Made by a program: the position numbers and the translations under genes. 42,335 bases of DNA from a virus (Duplodnaviria > Caudoviricetes), in IMG/VR virus record IMGVR_UViG_3300032320_001165, positions 1 to 42,335 of that record. The stretch is one strand, 5' to 3'. The notes under the pieces were generated by a model. That model saw only the letters and a list, made by a program, of their open reading frames with translations, was not told the DNA's origin and ran no database searches. Below are positions 1 through 42,335 of the stretch, piece after piece. Every line of letters starts with the position of its first letter. The first letter of the stretch is position 1.

Positions 1-86
1 AAACCGATCTCACCAATATCAAGTTGGGGCAAATCTGTATTTTCGCCAGTTCTGTGTTGGATTTTAGAAATTTGTACAATTGCCAT
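1..86 (-). CDS. Partial (5' end) virion structural protein with Mtd_N-like N-terminus
   Basis: Own translation from ATG at 86: MAIVQISKIQHRTGENTDLPQLDIGEIG..., matching the IQxRxG...LPxLxxGExG N-terminal motif of phage fibre/structural proteins. Late motif ATAAATA at 111-117. Runs off the window edge. Confidence 0.7.
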   Translation of the reverse strand, partial: MAIVQISKIQHRTGENTDLPQLDIGEIG

Positions 87-123
87 AGTATAATCTTTAT
101 GTGATTATACTATTTATCTTGTA

Positions 124-810
124 TTACAGGAACTGCATATAGTATTGTTCTACACGCTTAAACCACATATCAGTGTATTTGTCAAACTCAGAGCCTTCTA
201 GTATGAATTCCTGATATAGATTATCGGCAGAACACATAAAGATGACACCTTTACGTATCTTTGTTCCATGTAGTTCATTGTGAGCATTAGCATAGGCTGC
301 TAACTGAACAAAGTAATCATCAATCCATTCACGCTTCTTAGGCTTGTTTGTTTGCTTGTGGTCCATGATAGCTTCATCGCCATCGTGAACGCCTACTAAG
401 TCTGTCGTCCCTGCATAAATTTTCGGATAATAGAGAGGAACTTCTGTGCCCCAGTATTCATTACATTTACTAAGACCTTGATAGATAATTGACTGGGCCA
501 TTTTATGGCTTTGCTGGCTATACGGATTGCTTCCGGGCTCATTGAGTACTCCTGTCTTAATGTAGTCTTCGATCCACTTATGCATACGAGTGCCTCGACC
601 CGCAGCCTCAGTAGTAATCTCTTTTGCTCTTTGATGTCCTACACGATTGCGCCAGTTTTGCAATGCTTGTTTAGATTCTTCTGACTTAGTGAAGTCTAAT
701 ATTGTAGTGACTGAAGGTAGTTTTTCACCATCGGGAGTAGCATATCTGCGCTTGCCGTCTATCTCTACACGGCTCATGGGAACATAATTGAATTTAGTGG
801 GATTGTACAT
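124..810 (-). CDS. PD-(D/E)XK family exonuclease (Cas4-like/phage exonuclease)
   Basis: LPSVTTIL, GTRMHKWIE, EVPLY..AGTTDLV..IMDHKQ and Y.VQLAAYA motifs. Confidence 0.85.
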   Translation of the reverse strand: MYNPTKFNYVPMSRVEIDGKRRYATPDGEKLPSVTTILDFTKSEESKQALQNWRNRVGHQRAKEITTEAAGRGTRMHKWIEDYIKTGVLNEPGSNPYSQQSHKMAQSIIYQGLSKCNEYWGTEVPLYYPKIYAGTTDLVGVHDGDEAIMDHKQTNKPKKREWIDDYFVQLAAYANAHNELHGTKIRKGVIFMCSADNLYQEFILEGSEFDKYTDMWFKRVEQYYMQFL

Positions 811-818
811 TATAGTCG

Positions 819-847
819 ATTATATTCGAGTATAGTCCAGTTGTCAA
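819..847 (-). promoter_or_regulatory. sigma70-type promoter for the exonuclease gene
   Basis: Minus strand TTGACA-17 nt-TATAAT; -10 ends 8 nt before the ATG at 810. Confidence 0.8.
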
Positions 848-1171
848 CTATATTCGGAAACTTTCGCCACACCCACATCTATCACGTTCGTTTGGGTTCT
901 TAAATTCAAAGCCCTCATTCAATCCATTACGTACATAATCAACAGTCATATTTTGTAAGTATACATCATGTTTCAAATCTACTAACACAACAAATTCCGG
1001 TTGTGCATAGTTTATCAACGATATGTCATGTACATATTCATCAACATACTCTAATACATATGCCAAACCACTACAGCCAGTAGTTTTTACACCGATGCGA
1101 ATTCCCACGCCGCCCCGTTTTTCTAATAAGTTTTTTATTTTATTTTTTGCTTTATCAGTAAAGTTAATCAC
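848..1171 (-). CDS. iscA: A-type Fe-S cluster carrier (IscA/HesB family)
   Basis: GVKTTGCSGLAY and C-terminal FKNPN..RCGCGESF signature. Confidence 0.93.
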   Translation of the reverse strand: MINFTDKAKNKIKNLLEKRGGVGIRIGVKTTGCSGLAYVLEYVDEYVHDISLINYAQPEFVVLVDLKHDVYLQNMTVDYVRNGLNEGFEFKNPNERDRCGCGESFRI

Positions 1172-1485
1172 TGTATTTGCTTGCTTGCCATTTGCTGGCG
1201 TATCTTTTCATTCTCATCTTGTGATTGATCTACTGCGGTATCTAAATCACCTTCTTGGCCCTTGAACGTAACAGTATCATCACTTACATCGGCAATGATA
1301 TTACTTAGTGGTTCTTTTTTAACCATATCAAATAAATCAGCTTTGTCTAAGCTGATTCCGTTTTTGTTTAATATTGTTAGAAACTCGTCAGTTGTCATTG
1401 GCTCATTAATGGACTTAAGTTGGTTCGTTACCGCAACCAACTTAACTCTTAATGGATCAGCATCACTGAACTCAAATAAACGCAT
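1168..1485 (-). CDS. Hypothetical protein, probable head-associated
   Basis: Starts MRLFEF like other putative protease-processed virion proteins here; coupled to the upstream late gene. Confidence 0.6.
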   Translation of the reverse strand: MRLFEFSDADPLRVKLVAVTNQLKSINEPMTTDEFLTILNKNGISLDKADLFDMVKKEPLSNIIADVSDDTVTFKGQEGDLDTAVDQSQDENEKIRQQMASKQIQ

Positions 1486-1487
1486 GT

Positions 1488-2210
1488 TTATCGCTTTGCA
1501 CGACCAACTGATGGCATGGGCTCTTCTGGCTCTTCCGGTGGTAATTCAGCGGGCATTTCTTCGCCGCCCATATCAGCACCCATATCAGCACCCATATCAG
1601 CACCCATATCAGCACCCATATCGCCACCAGTCATATCACCGCCTGCTGGTCCCATTCCACCAAAGCCTGCGCCTTGACCAGTAATGATACCAACAGCACC
1701 TTGTAGACCTGTCTTAGATTGTGTAATAGCTGCCTGCAATGAAGTCAATGCCTCTGAAACTTGGCTACTGAATTGTTCACCTTCACTTGCACCAAACTCA
1801 CTGTTGACACCATCAACAACAGCTGGTAATTCTTTAACCAACATGTCTGATACTTGCTCAACCATCTTTTGCATTGCATCAACCATCTCTTGTGCGGCTA
1901 GAACAACTTGAGATTTCTCAACTTCTTCGTTCTCTACAACAATACGTTGGTTGTATATTGGCATTGTACGTAGATCACCGTAGTGATGAGTCAATGCTTG
2001 CTCCATGAATACAAGTTTCAAATAAGCAGGATTTTGCTCTCCGCTCATTGACTTGGTTTTAGCTTCTGACATTAGACGCTTCACTTTAGTAAGCATTGTC
2101 TTAGTCTCATAAAGACCTAACTTTTCAACATTGAATGTGGTGTTGAAATGTTCTTTTAAAGCCTTCTTGGCTACGGTCGTTGTTTTGTTGTTAAATTCAG
2201 TAAGTTTCAT
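1488..2210 (-). CDS. Probable head/scaffold-like virion protein with acidic Gly/Met/Pro tail
   Basis: Helical body, MKLTEF start, (GADM)n and EEP-rich tail; late motif at 2236-2242. Confidence 0.6.
   Translation of the reverse strand: MKLTEFNNKTTTVAKKALKEHFNTTFNVEKLGLYETKTMLTKVKRLMSEAKTKSMSGEQNPAYLKLVFMEQALTHHYGDLRTMPIYNQRIVVENEEVEKSQVVLAAQEMVDAMQKMVEQVSDMLVKELPAVVDGVNSEFGASEGEQFSSQVSEALTSLQAAITQSKTGLQGAVGIITGQGAGFGGMGPAGGDMTGGDMGADMGADMGADMGADMGGEEMPAELPPEEPEEPMPSVGRAKR
1567..1622. repeat. 12-bp tandem repeat (CCCATATCAGCA) x4 plus a partial copy, encoding GADM repeats
   Basis: Directly visible; in frame within the 1488-2210 CDS. Confidence 0.95.
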
Positions 2211-2253
2211 AGTTATTCCCAGATTACTAATAAAGTATTTATCATTTTCTAAA

Positions 2254-2739
2254 TTATTTTGAGGAATTTAGTTCAAATTGTCTATACTGCCAAGCCTTAC
2301 ACTTTTCAGTGTAGTTGTTTATTTCCTTAGAAATTGAATGTTTTTTTATCTTATCTTCATTGATTTTATTAAGGTACAGTATCCGTTTTTCTATATCTTT
2401 TGTCTTCTTACATAAATTTTCATGGGTTATCATGTTCTGTATAGTTCCAGATAACAACTTATCCAAATATAACACCCTAGCTGAATCATTAAAGTTCTGA
2501 CATTTATCAAGTGTAGACCAAGTTACGGCATTCTTTAAATCCATGAATGTATATACTGTATGAGTGTGTTTCTTTTCAACCACAAAACCCATATCAGTTT
2601 TACCAATAAGATATGTTCCAAATAGATTATATCTACCATCGTCATCTTGGAATATCATCTTTCTTTCTAATATTGACATTTTTTCCTTATTAAGGATTTT
2701 GTTCAATATGTCAAACGTTTTTGGTTCATTGATTTTCAT
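2254..2739 (-). CDS. Hypothetical protein
   Basis: ORF track; start moved to MKINEPK (2739) to reduce overlap with the upstream gene. Confidence 0.6.
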   Translation of the reverse strand: MKINEPKTFDILNKILNKEKMSILERKMIFQDDDGRYNLFGTYLIGKTDMGFVVEKKHTHTVYTFMDLKNAVTWSTLDKCQNFNDSARVLYLDKLLSGTIQNMITHENLCKKTKDIEKRILYLNKINEDKIKKHSISKEINNYTEKCKAWQYRQFELNSSK

Positions 2740-3181
2740 CTGGTATTTCCTCAAAATATATATTACGCAATTCAGAACTTCCATCTAAGAATGTAGGTAA
2801 TTTATTCCATTCAGTACCTATTTGTATCATGGGTACCCCGTCACAATCTGTATACAGGTATCCAAAATCATTTATCCCGTCATCAAACACACTATGAAAA
2901 TTCACTGTAAAATCAAAAGTCCAGCATGAGTGCGGTTCTAAATCAGACTCAAATAAAAATCCAAATTTATCAAATTCTGAAAAAATTATCTCAGAACGTA
3001 CGGGATCTGAAATGTTCTCAGGTTGACTTCTTAATGAGATAACTTGTAGTATAGTATCAAGGTTACATTGTGTGTTGCGTTGTGTTTGCCACTGTGGGTC
3101 GGTGTTAATAGAATTTCTTCTATTAGTGACACCAGTTTTAGTGATATCAAAGAGTGTGTGGCATCTAATTCTTAACGGCAT
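2726..3181 (-). CDS. Conserved-looking phage hypothetical protein (late gene)
   Basis: 151-aa ORF with perfect TATAAATA at 3186-3193 immediately upstream. Confidence 0.7.
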   Translation of the reverse strand: MPLRIRCHTLFDITKTGVTNRRNSINTDPQWQTQRNTQCNLDTILQVISLRSQPENISDPVRSEIIFSEFDKFGFLFESDLEPHSCWTFDFTVNFHSVFDDGINDFGYLYTDCDGVPMIQIGTEWNKLPTFLDGSSELRNIYFEEIPDENQ

Positions 3182-3185
3182 ACAC

Positions 3186-3193
3186 TATTTATA
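3186..3193 (-). promoter_or_regulatory. T4-type late promoter TATAAATA
   Basis: Exact match to the T4 gp55 late consensus, 4 nt upstream of the ATG. Confidence 0.75.
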
Positions 3194-3198
3194 GAGGT

Positions 3199-3227
3199 AA
3201 AAAAGCCCGAGAAATTCTCGGGCCTTT
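3199..3227 (-). terminator. Rho-independent terminator
   Basis: GCCCGAGAA/TTCTCGGGC inverted repeat followed by T6 on the minus strand, downstream of the 3245-3637 gene. Confidence 0.85.
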
Positions 3228-3244
3228 ACTAGAATAAGCTAGAA

Positions 3245-3637
3245 TTAAGCTAGTTTGAAACCGTTGTTAGTAACAACTGCACCAGACAAGTCATAAGTAG
3301 CTACTGTACCTAGAGCACGGATAGCGGCTTGTAATGTTGATGCTGTCCAAGCGGCTGTTGGATAAACAGCGATAGACATGTTATTGGCTGAACCACTTGC
3401 TTCTACTTGATAGAAGTGTGTTGTAGCCAATTGAGTGATACATGTGATAACTGCTTCAACAGCTTCACCGCTATCTAATTGACCAGCTGGGTCAGCACCC
3501 AAGTCGATACCGAAGAAGTCTAACTTAGGACCAGATAACATTACTGGAGTTCCAGTAGGGTTGCTACCTGAACCGTTCAATGTGTCAATTGCAAATACTG
3601 GCTTTGTGTTGCCGTGAACTTTAGTTTGAGATGCCAT
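3245..3637 (-). CDS. Small virion structural protein (paralog A), possibly capsid decoration
   Basis: Ala/Gly/Thr-rich 130 aa, strong SD (AAGGA), own late promoter and terminator; resembles 3746-4102. Confidence 0.65.
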   Translation of the reverse strand: MASQTKVHGNTKPVFAIDTLNGSGSNPTGTPVMLSGPKLDFFGIDLGADPAGQLDSGEAVEAVITCITQLATTHFYQVEASGSANNMSIAVYPTAAWTASTLQAAIRALGTVATYDLSGAVVTNNGFKLA

Positions 3638-3700
3638 AATAATTTTCCTTTAAAAGTTTGAGCTTCATATAGAAACTCATACTATTATTTATGCCAAAAT

Positions 3701-3728
3701 AAAAAAAAGCACTCCGGAGAGTGCTTTT
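3701..3728 (-). terminator. Rho-independent terminator with C(UCCG)G tetraloop
   Basis: Minus strand GCACTC-TCCG-GAGTGC-T8. Confidence 0.88.
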
Positions 3729-3745
3729 GTGTAATAGATTAATAA

Positions 3746-4102
3746 TTAATCGTAATTAACGTCATCACTACGGATCTCAGCGTCATATACTGTAACGCTC
3801 CAACCAGTAGAATCGTCAATAGCAGTTTCCAATTCACTAATAGTAGTACTATCGAATGGACCTGCGCCTGGAGTTGTGTTCATTGACAATGCGATTGTCA
3901 CATAATTGCCGCCCGGCTTGCCGATAACGTGCATTTCAGCAACTTGTTGCAATGCTGTAACTAACTTTTGAAAGTTGCTTCCGATTGTAGCGTAATCAGT
4001 TGACAAATCAACTCCTGCGTCAACTACGACCCAGAAGAACTCACGTCCTTGAATTGTTGATGTTGGTAATGTAATACCGTGTCTTTTTGGTTGTTGAGCC
4101 AT
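3746..4102 (-). CDS. Small virion structural protein (paralog B)
   Basis: 118 aa; MAQQPKRHG vs MASQTKVHG, and EFFWV vs DFFGI; near-identical upstream region to paralog A. Confidence 0.65.
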   Translation of the reverse strand: MAQQPKRHGITLPTSTIQGREFFWVVVDAGVDLSTDYATIGSNFQKLVTALQQVAEMHVIGKPGGNYVTIALSMNTTPGAGPFDSTTISELETAIDDSTGWSVTVYDAEIRSDDVNYD

Positions 4103-4153
4103 TTTATTTTCCTTTTTTGAAGTTTTGAATTCATATAGAACTCATACTATTAT

Positions 4154-5317
4154 TTATGCTCGGCCTGCTAGATTCTGGCGAGAGAATCCCATTCTATTGA
4201 CGATTTTAACACCGTGAGCAACGAATCCTTCTTGGCTTTGAGTACCATCTTGCAAATAACCTTTTACAGGACTTGCTTCAGCTGCCTTAGCTAATTGTGG
4301 TTCAACTTGCATTTTTAGTGTGTATACAGCAACCCAGATAGCAAAAGCACCTTGAATACCGGCTTCATTTTGCTGAAAATGCTCTGTCAATTTAGCACGA
4401 ATAGGCTCTGACATTGGACGAGTTTTGAAGAACTCATAGAAGTCACCCACTAGATTGTTTAAGTTACCTGATACAATCTTCTTGTTGATATAAACCGTAC
4501 ACATTAATGGGAACGCTGTTTTAGTCCCCGGTGGTGGTTGTAGAATCCATTGATCGGCAGCGGCTCCGTGTTGACTGATTACCTTCTGTACTTTAGCTAT
4601 ATCGGCTTTATTAAGTTTTAGTTTAGGGACACTAGGCATTGCTGCCGGTACAATAGCAACATCACCGCTATTTTTCAATTGTCCTATAGTACCGTTCAAC
4701 AATTGAGCATACTGTACATTATCAGCTTCAGGGGGAATATATTGATGCACTGCAATACCACCTACTTTTCCAGCAATCAATCTACCAATATCACTGTCAG
4801 CTTCAATTGTATATGCAATTCCATTAGGGTTGGCTTTGAATTTATACAATCCACCTTCGTCTTGCAATGGTTGACTGAATAACAAATCGCCCCAATAAAA
4901 ACCTTTACCTGAATACGATTTTTGTAAGCCTGGCCAGATTCTTGCAATGATATTAACTAAATCACCACGTTGAATTCCACGTGCCTGATCGTATGCGGCA
5001 AATGCTTGAGGGCTAGTTACTCGGCCAGATCCGTCTTTTTTGTTAAACATGTGCTTGTCACATACAACAAATTTACCATCAGGTCCTGTACCAAAAATCA
5101 ATGCAGGATAACCATCCCACTTGATAGTAATAGCGGCTGGTTGTTTTACTGTTTCTACAATAGCTTGTAGGCCACGATTTGCACCAGAACTACCAGATTG
5201 AAATACTAAATCTTCAGGGTGCTCTACGTGTGCTTTAGTTAAGTCACCGTCTTCAACTATAGTGTTAATGGCACTAATCTTATTAGTTAGTTCTCTTAAC
5301 GATTCAGAAAAATTCAT
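4154..5317 (-). CDS. Phage protein with KxDG ligase/nucleotidyltransferase-like motif (DUF6267-like)
   Basis: HVEHPEDL..TIKWDGYPALIFG, GDLLF, EGFV and KIVNR resemble covalent nucleotidyltransferase motifs I, III, IV and V. Confidence 0.6.
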   Translation of the reverse strand: MNFSESLRELTNKISAINTIVEDGDLTKAHVEHPEDLVFQSGSSGANRGLQAIVETVKQPAAITIKWDGYPALIFGTGPDGKFVVCDKHMFNKKDGSGRVTSPQAFAAYDQARGIQRGDLVNIIARIWPGLQKSYSGKGFYWGDLLFSQPLQDEGGLYKFKANPNGIAYTIEADSDIGRLIAGKVGGIAVHQYIPPEADNVQYAQLLNGTIGQLKNSGDVAIVPAAMPSVPKLKLNKADIAKVQKVISQHGAAADQWILQPPPGTKTAFPLMCTVYINKKIVSGNLNNLVGDFYEFFKTRPMSEPIRAKLTEHFQQNEAGIQGAFAIWVAVYTLKMQVEPQLAKAAEASPVKGYLQDGTQSQEGFVAHGVKIVNRMGFSRQNLAGRA

Positions 5318-6300
5318 TATATTTTGCCCTGTTGTTTTAGCATAGACAATATTTTAGCATCAACTGGGTCAGCTGGATTCAATGTATTAGGTTGTCCCGG
5401 CGTACCTCCCAGAGATACCTGTACTGCCGGAGTAGTTGTTGCGGCTGCTGGTTGAGTTGCGGGTGTTTGATTAGGGTTATTTGGCCTTGCTACATTAACA
5501 GTAGATGAGGGTCCTGCCCCACTTGATTTAGTTAATTGACCAACCATATTATTCATTGGCCCTTTTGCCTTCATAGTTGAACCCAAGCTATTATATTTTC
5601 CAATAGCAGCCATTGCTTTAGCAATGCCCGGTTTATAATTTGCGGCAATTGCCTTATCAAGAGGTGCTTGTTGTTCTCCTGCATCCCATTTATTTTGTGC
5701 AAGATACTTATTAACCCAAGAACCTACGTCAAATGGTTCACCCCGTAGTCCAGTTGATGTTTGTTCGGCTGCTCCCATGTCCTTGAGAAATTTGTCCATA
5801 AAGAGTTGGTCTGTACGAGCAGAGATTTTTCCCTGTGTACTAAACTTACCGGCTATCCCTTTACCAGCAGACATTGCTTTTTGTTTAAGAGCACCCATCA
5901 TTGACGATCCAGCTGATGGTTTTGCGGTTGGTTGTGCGGGTGCAGGTGCTGTAGCTTGATTTAAAGCATTCCAATCAGTACCGGAAGATGCTGGTTTAGT
6001 TGTTTGAGCTAGTTGTGCGGTCTGAGTTGGTTGAGTCGATTGTACGGGTTGAGTTGGCTGAACTTCCTGATCTAGTTCACTCGGTATATTTGCTTGAGGT
6101 GTCATGTACGGATTAGGACGACTACCTACATTAGTAGGAGCTACTGCGGGTGCGCTAGTTCCAGTAGACGCGGTTGGTTGAGCCGCCGGAGCAGTTGTTT
6201 TTTGAGCATTGGCATTTCGCCTTAACGCATTCATACTAGCCTGTTTACGACGGCTAGCTTTACCTTCATCTAATATGAATTCACTCGCTCTCATTGTCAT
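5317..6300 (-). CDS. Low-complexity Ala/Pro/Gln/Thr-rich putative internal head protein
   Basis: MRASEFILDEG N-terminus; QPTQ-type repeats. Confidence 0.6.
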   Translation of the reverse strand: MTMRASEFILDEGKASRRKQASMNALRRNANAQKTTAPAAQPTASTGTSAPAVAPTNVGSRPNPYMTPQANIPSELDQEVQPTQPVQSTQPTQTAQLAQTTKPASSGTDWNALNQATAPAPAQPTAKPSAGSSMMGALKQKAMSAGKGIAGKFSTQGKISARTDQLFMDKFLKDMGAAEQTSTGLRGEPFDVGSWVNKYLAQNKWDAGEQQAPLDKAIAANYKPGIAKAMAAIGKYNSLGSTMKAKGPMNNMVGQLTKSSGAGPSSTVNVARPNNPNQTPATQPAAATTTPAVQVSLGGTPGQPNTLNPADPVDAKILSMLKQQGKI

Positions 6301-6532
6301 TCTTTCTCAAACTTTTTGAGAATCTACCCTGGTCACGTGCTTTGATAGCACTTAGCAATTTTCTCTCCAAAATTTGAGCTTTTTCGGAATCATAATGTTT
6401 ATTAATCATTTCTAGTAGATTAATAGCACTTGTAATGATATTATGGGCGCGGCTTTCTATAACATGTTTAGTGTCACGATTTTGACCGAGAGCCTCTAAT
6501 TCTTCCAACAGGCTACGAGTTTTTCTTTGCAT
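6281..6532 (-). CDS. Small conserved-looking phage protein
   Basis: 83-aa helical ORF; late motif at 6553-6559. Confidence 0.65.
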   Translation of the reverse strand: MQRKTRSLLEELEALGQNRDTKHVIESRAHNIITSAINLLEMINKHYDSEKAQILERKLLSAIKARDQGRFSKSLRKNDNESE

Positions 6533-6563
6533 ATAAGTATAGATCCTACAAGTATTTATCTAA

Positions 6564-8018
6564 TTATTGGAGATTCTTACGAACATCTCTCAACATTGCT
6601 TTTAGCCTATTTCCTTGCACATCTGCAACTACTTTATTAGTGTTGGTTCCGCCCATAGATTCCTCATCGGAAACTACATTAGAACTGGTTTTTAACTGGC
6701 TCATAATGTTATTTGCACTGGGTTGAGGATTATTAGGTCTATAGCTAGTTGCGCCTTCACCGTCTTCCCCACCCTCATCACTAATACGCATAGTTTCAAC
6801 ATTATATTCTAAATCAATCTTCATACCTACACCCGTTGAACTACGACTTTTCATACATTGAATCTGATACTTACCACGCTCACGCATACTACGATTAGTA
6901 AAGATACCAAATACGTTATCTGCCGTATTAATCTTACTGATACCACCTGCAATGTGACTATGGTCAAATTCAATTTCATCAACCGCACTGCGATTTAACT
7001 GACTAGCAGTTACTAACAAGATACCCATCTCTTTTGAAAGATTGCGTAATTCTTCTGCAACATACTTGTCTTTGATAAACTGATCGTTGGGATTAACTTT
7101 AACAGATACCGGCATAACCAAATCCAAGTAGTCAACCATTACAAAGTCAATTCTGATACCAGTTTGAATTTGCACTTCTTTTAGATAAGCACGAATGTCA
7201 TTAACATTACTTTGAGCAGGTAATCCCTTAACACGATATTTACCAGACTTCTTACCAACCATTTTAACACGCAATTCAGTAGTATCAATATCTTTTCTAA
7301 TATCTTTTGTACCCATGCTTGTCAACATCGCATCAGTACGTAGTGATGTTAGTTCTTCTGAAAGTTCTAGGGTAATATAAACACCACTCATCCCTGTTTG
7401 AATCCAGTTCAAAGCCAAGTTCATCATAACCAATGACTTACCTGAACCTGAACCACCAGCAAAAATGTTCAGTTCACCTCGACTCATACCACCATATAGA
7501 ATACGATCCATCTGTGGCCAGCCAGTTGATACTTGTCCACCGTTATTAAAGTATTTGTTAATACGACCTTTAGGGTCGGCAAAGTAATCAGTACCCATGT
7601 CTTTCTGTAGACTGATCTGTACTGCATCTTTAATTAATTTCTCAACAGGACTGAAGTCACCTTTCTCTAACAAATCAGCTGCCTTTAGAATAGCACGTTC
7701 TAGTTCCTGTCGTTTAGTGAATGATTCGAATTCATCAAAGAACCATTCATAATGTCCCTCAGTCATTTCTGGAATAGGTTCAATGTCTATACCAGTTGTT
7801 GCTTTAATTTGTGTAGTATCTGGTAATATTTTATATTTGTCGGTATGCTCTTTGTACATTACTGCCACAGGTCTCAGAGAGCGGTCAAAGTTCTCTGAGT
7901 TCATAATATTCATAACACGTGTATAAAGCTCCGCGTTGGTAATCATCATGCGCAAGAATAATTTTTGTACATCAACAGTATAGTCCAACTGTTTTTTAGA
8001 ATCCATTTGCTTTGCCAA
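6564..8018 (-). CDS. Replicative DnaB-like helicase (T4 gp41-like)
   Basis: Walker A GGSGSGKS, YITLELSE, Walker B VMVDYLD, TASQLNR, TADNVF, KSRS. Confidence 0.93.
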   Translation of the reverse strand: MAKQMDSKKQLDYTVDVQKLFLRMMITNAELYTRVMNIMNSENFDRSLRPVAVMYKEHTDKYKILPDTTQIKATTGIDIEPIPEMTEGHYEWFFDEFESFTKRQELERAILKAADLLEKGDFSPVEKLIKDAVQISLQKDMGTDYFADPKGRINKYFNNGGQVSTGWPQMDRILYGGMSRGELNIFAGGSGSGKSLVMMNLALNWIQTGMSGVYITLELSEELTSLRTDAMLTSMGTKDIRKDIDTTELRVKMVGKKSGKYRVKGLPAQSNVNDIRAYLKEVQIQTGIRIDFVMVDYLDLVMPVSVKVNPNDQFIKDKYVAEELRNLSKEMGILLVTASQLNRSAVDEIEFDHSHIAGGISKINTADNVFGIFTNRSMRERGKYQIQCMKSRSSTGVGMKIDLEYNVETMRISDEGGEDGEGATSYRPNNPQPSANNIMSQLKTSSNVVSDEESMGGTNTNKVVADVQGNRLKAMLRDVRKNLQ

Positions 8019-8976
8019 TTTTCTTCCTTTGCATTTCTATTTTTATTTTGTTCATTGTAGCATTTTGTAGTATGCTAAGTAAAGTAGGCAACTTACCATA
8101 TTTCACTACAGCATCATTAACGTCTTTGATTCCCGGTTCCCAGTCCGGTAAACTAACACTATAACCCAACTCTAATGCTCTATCAATTATTTTAAACCCA
8201 GTTTCGTCAAAATCAGGCACCACAATAATTCGTTTATTAAGTTGTGCTAACAACATTGCCTGATCAGGACTAATATCATCATGCATGACTGCTACGCCAT
8301 CAATTGACAATGCATCAAAAATACCTTCAGTTAATATACATACTTGCCAGTTTTTATCTTGTTTATCTATATTGAATACATAGCCTTGAGGTTGATCGTT
8401 AAGATACTTTGGCATCTTGTTATCTAAAAACCTACTAGTATTACCCACTACCTTACCTTTATATGTATAGGGTACAACTATTCTACGTTGGTTACGATAC
8501 TTGTCATTTGGTGTAACCGTGAATGAATATTTAGTAAGGTCGATCTTACGACTAATCAAATAATCGGTGTATATTTTATGTCTAGGATTAGATGGATCTA
8601 ATTTCTCACCTTTAGGTAAAGGCTTAGCATTAAATTCTAGTGGCGTATACTCTTTCTTTTCCTGTGTGAAATCAAATAAATCTTTATTCTGCAAACTTTC
8701 AAGACTCCAGCGTTGGACTTGTTCGCTATCCGCACCACACCAAATTAAGAATTGTCTAGTTTTGGGTTCGATGATTCTACCCATTGTGAAACCACAACTG
8801 TATCCACAGTTAAAACAATGATATAACCAATTAGTAGTACCGTCAAACTTGATACCACCTCTTCCTCGTGTGTCAGGATTATGACCGCGTGGTCCACAAC
8901 AAATGGCATTGAAGCTAGTCCAGCCACTAGTAGTTTGTTTTTTTCTACCGGGAATTAAAGAGAGTATATCAAACAT
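7996..8976 (-). CDS. DNA primase (T4 gp61-like): Zn-binding domain plus TOPRIM
   Basis: CC..HCFNCG zinc ribbon, TEGIFDAL, PDFDETG (DxD), KDVND. Start moved to MFDILS because a promoter occupies 8984-9012. Confidence 0.9.
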   Translation of the reverse strand: MFDILSLIPGRKKQTTSGWTSFNAICCGPRGHNPDTRGRGGIKFDGTTNWLYHCFNCGYSCGFTMGRIIEPKTRQFLIWCGADSEQVQRWSLESLQNKDLFDFTQEKKEYTPLEFNAKPLPKGEKLDPSNPRHKIYTDYLISRKIDLTKYSFTVTPNDKYRNQRRIVVPYTYKGKVVGNTSRFLDNKMPKYLNDQPQGYVFNIDKQDKNWQVCILTEGIFDALSIDGVAVMHDDISPDQAMLLAQLNKRIIVVPDFDETGFKIIDRALELGYSVSLPDWEPGIKDVNDAVVKYGKLPTLLSILQNATMNKIKIEMQRKKIGKANGF

Positions 8977-9025
8977 CTGTGTTATGATAACACAATTGTC
9001 ATACGAAAGCAATAGTCTTGGTCAA

Positions 9026-9778
9026 TTATCTGAACAATATCTTACCAATTGTTCCGCCGGAGCTATCAAACTTGACTCTTAAGAACACATGGCACCCATT
9101 AATATTATAATAATCAGTGTTGCTATAATTGGCGTATTCGACTGGTTCGGTAATATCATACCACTCACCGATTGAGCCGGTTACTGAACCCTGAATCTTA
9201 GAAGTACCTATAAACCCAGTATATCCAATTTGAATTGTATAACTATCGGTATCTTTGCTAACAAGGGTTTCACTATAATATGTCACTGGTGCCTCGACAG
9301 TAGGTTCTTCGTGTGGCATTAATCCTATTGAAGTTGATTTTACATATTTAGGTAACGTGCTATCAAGTATCTCAATGACTCCCCTACCACCTGAGTTATC
9401 ATCTACGAATACAGGGAACTCAAAAGTATTGTCCGGTATAGACAGTGAATAATAACACAATGCACTGTCCATTTCTAATGACTCATTCATTGTTACTGTA
9501 AGTGTAGCAATTCCAGTCAAAGGTAATAAGGGTGTTAGTGCTTTCTGCAATAAAACCTCTGAGCCATCATAGCTCATAAGTCTGCATGTTAATGTTTTAC
9601 CCGTGATGTTAACTGGTTTTTGTTCTTGGTTTAAGAATTGGAATTGAAGTTTATTATCAACTCCTTTATGGATTTTTAGGTTTTTAGAATACACGGTTTG
9701 ATATCTCCTGTTGGATGCTCCCGAGTACAAAACTACAGTTTGTCGTGGGATAAAGTATGTTACTGATGTAGAGTACAC
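9026..9778 (-). CDS. Probable virion structural protein (beta-rich)
   Basis: Ser/Thr-rich 250 aa; CTAAATA late-like motif at 9797-9803; SD AGGAG. Confidence 0.55.
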   Translation of the reverse strand: MYSTSVTYFIPRQTVVLYSGASNRRYQTVYSKNLKIHKGVDNKLQFQFLNQEQKPVNITGKTLTCRLMSYDGSEVLLQKALTPLLPLTGIATLTVTMNESLEMDSALCYYSLSIPDNTFEFPVFVDDNSGGRGVIEILDSTLPKYVKSTSIGLMPHEEPTVEAPVTYYSETLVSKDTDSYTIQIGYTGFIGTSKIQGSVTGSIGEWYDITEPVEYANYSNTDYYNINGCHVFLRVKFDSSGGTIGKILFR

Positions 9779-9860
9779 GAAAAGGCTCCTTTACTATATT
9801 TAGTTAAAAATAATATAATGGTTAACCAAATCTGATAAATATCCGTAGACAACAAAAACA

Positions 9861-10241
9861 ATGATTTCAAACGAATTCTTCAACAAACTAACGCAAAATC
9901 ACCCATTTATCACAGTCTGTTCCTATGCAGGACAAGATTATGTTGGTATAGTACAAAATAGGGATGATATTGTTACCACTATCTACGATTACGGATCAAT
10001 AATAGATCAGGTACTGCGTGATAGGTTCTTAGAGTTAGGAGATATTTGGTGGTGGGAATCTAATCGTTTAGTACCTATCAACATGTTTTTAAAGGATGAT
10101 TGGTCTATGTTTAGACCCTATTTAAGAACGTTCAACAATAAAAGTCTTACTGTAGTTCACGGTCCAATATGTAGTATGTTAGAGTTAGCAAAGCGCAAGA
10201 GTAAGCGCAAATCAATTACTTTGGTCAAGCGTCTTAGCTGA
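9861..10241 (+). CDS. Conserved-looking phage hypothetical protein
   Basis: Fills the gap between minus-strand genes; ATAAATA at 9835-9841 on the plus strand. Confidence 0.75.
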   Translation: MISNEFFNKLTQNHPFITVCSYAGQDYVGIVQNRDDIVTTIYDYGSIIDQVLRDRFLELGDIWWWESNRLVPINMFLKDDWSMFRPYLRTFNNKSLTVVHGPICSMLELAKRKSKRKSITLVKRLS

Positions 10242-10805
10242 TTCTGCTAACAAGTTCATGTGTACTACCACTAAGTGAGCATATGCACAGGAATGGCTAC
10301 GCTTGAATGTATACCCATCTGAATCTTTATCCCAAACAGTCTTTGCAACTTCTTTCCAAGATAGCCCAATCAAATGTTTTTTTGCAGGCCGAATAACTGC
10401 TAGAAACATTGCTAGTCTAGGAATGCTATCAATAGGTTCAGGCATCTTTCGCATACTTTGATAGTGATTACTTAAGTGTATGAGCTTCTCAACAAAAATT
10501 TTATCATTTAACTTAGCCCAATCAGGGTCACGCATCAAACTTATTAGATGTTCTTCGTCACGTATCTTATCATATACATGTACATTCAAAAAATCCAATT
10601 TAATATAACCACGTTGTTCTGCCACAGTATAATCAAGTGTAGACATTTCGTTAATAGCATCGTATGGAATGTCGGTTACATATATACCAGTTGAATGTTT
10701 ACGCATAGGAGTTACTTTCCTCATTGCGGCTGGAACATGTTTGATATGTTGTAATATATTGTCTCTGTTGCCAAAGTCAATGTCAATGTCACTATTGAAT
10801 TTCAT
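10212..10805 (-). CDS. Miniature DNA polymerase III alpha (DnaE)-like catalytic core
   Basis: SDIDIDF, RKHSTGIYV, GYIKLDFL, LAVIRPA and GYTFKRSHSCAYA correspond, in order, to DnaE PD(I/F)DxDF, HAGGVV, GLxKxDFL, ALxRPG and GYxFNKSHxxAYA. Confidence 0.85.
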   Translation of the reverse strand: MKFNSDIDIDFGNRDNILQHIKHVPAAMRKVTPMRKHSTGIYVTDIPYDAINEMSTLDYTVAEQRGYIKLDFLNVHVYDKIRDEEHLISLMRDPDWAKLNDKIFVEKLIHLSNHYQSMRKMPEPIDSIPRLAMFLAVIRPAKKHLIGLSWKEVAKTVWDKDSDGYTFKRSHSCAYAHLVVVHMNLLAESAKTLDQSN

Positions 10806-11353
10806 CGGGTTACTAATTCTGCTTTAATTAATTTCATATATGCTTGTTGCACTACAACAGCCTGACGCTCTGCATCTTCCACTGCTCTGTGACTTGTGAT
10901 ATGTCCGTCTGCTTTAAGTTTAACACCAGTAATATCATAGATAGTTCGTGTGTCTCTTATATTCCAGAAGTTCCAAGGAGGCAACTGTTTAAAATTTCTC
11001 CATGCACTCTCCATTACAACAATGTCAAAACTTGCACCGTTACTCCATACCTTACCATTGTTATACTTCCAGCACCACTTGTATAATGTATCCATACATT
11101 CTTTAAACGACACCCTATCTCTATCACCCAATGCTTCTTCTTGTGCGGCTTCACTTTGTGTACTCCACCAACGCAATGTGTCTTCGTTGATAGTTCTATT
11201 AAACAAATCTGTTTGGTCTTCTATTGTCGGACGTAATTCTAATCGTTCAATCATGCCTAAACCTTTAGGATCAAACAATACAGCACCAATGGTAAGTATC
11301 ACACAGTCTGGCCCTGTATCTAAACTCTCAATGTCAATCATTATATCGGCCAT
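10802..11353 (-). CDS. DEDDh 3'-5' exonuclease
   Basis: IMIDIESL (ExoI), WSNGASFD (ExoII), HRAVEDA (ExoIII); start set at MADIMID. Confidence 0.88.
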   Translation of the reverse strand: MADIMIDIESLDTGPDCVILTIGAVLFDPKGLGMIERLELRPTIEDQTDLFNRTINEDTLRWWSTQSEAAQEEALGDRDRVSFKECMDTLYKWCWKYNNGKVWSNGASFDIVVMESAWRNFKQLPPWNFWNIRDTRTIYDITGVKLKADGHITSHRAVEDAERQAVVVQQAYMKLIKAELVTR

Positions 11354-11354
11354 A

Positions 11355-11654
11355 TTATACTTTCCACAATTCGTACATAGTTTTAAACTTATCATCCCAC
11401 AATACTATTATAACATTTCCTGAGGTTAAAAGAAAGTCCCAACCCATACCTCTTTCACCGAAATTACGCCTACACCATTTTACAATGACGGTTGGATCTT
11501 CTTTTTTACCCTTACAATCATATACATACTGTACTTTATTGCCACGACTCATGTAGGTTCGATCAATAACCCCATAATCTATTTGGTCTTCTCTTACGGG
11601 TAATGATACAAAATTACCGCTAGGTTTCATTATCGCCATCTTAATATAAACCAC
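11355..11654 (-). CDS. Small hypothetical protein, WC..FG / YELW paralog family
   Basis: KWCRRNFG...KTMYELWKV. Confidence 0.65.
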   Translation of the reverse strand: MVYIKMAIMKPSGNFVSLPVREDQIDYGVIDRTYMSRGNKVQYVYDCKGKKEDPTVIVKWCRRNFGERGMGWDFLLTSGNVIIVLWDDKFKTMYELWKV

Positions 11655-11899
11655 TCAGCATCTTTAGATTCTTCAAACGCAAACTTAACACCATGATTCA
11701 TAAACTCACCCATACAATTATTAGCGCACCAATCAGCAATATCAACGGCGTGATAGCGACTATTAAACGGGGGAAGTTCCACTTGTATCCAATTTAATAC
11801 GCTAACAAGTACATCATAATCAATTTCCTTTGACATATCACTTGCTAGTTTATCTAGAATTTCATGTTCAATGTTCATTCCCATTTTAATACAAACCAT
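11630..11899 (-). CDS. Small hypothetical protein, FxLRW paralog family
   Basis: ADWCANN...FAFEESKDAEWFILRWR. Confidence 0.7.
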   Translation of the reverse strand: MVCIKMGMNIEHEILDKLASDMSKEIDYDVLVSVLNWIQVELPPFNSRYHAVDIADWCANNCMGEFMNHGVKFAFEESKDAEWFILRWR

Positions 11900-12138
11900 T
11901 CTAAATCTTTTTTATCACGAAACCAAAATTTACTATTGTTCATATACCATCTCATGTGTGGAGACCATACACCATCAATTGCAGTTGGCCCATATGTATT
12001 GCTACACCAGTCTTCTACGTGCTTCCACATCCACCGTGAATTCTCATTATAAACTACCCAGTCAAGACTAGGATGTACAGTATAATATTTCTCACCATAC
12101 ACCTTACCTTCTGATAAAATTAAGTTCATTATCCCCAC
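11875..12138 (-). CDS. Small hypothetical protein, FxLRW paralog family
   Basis: EDWCSNTYG...FWFRDKKDLEWFVLKWE. Confidence 0.7.
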   Translation of the reverse strand: MGIMNLILSEGKVYGEKYYTVHPSLDWVVYNENSRWMWKHVEDWCSNTYGPTAIDGVWSPHMRWYMNNSKFWFRDKKDLEWFVLKWE

Positions 12139-12356
12139 CTCAACATAAAATAACTAGCATTGCTATCATTATAAAAAGTAAAAATTGCCCTACGTTCTCT
12201 TATAGGATCAAAGTTAGTGCTATAAGTAAAGTTATCGTATTCTGGTTTATGATACGCAAAATCAAAATCTATCCCTAACTTCCAACCCATTTGTTTTAAT
12301 TCACCGACTATGTTTATAGTAGTGATAGCATCAACAAATAGCGTAACTTGTGCCAC
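12129..12356 (-). CDS. Small hypothetical protein, FxLRW paralog family
   Basis: FTFYNDSNASYFMLRWG. Confidence 0.7.
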   Translation of the reverse strand: MAQVTLFVDAITTINIVGELKQMGWKLGIDFDFAYHKPEYDNFTYSTNFDPIRERRAIFTFYNDSNASYFMLRWG

Positions 12357-12357
12357 A

Positions 12358-12558
12358 TCAACCCCATCTTAATTCAAAATGAATAGCATCACGCTCATCT
12401 TTGAAATAAAAATCCATATAATCTCCTGTAGTGTACGTTTCGTACTTATGACCTGGTAAACCAAACTGTTCCACTACCCATGCTAGCGTTTCATTCCATT
12501 TGGGAATGTCATCAATGTTTATCTTCCATATAATACGAACCCTAGTACCCGCCGGCAT
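12358..12558 (-). CDS. Small hypothetical protein, FxLRW paralog family
   Basis: LAWVVEQFG...FYFKDERDAIHFELRWG. Confidence 0.7.
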   Translation of the reverse strand: MPAGTRVRIIWKINIDDIPKWNETLAWVVEQFGLPGHKYETYTTGDYMDFYFKDERDAIHFELRWG

Positions 12559-13264
12559 TTAACAACTCTTTAATTTGTTTAACCACCTCAGTGTCTCTCT
12601 TAAACTTGATAGCCCATTGTTCTGGGTTTATGTAATCAATAATCATTTTAACATGGTCTGTATTTAAAGTATCTAAGAAACGTGTACCACTTTCACTTTG
12701 ATACAACATCCATGGGCTAATCTTTCCGGTTGTGATAGCGTAACATATCTTGTTTACGTTGCCATATCTCAATAAATCACGTGGTTGAATGTTTGCGTCT
12801 TTAGCTAATTCAATAGTATGTTCTATACCACGATGTATAGCATCAAATGGATCTTCTTTCCGAAGATAATCTTGTAAGAAGGTAGTATAATTAGAATCAG
12901 TACTCCAGTTGTCTAGCTTGATGTTTTCTTTAAGTAGCCAATCAACATATCTACTGACATTCAATACATTGACTTCGCTACAATAGTGACCAAATTTTAC
13001 AAAGGCCGTGTAGTAAGCACTTTTAATAAATTCTTCATAAGTCTTGTTCTTGGTTCGACTCATACTGTTCTTTGCATAGAACTGTAACCAGCTTTGAAAA
13101 CCCAAGCGATTTCCTTTTATGTCACGATTCAACCATCGTTGTTTTTGTTCACAGATGTGGCTAATTAAAGTTCGTTCTCTTACGAATTCACGATTACAAA
13201 ACTCACAACTATGCTTAGTCTCAGCTATTACCGCTGTCTTTTTCATATTGTCTAATTTCATCAT
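12542..13264 (-). CDS. Hypothetical protein with N-terminal C2H2/C2HC-type zinc finger
   Basis: HSCEFCNREFVRERTLISHIC = C-x2-C-x3-F-x5-L-x2-H-x-C. Confidence 0.7.
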   Translation of the reverse strand: MMKLDNMKKTAVIAETKHSCEFCNREFVRERTLISHICEQKQRWLNRDIKGNRLGFQSWLQFYAKNSMSRTKNKTYEEFIKSAYYTAFVKFGHYCSEVNVLNVSRYVDWLLKENIKLDNWSTDSNYTTFLQDYLRKEDPFDAIHRGIEHTIELAKDANIQPRDLLRYGNVNKICYAITTGKISPWMLYQSESGTRFLDTLNTDHVKMIIDYINPEQWAIKFKRDTEVVKQIKELLNAGGY

Positions 13265-13823
13265 CTGTTACTATTTCCGATAATGTTTCTATATCAGCTT
13301 GTTTTAGATTAGGATATTTGTTTGCAAGGTATACTTTTTTCTTGTGACTAGTTACAAATGCTTCACTGATAGCATATAGATTAGCTTCACTTGCCTTAGG
13401 ATAAATCTTCCCGAAGTATTCACGCACATCTTTTTCTTTGGGTGTTTCTTTAAGCTGTGTTACTTTACTAGACAAGTGTGGTAGCCATTGATGAAACTGT
13501 TTTCCTATTCCTGGACTGGCAGCACATAACATTTGCCACTGTAGCTTAGGATGTTTGCTCACATATTCATTGAACAAATGTTTGTTTGCATGGTATTCAG
13601 TACTTGCTAGATAGTAGCTTTGAAGATCACTGCTAGCCTTAATAGCACTCATCCAATGCGTCATCATATAAGGTACGAACTTCTTTTGTTGCTCGTCTGT
13701 TAACCTATCGATATACTCATAGTCTTTTTTATCCAATGCGGCTAATGCATTGAACAAATCAAAATCTATGTTCTCGAATTTTTCTTCTTTAGGTACTGCC
13801 GCTTTTTTAGTTGCCATTATCAA
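13221..13823 (-). CDS. Probable clamp-loader small subunit (T4 gp62-like)
   Basis: DLFNALAALDKK..KKFVPYMMTHWMS..HPKLQW..FHQWL pattern, size and replication-cluster context. Confidence 0.55.
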   Translation of the reverse strand: MIMATKKAAVPKEEKFENIDFDLFNALAALDKKDYEYIDRLTDEQQKKFVPYMMTHWMSAIKASSDLQSYYLASTEYHANKHLFNEYVSKHPKLQWQMLCAASPGIGKQFHQWLPHLSSKVTQLKETPKEKDVREYFGKIYPKASEANLYAISEAFVTSHKKKVYLANKYPNLKQADIETLSEIVTDDEIRQYEKDSGNS

Positions 13824-14320
13824 AACGCCTGTGAATAATCTACAATTTCACAATTTCTGCTAATCTCTTTTACAAAATATACACACCGTGGTTTTTCAGT
13901 GTCATCGATAGGTACGCACAAAAACTGTCCGTTCTTTAATCGAGGTGCATACCAAGTTACGTCATGGTAAATGTCTACGATTTCAATATCCAAGAAGCTA
14001 GGCCTAAATGCTGATAGTGGATTAAATTCATATGCTTTAAATCCTCTATCATTGATGCTAGTAAGAGGTAGTGTTTCTAAATCACCCATATCAGGTTCAC
14101 CGATAAGTATCTGCCAGTCCACCGGCATCTTTACTACTTTGTTACCTATCTTTAGTACTAGTGCAGGACTATTAAATGACTCTAAAAAGATTAAAGGAAT
14201 GTAATGGTAATCTACATTCTGTGGATTGCTGTTATCTAATATAGCAAAACGTAAATCGTCTACCTCATCAGGTAAAGTCTCTAAGTTATAATAAGTATCG
14301 TCAAGGGTTAAAATTCTCAT
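13820..14320 (-). CDS. Conserved-looking hypothetical protein, possible degenerate Hint fold
   Basis: 166-aa beta-rich ORF with its own sigma70-like promoter (14327-14355). Confidence 0.7.
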   Translation of the reverse strand: MRILTLDDTYYNLETLPDEVDDLRFAILDNSNPQNVDYHYIPLIFLESFNSPALVLKIGNKVVKMPVDWQILIGEPDMGDLETLPLTSINDRGFKAYEFNPLSAFRPSFLDIEIVDIYHDVTWYAPRLKNGQFLCVPIDDTEKPRCVYFVKEISRNCEIVDYSQAF

Positions 14321-14332
14321 ATTGTTATTGTA

Positions 14333-15811
14333 TCACTTATACTTAATTTTTTCAACATCAAACGGGTAGTTAGCCTCTTTATAAAAGGTCTTTCGTTGTG
14401 TCAAATGACGTTTGGCAAACTTACAACTACTAGTGATATCCCAAATATTCACAAAGTCTTTGTCTTCTGCTTTACGAATTCCTCGTCCGATACTTTGAAT
14501 AACTCGAACGAAACTCTTGCCCGGCTCAATCAATACTACGTTAAAGATCCTAGGAATATTAATACCAACTGCGGCTACACCATAAGTCGCAATGATAATC
14601 TTGTTGGTAGCTGTTGCAATATCATCATATTGTTCTGTCCTATCTGTTGCCTTTGTACCACCTGAAACAAATGCAACAGCGTCTTCGGGTATACCCAATT
14701 GTTCAAGTTTAAGGTGTAGAATCTTACCGGCTTCAATTCTGTCTACTAAGACCAGTGTGTTACCAGTATCTTTAATTCCAAAAATACGTTTGGCAATGCA
14801 ATCCATACGTTCGCTATTTTCAACTAGATATTTAAGTTCAGTTTGATAGTTGGGAAACTCAACTGAATCTTGTAGTTGTAAAATGTTAACATGACAATTG
14901 CTTAGTACACCTTGATCCTGTAACTCACTTGCTGATAGTTTGCCGATAACCGGGCCTAAGCTAACAGTTAAAGACATTGATTCAAACTTAGCTTTAGGTA
15001 TAGTGCCGGTCAATCCCCAACGTAATGGAATGTGACTCATTACACCAGTGAGTAATGTTTTTAATACATCAGCCTTAGCTTGATGAACCTCATCGACAAT
15101 AACACATACTACACCTTCTAAGAAGTCACCTATACCAACTTCAGCCTCACCGGACTTAGTATTCTTAAGCATGTTGCCTAATGATTGCCATGTACAAATA
15201 GTATGTGTCTTATTAAATTCTTTTCTACCACCATAGTATACACCAACATCAAGACCTAAGTTAATATAGTCTGCTTCTGTTTGTGTTACAAGACTAGTAT
15301 TAGGGACAATGACAATTGAACGACCATATTGTTCCATAGTATAACTGAGTGCGGCCGTGATTAGTGTTTTGCCTGCACCAGTAGCAATCTCTTGTAATGA
15401 TTGTGGGTTTTTAAGATAGTTATTTATAATCTCAATTTGATAGTCTCGCAATACAACAGGTTCTCCTGCTTTAGGATGCTTTGCTGGCCATACTTTATGT
15501 TTAAAAGTTTGTTCTGTCACTTCCAAAAAAGAAAAAGAAGTTTGATATGTTCGTGTATCTTCTAACTCAATATCATATCCTGAATTTTCTAGTACCGGTA
15601 AAATCTCAGGTAGCAAGTTGATATAACTTGAACCTCCTAGACTGAAGTAACTGGTTTTTCCATTCCACCTACCTAATCGGACACTTGGCAAATACCTTGC
15701 ACCCGGAACTTCAAATTCAAATAGTTTCATTAGAGCTTTACGCTCTCCTAATTCTAGTCCTTCTATCTTTACATTTACTTCGTCTTTGACGATTATTTTA
15801 CATTGTTTCAT
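14333..15811 (-). CDS. uvsW: SF2 DNA helicase (UvsW-like)
   Basis: LRDYQ, ATGAGKT, DEVH, GLTGT, GINIP, QSIGRGIR. Confidence 0.92.
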   Translation of the reverse strand: MKQCKIIVKDEVNVKIEGLELGERKALMKLFEFEVPGARYLPSVRLGRWNGKTSYFSLGGSSYINLLPEILPVLENSGYDIELEDTRTYQTSFSFLEVTEQTFKHKVWPAKHPKAGEPVVLRDYQIEIINNYLKNPQSLQEIATGAGKTLITAALSYTMEQYGRSIVIVPNTSLVTQTEADYINLGLDVGVYYGGRKEFNKTHTICTWQSLGNMLKNTKSGEAEVGIGDFLEGVVCVIVDEVHQAKADVLKTLLTGVMSHIPLRWGLTGTIPKAKFESMSLTVSLGPVIGKLSASELQDQGVLSNCHVNILQLQDSVEFPNYQTELKYLVENSERMDCIAKRIFGIKDTGNTLVLVDRIEAGKILHLKLEQLGIPEDAVAFVSGGTKATDRTEQYDDIATATNKIIIATYGVAAVGINIPRIFNVVLIEPGKSFVRVIQSIGRGIRKAEDKDFVNIWDITSSCKFAKRHLTQRKTFYKEANYPFDVEKIKYK

Positions 15812-16890
15812 TTGTACTCTATATAAATTCCGCTACTATTCACTATCTGTATCGTCTTCGCAACATGTTTAGTAGATCCGTGTGCAGTGAAAGTACTCAT
15901 GTTAATTTTAACTGGCATCTCACATTTTCGCAAGTTAATGTTACTTTTATCTTTTGATAGGTTACCCGCTTTACTTTTTAAAACCCTATGTGTAATGTTG
16001 TTAGCTTTTAATAAATTAGCTAATTCCATAACAATATTTTTGTTTGTTCCAAACCACTCGGATAACAAAACCATGTCTGCTTTAATATTTTTCAAATTCT
16101 CTATCAGTCTAGTAGTATCAGTAATTTCAATTTTCGGCTGTGGGTCTAAAGCAAAAATAAGTTTATTCATAACTTCATCAGTGCCGCCTAACTCATCATG
16201 TATGTCACTTATTAGTGCAGGGTCAATTCTAATTCCCATTCTACTTAGTCTAGCAAGAGTATGATATTCTGTATTCAATGGTAAGTGTTCAATTGCTTCC
16301 ATCAATGATGGATTTGCGGCCATGACATATAGATTACCGTTGATCCTTGCAAGAGTAGGATTCCAATATCGAATGTCCTTATGTTCTTTTACTGTATCAA
16401 TTGCCTGTTGAACAATAGAACAATAGTTTACTTTGTCATAATGTTCAGTAACTATTTCCAAGATTGATTTCAATGTTTGTTCTGATGCTACCGCAGACCA
16501 CATTTTATTTTCTCGGTCCCAATTCATATATTCAAGATTCTTTAGTTCTTTTACAAAATCCTTTTTGTAAGGACTATGAATAATTATAGTAGTATCATCC
16601 ATAATAGAGACATGAGCCTCAGTATATATAGGTGAACTTTCAATAGGAGGAACAGTCCAAGACAACTTAACCAATTCAATACTACTTAATTCGGCCTTTG
16701 CTAATTGACGTTGATATCGTAAAACAATTTTGTCTAACAATGCGGATTGATTTGTAGTAACTGATTTACCTGCGGCAATATTAAGTTGCAACAAGTTATT
16801 TACAAACTTTTTATCGTAAGTGCCCAAACTTATATACTTTGATAGATAATCTACCAATTGTTCTTTAGTATTAGGCTTTTTTGTCATCAT
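15808..16890 (-). CDS. Hypothetical protein with central HARP-like domain
   Basis: IIHSPYKKDFVKELKNLEYMNWDRENKMWS resembles HARP-type domains; overlaps the uvsW start (ATGA). Confidence 0.6.
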   Translation of the reverse strand: MMTKKPNTKEQLVDYLSKYISLGTYDKKFVNNLLQLNIAAGKSVTTNQSALLDKIVLRYQRQLAKAELSSIELVKLSWTVPPIESSPIYTEAHVSIMDDTTIIIHSPYKKDFVKELKNLEYMNWDRENKMWSAVASEQTLKSILEIVTEHYDKVNYCSIVQQAIDTVKEHKDIRYWNPTLARINGNLYVMAANPSLMEAIEHLPLNTEYHTLARLSRMGIRIDPALISDIHDELGGTDEVMNKLIFALDPQPKIEITDTTRLIENLKNIKADMVLLSEWFGTNKNIVMELANLLKANNITHRVLKSKAGNLSKDKSNINLRKCEMPVKINMSTFTAHGSTKHVAKTIQIVNSSGIYIEYK

Positions 16891-16932
16891 TCATTATATA
16901 CTTATACAGGTAGTAACACAATACTTACTGGC

Positions 16933-16956
16933 AAAAAAAGGGGACCTAAGTCCCCT
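16933..16956 (-). terminator. Rho-independent terminator
   Basis: Minus strand GGGGAC-TTAG-GTCCCC-T7. Confidence 0.88.
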
Positions 16957-17049
16957 AAAATTTAAAAGAAAGAAACTACCTACCAACTACCAACCGAAAC
17001 CTTTATCGAAACGGACTTATTGACATTGCCGTTACGCACACTGCAGGGG

Positions 17050-18054
17050 TTATGCCTTCATGCAAGTTGCTTTAGCAAGTTCGCGCCAGTTAGCACTAAT
17101 CTTAACTAAGTCAGCAACCTTTAAACACATACGCAAGGACACTTCACGCAATTTTGTATGATTGTCCCAGATGAACGACATAATTTCGTCTGTCTGTTCT
17201 TGTGTAAAATCATAATCAGCAAACAAACCACCATCAGCATCACGATGCACTTGTTTGATACGCAACATTTTGTCACGCTCACTATCAACTGTCAGGTCCA
17301 GAAAGTGACAACGACTTTGCAACGCATCTAAGTGAGGTTGCATCTTGCCAGCTTTTTTTGCATCAAACGATTTGTTTGTAATGAAAATAATTGAGCCGTT
17401 GAAGTTGAAACTATTAGGGATACCTTCTTCACGCAAAATACGTGAATCTTTATTCCAAGAAATTCTACGTGTCTTGCCTGAATCAAGCGCACCTTTCAGT
17501 ACATTGATAGCATCCTGATCTTCCCAGATATCACAATCATCAAAAACAAGAACGTTTTTAGCATCACTAAATTTGTACAACTTAGCAAACAAGCCGATAC
17601 CTGACATAGCACCTTTGACAACTTCAAAGCGAACTTTTTTGCTTGCAAGTCTGTCAAACATACTTGCTTTTTCCATTTGCAAGTTTACACCGTGTGACTT
17701 ACCGATACCTGCAGGACCTGTCACAATCATAGCACGAATATCACCACTGATACATGCCTTAGACATTTCATCAAGTACTGCAAAACGTGTCGCAATACGG
17801 TCCATTGCCTCTACTTCTGACTCTGTTACAGTTTCTTTAACATGAGTAGAGGGCTTGCCTGACAAAAATTCAATAGAATCTTGTTTGTCAACATTCACCT
17901 TAACAGTATCTCCCCAACCGGGGAACTGTCCGTCATTTTTTACTGTCACAAAACCACCTTTAACACCCACTTGATATCCTTTAACAAGAGTGAACACTTC
18001 ATTCTTAACGTCAATTTTACGATAAGAACCTGACTTAATACGAATAGTAGACAT
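17050..18054 (-). CDS. AAA+/P-loop ATPase (early gene)
   Basis: GPAGIGKS Walker A, VLVFDDCD Walker B, FITN sensor, ALQSR arginine finger. Confidence 0.85.
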   Translation of the reverse strand: MSTIRIKSGSYRKIDVKNEVFTLVKGYQVGVKGGFVTVKNDGQFPGWGDTVKVNVDKQDSIEFLSGKPSTHVKETVTESEVEAMDRIATRFAVLDEMSKACISGDIRAMIVTGPAGIGKSHGVNLQMEKASMFDRLASKKVRFEVVKGAMSGIGLFAKLYKFSDAKNVLVFDDCDIWEDQDAINVLKGALDSGKTRRISWNKDSRILREEGIPNSFNFNGSIIFITNKSFDAKKAGKMQPHLDALQSRCHFLDLTVDSERDKMLRIKQVHRDADGGLFADYDFTQEQTDEIMSFIWDNHTKLREVSLRMCLKVADLVKISANWRELAKATCMKA

Positions 18055-18075
18055 TTAATTTCCTTTGTTTCAGTG

Positions 18076-18127
18076 TCAATACAAGTATTGTAGCACAATA
18101 CCCATTTATTGTCAAATTTTAAGCCTT
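18076..18127. repeat. 52-bp exact direct repeat, copy 1, containing a TTGACA-17-TACAAT promoter (minus strand)
   Basis: Identical to 18526-18577. Confidence 0.93.
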
Positions 18128-18503
18128 AAGCGGCCTTACGAAAGTACTGATAGGGCAAGCCCAGTGTATAGCAGAGGTACTCATCGTCACCTTGAGTGTC
18201 CTCAGCTTCGTGGATCCAGCGCATTGCTGTTGCACGGTCCTTAGCACCTAAAAACATCAGGTCACTAATACGTTTCTCAAAAGAGAAAATTGCGTTTTCT
18301 TGTGCCTGAACACGGACCTTTTCTTCACGGTCAATAACCTCACCCAACTCTTTGAATTCAGCTAGGAAGTCTGCTTCAGTCCAAGCAGAAGTATCAATAC
18401 CCCGAGGACGAATGCCAAACGCATCCTTATACATATCCCAGTAGATACTGGCATACTGCTCTAAAGTTGTCAACTCTTCCCAAGATTTGAATTCTGTAGT
18501 CAT
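18126..18503 (-). CDS. Early hypothetical protein
   Basis: Start reassigned to MTTEFK (SD GAGGA); YWDMYKDAFGIRPR motif. Confidence 0.75.
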   Translation of the reverse strand: MTTEFKSWEELTTLEQYASIYWDMYKDAFGIRPRGIDTSAWTEADFLAEFKELGEVIDREEKVRVQAQENAIFSFEKRISDLMFLGAKDRATAMRWIHEAEDTQGDDEYLCYTLGLPYQYFRKAA

Positions 18504-18525
18504 TTCGTAGTCCTCTTTATCAGTT

Positions 18526-18577
18526 TCAATACAAGTATTGTAGCACAATACCCATTTATTGTCAAATTTTAAGCCTT
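18526..18577. repeat. 52-bp exact direct repeat, copy 2, with sigma70 promoter
   Basis: Identical to 18076-18127. Confidence 0.93.
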
Positions 18578-18793
18578 TAGAATGTCAACAATTCTAGAGT
18601 GGATTATGGCCATTTCTGACGATTCTACGTAAAAATCTGTAGTAGGATCGTAGTAGGCACCTTCTTTGTTGTCATAATACAACACTCGTCCGGAGAAATT
18701 GAACGGTCCTTCTAGACCCTTGCGTGGACCATATTTGGTACGCATTTCATCCATCTGATACTTGTCTGCAACAACTTTGTAACCCATGAACAA
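18569..18793 (-). CDS. Early hypothetical protein
   Basis: GLEGPF..GRVLYYD.KEGAYYDPTTDFYV; SD AAGGAG; promoter at 18818-18846. Confidence 0.75.
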   Translation of the reverse strand: MFMGYKVVADKYQMDEMRTKYGPRKGLEGPFNFSGRVLYYDNKEGAYYDPTTDFYVESSEMAIIHSRIVDILKA

Positions 18794-18817
18794 CTCCTTT
18801 TGACTGAATAAGACTCT

Positions 18818-18846
18818 ATTATAGAGCCAAATCCATTTAATGTCAA
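18818..18846 (-). promoter_or_regulatory. Consensus sigma70 early promoter
   Basis: TTGACA-ttaaatggatttggctc-TATAAT. Confidence 0.88.
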
Positions 18847-19640
18847 CCTCGGGTTAGTTCCCAATTTGTAATACTCAAGTATTCAAAATTATCACGTTGT
18901 TTAAGATGGAAATTTCCGTTAATTTCGATCAAATTATTATTATTGAAAACATGATTCCACAAATGTTCTAACTGATTTTTTGCTTCAATCTGAATCATTG
19001 CGGCGTGGTCATTCTTAGCATCTTTCAACCAATATTGTACTACACTTATACGTTTAGTTTTTTGTGCAATACGTTTGATTGGTATGAATAATCTGCTAGA
19101 ATTAATCATAGGTTTCTTTGTAATACCAGCTGGCTCAACTTGTAATCGAACTTCATCTAATTGAATATCGTAATCATAGAACGCAGGTAAGTAATATGCC
19201 AGTCCCAACATTTCTTCTTTAAATTTCATACCATCACTATGTACAAATGCACTTAAGTCATTTCGATAGTTAGACATTCGTTCACCTTTAAGTTTCCACA
19301 TTACTATTTTTTTACTATAGTAATCACGGATTCGTTCAGCATGTGTATAGTCTTCACTAATCAATAAATCAAATAAGTCCTTGTCTAAAAGTTTACCTAT
19401 TCGTCCCTGGGCAGTGCCTGCATCACGCAACCTTTTCCAAGCACTACTCAATGCCAACAAATCAATTGGACTTTCATATATTTCGTATTTCTTCACATCC
19501 GGATTCATATTTCTATCACTCATAAATGAATCTAAACTAAAAACATTATTAGATGAAAGAGTTACACTGCCGTAATTAACATTACCGGGATTAATTGTCA
19601 ACGGTGGAATTGGGAGATTTCGGGTGCTAAGTGTTGCCAT
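18843..19640 (-). CDS. Hypothetical protein
   Basis: 265-aa ORF in operon order. Confidence 0.7.
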   Translation of the reverse strand: MATLSTRNLPIPPLTINPGNVNYGSVTLSSNNVFSLDSFMSDRNMNPDVKKYEIYESPIDLLALSSAWKRLRDAGTAQGRIGKLLDKDLFDLLISEDYTHAERIRDYYSKKIVMWKLKGERMSNYRNDLSAFVHSDGMKFKEEMLGLAYYLPAFYDYDIQLDEVRLQVEPAGITKKPMINSSRLFIPIKRIAQKTKRISVVQYWLKDAKNDHAAMIQIEAKNQLEHLWNHVFNNNNLIEINGNFHLKQRDNFEYLSITNWELTRG

Positions 19641-19650
19641 AATATTATCC

Positions 19651-20115
19651 TTAACTAACTGTTATGTCTTCCATGCCTGCGGCTCTTAAACGCACAATGT
19701 GACCTAGCATGAAATTTTTTGAATCTAAACCTTTCATGGTGCCTAACCATTTGTTGCGTAGTAGTGCTACTTCATTAATGATTGTTTCCATGTCAATAAC
19801 TTCATCTTCGCCTTCAACATACTTTTCAGCAGTTCTATCACTCAATGCACGATTGTATGCTTCTAAGTATTTTTGAAAATGTTTACGCCTGATCTTACGT
19901 AATTGTAAATTAAGATATTGAAGGACCGCTTCAATCTCTTGTAGTTGATTAAAGCGGTGCTCTGTAATACCCGGTAATGCAGAAATGTTTTTCTCTACAT
20001 TACCGTATATCTTAACATCATTTTTTGCAGAAGCTAACTCTGCATCATAGTATGATAAGAAGTCAGGTATTTTTGAAAGATCGGCGCTTACACGGGTATA
20101 CCAATTGCTTGACAT
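19651..20115 (-). CDS. uvsY: Recombination mediator (UvsY-like)
   Basis: Helical 154 aa ending K.LDSKNFMLGHIVRLRAAG; downstream of UvsX. Confidence 0.7.
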   Translation of the reverse strand: MSSNWYTRVSADLSKIPDFLSYYDAELASAKNDVKIYGNVEKNISALPGITEHRFNQLQEIEAVLQYLNLQLRKIRRKHFQKYLEAYNRALSDRTAEKYVEGEDEVIDMETIINEVALLRNKWLGTMKGLDSKNFMLGHIVRLRAAGMEDITVS

Positions 20116-20364
20116 TTAATCCCATTCATCAGTATCGATGTCTTCTTCGTAGTCTTCGTATTCTTCTTCTTGGAAATGTTGTTCCGCATATCCCTTCAAA
20201 GCCTTAGTAATGTCTTTATCTTTGAATGCTTCTTTGATATCTTCAACTTCATAATTGTTATCCATCAAAAAATTTACTAAAGAATCGGCAGCATCACCTC
20301 GGTCATTGAAATCAACGTGGTCACGCAATACTTCCCATACTTCTGTAACCAAAGTTAAACTCAT
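20116..20364 (-). CDS. Small acidic hypothetical protein
   Basis: 82 aa with D/E-rich tail, between uvsX and uvsY. Confidence 0.7.
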   Translation of the reverse strand: MSLTLVTEVWEVLRDHVDFNDRGDAADSLVNFLMDNNYEVEDIKEAFKDKDITKALKGYAEQHFQEEEYEDYEEDIDTDEWD

Positions 20365-21425
20365 TCTGCTACCTCTGCTTCTGTATCTGCTGTTACAGTA
20401 CTTTTAGTTGCACCAGTATACTCTAACATAACTTTGTCTAAACAACCATCTTTGTTTGCTTCCCAACCCTTACGGAATGATTTGATAATCTCACCATCTT
20501 TAGTAGTGTATACAAGACTGTTGCCTTCTTTTTTCAATGCACCTGATTTCTCAAGCATATCAGTCAAACCAGAGTAAGGACTCATTCCTGACTCATAAGG
20601 AATCTTAACTTGAATACTTTCAAAGGGTTTAGCGTAACGAGTTTTCATAATCTTGCAAGCGGCACGAATGCCCATTACATCAGAAATCTTGTTGCCGTCT
20701 TCATCCTCTTTGAGTTTGAGTTTTTTCATAGCAACAACGATTGAACTTGCGTAAACAAAACCTTGACCACCGGAAATTTTGTCATCTGGATCAAACATAT
20801 CTTGTGAAGCATATGTGTGATTAGTAGCAACTAAACCTACATTATGACTACCAAACATGTTAACACAATTACGAACCAGTGCTGTCAGTGCTTTAGGCTT
20901 ACGACCCATGTCACCTTTCATATCACCTGCTTCAAACTGATTAACGTCAGTGGGTGTTAACAACATTCCCAATGAATCAATGATAAACAATACCTTAGGA
21001 CGATCCGTATCGGGTAATGTTTTGTATGATTTCATAAACTCACTGATAGTTTTGGCTACATCGTCAATCATAGCCATGTTTAGTTTAAGCAATTTGCTTT
21101 CGCTAGTATCTACGCCTAAGTCGTGCAACCACTTTTCATCAAGTGCGTTCTCTGTATCAACTAAAACTACATAGATTCCTTGTTGTTGCGCATGGCGTAC
21201 CAAGTTGCCCGAACAAATGAAAGACTTGCCAGAACCAGATTCTCCAGCGAATACAGTGACTTTGCCAAGAGGCACGCCTTTGTTAAAATCACCACTAATA
21301 AGATAGTTAAGTCCATAATTTCCTGTACTGACCCAGTCAGTTGGGTCGTTATATCCTATGCTAAGTCCCTCAATAGACTTAGTAATCTCTTTTCTAAATT
21401 TACTTACATCAAATGGTTTTGCCAT
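20361..21425 (-). CDS. uvsX: RecA-like recombinase (UvsX)
   Basis: GESGSGKS, DTENALD, IIDSLG, TNHTY, SGG.GFVYASS, KTR. Confidence 0.93.
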   Translation of the reverse strand: MAKPFDVSKFRKEITKSIEGLSIGYNDPTDWVSTGNYGLNYLISGDFNKGVPLGKVTVFAGESGSGKSFICSGNLVRHAQQQGIYVVLVDTENALDEKWLHDLGVDTSESKLLKLNMAMIDDVAKTISEFMKSYKTLPDTDRPKVLFIIDSLGMLLTPTDVNQFEAGDMKGDMGRKPKALTALVRNCVNMFGSHNVGLVATNHTYASQDMFDPDDKISGGQGFVYASSIVVAMKKLKLKEDEDGNKISDVMGIRAACKIMKTRYAKPFESIQVKIPYESGMSPYSGLTDMLEKSGALKKEGNSLVYTTKDGEIIKSFRKGWEANKDGCLDKVMLEYTGATKSTVTADTEAEVAE

Positions 21426-21437
21426 TGTATCTCCTAA

Positions 21438-21668
21438 TTATCGATGTGTTCCGTTAGTATATAAACTAAACGGTTGTTTGTCTAACAGATCGGGACATTT
21501 TTCCGCTAATGAATCTAATTCCCAATCGTTGGGGTAGTGCCGTAACGCACCCCTTGCTCGGTCACGAACTATGCTAGGAACTCTAGGTGTTTTACCTGGG
21601 TCACATAATTCTTCCAATAACTTTTTACCTTGCTTGATAGCTCGGTAGCGTTCGTCTGGTAGTGTCAT
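21438..21668 (-). CDS. Small hypothetical protein (BPSL0761-like)
   Basis: MTLPDERYRAI...VRDRARGALRHYP; SD AAGGAG. Confidence 0.6.
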   Translation of the reverse strand: MTLPDERYRAIKQGKKLLEELCDPGKTPRVPSIVRDRARGALRHYPNDWELDSLAEKCPDLLDKQPFSLYTNGTHR

Positions 21669-21680
21669 ATATTTCTCCTT

Positions 21681-21710
21681 AATAGAGAGAACAGTTTCCC
21701 GTTCTCTATT
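21681..21710 (-). terminator. Intergenic hairpin after the SSB gene (attenuator or mRNA stabiliser)
   Basis: AATAGAGAAC...GTTCTCTCTATT inverted repeat; no strong U tract. Confidence 0.5.
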
Positions 21711-21714
21711 TCAA

Positions 21715-22731
21715 TTAAGCAGGCTTGTTTTGACGAGCACGGATCATTGCTAGAATGTCTTGTGTTTTATCAGTACTAGGAGTTGCTTTAGGAACTACGA
21801 TTGGTTCACTAAATGATGCTTCTGCTTTATTAACATCATCTTCCCATGGTGCAGATTCTGCTACGGTCGCTGTTGCGGGTGCAGACGCTACTGGTACTGC
21901 TGTTGGTTGTGCCGCTGTTGTTCCTGCAGGTGCTTCTAATCCATATGGACGATAGTATGCCCCCCAACGTTCATTGTCAAAAGGTTGACCATCAACTGAT
22001 GCTTCAAACATTTCTTTCATAACGCGGAGTTCTGCTTCACCGGGCTTCTTAGGCAAGAAGTCAGATAAGTTATGCAGACCAAAACTTTCAATTGCTGCCG
22101 CTTCAGCCTCTGTCAACGCGGATTCTTTACGAGCCCATGTTGAAGTTGAGTAGTCAGCATAACCACCTTTACTTGTTTTCTTAATGTTAAAATCAAGACC
22201 ACGCATATAGTCAGTTGGCAATTCTTCCATTTCAGGATCCATCAAGCTAGACTTGATAACTGTGAAGATTTGTGGAGAGATAACGAATCTACGAATTGGA
22301 TTTGCAGGTTGTTTGTCTTCACCGATTGGGTTTTGACGAACAAAGCCCTGGAACAAGTAACTACGTTTCTTCCAATATTTGTTAGCCATTTCTTTCAATG
22401 TTTCATCCTTATACCAAGGACGAACTTCTGCTAGGATAGGGCAGACTGAACCATCATTGTACATTTCTACACAAGGAATCTGCACAATTACTTGCTTCAT
22501 TTCAGGATGACCTTTTACGCCATTGAATGGTAGTTTGATGATTTGTTTTTCAACCCAGAAGAACGTATTGCTCTGGTTACCATCAGGTAGGATACGTAGA
22601 CTAGCTGTTGTGCCTTCATCCATATTCCAGTGAGGGTAGACTGAGTTGTCTGATTGCTGGGTAGACCCAGTATTGTTTGATTTGTTTTCTTGTGCCGCAA
22701 TACGAGCACGAATTTCTGCTAAAGATGCCAT
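21715..22731 (-). CDS. Single-stranded DNA-binding protein (T4 gp32-like)
   Basis: LRILPDG, C..CPI, YWKKRSY, DYMRGLDF..K.SKGGYADYSTS.W; located beside uvsX. Confidence 0.88.
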   Translation of the reverse strand: MASLAEIRARIAAQENKSNNTGSTQQSDNSVYPHWNMDEGTTASLRILPDGNQSNTFFWVEKQIIKLPFNGVKGHPEMKQVIVQIPCVEMYNDGSVCPILAEVRPWYKDETLKEMANKYWKKRSYLFQGFVRQNPIGEDKQPANPIRRFVISPQIFTVIKSSLMDPEMEELPTDYMRGLDFNIKKTSKGGYADYSTSTWARKESALTEAEAAAIESFGLHNLSDFLPKKPGEAELRVMKEMFEASVDGQPFDNERWGAYYRPYGLEAPAGTTAAQPTAVPVASAPATATVAESAPWEDDVNKAEASFSEPIVVPKATPSTDKTQDILAMIRARQNKPA

Positions 22732-22809
22732 AATAAATTTCCTTATTTCATTGACTTGGAGTCTGTTTTATTGTCGCCGCTTCACCATGAAGCGACTAAC
22801 ACAAGATAG

Positions 22810-22847
22810 AGTATAACATACTTTTCTCTCATGTCAATAGTATTTAT
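22810..22847 (-). promoter_or_regulatory. Tandem late (ATAAATA, 22841-22847) and sigma70 (TTGACA-16-TATACT) promoters for SSB
   Basis: Both motifs read directly upstream of the SSB leader. Confidence 0.7.
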
Positions 22848-22859
22848 GCCGGATGTGGT

Positions 22860-22884
22860 TAACCTCACCTTTTAAGTGAGGTTA
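22860..22884. terminator. Inverted repeat after the 22893 gene
   Basis: TAACCTCAC-7 nt-GTGAGGTTA. Confidence 0.55.
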
Positions 22885-22892
22885 TTGAGAAC

Positions 22893-24767
22893 TTATTTAC
22901 CCAATAAACGTTTGATAGCGTCTAGGTCTTTTTGACCTTCAGATAAACTTTTTCCTTCATCTACCCAGCCAGTCATGCCTGCTGGATCGAATTCTTGACC
23001 CCTATGTGCTCTAGTAATTTTATCTTGTATTGATTGTGGATTGCCACGACCTTGTTTAACTAATGCATCTCTAATTTTAGCCATTGACACAATGATAGGG
23101 TTGTTTGGATTCTTGTTAGGATCATCGCCCGGTTTCCACACTGAGCTAGGTACAGCCATACCAAATTTCCAATCACTTGGTAACTCAGTTGGACCCATTG
23201 CTGGCTGCGTAGCAATTGGTGTTGCTGTAGTAGCCGGACGAGGTGCTGCCGCTGCCTGAGCAGATGGTAATGGTGGACGAGGTGTCATACCAGGACGATC
23301 TACAGTAGGTCTTGTGGGTGCCGCTTGTGCAGGGGCTGAACCAGGAAGAGGCTTACCAGTGTGCGGGTCGAATCTAGCTTCAGGTGGCAATGGTTTACCT
23401 GTTTCTGTATCATAGCCCGGAGGAGCTGAAACTGCAGGTGCCGTTGGTGCTGCCTGTGTTGGTGCCGGAGCAGGTGCAGCCGGCTTTTTATATGCACCGG
23501 AACGAACTCGGTCTAACATAGAACCAGACTTCATTTTATTTCTTACATCGTCCAAAACACCTTCATTGATTTTGCTTTCATTAGCACCAACCAAATCTCC
23601 GGGTCTAGCAAATTTATCTTTAGGACTAAACTGTCCTGCAGATTTTTGCTCTGGGTCTAAATCTTCTGCTACGCCTTCTGATTTGCCTTTGCTTAGAATA
23701 CTATGCATCTTTTTTGCAACTTCTTGCTTAGAAGGTTTAGTCTTAGTTGGCGCAGGCGCTTCTCCAATAATCTCAGACGCCCATTCTTCTAATGCAATTG
23801 TTTCAGCCATCTCAGATGTTTCATTGATGTTCTTGCTCAACTTGCTTAGTATTGGCATTACACTCTCAATGCGTGGGTCTAAACTACTAGACATAAACAT
23901 TTCGCTTAAGTCAACACTTTCTTCATCTTCCATCAGTGCAGGAGTGTAGCTTTCAAAGTAACTATTGTATCCACGTTGCCCTGACATTTTACTCAAACAC
24001 TCACGTAGTTTTTGATAGTGATTGATACCTTCTGTAACTAATTTTTGTGCAGACTCATTGAATTGACCATTACGTGTAGCACGAACAAAGCCTGCCATCT
24101 TTTGGTATTCTTCACATAGACCGGAAATATGATTCCAACGTTCATCATTAGCTTTGCCACCCTCAGCGATATGTCTTGCAAACACACGTGCTAGACCAGG
24201 TCTATCGGTTGGTGCTAACATTCTTTCACCAATTGTGTTTTCAATAAAGATTTTATCAATCTGGCGGAAACGTTGCTCACCCTCTTGCATTTCTCTTTTG
24301 TGCTTGATAATTATCTTTGTTGTAGGTACATTATCGCTATAGCTAGCTTTTTTACCTTGAGCATGATAACCTTCATACATCTTTTCTTGACGTTTAGTAT
24401 GTTCTCTTTTTGCCATATCGTTTTCCAAATTATCTATGTTAGCTAGTTTAAAACTAAGTTGCTTCATCATAGCAAATCTCTTTAGTGTCTTAATTAATTG
24501 TTCCCATGATTCGCTATCAGTTGATCCATTTTTAGGACTATCGGAAACTTTGTCATCAAAGTAAACAATCAACTGATGCAATCCATCAATAGATACAAAT
24601 ACTTTACCATAAGTTTCTCCGTCTTTGGTAAATTCAAATTCAAAGACTTCGGCTTCTTCAGGTACAGGAACTGCTTTGCCGTCACTACCCTTATTAATGA
24701 CAGCACGGCCGCCCCTGCTAAGTACTTTTTGTAATTCTGCCCTTAGGCCTTCTTGTTTTTTTGACAT
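22893..24767 (-). CDS. Large putative head/internal virion protein with Pro/Ala-rich region
   Basis: Late motif at 24775-24781; many hydrophobic-x-E sites; follows the terminase. Confidence 0.65.
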   Translation of the reverse strand: MSKKQEGLRAELQKVLSRGGRAVINKGSDGKAVPVPEEAEVFEFEFTKDGETYGKVFVSIDGLHQLIVYFDDKVSDSPKNGSTDSESWEQLIKTLKRFAMMKQLSFKLANIDNLENDMAKREHTKRQEKMYEGYHAQGKKASYSDNVPTTKIIIKHKREMQEGEQRFRQIDKIFIENTIGERMLAPTDRPGLARVFARHIAEGGKANDERWNHISGLCEEYQKMAGFVRATRNGQFNESAQKLVTEGINHYQKLRECLSKMSGQRGYNSYFESYTPALMEDEESVDLSEMFMSSSLDPRIESVMPILSKLSKNINETSEMAETIALEEWASEIIGEAPAPTKTKPSKQEVAKKMHSILSKGKSEGVAEDLDPEQKSAGQFSPKDKFARPGDLVGANESKINEGVLDDVRNKMKSGSMLDRVRSGAYKKPAAPAPAPTQAAPTAPAVSAPPGYDTETGKPLPPEARFDPHTGKPLPGSAPAQAAPTRPTVDRPGMTPRPPLPSAQAAAAPRPATTATPIATQPAMGPTELPSDWKFGMAVPSSVWKPGDDPNKNPNNPIIVSMAKIRDALVKQGRGNPQSIQDKITRAHRGQEFDPAGMTGWVDEGKSLSEGQKDLDAIKRLLGK

Positions 24768-24792
24768 AATAAACTATTTATCAATATTGTGA

Positions 24793-26340
24793 TTAACCCA
24801 TTACCGCAAAGAAGGGTAACGGAGCTATAAATTCTTCGTGGTCACGCATATATGAATCTAAATTAGAATGGTATTCACTTAACTGCTGTAAAATACGTAC
24901 TATTAATAAGCTGGCCATGACCAAATCATCTGTGTCACCAATCTTAGCTTGAAAACTGCCGCCGGCTGCAATAAAACTTTTTAACTCAGTAATAAGACTA
25001 TGACTATTAACAGTCATTTTCTTAGACTCTATTAATGTTTTGAACTTGGCGCAGGCTGCTAATTTGCTCTTGTTAGTTGTATTGAAACCCTTACGCTTTT
25101 TACCGTTCTCACCCATAAATGTTCCGGGAATGTTTGACTCTCCAAATTCAGCAATAGAAACTAATGCCGCTTCTCCGATTGAGTTTGTCTCCACTGAGTA
25201 ATAGATGTTGTTTGGTTCACCTGTACACTCAACAATGTACTTGGCAATCTGTACCAATAATTTTACTTGAGTAGGAATATCAGTTTTGTTGTGTTTCCAT
25301 TCACCAACTTGTGTTGTAGTGTTGGCTTCAAAAATTTGAATAGCGGCAGGATCACCACCTGTACCTAAACTTGGATCTAATCCAATTGCATATATATTAC
25401 CTTTTGTAGGTTCCTTGTACCAACGAATCTGTCCTTGACGGAACGTTGGTTCTATACCTTCCATATCAATCAATGTACTAGGATTGATAAGTGTTTCGTC
25501 AGCGATAATGAACTCACAACCAATCTCTCGACGGAAACGATCATCGCCTAGTTGTGCTCTCATTTCATTTGCCCACTGGTCATCTCGACCAGGTTGCTCA
25601 GTATAATATGCTCTGTACGCTCTGAACCCGTTTACACCTATTTCAGTTTTGTTACCATAAGCATCTTCAGTTTTGTTAGCACCTTTCCAAATGAACGCAA
25701 ACTGATCCTCATCACTGTTTGGTGTGCTAGTGATAATAGCTTTACCACCAGTAGATAGTGTTGGTGTAATAGCTGTCCAGAATTCTTTAGCAATACTTGG
25801 TCTAACGAATGCAAACTCATCTAGGTATAATAGTGTGATAGACATACCACGACCAGTATTTTCAGTAGTTGTTGCTGAAACAATACGAGATCCGTTCTCA
25901 AAGTCTAATGAACCTTTGTTGTATGTGGTAACACCTGCTTTGATATGATCGGGGCAGTTTTCATATGCATAACGTATACGTTGCATAATTTCTTGTGCGC
26001 CTGTGTACTTGTGTGCGGCAATAAGAATTGTTGAGTCAGGTACGAACATGGCATACCATAGTAAGTATCCTGCCGCTGATGTAGACTTGCCTGATTGACG
26101 AGGCATCAATGATATTGAATAACGATAGTTATGATATGTTTCGATTAATCGTTTTTGATATTCCCACGGATGGTATATCATACTACCCTTAGTAGGATGT
26201 TGAATCATAAAGAAGTTATCCATAAAGTATAGATAACCTGTTTCAGGGTCACAGCACTTAATGAAGTCAGTTAATTCAGTTTCATCCTTAAACTTTGTTT
26301 TAACGTAAGGATTTTTAACTAAGGTAGGGGTATTCGACAT
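24793..26340 (-). CDS. Terminase large subunit (T4 gp17-like)
   Basis: YQ, PRQSGKS Walker A, LYLDEFAF Walker B, ITSTPN, GLDPS nuclease, DDLVMA. Confidence 0.95.
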   Translation of the reverse strand: MSNTPTLVKNPYVKTKFKDETELTDFIKCCDPETGYLYFMDNFFMIQHPTKGSMIYHPWEYQKRLIETYHNYRYSISLMPRQSGKSTSAAGYLLWYAMFVPDSTILIAAHKYTGAQEIMQRIRYAYENCPDHIKAGVTTYNKGSLDFENGSRIVSATTTENTGRGMSITLLYLDEFAFVRPSIAKEFWTAITPTLSTGGKAIITSTPNSDEDQFAFIWKGANKTEDAYGNKTEIGVNGFRAYRAYYTEQPGRDDQWANEMRAQLGDDRFRREIGCEFIIADETLINPSTLIDMEGIEPTFRQGQIRWYKEPTKGNIYAIGLDPSLGTGGDPAAIQIFEANTTTQVGEWKHNKTDIPTQVKLLVQIAKYIVECTGEPNNIYYSVETNSIGEAALVSIAEFGESNIPGTFMGENGKKRKGFNTTNKSKLAACAKFKTLIESKKMTVNSHSLITELKSFIAAGGSFQAKIGDTDDLVMASLLIVRILQQLSEYHSNLDSYMRDHEEFIAPLPFFAVMG

Positions 26341-26377
26341 ATGAATATTTATTGAACTCGCACTACGTCAATACCAA

Positions 26378-27406
26378 TTAAGGAGGATTTCCTGATCTAT
26401 AAGTAAATCCTGTTATTACACCATTAACAGCAGTGTACTCCCAATATATGTCATTGGCTGGTGTAGTTCCACCAATAAGTTGATTTCCTGGCATTATAAT
26501 TACCGGGTCAACGCCTGGACCAAAAGGATATCCGCCAGCACCATATGGACAAGTAACATTAGTAAAAATTCCGCTGGTTAGTGTAAAACTTATTGTGGCT
26601 TCGCCATAGGTAAAAGTCAAGCCCGTATATACCTGTGAGGGCGCCCAAGGACGTCCTTGAACTAGTCCGCCCTCGTTATTATTATCAATAATAGCGGTGC
26701 CATCATACTGTGTTGGTAGTTGTGTTATATTGTAAGTTGCCCTAGGGTTGTTCACTGCGGCTCTATTTGTTTCAGCCAAATCAAGTTTGGCAATCTGTCT
26801 TGCCTCTTTGTCTGCTAGGCCGCCACCAGCTGGTTTTATGGTCCATTGTGTTGAAGTTGTTTTAGCAACTCTTACCCAAATAGCTCCGTTATAGATGCGC
26901 CAGTCTTGTTGACCATACGCAGGAAAGGCGCCGCTGGTTCCATCAACTGTTGTATCGTAAGCATCTCCCAAGGTGCCAACACCATCAGTCAGTGCGGGAG
27001 TGTTAGTAAAAGCGTTCCATGTGCCCTTGTATGTTGCGGCAGTTATTATAGTATTAGACAATGAACCACAAACAGCCGCGGCTTTGGCCATATAATTGTC
27101 TATTGTAGTATTGCCCTTGATAATGCCAATACTGGTTCCATATTCATCATACAAGAAGTTGCCTGCTGTTACTGCATAATCACCTGTCTGATGACTGGTT
27201 AACGTGATGGCAGAGCCTATCCCCAACGATGTTACATACAGTTTGTATGAAACATTATTTGTTGCTCCCAAAGCACCCACATAATTTAAACTCCAAATAG
27301 CTGAGAAAGGAGCAACAATCTCAGTATTAGAATGTGGTGGACTGACATTTTTTGTGAGAGTGGATCCACTCGCTATCATTAATGTTGATATTCCATTTAG
27401 TGCCAT
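26378..27406 (-). CDS. Mosaic virion surface/fibre-like protein
   Basis: Gly/Thr/Asn-rich; YKGTWNA.TNTPAL...GDAY module typical of phage fibres. Confidence 0.6.
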   Translation of the reverse strand: MALNGISTLMIASGSTLTKNVSPPHSNTEIVAPFSAIWSLNYVGALGATNNVSYKLYVTSLGIGSAITLTSHQTGDYAVTAGNFLYDEYGTSIGIIKGNTTIDNYMAKAAAVCGSLSNTIITAATYKGTWNAFTNTPALTDGVGTLGDAYDTTVDGTSGAFPAYGQQDWRIYNGAIWVRVAKTTSTQWTIKPAGGGLADKEARQIAKLDLAETNRAAVNNPRATYNITQLPTQYDGTAIIDNNNEGGLVQGRPWAPSQVYTGLTFTYGEATISFTLTSGIFTNVTCPYGAGGYPFGPGVDPVIIMPGNQLIGGTTPANDIYWEYTAVNGVITGFTYRSGNPP

Positions 27407-27407
27407 G

Positions 27408-27689
27408 TTATTTTCCTACTGGCTTTTCGCCTGTTAGATATGGTCTACTAAACCATAGTTGAAACCACTCGGGAGTACCGGGCCGTATATCATGTTTTTT
27501 CATTAACTCACTCTTTTCGTTCCCGGTAATACTGATATTACTTTCTTCTCCAATAACTTGTGAAGTTACACCGCTTAATCTTTTTAAATCATCTAATGTA
27601 ATATCAAGGTTTTCTTGACGAGTAGGAACGGTCTTGAGTTTTTCAAGACCGTTCTGTATTTTAGCTTGTCTCCATACATCAAAGGTCAT
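27408..27689 (-). CDS. Small late hypothetical protein
   Basis: LDDLKRLSG and IRPGTPEWFQLWF; late motif at 27694-27700. Confidence 0.7.
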   Translation of the reverse strand: MTFDVWRQAKIQNGLEKLKTVPTRQENLDITLDDLKRLSGVTSQVIGEESNISITGNEKSELMKKHDIRPGTPEWFQLWFSRPYLTGEKPVGK

Positions 27690-27706
27690 GATGTATTTAT
27701 CGCTCT

Positions 27707-28414
27707 TTACTTGATATCAAGTGGACATTGTTTAGTTGTTAGCATTACAAAAAACTTTTCTTTCATTGTAATTTTTTCATCGTCTGGACCAGATTTTGAC
27801 ATGTCTTTGGGCAATTCTATATCAAAATCAATAGTATTACAAACATCTACATTAAATCCTGCTCTAGTTAACAATGCATCCCATTGTTTAACTCCTAGTA
27901 CACTATAATGGTTGCTGTTATACTCATGTCTACGCTCAAGGTCCGGAGCAGGAACTTCAACATACATTCTTCCCTTTAATTTCAATAAACGATTATATTC
28001 AGCTAAAGTAATAATAGGGTAAGGACTATGTTCTAATGAATGTCTAGACCATATAAAGTCCACACTTTCATCATAATATCCGTCGATTTGAGGGATAAAA
28101 GACATGTCATAATTTTTTACAGTATGACCTTTATCTGTACAGATTTTAGTATCTCCAGGGCTGAGAGTTACCCCAACTAAGTTAGTATACCCACGAGATT
28201 TCATTTCATCTAAGAAGTAGCCAGGGCCACAACCTAAATCAAGAATCAATGCATCTTTGGGTAGATTCAATGGATCAATGTATGTTGAAACCATTTGTGA
28301 GGTTAACTGCTTGTGGAATTGTGCGTCCCCCTCATCATATAGATGTGCAGTGTAAAGCCATTCGTTATAAAACTTTAGCTTAATTAAATCTAGGGTGTTA
28401 TTAATGTCAATCAT
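27707..28414 (-). CDS. Class I SAM-dependent methyltransferase
   Basis: ILDLGCGPG motif I, VDFIWSRHSLEH, RLLK..G.MYVEVP. Confidence 0.9.
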   Translation of the reverse strand: MIDINNTLDLIKLKFYNEWLYTAHLYDEGDAQFHKQLTSQMVSTYIDPLNLPKDALILDLGCGPGYFLDEMKSRGYTNLVGVTLSPGDTKICTDKGHTVKNYDMSFIPQIDGYYDESVDFIWSRHSLEHSPYPIITLAEYNRLLKLKGRMYVEVPAPDLERRHEYNSNHYSVLGVKQWDALLTRAGFNVDVCNTIDFDIELPKDMSKSGPDDEKITMKEKFFVMLTTKQCPLDIK

Positions 28415-28444
28415 AAATCTACTTATGCGTAGATTAAGATGCTA

Positions 28445-28834
28445 TTATTTTTTTTTCTTAGGTTTTTCACCATACCCAGCGAATCCCATAACAGGACTTA
28501 CTTTATAGGTATCATCTAACTCTTTGCTTTTCATATCACCGTGATTCAAATCAGTGTACACAGCGCCTACAGCTTTATACGCTTGTTTTAGCATTTCCTG
28601 TTCTTCTTTGGTATAAGGATGAGTAGTTTTTTGTTTACCTATCCAACTTTTTGCTTTCATATCTAATGGATCTTTTCCATTTGCACCTGCTACCGCCATA
28701 CCCAAACGATATGAAGTATAATCACCACTTACGTGCTCACTGTCACTATAAGTATTCAAACCAGCGGATGATTGTGATTGTCTTTTAGAAATTTTCTTTT
28801 CACTCGACTCTGATATAAATTCGTTTGCTCTCAT
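28445..28834 (-). CDS. Putative internal head protein
   Basis: MRANEFISES N-terminus; basic C-terminus. Confidence 0.6.
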   Translation of the reverse strand: MRANEFISESSEKKISKRQSQSSAGLNTYSDSEHVSGDYTSYRLGMAVAGANGKDPLDMKAKSWIGKQKTTHPYTKEEQEMLKQAYKAVGAVYTDLNHGDMKSKELDDTYKVSPVMGFAGYGEKPKKKK

Positions 28835-29673
28835 TATTCTCTGTCCGCTTGATAAGAAAATAAATGCATTACGTTTGCATTTATAAGAGGTGATACCATA
28901 AGCCTAATATTTCCATATGCAATATCAACATTGTATCTAGTAACTGCATTACCTGTAAATACAGTACCATATACACTATGTTCGGCTCTGATGCCATCAT
29001 TGCGTTTAGTTACAGTAATTGTAGCTGTCTGTGCATCATTGTTATCTAATACCTTAGAGGTCACTTGAAAACGAACAGTAGTGCAGGTATTCTGTGGTAA
29101 CTCATATATAACTTGATTTGCGGTATTATTGGTTGTTATTACGTTAGCTGAATTGATAGAAATACCACCATTCAGTCCGATACCACCGTTAACAGCAATA
29201 TTACCAGTAGATGTGACATTACCAATAGCAATCAAGTCACCAGTAGCATATATGTTTCCTACTTGCAAATCTGCCGCAACAAATCGGTTGGCATTCTGAT
29301 AAAAACTCAATACATCAAAGTTTTCACTTATACCAACGTTACCTATATGTAGTGAATCGTTTTTACTCAACCAAACATTAGCAATTCTTAGTGGGCTACT
29401 ACCAATTTCAACTGTGTTGTTTGTAATAGGTATAATATCAGTGTCCATATTAATTTTGTTGTTAGCTACATCCAAAACTAAGTTAGCAATACCACCGCTA
29501 AAACCAGCATTGTTAAATTGCAATGCACCATTCGGTCCACCCTGATTTAATAGTGGGATACTAGCAAAATTGTTGTTAATTTTGTCAAACGCAACACGTA
29601 AAGGATCACCTGTACCGTCGTTGGGTAATTGACCAATATCTATAACTTCTATTGTACGTGGAGCTGTTGCCAT
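28834..29673 (-). CDS. Baseplate/fibre protein with T4 gp9/gp10-like N-terminus
   Basis: IDIGQLPNDGTGDPLRVAFDKINNNF motif; late motif at 29695-29701. Confidence 0.8.
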   Translation of the reverse strand: MATAPRTIEVIDIGQLPNDGTGDPLRVAFDKINNNFASIPLLNQGGPNGALQFNNAGFSGGIANLVLDVANNKINMDTDIIPITNNTVEIGSSPLRIANVWLSKNDSLHIGNVGISENFDVLSFYQNANRFVAADLQVGNIYATGDLIAIGNVTSTGNIAVNGGIGLNGGISINSANVITTNNTANQVIYELPQNTCTTVRFQVTSKVLDNNDAQTATITVTKRNDGIRAEHSVYGTVFTGNAVTRYNVDIAYGNIRLMVSPLINANVMHLFSYQADRE

Positions 29674-29762
29674 ATGAATATTCCGATTGTATTATATTTA
29701 TCGTTAGTATTGCCGTTTTAATATTGTACTTGACTAAATATATGTATATTTAAGGAACATAT

Positions 29763-30203
29763 ATGAACAAATTACTATGCATACTACTATTATCCACTTT
29801 AGCAACTACATCGTTTGCTCAAAAACAAAAAGCAGGTGTCACCTATGATGCACTGATTACTAGAGTTATTGACGGAGACACTGTTGCATTTCAAGCACAA
29901 TTCTTACCTGCTCCTTTAAAACCCGAGTTAAGCATTCGTGTATTTGGTGTTGATACTCCTGAAAAGGGTCATAGAGCACAATGTCCAAGTGAGGATCAGC
30001 GTGGTCAGGCTGCTACTGCATTCACAAAACAACAAATTGCTAATGCACAAAAGAAGCAAATTATACTAATGGACTGGGATAAGTACGGTGGACGTGTATT
30101 GGGTGACGTTATTTTAGACGGCAGAAGTCTAAGAGGGATGCTTATCCAGCAGGGTTTTGCACGTGAATACTACGGTGAAGCCAAGACTTCTTGGTGTAAT
30201 TAA
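29763..30203 (+). CDS. Thermonuclease (SNase family) with signal peptide
   Basis: RVIDGDT, IRVFGVDTPE, DKYGGRVLG; N-terminal Sec signal (..TTSFA|Q); SD AAGGA. Confidence 0.9.
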   Translation: MNKLLCILLLSTLATTSFAQKQKAGVTYDALITRVIDGDTVAFQAQFLPAPLKPELSIRVFGVDTPEKGHRAQCPSEDQRGQAATAFTKQQIANAQKKQIILMDWDKYGGRVLGDVILDGRSLRGMLIQQGFAREYYGEAKTSWCN

Positions 30204-30457
30204 AATCCAAATATATTCTTAGGTAATTCAATTACAACAGGCTGTCTGGACTGTTGCATTTGTTGAAGTAACAAAGTCCCGTTCTGTCTAACACTAGGAT
30301 CGGGACTTTTTAACATCTCCGATATAGCTAGCATACGAGTGGTTTCTGTGACAGTAATGTCTCTGGATATAGCTTTTTGTGCTTCTACATACACTGAATA
30401 ATCTTTATTAGCACATCCCGCAATTAAGAACGTTGCGAATAGTATAATGTATTTCAT
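30200..30457 (-). CDS. Small lipoprotein
   Basis: Lipobox IAGC after a hydrophobic signal. Confidence 0.75.
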   Translation of the reverse strand: MKYIILFATFLIAGCANKDYSVYVEAQKAISRDITVTETTRMLAISEMLKSPDPSVRQNGTLLLQQMQQSRQPVVIELPKNIFGF

Positions 30458-30720
30458 TTTACTTCGTTGAAGATTTTCTTTTGTGTTTCATACCACTCTT
30501 GCCAACCCTCTACTTTGGTAGCGCATTCATGGTACAATGAATAGTTGTGTACAACAACTTTTAACATTTCTGTAATAGCTACTTTGTCACCTTCTATTAG
30601 TTTAAGACTTTCACATTTCTGTTTTAATACTTCAGGGGCTTCAGGGAACTTTCTAGCAACAGGAACAGTAGTACTGCATCCCGCAAGAACGATTGCTAAT
30701 GACAATATCAATGCTTTCAT
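30454..30720 (-). CDS. Outer-membrane spanin (Rz1-like lipoprotein)
   Basis: Lipobox LAGC, FPEAP..C..L, second Cys (YHEC); follows the i-spanin. Confidence 0.8.
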   Translation of the reverse strand: MKALILSLAIVLAGCSTTVPVARKFPEAPEVLKQKCESLKLIEGDKVAITEMLKVVVHNYSLYHECATKVEGWQEWYETQKKIFNEVK

Positions 30721-31187
30721 TTCTTTTCCTTTGGTTCTGCGGCTTTGTTTAATATTGCGGCCTCATTGTGTATATCAATGATTGCTTTAGGTACAGGACA
30801 CATTTCAATGTACTTAATAACTTCTTCAGTCTTAATGACTTCTTTGTCAATGTACTTAATAATCTCTTTGCCTTTTTCTCTGATAACTTTAGTCTGTGTG
30901 ACAATCTTTTCTTGTACTTCCACATTCACAGTTTTAGCTTTTTCTTCAGCTACAGCGACTTTGGCTTCCATCTCTTTAACTCTAGCTTCCCATGTTTTGT
31001 AGTCTGCTAATCCGCCCTCTAAATACAACCCCAAAGAAAGTACAAGTAAACTAATGACTTGAATCGGTAGTTTATATTGTCTGATTGCAGGAATCATTCC
31101 TAAAGCAAATCCAGCAACCGTGCCTATAATTCCCACTGTGAGAATTAGATGAAACGCCCATTCGGGCAAAATAGATATTATCCACAT
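30717..31187 (-). CDS. Inner-membrane spanin (Rz-like)
   Basis: N-terminal TM helices, coiled coil, C-terminal CPVP..HNEA. Confidence 0.75.
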   Translation of the reverse strand: MWIISILPEWAFHLILTVGIIGTVAGFALGMIPAIRQYKLPIQVISLLVLSLGLYLEGGLADYKTWEARVKEMEAKVAVAEEKAKTVNVEVQEKIVTQTKVIREKGKEIIKYIDKEVIKTEEVIKYIEMCPVPKAIIDIHNEAAILNKAAEPKEKK

Positions 31188-31191
31188 AATG

Positions 31192-32154
31192 TTATTTAGT
31201 AAAATATGTAGAATTAGATAACCATTCGTAATAGTTACGGAAACCTTCTTCTACGTCAACTTTGGGGTTGAACCCAAAGTCTTTTCTCGCGGCATCAATA
31301 TTCAATGCTCCCCTGCTAGGGAAGTCCGGGTCTTTGTCACGGACATTTACTGTCCCCGACCCAGCAATACTAACTGCTAGATTTGCCGCATCTAGCAAAC
31401 TGTAGCTATGACTCTTTGTAATATTATAAGTCTTATTATTTGTATTATCACTCAATGATGCCGCAACGATACCATCTGCCGCATCATCTACATAGGTGAA
31501 GTCTAATGTCTCACTCGCACCATTTACATTCAATGTTCCACCTCTCATCGCAGTAAGCATGAATTTAGAGATAACTCTATCTTCTACGTCTAGTGGTCCG
31601 TATACAGCACTAGGACGAATGATCGTGTAAACCATATTGTCTTTACGTGCATAGTCTTTAACTAGCCACTCACCTGCTAGTTTCATAATACCATATTGAC
31701 CCTGCGGCTTACATATAGCATCTTCAGTAACATCGTCAGTAAAGTCACCATATACCATTGAACTACTTATATAAATGAATTTACGTACTTTATACTTTGC
31801 ACTTGCTTCAAGCAAATTAAGCAATCCTTCACTCATAACACGACTTCCCTTAGTGGGATTTGCGTTAACTACCTTTTGTCTTGGGAAGCTAGCCATGTGT
31901 ATTACGATTTCAGGCTGTTCAATATTGAAAACATAATCAACATCGTCTACGTCACAAATATCACGTTCGTAGATATAGCTATCCGCATCAATTTTTTTCC
32001 TACGTTCCTGCATCAAGTAATCAATTTCAGCGTGTGGGATAATCCCATAGTTTGTTTTAATATCCATGATAGATATTAAATGTCCTTGATCCTGTAGTCG
32101 TTTAACTACATTATGACCTATGAGTCCTAGACCACCTGTTACTAAAATGTTCAT
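31192..32154 (-). CDS. NAD-dependent nucleotide-sugar epimerase/dehydratase
   Basis: ILVTGGLGLIG, ISSSMVYG, YGIMK (YxxxK), VYGP, DFTYVDD. Confidence 0.92.
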   Translation of the reverse strand: MNILVTGGLGLIGHNVVKRLQDQGHLISIMDIKTNYGIIPHAEIDYLMQERRKKIDADSYIYERDICDVDDVDYVFNIEQPEIVIHMASFPRQKVVNANPTKGSRVMSEGLLNLLEASAKYKVRKFIYISSSMVYGDFTDDVTEDAICKPQGQYGIMKLAGEWLVKDYARKDNMVYTIIRPSAVYGPLDVEDRVISKFMLTAMRGGTLNVNGASETLDFTYVDDAADGIVAASLSDNTNNKTYNITKSHSYSLLDAANLAVSIAGSGTVNVRDKDPDFPSRGALNIDAARKDFGFNPKVDVEEGFRNYYEWLSNSTYFTK

Positions 32155-32438
32155 TCGAATTTCAACTTAAAATAGGTTAGTTGTTTTGGAGTAAGATATG
32201 CCTTGATATCATATTTGTATCCATACGTAATACGGTCAACACTACGGTGCCAACTAGGCAATGGTTCTGAGTGCGCCATTACCCACTTACCCTCATCAGA
32301 GTTTTGCCATTCCCATATATACTGCCCAACATATAGGTCAGGATCTTCTACGTCACCTACACTAAGAACTTTAACTGTATAGGTGATAGATTGTTGATCC
32401 TCTGTATCAGACTGCCATATTTGCTTTAATAGTTCCAT
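32151..32438 (-). CDS. Small hypothetical protein (distant FxLK family member)
   Basis: GDVEDPDLY...GKWVM...LTYFKLKFE. Confidence 0.65.
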   Translation of the reverse strand: MELLKQIWQSDTEDQQSITYTVKVLSVGDVEDPDLYVGQYIWEWQNSDEGKWVMAHSEPLPSWHRSVDRITYGYKYDIKAYLTPKQLTYFKLKFE

Positions 32439-33306
32439 GACTTTGATAGTTCTCTAAGTGTATGTCTTGCATTGTCATTTCAAAGATGTTGTTCTTTTGC
32501 GAATTCAACATCAACGTTGGCAATGAATGTGGTTCACGTGTCAATTGTTCTTTAACTTGTTCAATATGGTCTTTGTAGATATGAGTATCACCAGTACTGA
32601 TAATCAACTCGCCTACTTTTAAACCACAATGATGGGCTATTAAATGAGTGAGTAATGCATAGCTAGCAATATTAAAAGGTAAACCCAAGAACACATCAAC
32701 ACTACGCTGATACATATGGCAAGATAGTTCTTTATTTTTGTTAACATAAAATTGACTCATAACGTGACAAGGTGGCAATGCCATTTGGTCTAACTCATTC
32801 ACGTTCCAAGCACTTAGAATGTGCCTGCGCCCATTAGGATCTTGTTTCAACCCGTCGATGAGTTTTGTCAATTGATCTATTTCTGTTCCATCTACAGCAA
32901 GTCGAGTGCCGCCTTTGTGTGCAGGACCCATATCTTTTTCTATGCGATAATTATTCCAATGACGCCATTGTACTCCATAGACACGACCTAGATCACCCTC
33001 AAATTTTGCTTTGGGTTTCCAATAGGGTGCAACCGCATTTGGCGTCCAGATAGTTACAACATCTTCTCTTGTACCGTGAGTAATTTCTGCCAATCTACGT
33101 TCGTCACTACTACCCTCAATAAACCAGAGTAGTTCACCTACACATGCTTTCCATGCTAATTTTTTTGTTGTAATGGCGGGAAAACCCCTACGCAAATCAA
33201 AGCGCAAACTACGTCCAAAAACACTAAAAGTGCCAATGCCAGTTCTGTCATCTTTTTCTTCTCCATTATCTAATATGTCTTGCAACAAATCCAAATACTG
33301 TTTCAT
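32407..33306 (-). CDS. thyA: Thymidylate synthase
   Basis: DRTGIGT, ELLWF, MALPPCH, YQRSVD.FLGLPFNIASY, GDTHIY. Confidence 0.97.
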   Translation of the reverse strand: MKQYLDLLQDILDNGEEKDDRTGIGTFSVFGRSLRFDLRRGFPAITTKKLAWKACVGELLWFIEGSSDERRLAEITHGTREDVVTIWTPNAVAPYWKPKAKFEGDLGRVYGVQWRHWNNYRIEKDMGPAHKGGTRLAVDGTEIDQLTKLIDGLKQDPNGRRHILSAWNVNELDQMALPPCHVMSQFYVNKNKELSCHMYQRSVDVFLGLPFNIASYALLTHLIAHHCGLKVGELIISTGDTHIYKDHIEQVKEQLTREPHSLPTLMLNSQKNNIFEMTMQDIHLENYQSHGTIKANMAV

Positions 33307-33599
33307 AGTTTACCTAATAGCCTATCTGTTTCAGGTTGCACAGTTTCTGCAATGGTCTCAACATTGAGTACAAATTCAAAACTAGTAATGAGAGGATCGA
33401 GTTCGTTCAACTTACGTGAAATAACTTCTTCCACCTCATGAGGGTCTAATCCTTGTTTCATTAAAGATTGAATATTGATTGTATGTTGTTTTTTACCTGT
33501 CATCCTCACTACAATTTTACGAATGAATTGTACCGGTACCTTAACTTTATCAACATCCTCAAGAATATGTTCCCACTTTTTAATGTAGTCTGGGGTCAT
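33303..33599 (-). CDS. Hypothetical protein
   Basis: 98-aa ORF coupled to thyA. Confidence 0.7.
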   Translation of the reverse strand: MTPDYIKKWEHILEDVDKVKVPVQFIRKIVVRMTGKKQHTINIQSLMKQGLDPHEVEEVISRKLNELDPLITSFEFVLNVETIAETVQPETDRLLGKL

Positions 33600-33606
33600 T
33601 CTTTAC

Positions 33607-34287
33607 TTACGCAAGTGTTTTAACTTTAGCTGGGCGGCCTCGTTTTTTAGCGACTGGTGTTGTGTCAGTAGATGCATATTGCACTGCAATACCATCTAAG
33701 CTAGATGCTTCTTGTTGTAAACGTTGACTTTCTGTCAATAACAATTTAGCTTCTGCTTCCATCTTTGATGCTTGACTGCGTAAATTTTTTGCTAATACGT
33801 TATCACTTAACAATCCATCAGCGGCTTCTACTACTGGGGGAGTGCTACGGTCACGCATATTTTTTGCAAGTGATTCAGTACTCTGCATTCCTCGGTTACC
33901 GTCAATTTCAGCAAGACGTTTTACTGCCGCTTCACCTTGTTCCATCTCATCTAAAATCTTATTTAATTCACTTAATTTAATTCTAGTACTAGCGTTAGGT
34001 GTTACAACTACAGTTTCTGTCTGTACTTTCTTCAACATACCTTGACCATGTAACACTTGCAAGATATATTTACCATCTTGTGTATGTGTGCGGTTTAATG
34101 CGTCAGCTAGATTCTGACTACTCTGCCCGATATCACTTTCGATGCATTTCATCATTGGGTCGTGAATGTGTCTGTTTAATGTATCAGTGAATACAACTAA
34201 ACACATATGCGACTCATTCGGTACTTCTCTGAATACAATAGCAACCTTGCGGTCACCAATTTTCCCTACGTGTCTTAAAAAACTCAT
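33607..34287 (-). CDS. Hypothetical protein with coiled coil and AT-hook-like tail
   Basis: C-terminal KKRGRPAK; SD AAGGAG. Confidence 0.75.
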   Translation of the reverse strand: MSFLRHVGKIGDRKVAIVFREVPNESHMCLVVFTDTLNRHIHDPMMKCIESDIGQSSQNLADALNRTHTQDGKYILQVLHGQGMLKKVQTETVVVTPNASTRIKLSELNKILDEMEQGEAAVKRLAEIDGNRGMQSTESLAKNMRDRSTPPVVEAADGLLSDNVLAKNLRSQASKMEAEAKLLLTESQRLQQEASSLDGIAVQYASTDTTPVAKKRGRPAKVKTLA

Positions 34288-34338
34288 ACTAATCTCCTTA
34301 GGTTTTAAATATTTAATACGTTTTAGCCGGTGCTAAAT

Positions 34339-34590
34339 TTATTTTGTACCCGACCATCTTAATTCATATAGCATTGCTTCTGCCGGATCTTCGAACGATA
34401 TACTTTGGGCATCTACAAAAAACAAATCAGTATCATCCTCCCATAGATCCTCTTTTGTATATCTTCCCTTAAGTTTAGTAATTACCCATTCCATAGAGGC
34501 TTCTGTTAAGGGGGCAGAACACTTTACAAAATGTGGTGGAGTTAATTTTAACTCACGTGTACCATACCACAATAAAGGATTAACAATCAT
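34339..34590 (-). CDS. Small hypothetical protein, FxLRW paralog family
   Basis: MEWVITKLKGRY...ISFEDPAEAMLYELRWS. Confidence 0.7.
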   Translation of the reverse strand: MIVNPLLWYGTRELKLTPPHFVKCSAPLTEASMEWVITKLKGRYTKEDLWEDDTDLFFVDAQSISFEDPAEAMLYELRWSGTK

Positions 34591-34997
34591 TTTGTAAGTG
34601 CATCTAACATTTTATATTGTTCGTATGCTTGCACAACCGCAGGAGTACTGTTACGATTTTTAGGTGATACTTCTACCCAAATGTCATTCCTCAATTGAGG
34701 ATGGATGAACTGTTTACCCAAAGATGCAAAGTTTCTAGGTTGATGAATTTTGCCGGTAGTATACAAACGTTTTGCAAGTACTTCTACTTCTTCCCAAGAT
34801 TTAATAGAAAGGTCATATTCAGCCGGGCGGCGTGATGTGTAATTACCTTCATCGTAGTATTCCCTTACCACAACCATAAATTCTTCTAGATCAGGAGTCA
34901 TGGTGCGAGTAATGATTAGTAAAACGTCATCCTCGGACACTTCATCCAAAAGAATACTACGCAAACATCTTCCCAAACTTGTTCCAATATACATCAT
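34587..34997 (-). CDS. Hypothetical protein
   Basis: ORF in a translationally coupled chain. Confidence 0.7.
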   Translation of the reverse strand: MMYIGTSLGRCLRSILLDEVSEDDVLLIITRTMTPDLEEFMVVVREYYDEGNYTSRRPAEYDLSIKSWEEVEVLAKRLYTTGKIHQPRNFASLGKQFIHPQLRNDIWVEVSPKNRNSTPAVVQAYEQYKMLDALTK

Positions 34998-35365
34998 ACA
35001 ATCACCTGTGTTTTCTTTACTACTCTATCACTGTACAATTCATGACCTATGTTACGAATTGCATCCACTATTACTTGAGGATCACTTTCGAATGTTTCTC
35101 TAATAAACTTTTCCGACAACTCTGATTCAAATGTGTAAATTTCATAGTGGCGTTGGCTATTAGCTCTTGCTCTCAGTATCATCATATCTAAAGGAACATT
35201 TGCAGGCTTAACCTCTTTGATTTGTCCTTTAAGAATACGAAAAATATTTTCTTTTTCCCATTTCTCATGTTCCTTCTGTATAGAGGTAACATTGATTAGA
35301 CATTCAAGTCCTGTCATGTCCCACATAGCTATAAATCTAGTTGTTTTCTTTTTTGATGAGCGCAT
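34994..35365 (-). CDS. Hypothetical protein
   Basis: ORF in a coupled chain; LRARANSQRHYEIY. Confidence 0.7.
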   Translation of the reverse strand: MRSSKKKTTRFIAMWDMTGLECLINVTSIQKEHEKWEKENIFRILKGQIKEVKPANVPLDMMILRARANSQRHYEIYTFESELSEKFIRETFESDPQVIVDAIRNIGHELYSDRVVKKTQVIV

Positions 35366-35576
35366 AAATCATCTTAGCCTTATCCAATGCATCAGCCAAT
35401 GCTACATTTGTTTGTGCGGCACGCCTGATATTTCCCCAAAGCTGATCCTCTTTCATTTTTATATAGAGGTCAGAGTGTCTAGTACTCTGACTATGCAAAG
35501 TACGTTCACTTGAACCTGACTTGCGGACATATACTGTCTCACCCTTATCAGGAGATTCGTATATGTCAGTCATCAT
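35337..35576 (-). CDS. Small hypothetical protein
   Basis: IYESPDKGETVYVR motif. Confidence 0.7.
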   Translation of the reverse strand: MMTDIYESPDKGETVYVRKSGSSERTLHSQSTRHSDLYIKMKEDQLWGNIRRAAQTNVALADALDKAKMIYALIKKENN

Positions 35577-35688
35577 GCTTTATTAATGCAGATAGTCCGG
35601 AAGCAAAAATTTTAACAAACGCATAGCCTATTCCAAATAGTACTACAGCAATAAATGCATATCCCAACATTTCAATTAATTGACTCAT
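35566..35688 (-). CDS. 40-aa membrane microprotein (not in the ORF track)
   Basis: Own translation MSQLIEMLGYAFIAVVLFGIGYAFVKIFASGLSALIKHDD; the ATG overlaps the VWA stop (TAATG). Confidence 0.65.
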   Translation of the reverse strand: MSQLIEMLGYAFIAVVLFGIGYAFVKIFASGLSALIKHDD

Positions 35689-36968
35689 TATTTTGCCTCA
35701 TCATATAATGCAAATGTTCCGAATGGGGGATTTGGATTAGGATCACCGTGAATGATCCATGTCGTATCACAATACTCTGGGTCACCCCATGAACCACAGG
35801 GATATCCATCAGTGAATACAATCAAACGTTTAGGTTCAATAGCATTTTCTTTCAAGTATTCAAAGATACAATCAAAGTCAGTACCACCACCGCCTTGTGG
35901 TTCATAATTTTCAATCAGATCCATATTCTCACTAGAAAAATCTTGTGGGTTATATGTTTGCGTATCAAAACAGAAAATATGTACCTTGTAACCATCAAAC
36001 GCACTCATCATGCCACCGACTTCACCCAAGAATGCCTGTGCTTGTTTGTTACTGATAGAACCACTCATATCAAGTGTAACTACTACATCGATTTCTTCAC
36101 CGGGCGTCATACCGGGCATGATAGCATCCATATGCCAGCTTCTACGTGAAGGACGTGCCCAGCTATAGTCTGTACGAATGCAACTTGTCAGATTAGTCTG
36201 AATCAATTCACGCCAGGGCATAACAGGGTTAGTAGTGTCACGAATCAATCGTTCAACACCTTTAGGCAATGAACCTGCTTCTGCACTTTGTGCGGCACTG
36301 ATAATAGCTTGCTTAACTTCCTGACGAATACGATCCTTTTCTTCTTGTGACAGTTTCGGACGACCTTTACCTTTACCTTCTTTGTCACCTTCTTCGCCTT
36401 CACCCTCACCATCATCACCATCCATGTGATCGTCAAGCAATTGTTCAATCAAATCATCCATAGAAATTCTCTTGACATTTTTCATCAAGTCATCATATAT
36501 TTCTTCAGCAGGTTTACCATCATATTTGGTTTCGTACAAGCAGGGCACAGTAGTAATGAACTCACCTACTTTGTGTCGTTTCAAATCAGCATTAACTGCA
36601 TAGTCATCAGCAATGTTCCAGATTTGCGGGTCACGATCAAGCCTACGACCCATGTGGTCATAAACAACGTGCAATACTTCATGACCAACTAAGAATTCAA
36701 CTTCTTTTGGTTTCAATTTCATAATGAAGCGGCTGTTATAATAAAACTTCTGACCATCAGTAGCCGCTGTACCACACCAAAGATCAGCATTAACCAATTT
36801 CATGCGGGTAGCAAGATTACCAAAGAATGAATGGCGTAGCAACAAACCGATACGTGCAGTAACCAAACGTTCACGTGCTAGTGCATCAATTTTACTATCT
36901 GTAGGCCCGATTAGGTCCTCATATTTTTTACTTCGTGTTTTCTTTGTGGGATTTAGTACTGCACTCAT
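35688..36968 (-). CDS. Metallopeptidase-like (HExxH) plus VWA domain protein (DUF2201-like), partner of the MoxR ATPase
   Basis: TAATDG, HEVLH, MIDAS DMSGS, GGGGTDF, FTDG; start MSAVLN with SD AAGGA. Confidence 0.88.
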   Translation of the reverse strand: MSAVLNPTKKTRSKKYEDLIGPTDSKIDALARERLVTARIGLLLRHSFFGNLATRMKLVNADLWCGTAATDGQKFYYNSRFIMKLKPKEVEFLVGHEVLHVVYDHMGRRLDRDPQIWNIADDYAVNADLKRHKVGEFITTVPCLYETKYDGKPAEEIYDDLMKNVKRISMDDLIEQLLDDHMDGDDGEGEGEEGDKEGKGKGRPKLSQEEKDRIRQEVKQAIISAAQSAEAGSLPKGVERLIRDTTNPVMPWRELIQTNLTSCIRTDYSWARPSRRSWHMDAIMPGMTPGEEIDVVVTLDMSGSISNKQAQAFLGEVGGMMSAFDGYKVHIFCFDTQTYNPQDFSSENMDLIENYEPQGGGGTDFDCIFEYLKENAIEPKRLIVFTDGYPCGSWGDPEYCDTTWIIHGDPNPNPPFGTFALYDEAK

Positions 36969-36994
36969 AATAGTCCTTTGTTGTTTATGTGTAT

Positions 36995-37023
36995 AGTATA
37001 ACACATATCTGATTTATTGTCAA
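36995..37023 (-). promoter_or_regulatory. sigma70 early promoter
   Basis: TTGACA-ataaatcagatatgtgt-TATACT. Confidence 0.85.
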
Positions 37024-37172
37024 ATAGACAATCCACGATAACCTGCATCAAATGCAATCCGTGCATAAGGTAATGCGGATTCAATTCCGTATAAGGTTTC
37101 GGCCTGTGCTTTTGACAGGCCACGGGCTCGGGCACTTTGCCCAATTGCATAAAAATACTTCTTACCTGACAT
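37020..37172 (-). CDS. 50-aa protein, possible Rmf/CrpP-like fold (not in the ORF track)
   Basis: Own translation MSGKKYFYAIGQSARARGLSKAQAETLYGIESALPYARIAFDAGYRGLSI; SD AAGGA; fills the gap exactly. Confidence 0.7.
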   Translation of the reverse strand: MSGKKYFYAIGQSARARGLSKAQAETLYGIESALPYARIAFDAGYRGLSI

Positions 37173-37185
37173 ATAAATCCTTATT

Positions 37186-37217
37186 AAAAAAGGGTGAGTA
37201 TATTTCTACACTCACCC
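37186..37217 (-). terminator. Rho-independent terminator with GAAA loop
   Basis: Minus strand GGGTGAGTGTA-GAAA-TATACTCACCC-T6. Confidence 0.85.
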
Positions 37218-37235
37218 TGTAAAACTAGTAACTAT

Positions 37236-38333
37236 TTAGTTACCAGCTTCCACAATGTACTTACCGTACTTCTTGTGGAATTCATCAAAATTCTTCAACT
37301 GAGTTGGCTCGATTGGCAACTCATAAGTCTTCAATGCAATCTTTGCACCCATCACTACCAATTCAGTTTCAAAATTGTTCATCATGTAGTCAAAGAAATT
37401 TTGAGCCATAACGTGAAAGTCTTTGCTACTAGTTTTCTTTTGAACTGCATCTTTCAACTCATAGCACATACCAATTGTCAATGCATACATTGCTGAGATT
37501 TCTTTCACTGACAAGTCTTTAACTTTACCTGACAGAATTTCACTTGGCTCAGGCATCTTACCTGCAATCTTACGGTGAGCCATAAACTTAACAGCAAGAC
37601 CTTCACCGACTGCACCTGCAATCAAATTGAATTGTGTATCAGTATCAGTGTCTTCATCACTCAACAAGTCAGATACGAAACACCATGAACGAGGTGTTGC
37701 AAACGCACGTGAACTAGACTTACTATCAAAGTCATAGATATCTTGTTTAGCAAAAGACAAGTAACCTACAACGTCTTTGTGAATACCTTTGTTCACAGCC
37801 CATGACTGCCAGCTAGTAAAGTCAGGACGCATTTCCAAGTGAATGAAACGATTAGCGAGGGGCATCGGCATACGATAAGTAACACCTTTGTCACTATCAC
37901 GATTACCTGCGGCAACGATTACAACGTTATCGGGCAATACATACTTACCAACACGGCGATTCAAAATCAATTGATAGCCTGCTGCCTGTACTGCCGGGGG
38001 TGCAGAATTCATTTCATCTAAGAACAATACAACAACTGGGTATTTGCTTGCAAATTCTTCATCAGGCAAATCGATCGGGGGAGCCCAGTCCATCTTACCA
38101 TTATCTTTATTGAAGTAGGGAATACCACGAATGTCAGTGGGTTCCATTTGTGCCATGCGCAAGTCAACTACTGCGCCATTCAATTCCTGTGCAATTTCAG
38201 CAACAACTTCTGATTTGCCGATGCCGGGAGGACCCCAGAGAAAAACGGGTCGTTTAGTTTTAAACGCTTTGAGAATAGATTTACGTGTCTGAACACTGGT
38301 GATTGTATGATTGTCAGAGACTTGCGATGCCAT
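37236..38333 (-). CDS. MoxR-like AAA+ ATPase
   Basis: WGPPGIGKS, LFLDEMN, AAGNR, LANRF. Confidence 0.9.
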   Translation of the reverse strand: MASQVSDNHTITSVQTRKSILKAFKTKRPVFLWGPPGIGKSEVVAEIAQELNGAVVDLRMAQMEPTDIRGIPYFNKDNGKMDWAPPIDLPDEEFASKYPVVVLFLDEMNSAPPAVQAAGYQLILNRRVGKYVLPDNVVIVAAGNRDSDKGVTYRMPMPLANRFIHLEMRPDFTSWQSWAVNKGIHKDVVGYLSFAKQDIYDFDSKSSSRAFATPRSWCFVSDLLSDEDTDTDTQFNLIAGAVGEGLAVKFMAHRKIAGKMPEPSEILSGKVKDLSVKEISAMYALTIGMCYELKDAVQKKTSSKDFHVMAQNFFDYMMNNFETELVVMGAKIALKTYELPIEPTQLKNFDEFHKKYGKYIVEAGN

Positions 38334-38370
38334 GATGCTTCCTTAAAAAAAATGAACTAACTGAACACAT

Positions 38371-38488
38371 AGTGTAGCAACAAAGTGATTTATCGTCAAC
38401 TGTTACTTTGTACTTTTGGGCAAGTCGTTTTTGAACGCTTTTCGATTTGCCAGACTGTAAGTATAACACAACGTGCATTTACTGTCAA
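38371..38488 (-). promoter_or_regulatory. Two tandem sigma70 promoters upstream of MoxR
   Basis: TTGACG-17-TACACT (38371-38399) and TTGACA-17-TATACT (38460-38488). Confidence 0.8.
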
Positions 38489-38508
38489 CCTGTTGAAAAC
38501 CATGGCCC

Positions 38509-38763
38509 TCAACGCATTAGAGTAGCCATAAGTATCAATTTTTCCAAATGATTGATGGCTTTGTTGATATCGGTAACCTTTACATCTGTCCTCAATGAGG
38601 ATTTTAGGCGTCTTGCTTCTACTTCTAAATTACTCAATTCAAATACCATTTTAGAAATGTTTGCTAGCATCTTATGTAAGTCTGGATTGTACCCGACGCT
38701 GGATAACTGACTGGTCAGGTCACTATTAATTCTTTGCCAGTCGAGTGAAGTTTGTATTTCCAT
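38509..38763 (-). CDS. Small helical hypothetical protein
   Basis: 84 aa; extended -10 TGcTATAAT just upstream of the ATG. Confidence 0.7.
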   Translation of the reverse strand: MEIQTSLDWQRINSDLTSQLSSVGYNPDLHKMLANISKMVFELSNLEVEARRLKSSLRTDVKVTDINKAINHLEKLILMATLMR

Positions 38764-38813
38764 ATTACATTATAGCACAGAAGAGGGGCTAAAGTACCTT
38801 GGGTTTACCCATA

Positions 38814-39116
38814 TTATTCAAGAAATTTGGGTAGACCGTTACTATGTTTATCATTGATGTTCTCAACATCCTGAAACAAACGTTTTTCTTGTGCTGTTAA
38901 TTTGTCTTTGTGTGTTTTTCTAGGATTACCACATAAGTAGCAATCGGGATTGCCACAATCCATTGCATGATGTTTTGCTAGTCTATGAGGTTCTTTTATT
39001 GATTTGTCTTTATTTGTTAAACCATGTTGCCTAGCTATTTTGGTTTGCTTTTTAATAGCATTCTCATCTTTGAGTCTACGGCGAGAATTTAAATATTTTG
39101 CTAGTTCGTTACTCAT
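38814..39116 (-). CDS. Small basic Cys/His-rich (zinc-binding) protein
   Basis: KHHAMDCGNPDCYLCGNPRK; TATAAATA at 39139-39146. Confidence 0.75.
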   Translation of the reverse strand: MSNELAKYLNSRRRLKDENAIKKQTKIARQHGLTNKDKSIKEPHRLAKHHAMDCGNPDCYLCGNPRKTHKDKLTAQEKRLFQDVENINDKHSNGLPKFLE

Positions 39117-39170
39117 ACAACACCTTTTCTTATAAAAATATTTATAAAAATTTTCTAGACCCTTTCTATT

Positions 39171-39554
39171 TTATGGTCCAGTTGCACTGTCGAAATTCCA
39201 AGCACCGTTAACAAAAATAGCAACGGCTATCATTCTTTCTGATTTAGTTCGAAAGGGGTACCAACAACCATTTATTTTAATTTTAGTACTTAAATATTCT
39301 CGGTATGTGCTTACCCAAATACAGATGTTATCACAATTATCACCTAAATCAGCAGTGAAGTAAACTAGTTGTCCTTCTTTTCCATGAGGAAGATAGTAGT
39401 TTTTGTTGTTTAATTTTCCAGCCTGTAAGTGGTGCATATCAGCATTAGTATCTAATTCTGTAGCATATTTTTTATAATTGTTGGAATCACATTGCATCCC
39501 TAAATCTAACTTTGGAAAATTTATTTGTAATGTTGGCATATAGTATATATACAT
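39171..39554 (-). CDS. Hypothetical protein
   Basis: 127-aa ORF divergent from the sulfotransferase; start uncertain. Confidence 0.5.
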   Translation of the reverse strand: MYIYYMPTLQINFPKLDLGMQCDSNNYKKYATELDTNADMHHLQAGKLNNKNYYLPHGKEGQLVYFTADLGDNCDNICIWVSTYREYLSTKIKINGCWYPFRTKSERMIAVAIFVNGAWNFDSATGP

Positions 39555-39576
39555 ATACTTTAACCATATTTAATTT

Positions 39577-40248
39577 ATGAACAATCTAAACTCTATATCT
39601 AAATTTCCCATAATGATAGTCGGTAATTATCGAACTGGTACAACTTATTTGTGCCAGGCATTGTCATTTAAATACCCTGTAAGAGCCATGCCAGAACCAA
39701 CTGTTCCGCTACTAAAATTTAACGACAGTAGGCAGGTTGATAAACTTAAGTCGTTTATCGCTAATAAAAATAATAAATTTGTATTGAAAGTTCAAGCCGA
39801 TCAAATGGACAATATTCCGGAGTATCGTAAAATTTGGAATGGAGATAGTTATAAAATATTGGTTTATCGAAAAAACAAAATAGATCAAATTCTAAGTTAT
39901 TATATAGCACGAGTATCCGGTGTTTGGAATACGTTATGGTTAGATAGACAAAATTCTCCTGAATTAGCATATCACAATTTTCCAGAAAAAATACTAATAT
40001 CACAAGCAGACTATGTGTACAACCAAATAGTAAAAGTTAATGAAATTTTGGAAACTATGAAGGTTAGAGCAGACATGATTATATCTTATGAGGAAATTGA
40101 TTTTGATTATAGCGCCGGGGATCCTAACAATTTTGATAAACTACCAATTCTTCCCAATATTGATATAGTGAAGAAAAATTTGTTAGATTATTATGATAAC
40201 GATGGGCGCTTAGAATATTTAAACTCAGAGTTTATTTTACGAAAATAA
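39577..40248 (+). CDS. Sulfotransferase-like P-loop protein (Stf0-like)
   Basis: IVGNYRTGTTYL (5'-PSB-like), VYRKN.IDQILS (3'-PB-like R..S), ISYEE. Confidence 0.75.
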   Translation: MNNLNSISKFPIMIVGNYRTGTTYLCQALSFKYPVRAMPEPTVPLLKFNDSRQVDKLKSFIANKNNKFVLKVQADQMDNIPEYRKIWNGDSYKILVYRKNKIDQILSYYIARVSGVWNTLWLDRQNSPELAYHNFPEKILISQADYVYNQIVKVNEILETMKVRADMIISYEEIDFDYSAGDPNNFDKLPILPNIDIVKKNLLDYYDNDGRLEYLNSEFILRK

Positions 40249-40253
40249 TAGCT

Positions 40254-41129
40254 ATGTACAATATGATAGCTGATGAAATTTTTAAAAGATTTAATAATTT
40301 CAAACTTGAGACCTCGGGCGTATACTCAGTAGAGTCTCTTTGTTGTGGTGTGGGTAAGTCTCTTTTTTCAAAAAACAAAAATCAATCGTTTCTATATAAC
40401 TGTAAGGTGTGCGGGTGTGTGTATAGATGGTATCCCGATATTGAACCACATGATAATCTTAGGCAGCTTATAGAAACTTTAAGTGATATACCTGTAAAAA
40501 ATCAGGAGATAGTAAATACAATTTTTTCAACAAACCACATTGAACCTATTACAAAAAATAACCAATATTTAGAATGTAGGAAACTAGATATATCTGATTG
40601 GTACTTCTATACTTCATCTGATACTATGCTTAAAGATTACCTAATTATACCTGTTAATCTTGAAGATATGAATCAAGGTATGATATGTAGATATATGGGG
40701 TCAAATCCTAATTTGTCTCGCTATATAAATATTATGAACGATCCAATATTATTAGATAATTCTAAAAAAACAGATAATTTCAATCTTATATTTGAGGGGT
40801 CAATTGATGCTTTGTTGTTAAACGGTATAGCAATACTAGATAGTTTTATGACAGAAGATCAGATATCAAAAATAAACAAAAAGAAGAAAAAAAATATTGT
40901 TGTCCCCGATAGAGATAGGGGCGGGAGAAGTATGGCTCTTAAAGCAATTGATTTAGGATGGTCAGTGAGTTTTCCTGATATGCCAATACAGTTTAAAGAT
41001 CCGGCTGAAGCAATACAAGCAGGATTCTGCGATAGAGCTTCGATGAGAAAAAACATATTAAATTCTGTCTATAACGGGAAAGAAGCAAGAAATATACTAC
41101 TCTCTTGGAGAGACTCGGGATATATTTAA
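40254..41129 (+). CDS. Second primase-like protein (Zn ribbon plus TOPRIM)
   Basis: LCCG..YNCKVCG, FEGSIDAL, VVPDRDRGG, LGWSVSFPD..KDPAEA, collinear with the 7996 primase. Confidence 0.8.
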   Translation: MYNMIADEIFKRFNNFKLETSGVYSVESLCCGVGKSLFSKNKNQSFLYNCKVCGCVYRWYPDIEPHDNLRQLIETLSDIPVKNQEIVNTIFSTNHIEPITKNNQYLECRKLDISDWYFYTSSDTMLKDYLIIPVNLEDMNQGMICRYMGSNPNLSRYINIMNDPILLDNSKKTDNFNLIFEGSIDALLLNGIAILDSFMTEDQISKINKKKKKNIVVPDRDRGGRSMALKAIDLGWSVSFPDMPIQFKDPAEAIQAGFCDRASMRKNILNSVYNGKEARNILLSWRDSGYI

Positions 41130-41151
41130 TTAACAAAAATAATATTGTTTT

Positions 41152-41868
41152 TCAATTCCAATATTTAGACGAATCCAAACTGTCCCAATATGCTTTGTTG
41201 TTACGGTTGATGAAATTCTTTATTAGGTATTTTCCCATACCCAAGTATCCCATCTTTTTAAATCTACGACTGTCTTGCCCAAAGTGATGTTTGATGATTC
41301 TAAACTTTCGTGGACTATACTTACGAGACAAGAAAAAGTCTTCGCTGGTTGAAAAGTTTTCAGGGAAGCCGCCAAATTCTTCAAACTTGTCTCTACGTGT
41401 TAACATGAATGCCCCAACAGCAAAAGGACTGAAATATTTCAATGCATGATTAATAGTATTAAAAATAGTGAATCCAAATTTTGCTCTTGGATCTTTATCA
41501 TAACACTTGATGTTTAAACCAATAAGGTCTAAATTATTTAATTCAATTATACCAACTGCATCTCGAATCACTGTATTCTTAAAGAAGCGGACGTCAGCAT
41601 CAATGAACAAGATGTAGGGTGTGGTGACTAATCGTGCTCCATTATTCTTAGCAATAGAAACCGGACCACCATCAATAATTTCAATGTTCAATCCAAAACT
41701 GTTATCAGTTATGACTTGCCTAGTATTATCGGTAGAACAGTCAGCAATAATGATTCTAGTATCACCCAATTCTTGACTACGTAGGGATTCTAGTAAATAA
41801 TGTATGTAGTTTTCCTCATTCTTGCAAGGTACTACGATAGTAATTTTATCACTTATTGTTTTTTGCAT
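41152..41868 (-). CDS. Family 2 glycosyltransferase
   Basis: ITIVVPCKNEE, D.STDNT, NNGA, LFIDAD, GGF.E..SED, SRRF. Confidence 0.92.
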   Translation of the reverse strand: MQKTISDKITIVVPCKNEENYIHYLLESLRSQELGDTRIIIADCSTDNTRQVITDNSFGLNIEIIDGGPVSIAKNNGARLVTTPYILFIDADVRFFKNTVIRDAVGIIELNNLDLIGLNIKCYDKDPRAKFGFTIFNTINHALKYFSPFAVGAFMLTRRDKFEEFGGFPENFSTSEDFFLSRKYSPRKFRIIKHHFGQDSRRFKKMGYLGMGKYLIKNFINRNNKAYWDSLDSSKYWN

Positions 41869-42023
41869 ACACCTTCTACCTTAAAATTATTAAATTTTAG
41901 TTGCCACTTCATTGAGGCTAGAGCTACCTCGCAACTCATCTGGTCCTTGAATGCTAGTTCTATTCTTCCCGGAACGTCCTGAGGATTGTTCACGTGAACT
42001 GCTATTAATATCAATATCCACAT
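41853..42023 (-). CDS. 56-aa small exported or membrane-anchored protein (not in the ORF track)
   Basis: Own translation MWILILIAVHVNNPQDVPGRIELAFKDQMSCEVALASMKWQLKFNNFKVEGVCKKQ; SD AAGGAG; two Cys. Confidence 0.7.
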   Translation of the reverse strand: MWILILIAVHVNNPQDVPGRIELAFKDQMSCEVALASMKWQLKFNNFKVEGVCKKQ

Positions 42024-42333
42024 TGTCTTTCTCCTTGGTCCAAGTGATTATTTCCCAACGACCATTATGATGTTCTACTAGTGCTGTACAACTTTCAACC
42101 CAGTCGCCGTCATTCATATATGTAACGCCATTAATCTCTTTGATCTCTGCGTGGTGTATGTGTCCACATATAACACCATCAAATCCACGTTTCTTGCAAT
42201 AACCTGCCAGGGTTTCTTCAAACTTAAACATGAAGTCTACAGCTTTTTTTACTTTGTGTTTAAGGTATTTGCTAAGACTAAAGTACCCAAAACCAAAACG
42301 ATGACGTATCCAATTGAACTTACTATTGAGCGA
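41890..42333 (-). CDS. Partial calcineurin-like metallophosphoesterase (LpxH/LpxH2-like)
   Basis: Frame open to the window edge (NWIRHRFGFGYFSLSKYLKHKVKKAV...); GVICGHIHH and YMNDGDWVESCTALVE. Confidence 0.85.
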   Translation of the reverse strand, partial: SLNSKFNWIRHRFGFGYFSLSKYLKHKVKKAVDFMFKFEETLAGYCKKRGFDGVICGHIHHAEIKEINGVTYMNDGDWVESCTALVEHHNGRWEIITWTKEKDNVDIDINSSSREQSSGRSGKNRTSIQGPDELRGSSSLNEVATKI

Positions 42334-42335
42334 TA

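What the first reader, a model, noticed from the sequence alone, without database searches (positions are those of the whole stretch)
10212..11353. 197-aa miniature DnaE (C-family polymerase core) coupled to a DEDDh exonuclease
Seen: a complete ORF with its own start and stop holds five ordered DnaE motifs (SDIDIDF, KHSTGIYV, GYIKLDFL, LAVIRP, GYTFKRSHSCAYA), including all three catalytic Asp equivalents. Its start overlaps the exonuclease stop (ATGA). Known: DnaE is over 1000 aa, these motifs span several hundred residues, and PHP, thumb, HhH, OB and clamp-binding regions are also present. Here the segments between motifs are deleted, so this is not simple truncation. Inference: a streamlined Pol-beta-like nucleotidyltransferase, either one subunit of a split polymerase or an enzyme repurposed for template-independent, priming, signalling or nucleotide-modifying chemistry, with a partner nuclease. 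This is the best candidate here for an undescribed system.
Basis: partly seen in the sequence, partly recalled or inferred. Interest (0 to 1): 0.85.

Follow-up and report, generated by a model that had tools for sequence, protein, structure and literature searches.

The report
Catalytic half of split phage mini-polymerase
This giant-phage gene encodes the metal-binding half of a tiny two-gene relative of the bacterial replicative DNA polymerase, a family already described from sequence in 2021; it likely pairs with a second half encoded about 40 kb away, and the nuclease next to it is a lineage-limited neighbour rather than a fixed partner.

Summary
In detail: a 197-aa ORF (10212-10805, minus strand) carries five ordered DnaE motifs, overlaps a DEDDh exonuclease by ATGA, is under purifying selection (dN/dS about 0.09) and models confidently as a C-family polymerase core (E. 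coli DnaE 397-784, two internal deletions of about 80-90 aa). It is not undescribed. It is the C-terminal unit of the split minimal Pol III alpha of group 2.2 jumbo phages (Iyer et al. 2021, PMC7824862). The missing GRGS-bearing N-terminal unit (about 170 aa) lies elsewhere in 10 of 11 related records searched, beside a family B polymerase; this contig is a 12%-complete fragment. A cognate N+C pair scores 0.89 against 0.00 for controls, and one natural 375-aa N+C fusion turned up. The exonuclease is a T4 DexA-like enzyme: near the gene in this freshwater clade, but distant or absent in 4 of 4 isolates. Likely role: a distributive, dNTP-selective helper polymerase; untested. The scan found this family before on other DNA (five earlier notes).

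The parts
10212..10805 (-). C-terminal (Mg2+/template-binding) unit of split minimal Pol III alpha, 197 aa (P0001)
10782..10790 (-). codons for D6-I7-D8 (= E. coli D401, D403), each 79/79 conserved
10593..10595 (-). codon for D71 (= D555), third catalytic Asp, 79/79 conserved
10293..10295 (-). codon for H171 (= H760, presumptive steric gate), 78/79 conserved
10802..11353 (-). DEDDh 3'-5' exonuclease, Rv2179c-like/DexA-like, 183 aa (P0002); clade-limited neighbour
10802..10805 (-). ATGA stop/start overlap between exonuclease and polymerase unit
9861..10241 (+). convergent 126-aa gene of unknown function (PHROG 11637), overlapping the 3' end by 30 bp; the most constant neighbour
7996..9012 (-). 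DnaG-type primase, conserved downstream neighbour
6564..8018 (-). DnaB/gp41 helicase, conserved downstream neighbour
14333..15811 (-). UvsW helicase, upstream neighbour in many relatives

Best explanation
The gene encodes the catalytic-aspartate half of a two-gene miniature Pol III alpha, predicted to pair with a ~170-aa GRGS-bearing half encoded elsewhere and likely to act as a distributive, dNTP-selective helper polymerase that extends primers briefly before the phage's family B polymerase takes over. Shown: the fold, the invariant D6/D8/D71, purifying selection, and the separate N unit and PolB in relatives. Predicted: the N unit's GRGSS loop (residues 134-140) packs on the DxDxD strand to complete one active site. 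Inferred: templated synthesis, sugar selection by H171, low processivity (no thumb-region insert, clamp-binding, OB or PHP part) and the primer hand-off role. Identity as the C unit: about 0.95. Primer extension as the specific job: about 0.5. The exonuclease is likely an independent DexA-like scavenging nuclease.
For: Complementary coverage: the N unit maps to E. coli DnaE 278-387 by structure (Z 6.0, rmsd 2.6, 83 aligned) and to 352-392 by sequence; the C unit maps to 397-784 (Z 7.0, rmsd 4.0, 188 aligned). N unit found in 5 of 5 long IMG/VR relatives, 4 of 4 isolates and 1 of 2 further fragments. PolB in 3 of those 5 relatives (2 of 2 complete) and 5 of 5 isolates. Cognate G001 pair: score 0.89, best of 3 controls 0.00, runs agree in at least 95% of contacts, partner pLDDT at least 88; the mark was reached by 116 of 157 solved and 2 of 215 mismatched pairs. 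Natural fusion P0276, 375 aa, hits both unit profiles and aligns across the junction to DnaE 319-417, E 3.5e-6. H171 78/79 and Y/F175 76/79; H760 is the presumptive steric gate (PMC8485763). Primase starts 1.9-3.6 kb downstream, followed by DnaB, in 4 of 4 isolates. Precedent for primer extension by a second C-family enzyme: B. subtilis DnaE (PMC3664799, abstract).
Against: No activity was measured, and I found no bench study. The window's own N unit and PolB were not seen. The complex pass may reflect likeness to solved DnaE structures, and it used a 75%-identical relative. The fusion is a singleton on one 2,415-bp contig and no second one was found. The finger segment holding R709/R710 is deleted, and R390 aligns to an invariant Glu (E165) of the N unit. 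These Arg residues are described as contacting dATP (PMC4374717 passage), so nucleotide binding differs from DnaE. T4-like phages cluster replication genes anyway, so the primase/DnaB linkage is weak evidence. T4 PolB uses RNA primers without a helper (recalled).
Confidence: 0.5

Rival explanations
1. Same N+C heterodimer, but a repair, gap-filling or lesion-bypass polymerase working with the UvsX/UvsY/UvsW recombination system rather than at normal priming.
For: No proofreading domain or processivity parts. UvsW lies 3-6 kb upstream in 3 of 4 isolates. UvsX, UvsY and gp32 are in the window. [quoted passage not shown]
Against: Both units are kept in nearly the same set of phage genera (96 and 96 records), even in a 141-kb phage, which fits a core rather than an optional function. 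This is only suggestive.
Confidence: 0.3
2. A repurposed Pol-beta-fold nucleotidyltransferase: template-independent tailing, de novo priming or DNA/protein modification.
For: Deletions remove about 79 aa after D403 and about 89 aa of the fingers, including R709/R710; R390 aligns to Glu. PolB is already present.
Against: The DnaE residues K553/D555, H511, R639-P640 and the K-S-H..Y helix are all kept. Other nucleotidyltransferases score only as weak Foldseek rows (MenT1, E 0.41), below 15 C-family rows. The steric-gate His argues against NTP substrates.
Confidence: 0.14
3. The 197-aa protein and the adjacent exonuclease form a dedicated polymerase-proofreader pair, as alpha and epsilon do.
For: ATGA overlap here. 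The exonuclease is within about 2.7 kb upstream in 58 of 58 close loci with at least 3 kb of flank and is under purifying selection (median dN/dS 0.06).
Against: Adjacent in only 33 of 76 loci that have it; unrelated genes intervene in G001. PF16473 is absent from Atu_ph07 and PA5oct, and lies 43 kb and 107 kb away in GAP32 and Phosso. Its best solved relative is T4 DexA (8KEL, E 2.1e-6). Relatives occur in 628 phage records, the best of them 45-62-kb phages.
Confidence: 0.05
4. A decayed or misassembled dnaE remnant.
For: Short length; no Pfam hit.
Against: 59 distinct close relatives are 187-203 aa, and median dN/dS is 0.09. At least 7,992 same-length homologs. No full-length dnaE at this locus in 4 of 4 isolates.
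Confidence: 0.01

Closest known systems
Split minimal DNA polymerase III alpha of group 2.2 jumbo phages, C-terminal Mg2+/template-binding unit (Iyer et al. 2021, PMC7824862); PHROG 11778
   Same: Minimal core only; split into N (NTP-binding) and C (Mg2+/template) proteins on distant genes; accompanies PolB in a gp32/UvsW/DnaB phage; 30-47% identical to the Atu_ph07, PA5oct, RaK2 and GAP32 group proteins.
   Different: Uncultured aquatic clade with a DexA-like exonuclease gene nearby. The passages I read mention neither a fused form nor a 141-kb non-jumbo carrier; the supplement (.rar) was unreadable.
Bacterial DnaE/PolC (E. coli Pol III alpha; G. kaustophilus PolC 3F2B)
   Same: Pol-beta-like palm with D401/D403/D555, H760 helix, GRGS loop (in trans).
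   Different: About 365 aa in two chains against 1160. No PHP, no clamp-binding, HhH or OB region; two internal deletions; R709/R710 absent.
B. subtilis DnaE primer-extension step (PMC3664799)
   Same: A second C-family enzyme working with primase and helicase beside a main replicase (functional analogy).
   Different: That DnaE is full length, and its partner is PolC, not PolB.
T4 DexA exonuclease (PDB 8KEL; PMC12153337), for the neighbour
   Same: 3'-5' exonuclease, best PDB hit over residues 1-138.
   Different: 183 aa against 227; substrate and oligomer untested.

Membership tests
Split minimal Pol III alpha, C unit (Iyer 2021) | Maps only to the catalytic/template-binding core of Pol III alpha | tested here: met
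   model aligns to E. coli 397-784 over 188 residues, Z 7.0; PolC Z 9.6
Split minimal Pol III alpha, C unit (Iyer 2021) | Carries the Mg2+-binding aspartates | tested here: met
   D6, D8, D71 each 79/79
Split minimal Pol III alpha, C unit (Iyer 2021) | N-terminal NTP-binding unit on a distant gene of the same genome | tested here: inconclusive
   not in this 42-kb, 12%-complete contig; present 36-53 kb downstream in 6 relatives at 72-76% identity, a distance that falls beyond the window's end
Split minimal Pol III alpha, C unit (Iyer 2021) | Family B polymerase in the same genome | tested here: inconclusive
   no PolB in the window; 2 of 2 complete relatives and 5 of 5 isolates have it
Split minimal Pol III alpha, C unit (Iyer 2021) | Group 2 phage context (gp32 SSB, UvsW, UvsX/Y, DnaB) | tested here: met
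Split minimal Pol III alpha, C unit (Iyer 2021) | Orthology to the group 2.2 phage proteins | tested here: met
   93 of 96 phage records cover at least 80% of the query; same downstream gene order in 4 of 4 isolates. The paper's own accessions for the unit were not seen.
Full-length DnaE/PolC | Single chain of about 1000+ aa with PHP, thumb, fingers, HhH/OB | tested here: not met
   197 aa; no NCBIfam DnaE hit; deletions mapped
Full-length DnaE/PolC | GS motif in the same chain | tested here: not met
   DxD begins at residue 6; 78 of 79 representatives have 17 or fewer residues before it
Full-length DnaE/PolC | Template-directed DNA synthesis | not testable with these tools
   needs an assay
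DEDDh exonuclease, Rv2179c-like/DexA-like (neighbour) | Family score above cut-off and D-E-D-H-D residues | tested here: met
   PF16473 119.7 bits against a cut-off of 27; motifs at 7-9, 110, 155-160
Pol III epsilon-like dedicated proofreader (neighbour) | Obligate co-occurrence with the polymerase | tested here: not met
   PF16473 absent in 2 of 4 isolates that carry both units

The most novel reading that the evidence does not exclude
The two units form the smallest C-family active site, about 365 aa. With the finger arginines gone it is not a conventional replicase but a primer-making or template-independent nucleotidyltransferase serving a PolB replisome. The natural 375-aa single-chain fusion P0276 would let one protein test this directly.
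Probability: 0.14. Interest if true: 0.8.

Novelty: new member of a known kind. Interest (0 to 1): 0.3.

Why it matters
The family is known from sequence, but I found no bench test. It puts a bacterial-type C-family active site inside a T4-type PolB replisome in many jumbo phages of enterobacteria, Pseudomonas and rhizobia. If active, it defines the minimum a C-family polymerase needs and explains a conserved gene of unknown role.

Tried and rejected
Single-sequence searches of P0001 gave nothing in Pfam, the PDB or NCBIfam; only profile and structure searches link it to DnaE. Foldseek for the N-unit model gave no hit at E<=0.001; the second look placed it on DnaE at Z 4.0-6.2 for residues 69-168 only, so its first 68 residues stay unassigned. 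Search for longer forms: none among 243 candidates, and that search missed P0276, so it is weak. P0276 has no locus in IMG/VR. A GRGSS...DxDID pattern scan (120 loci, 20 of 64 parts of the collection) gave long-form DnaE matches and chance matches, and no mini fusion. The closest long contig (L228, 359 kb, 84% to cluster member P0394) could not be searched whole, so the nearest N unit is unverified. Co-divergence test: identity to the window's polymerase correlates with the exonuclease at rho 0.38 (n=47), the convergent gene 0.68 (n=46), primase 0.69 (n=40) and DnaB 0.26 (n=37); inconclusive. The ATGA letters are uninformative alone: 58 of 59 distinct genes start ATGA whether or not the exonuclease is adjacent. 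Binding of the exonuclease to the polymerase was not modelled. The Atlas gave unnamed viral clusters, plus three hits with DNA_pol3_finger (12% of members in the row shown).

Full report
Observation. ORF 10212-10805 (-) is a complete 197-aa gene. Its five motifs follow the order of E. coli DnaE (fetched; positions): D6, D8, D71 equal D401, D403, D555, and H171, Y175 equal H760, Y764. Spacing shrinks from 108 to 29 residues between D403 and H511 (the thumb region; domain limits recalled) and from 121 to 32 between R639 and H760 (fingers). The other two intervals shrink by only 10 and 16. The upstream gene 10802-11353 is a PF16473 DEDDh exonuclease overlapping by ATGA.

Context. The window is an IMG/VR virus record estimated 12% complete. 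It holds gp32, UvsX, UvsY, UvsW, terminase, primase and DnaB, which is a T4-like group 2 replication module. It holds no PolB and no GRGS-bearing unit.

The gene is real and old. 7,992 of 8,000 scored candidates of similar length were homologs, and 376 clusters at 50% identity matched. Of the 150 listed I kept 79 full-length ones and dropped 71 partial matches. This choice favours sequences with the N-terminal motif. In the 79, D6, D8, K69, D71, R139 and P140 are invariant, and D10, H37 and H171 are 78/79. Against 59 distinct close relatives, 8 were usable (50 saturated, 1 near-identical), with median dN/dS 0.09 and maximum 0.13. 96 of 50,697 phage records match, mostly 280-490-kb phages such as Atu_ph07, PA5oct, RaK2 and GAP32. 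The AlphaFold model is confident (pLDDT 93.9, pTM 0.86). Its top seven structural matches are all C-family polymerases, each covering nearly the whole model (Z 6.1-9.6 against 3.8 for the next fold), and Foldseek agrees.

It is half of an enzyme. Iyer et al. [quoted passage not shown] I tested this. PF07733 hit a separate ORF in 5 of 5 long relatives and 4 of 4 isolates. These are 168-177-aa proteins with a GxGRGS motif near the C terminus. One of two more fragments had it. In the six uncultured relatives it lies 36-53 kb downstream on the same strand, and the window offers only 10 kb there. The N unit ends at the equivalent of about E. coli 392-393 and the C unit starts at 397. PolB is present in 3 of the 5 relatives (2 of 2 complete) and 5 of 5 isolates. 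The N unit matches 96 phage records with nearly the same genus counts; I saw 60 rows of each list, so record-by-record overlap is not counted.

Pairing. The cognate pair of G001 (C unit 75% identical to the window's) scored 0.89 against 0.00 for the best of three controls. The runs agree in at least 95% of contacts and partner pLDDT is at least 88; the mark was reached by 116 of 157 solved and 2 of 215 mismatched pairs. The interface includes N 125-142 (the GRGSS loop) and C 5-12 and 168-171. Halves of a split gene can pass by likeness to solved DnaE, so this shows compatibility, not binding. Independently, P0276 (375 aa) is a natural N+C fusion: both profiles hit it (E 9e-31 and 6e-65), and its junction aligns with DnaE 319-417 with only a 3-residue insertion between the two units. 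It is a singleton from one 2,415-bp contig, and no second fusion was found, so an assembly artefact is not excluded.

The exonuclease. Among 80 close loci it was seen in 76, adjacent in 33 and 206-2,161 nt away in 43 (one of these, L013, is cut by the locus end). All 58 loci with at least 3 kb of upstream flank have it. So the linkage is real in this clade but loose; in G001 two unrelated genes intervene. In four isolates a direct search found nothing. The family profile found none in Atu_ph07 or PA5oct and distant copies in GAP32 and Phosso. [quoted passage not shown] The constant neighbours are instead a convergent 126-aa gene (79 of 80 loci, 4 of 4 isolates), primase and DnaB.

Mechanism. 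Shown: fold, residues, selection, co-occurrence. Predicted: a composite active site. Inferred: dNTP selectivity from H171 (H760 is the presumptive steric gate; PMC8485763, passages), low processivity and no built-in proofreading from the missing parts, and a helper role beside PolB. I favour short primer extension before hand-off (0.5), by analogy with B. subtilis DnaE (PMC3664799, abstract) and the primase/helicase linkage, over repair (0.3). A repurposed nucleotidyltransferase stays open (0.14), because R709/R710 are deleted and R390 aligns to an invariant Glu (roles from a passage in PMC4374717).

Novelty. This is a new member of a described family. Literature searches returned no bench study, but the library lacks most subscription papers. 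Passages of two isolate papers only list such genes as annotations (PMC11895373; PMC11242549). PMC7412058 (passages) concerned other Pol III subunits and was not used. Five earlier notes of this scan reached the same family on other DNA; I formed and tested this reading before seeing them and do not count them as evidence. Interest 0.3.

Noticed in passing
P0276 (database protein, 375 aa): Natural single-chain fusion of the N and C units of the mini Pol III; singleton on a 2,415-bp ENA contig.
   Followed up: partly
L303 (OQ508957.1, Alishewanella phage Slickus01, 141,644 bp): locus 13347-13958 and 24797-25309: A non-jumbo phage carries both units about 11 kb apart, plus PolB; the system is not confined to jumbo genomes.
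   Followed up: partly
window 9861-10241 (+): Convergent 126-aa unknown gene (PHROG 11637) overlapping the polymerase unit's 3' end by 30 bp; kept in 79 of 80 close loci and 4 of 4 isolates, dN/dS about 0.04. A better partner candidate than the exonuclease.
   Followed up: partly
   Followed up: no
window 40254-41129 (+): A second DnaG-like Toprim protein (PHROG 47, E 6.6e-16) besides the primase at 7996-9012.
   Followed up: no
window 35688-38333 (-): MoxR-like AAA+ ATPase gene next to a metallopeptidase-vWA gene (DUF2201).
   Followed up: no
window 848-1171 (-): Fe-S cluster biosynthesis (PF01521) gene in a phage.
   Followed up: no
W01, W02, W05: PolB matches fall in two separate reading frames in Atu_ph07, PA5oct and Slickus01 (split or intron-interrupted).
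   Followed up: no
L085, L086, L089, L096-L098: The N-unit gene sits 0.7-1.5 kb upstream of a gene starting with a WxEKYRP motif (clamp-loader-like; label recalled).
   Followed up: no
window 17050-18054 (-): Conserved AAA+ protein (PHROG 1250) with weak clamp-loader similarity.
   Followed up: no
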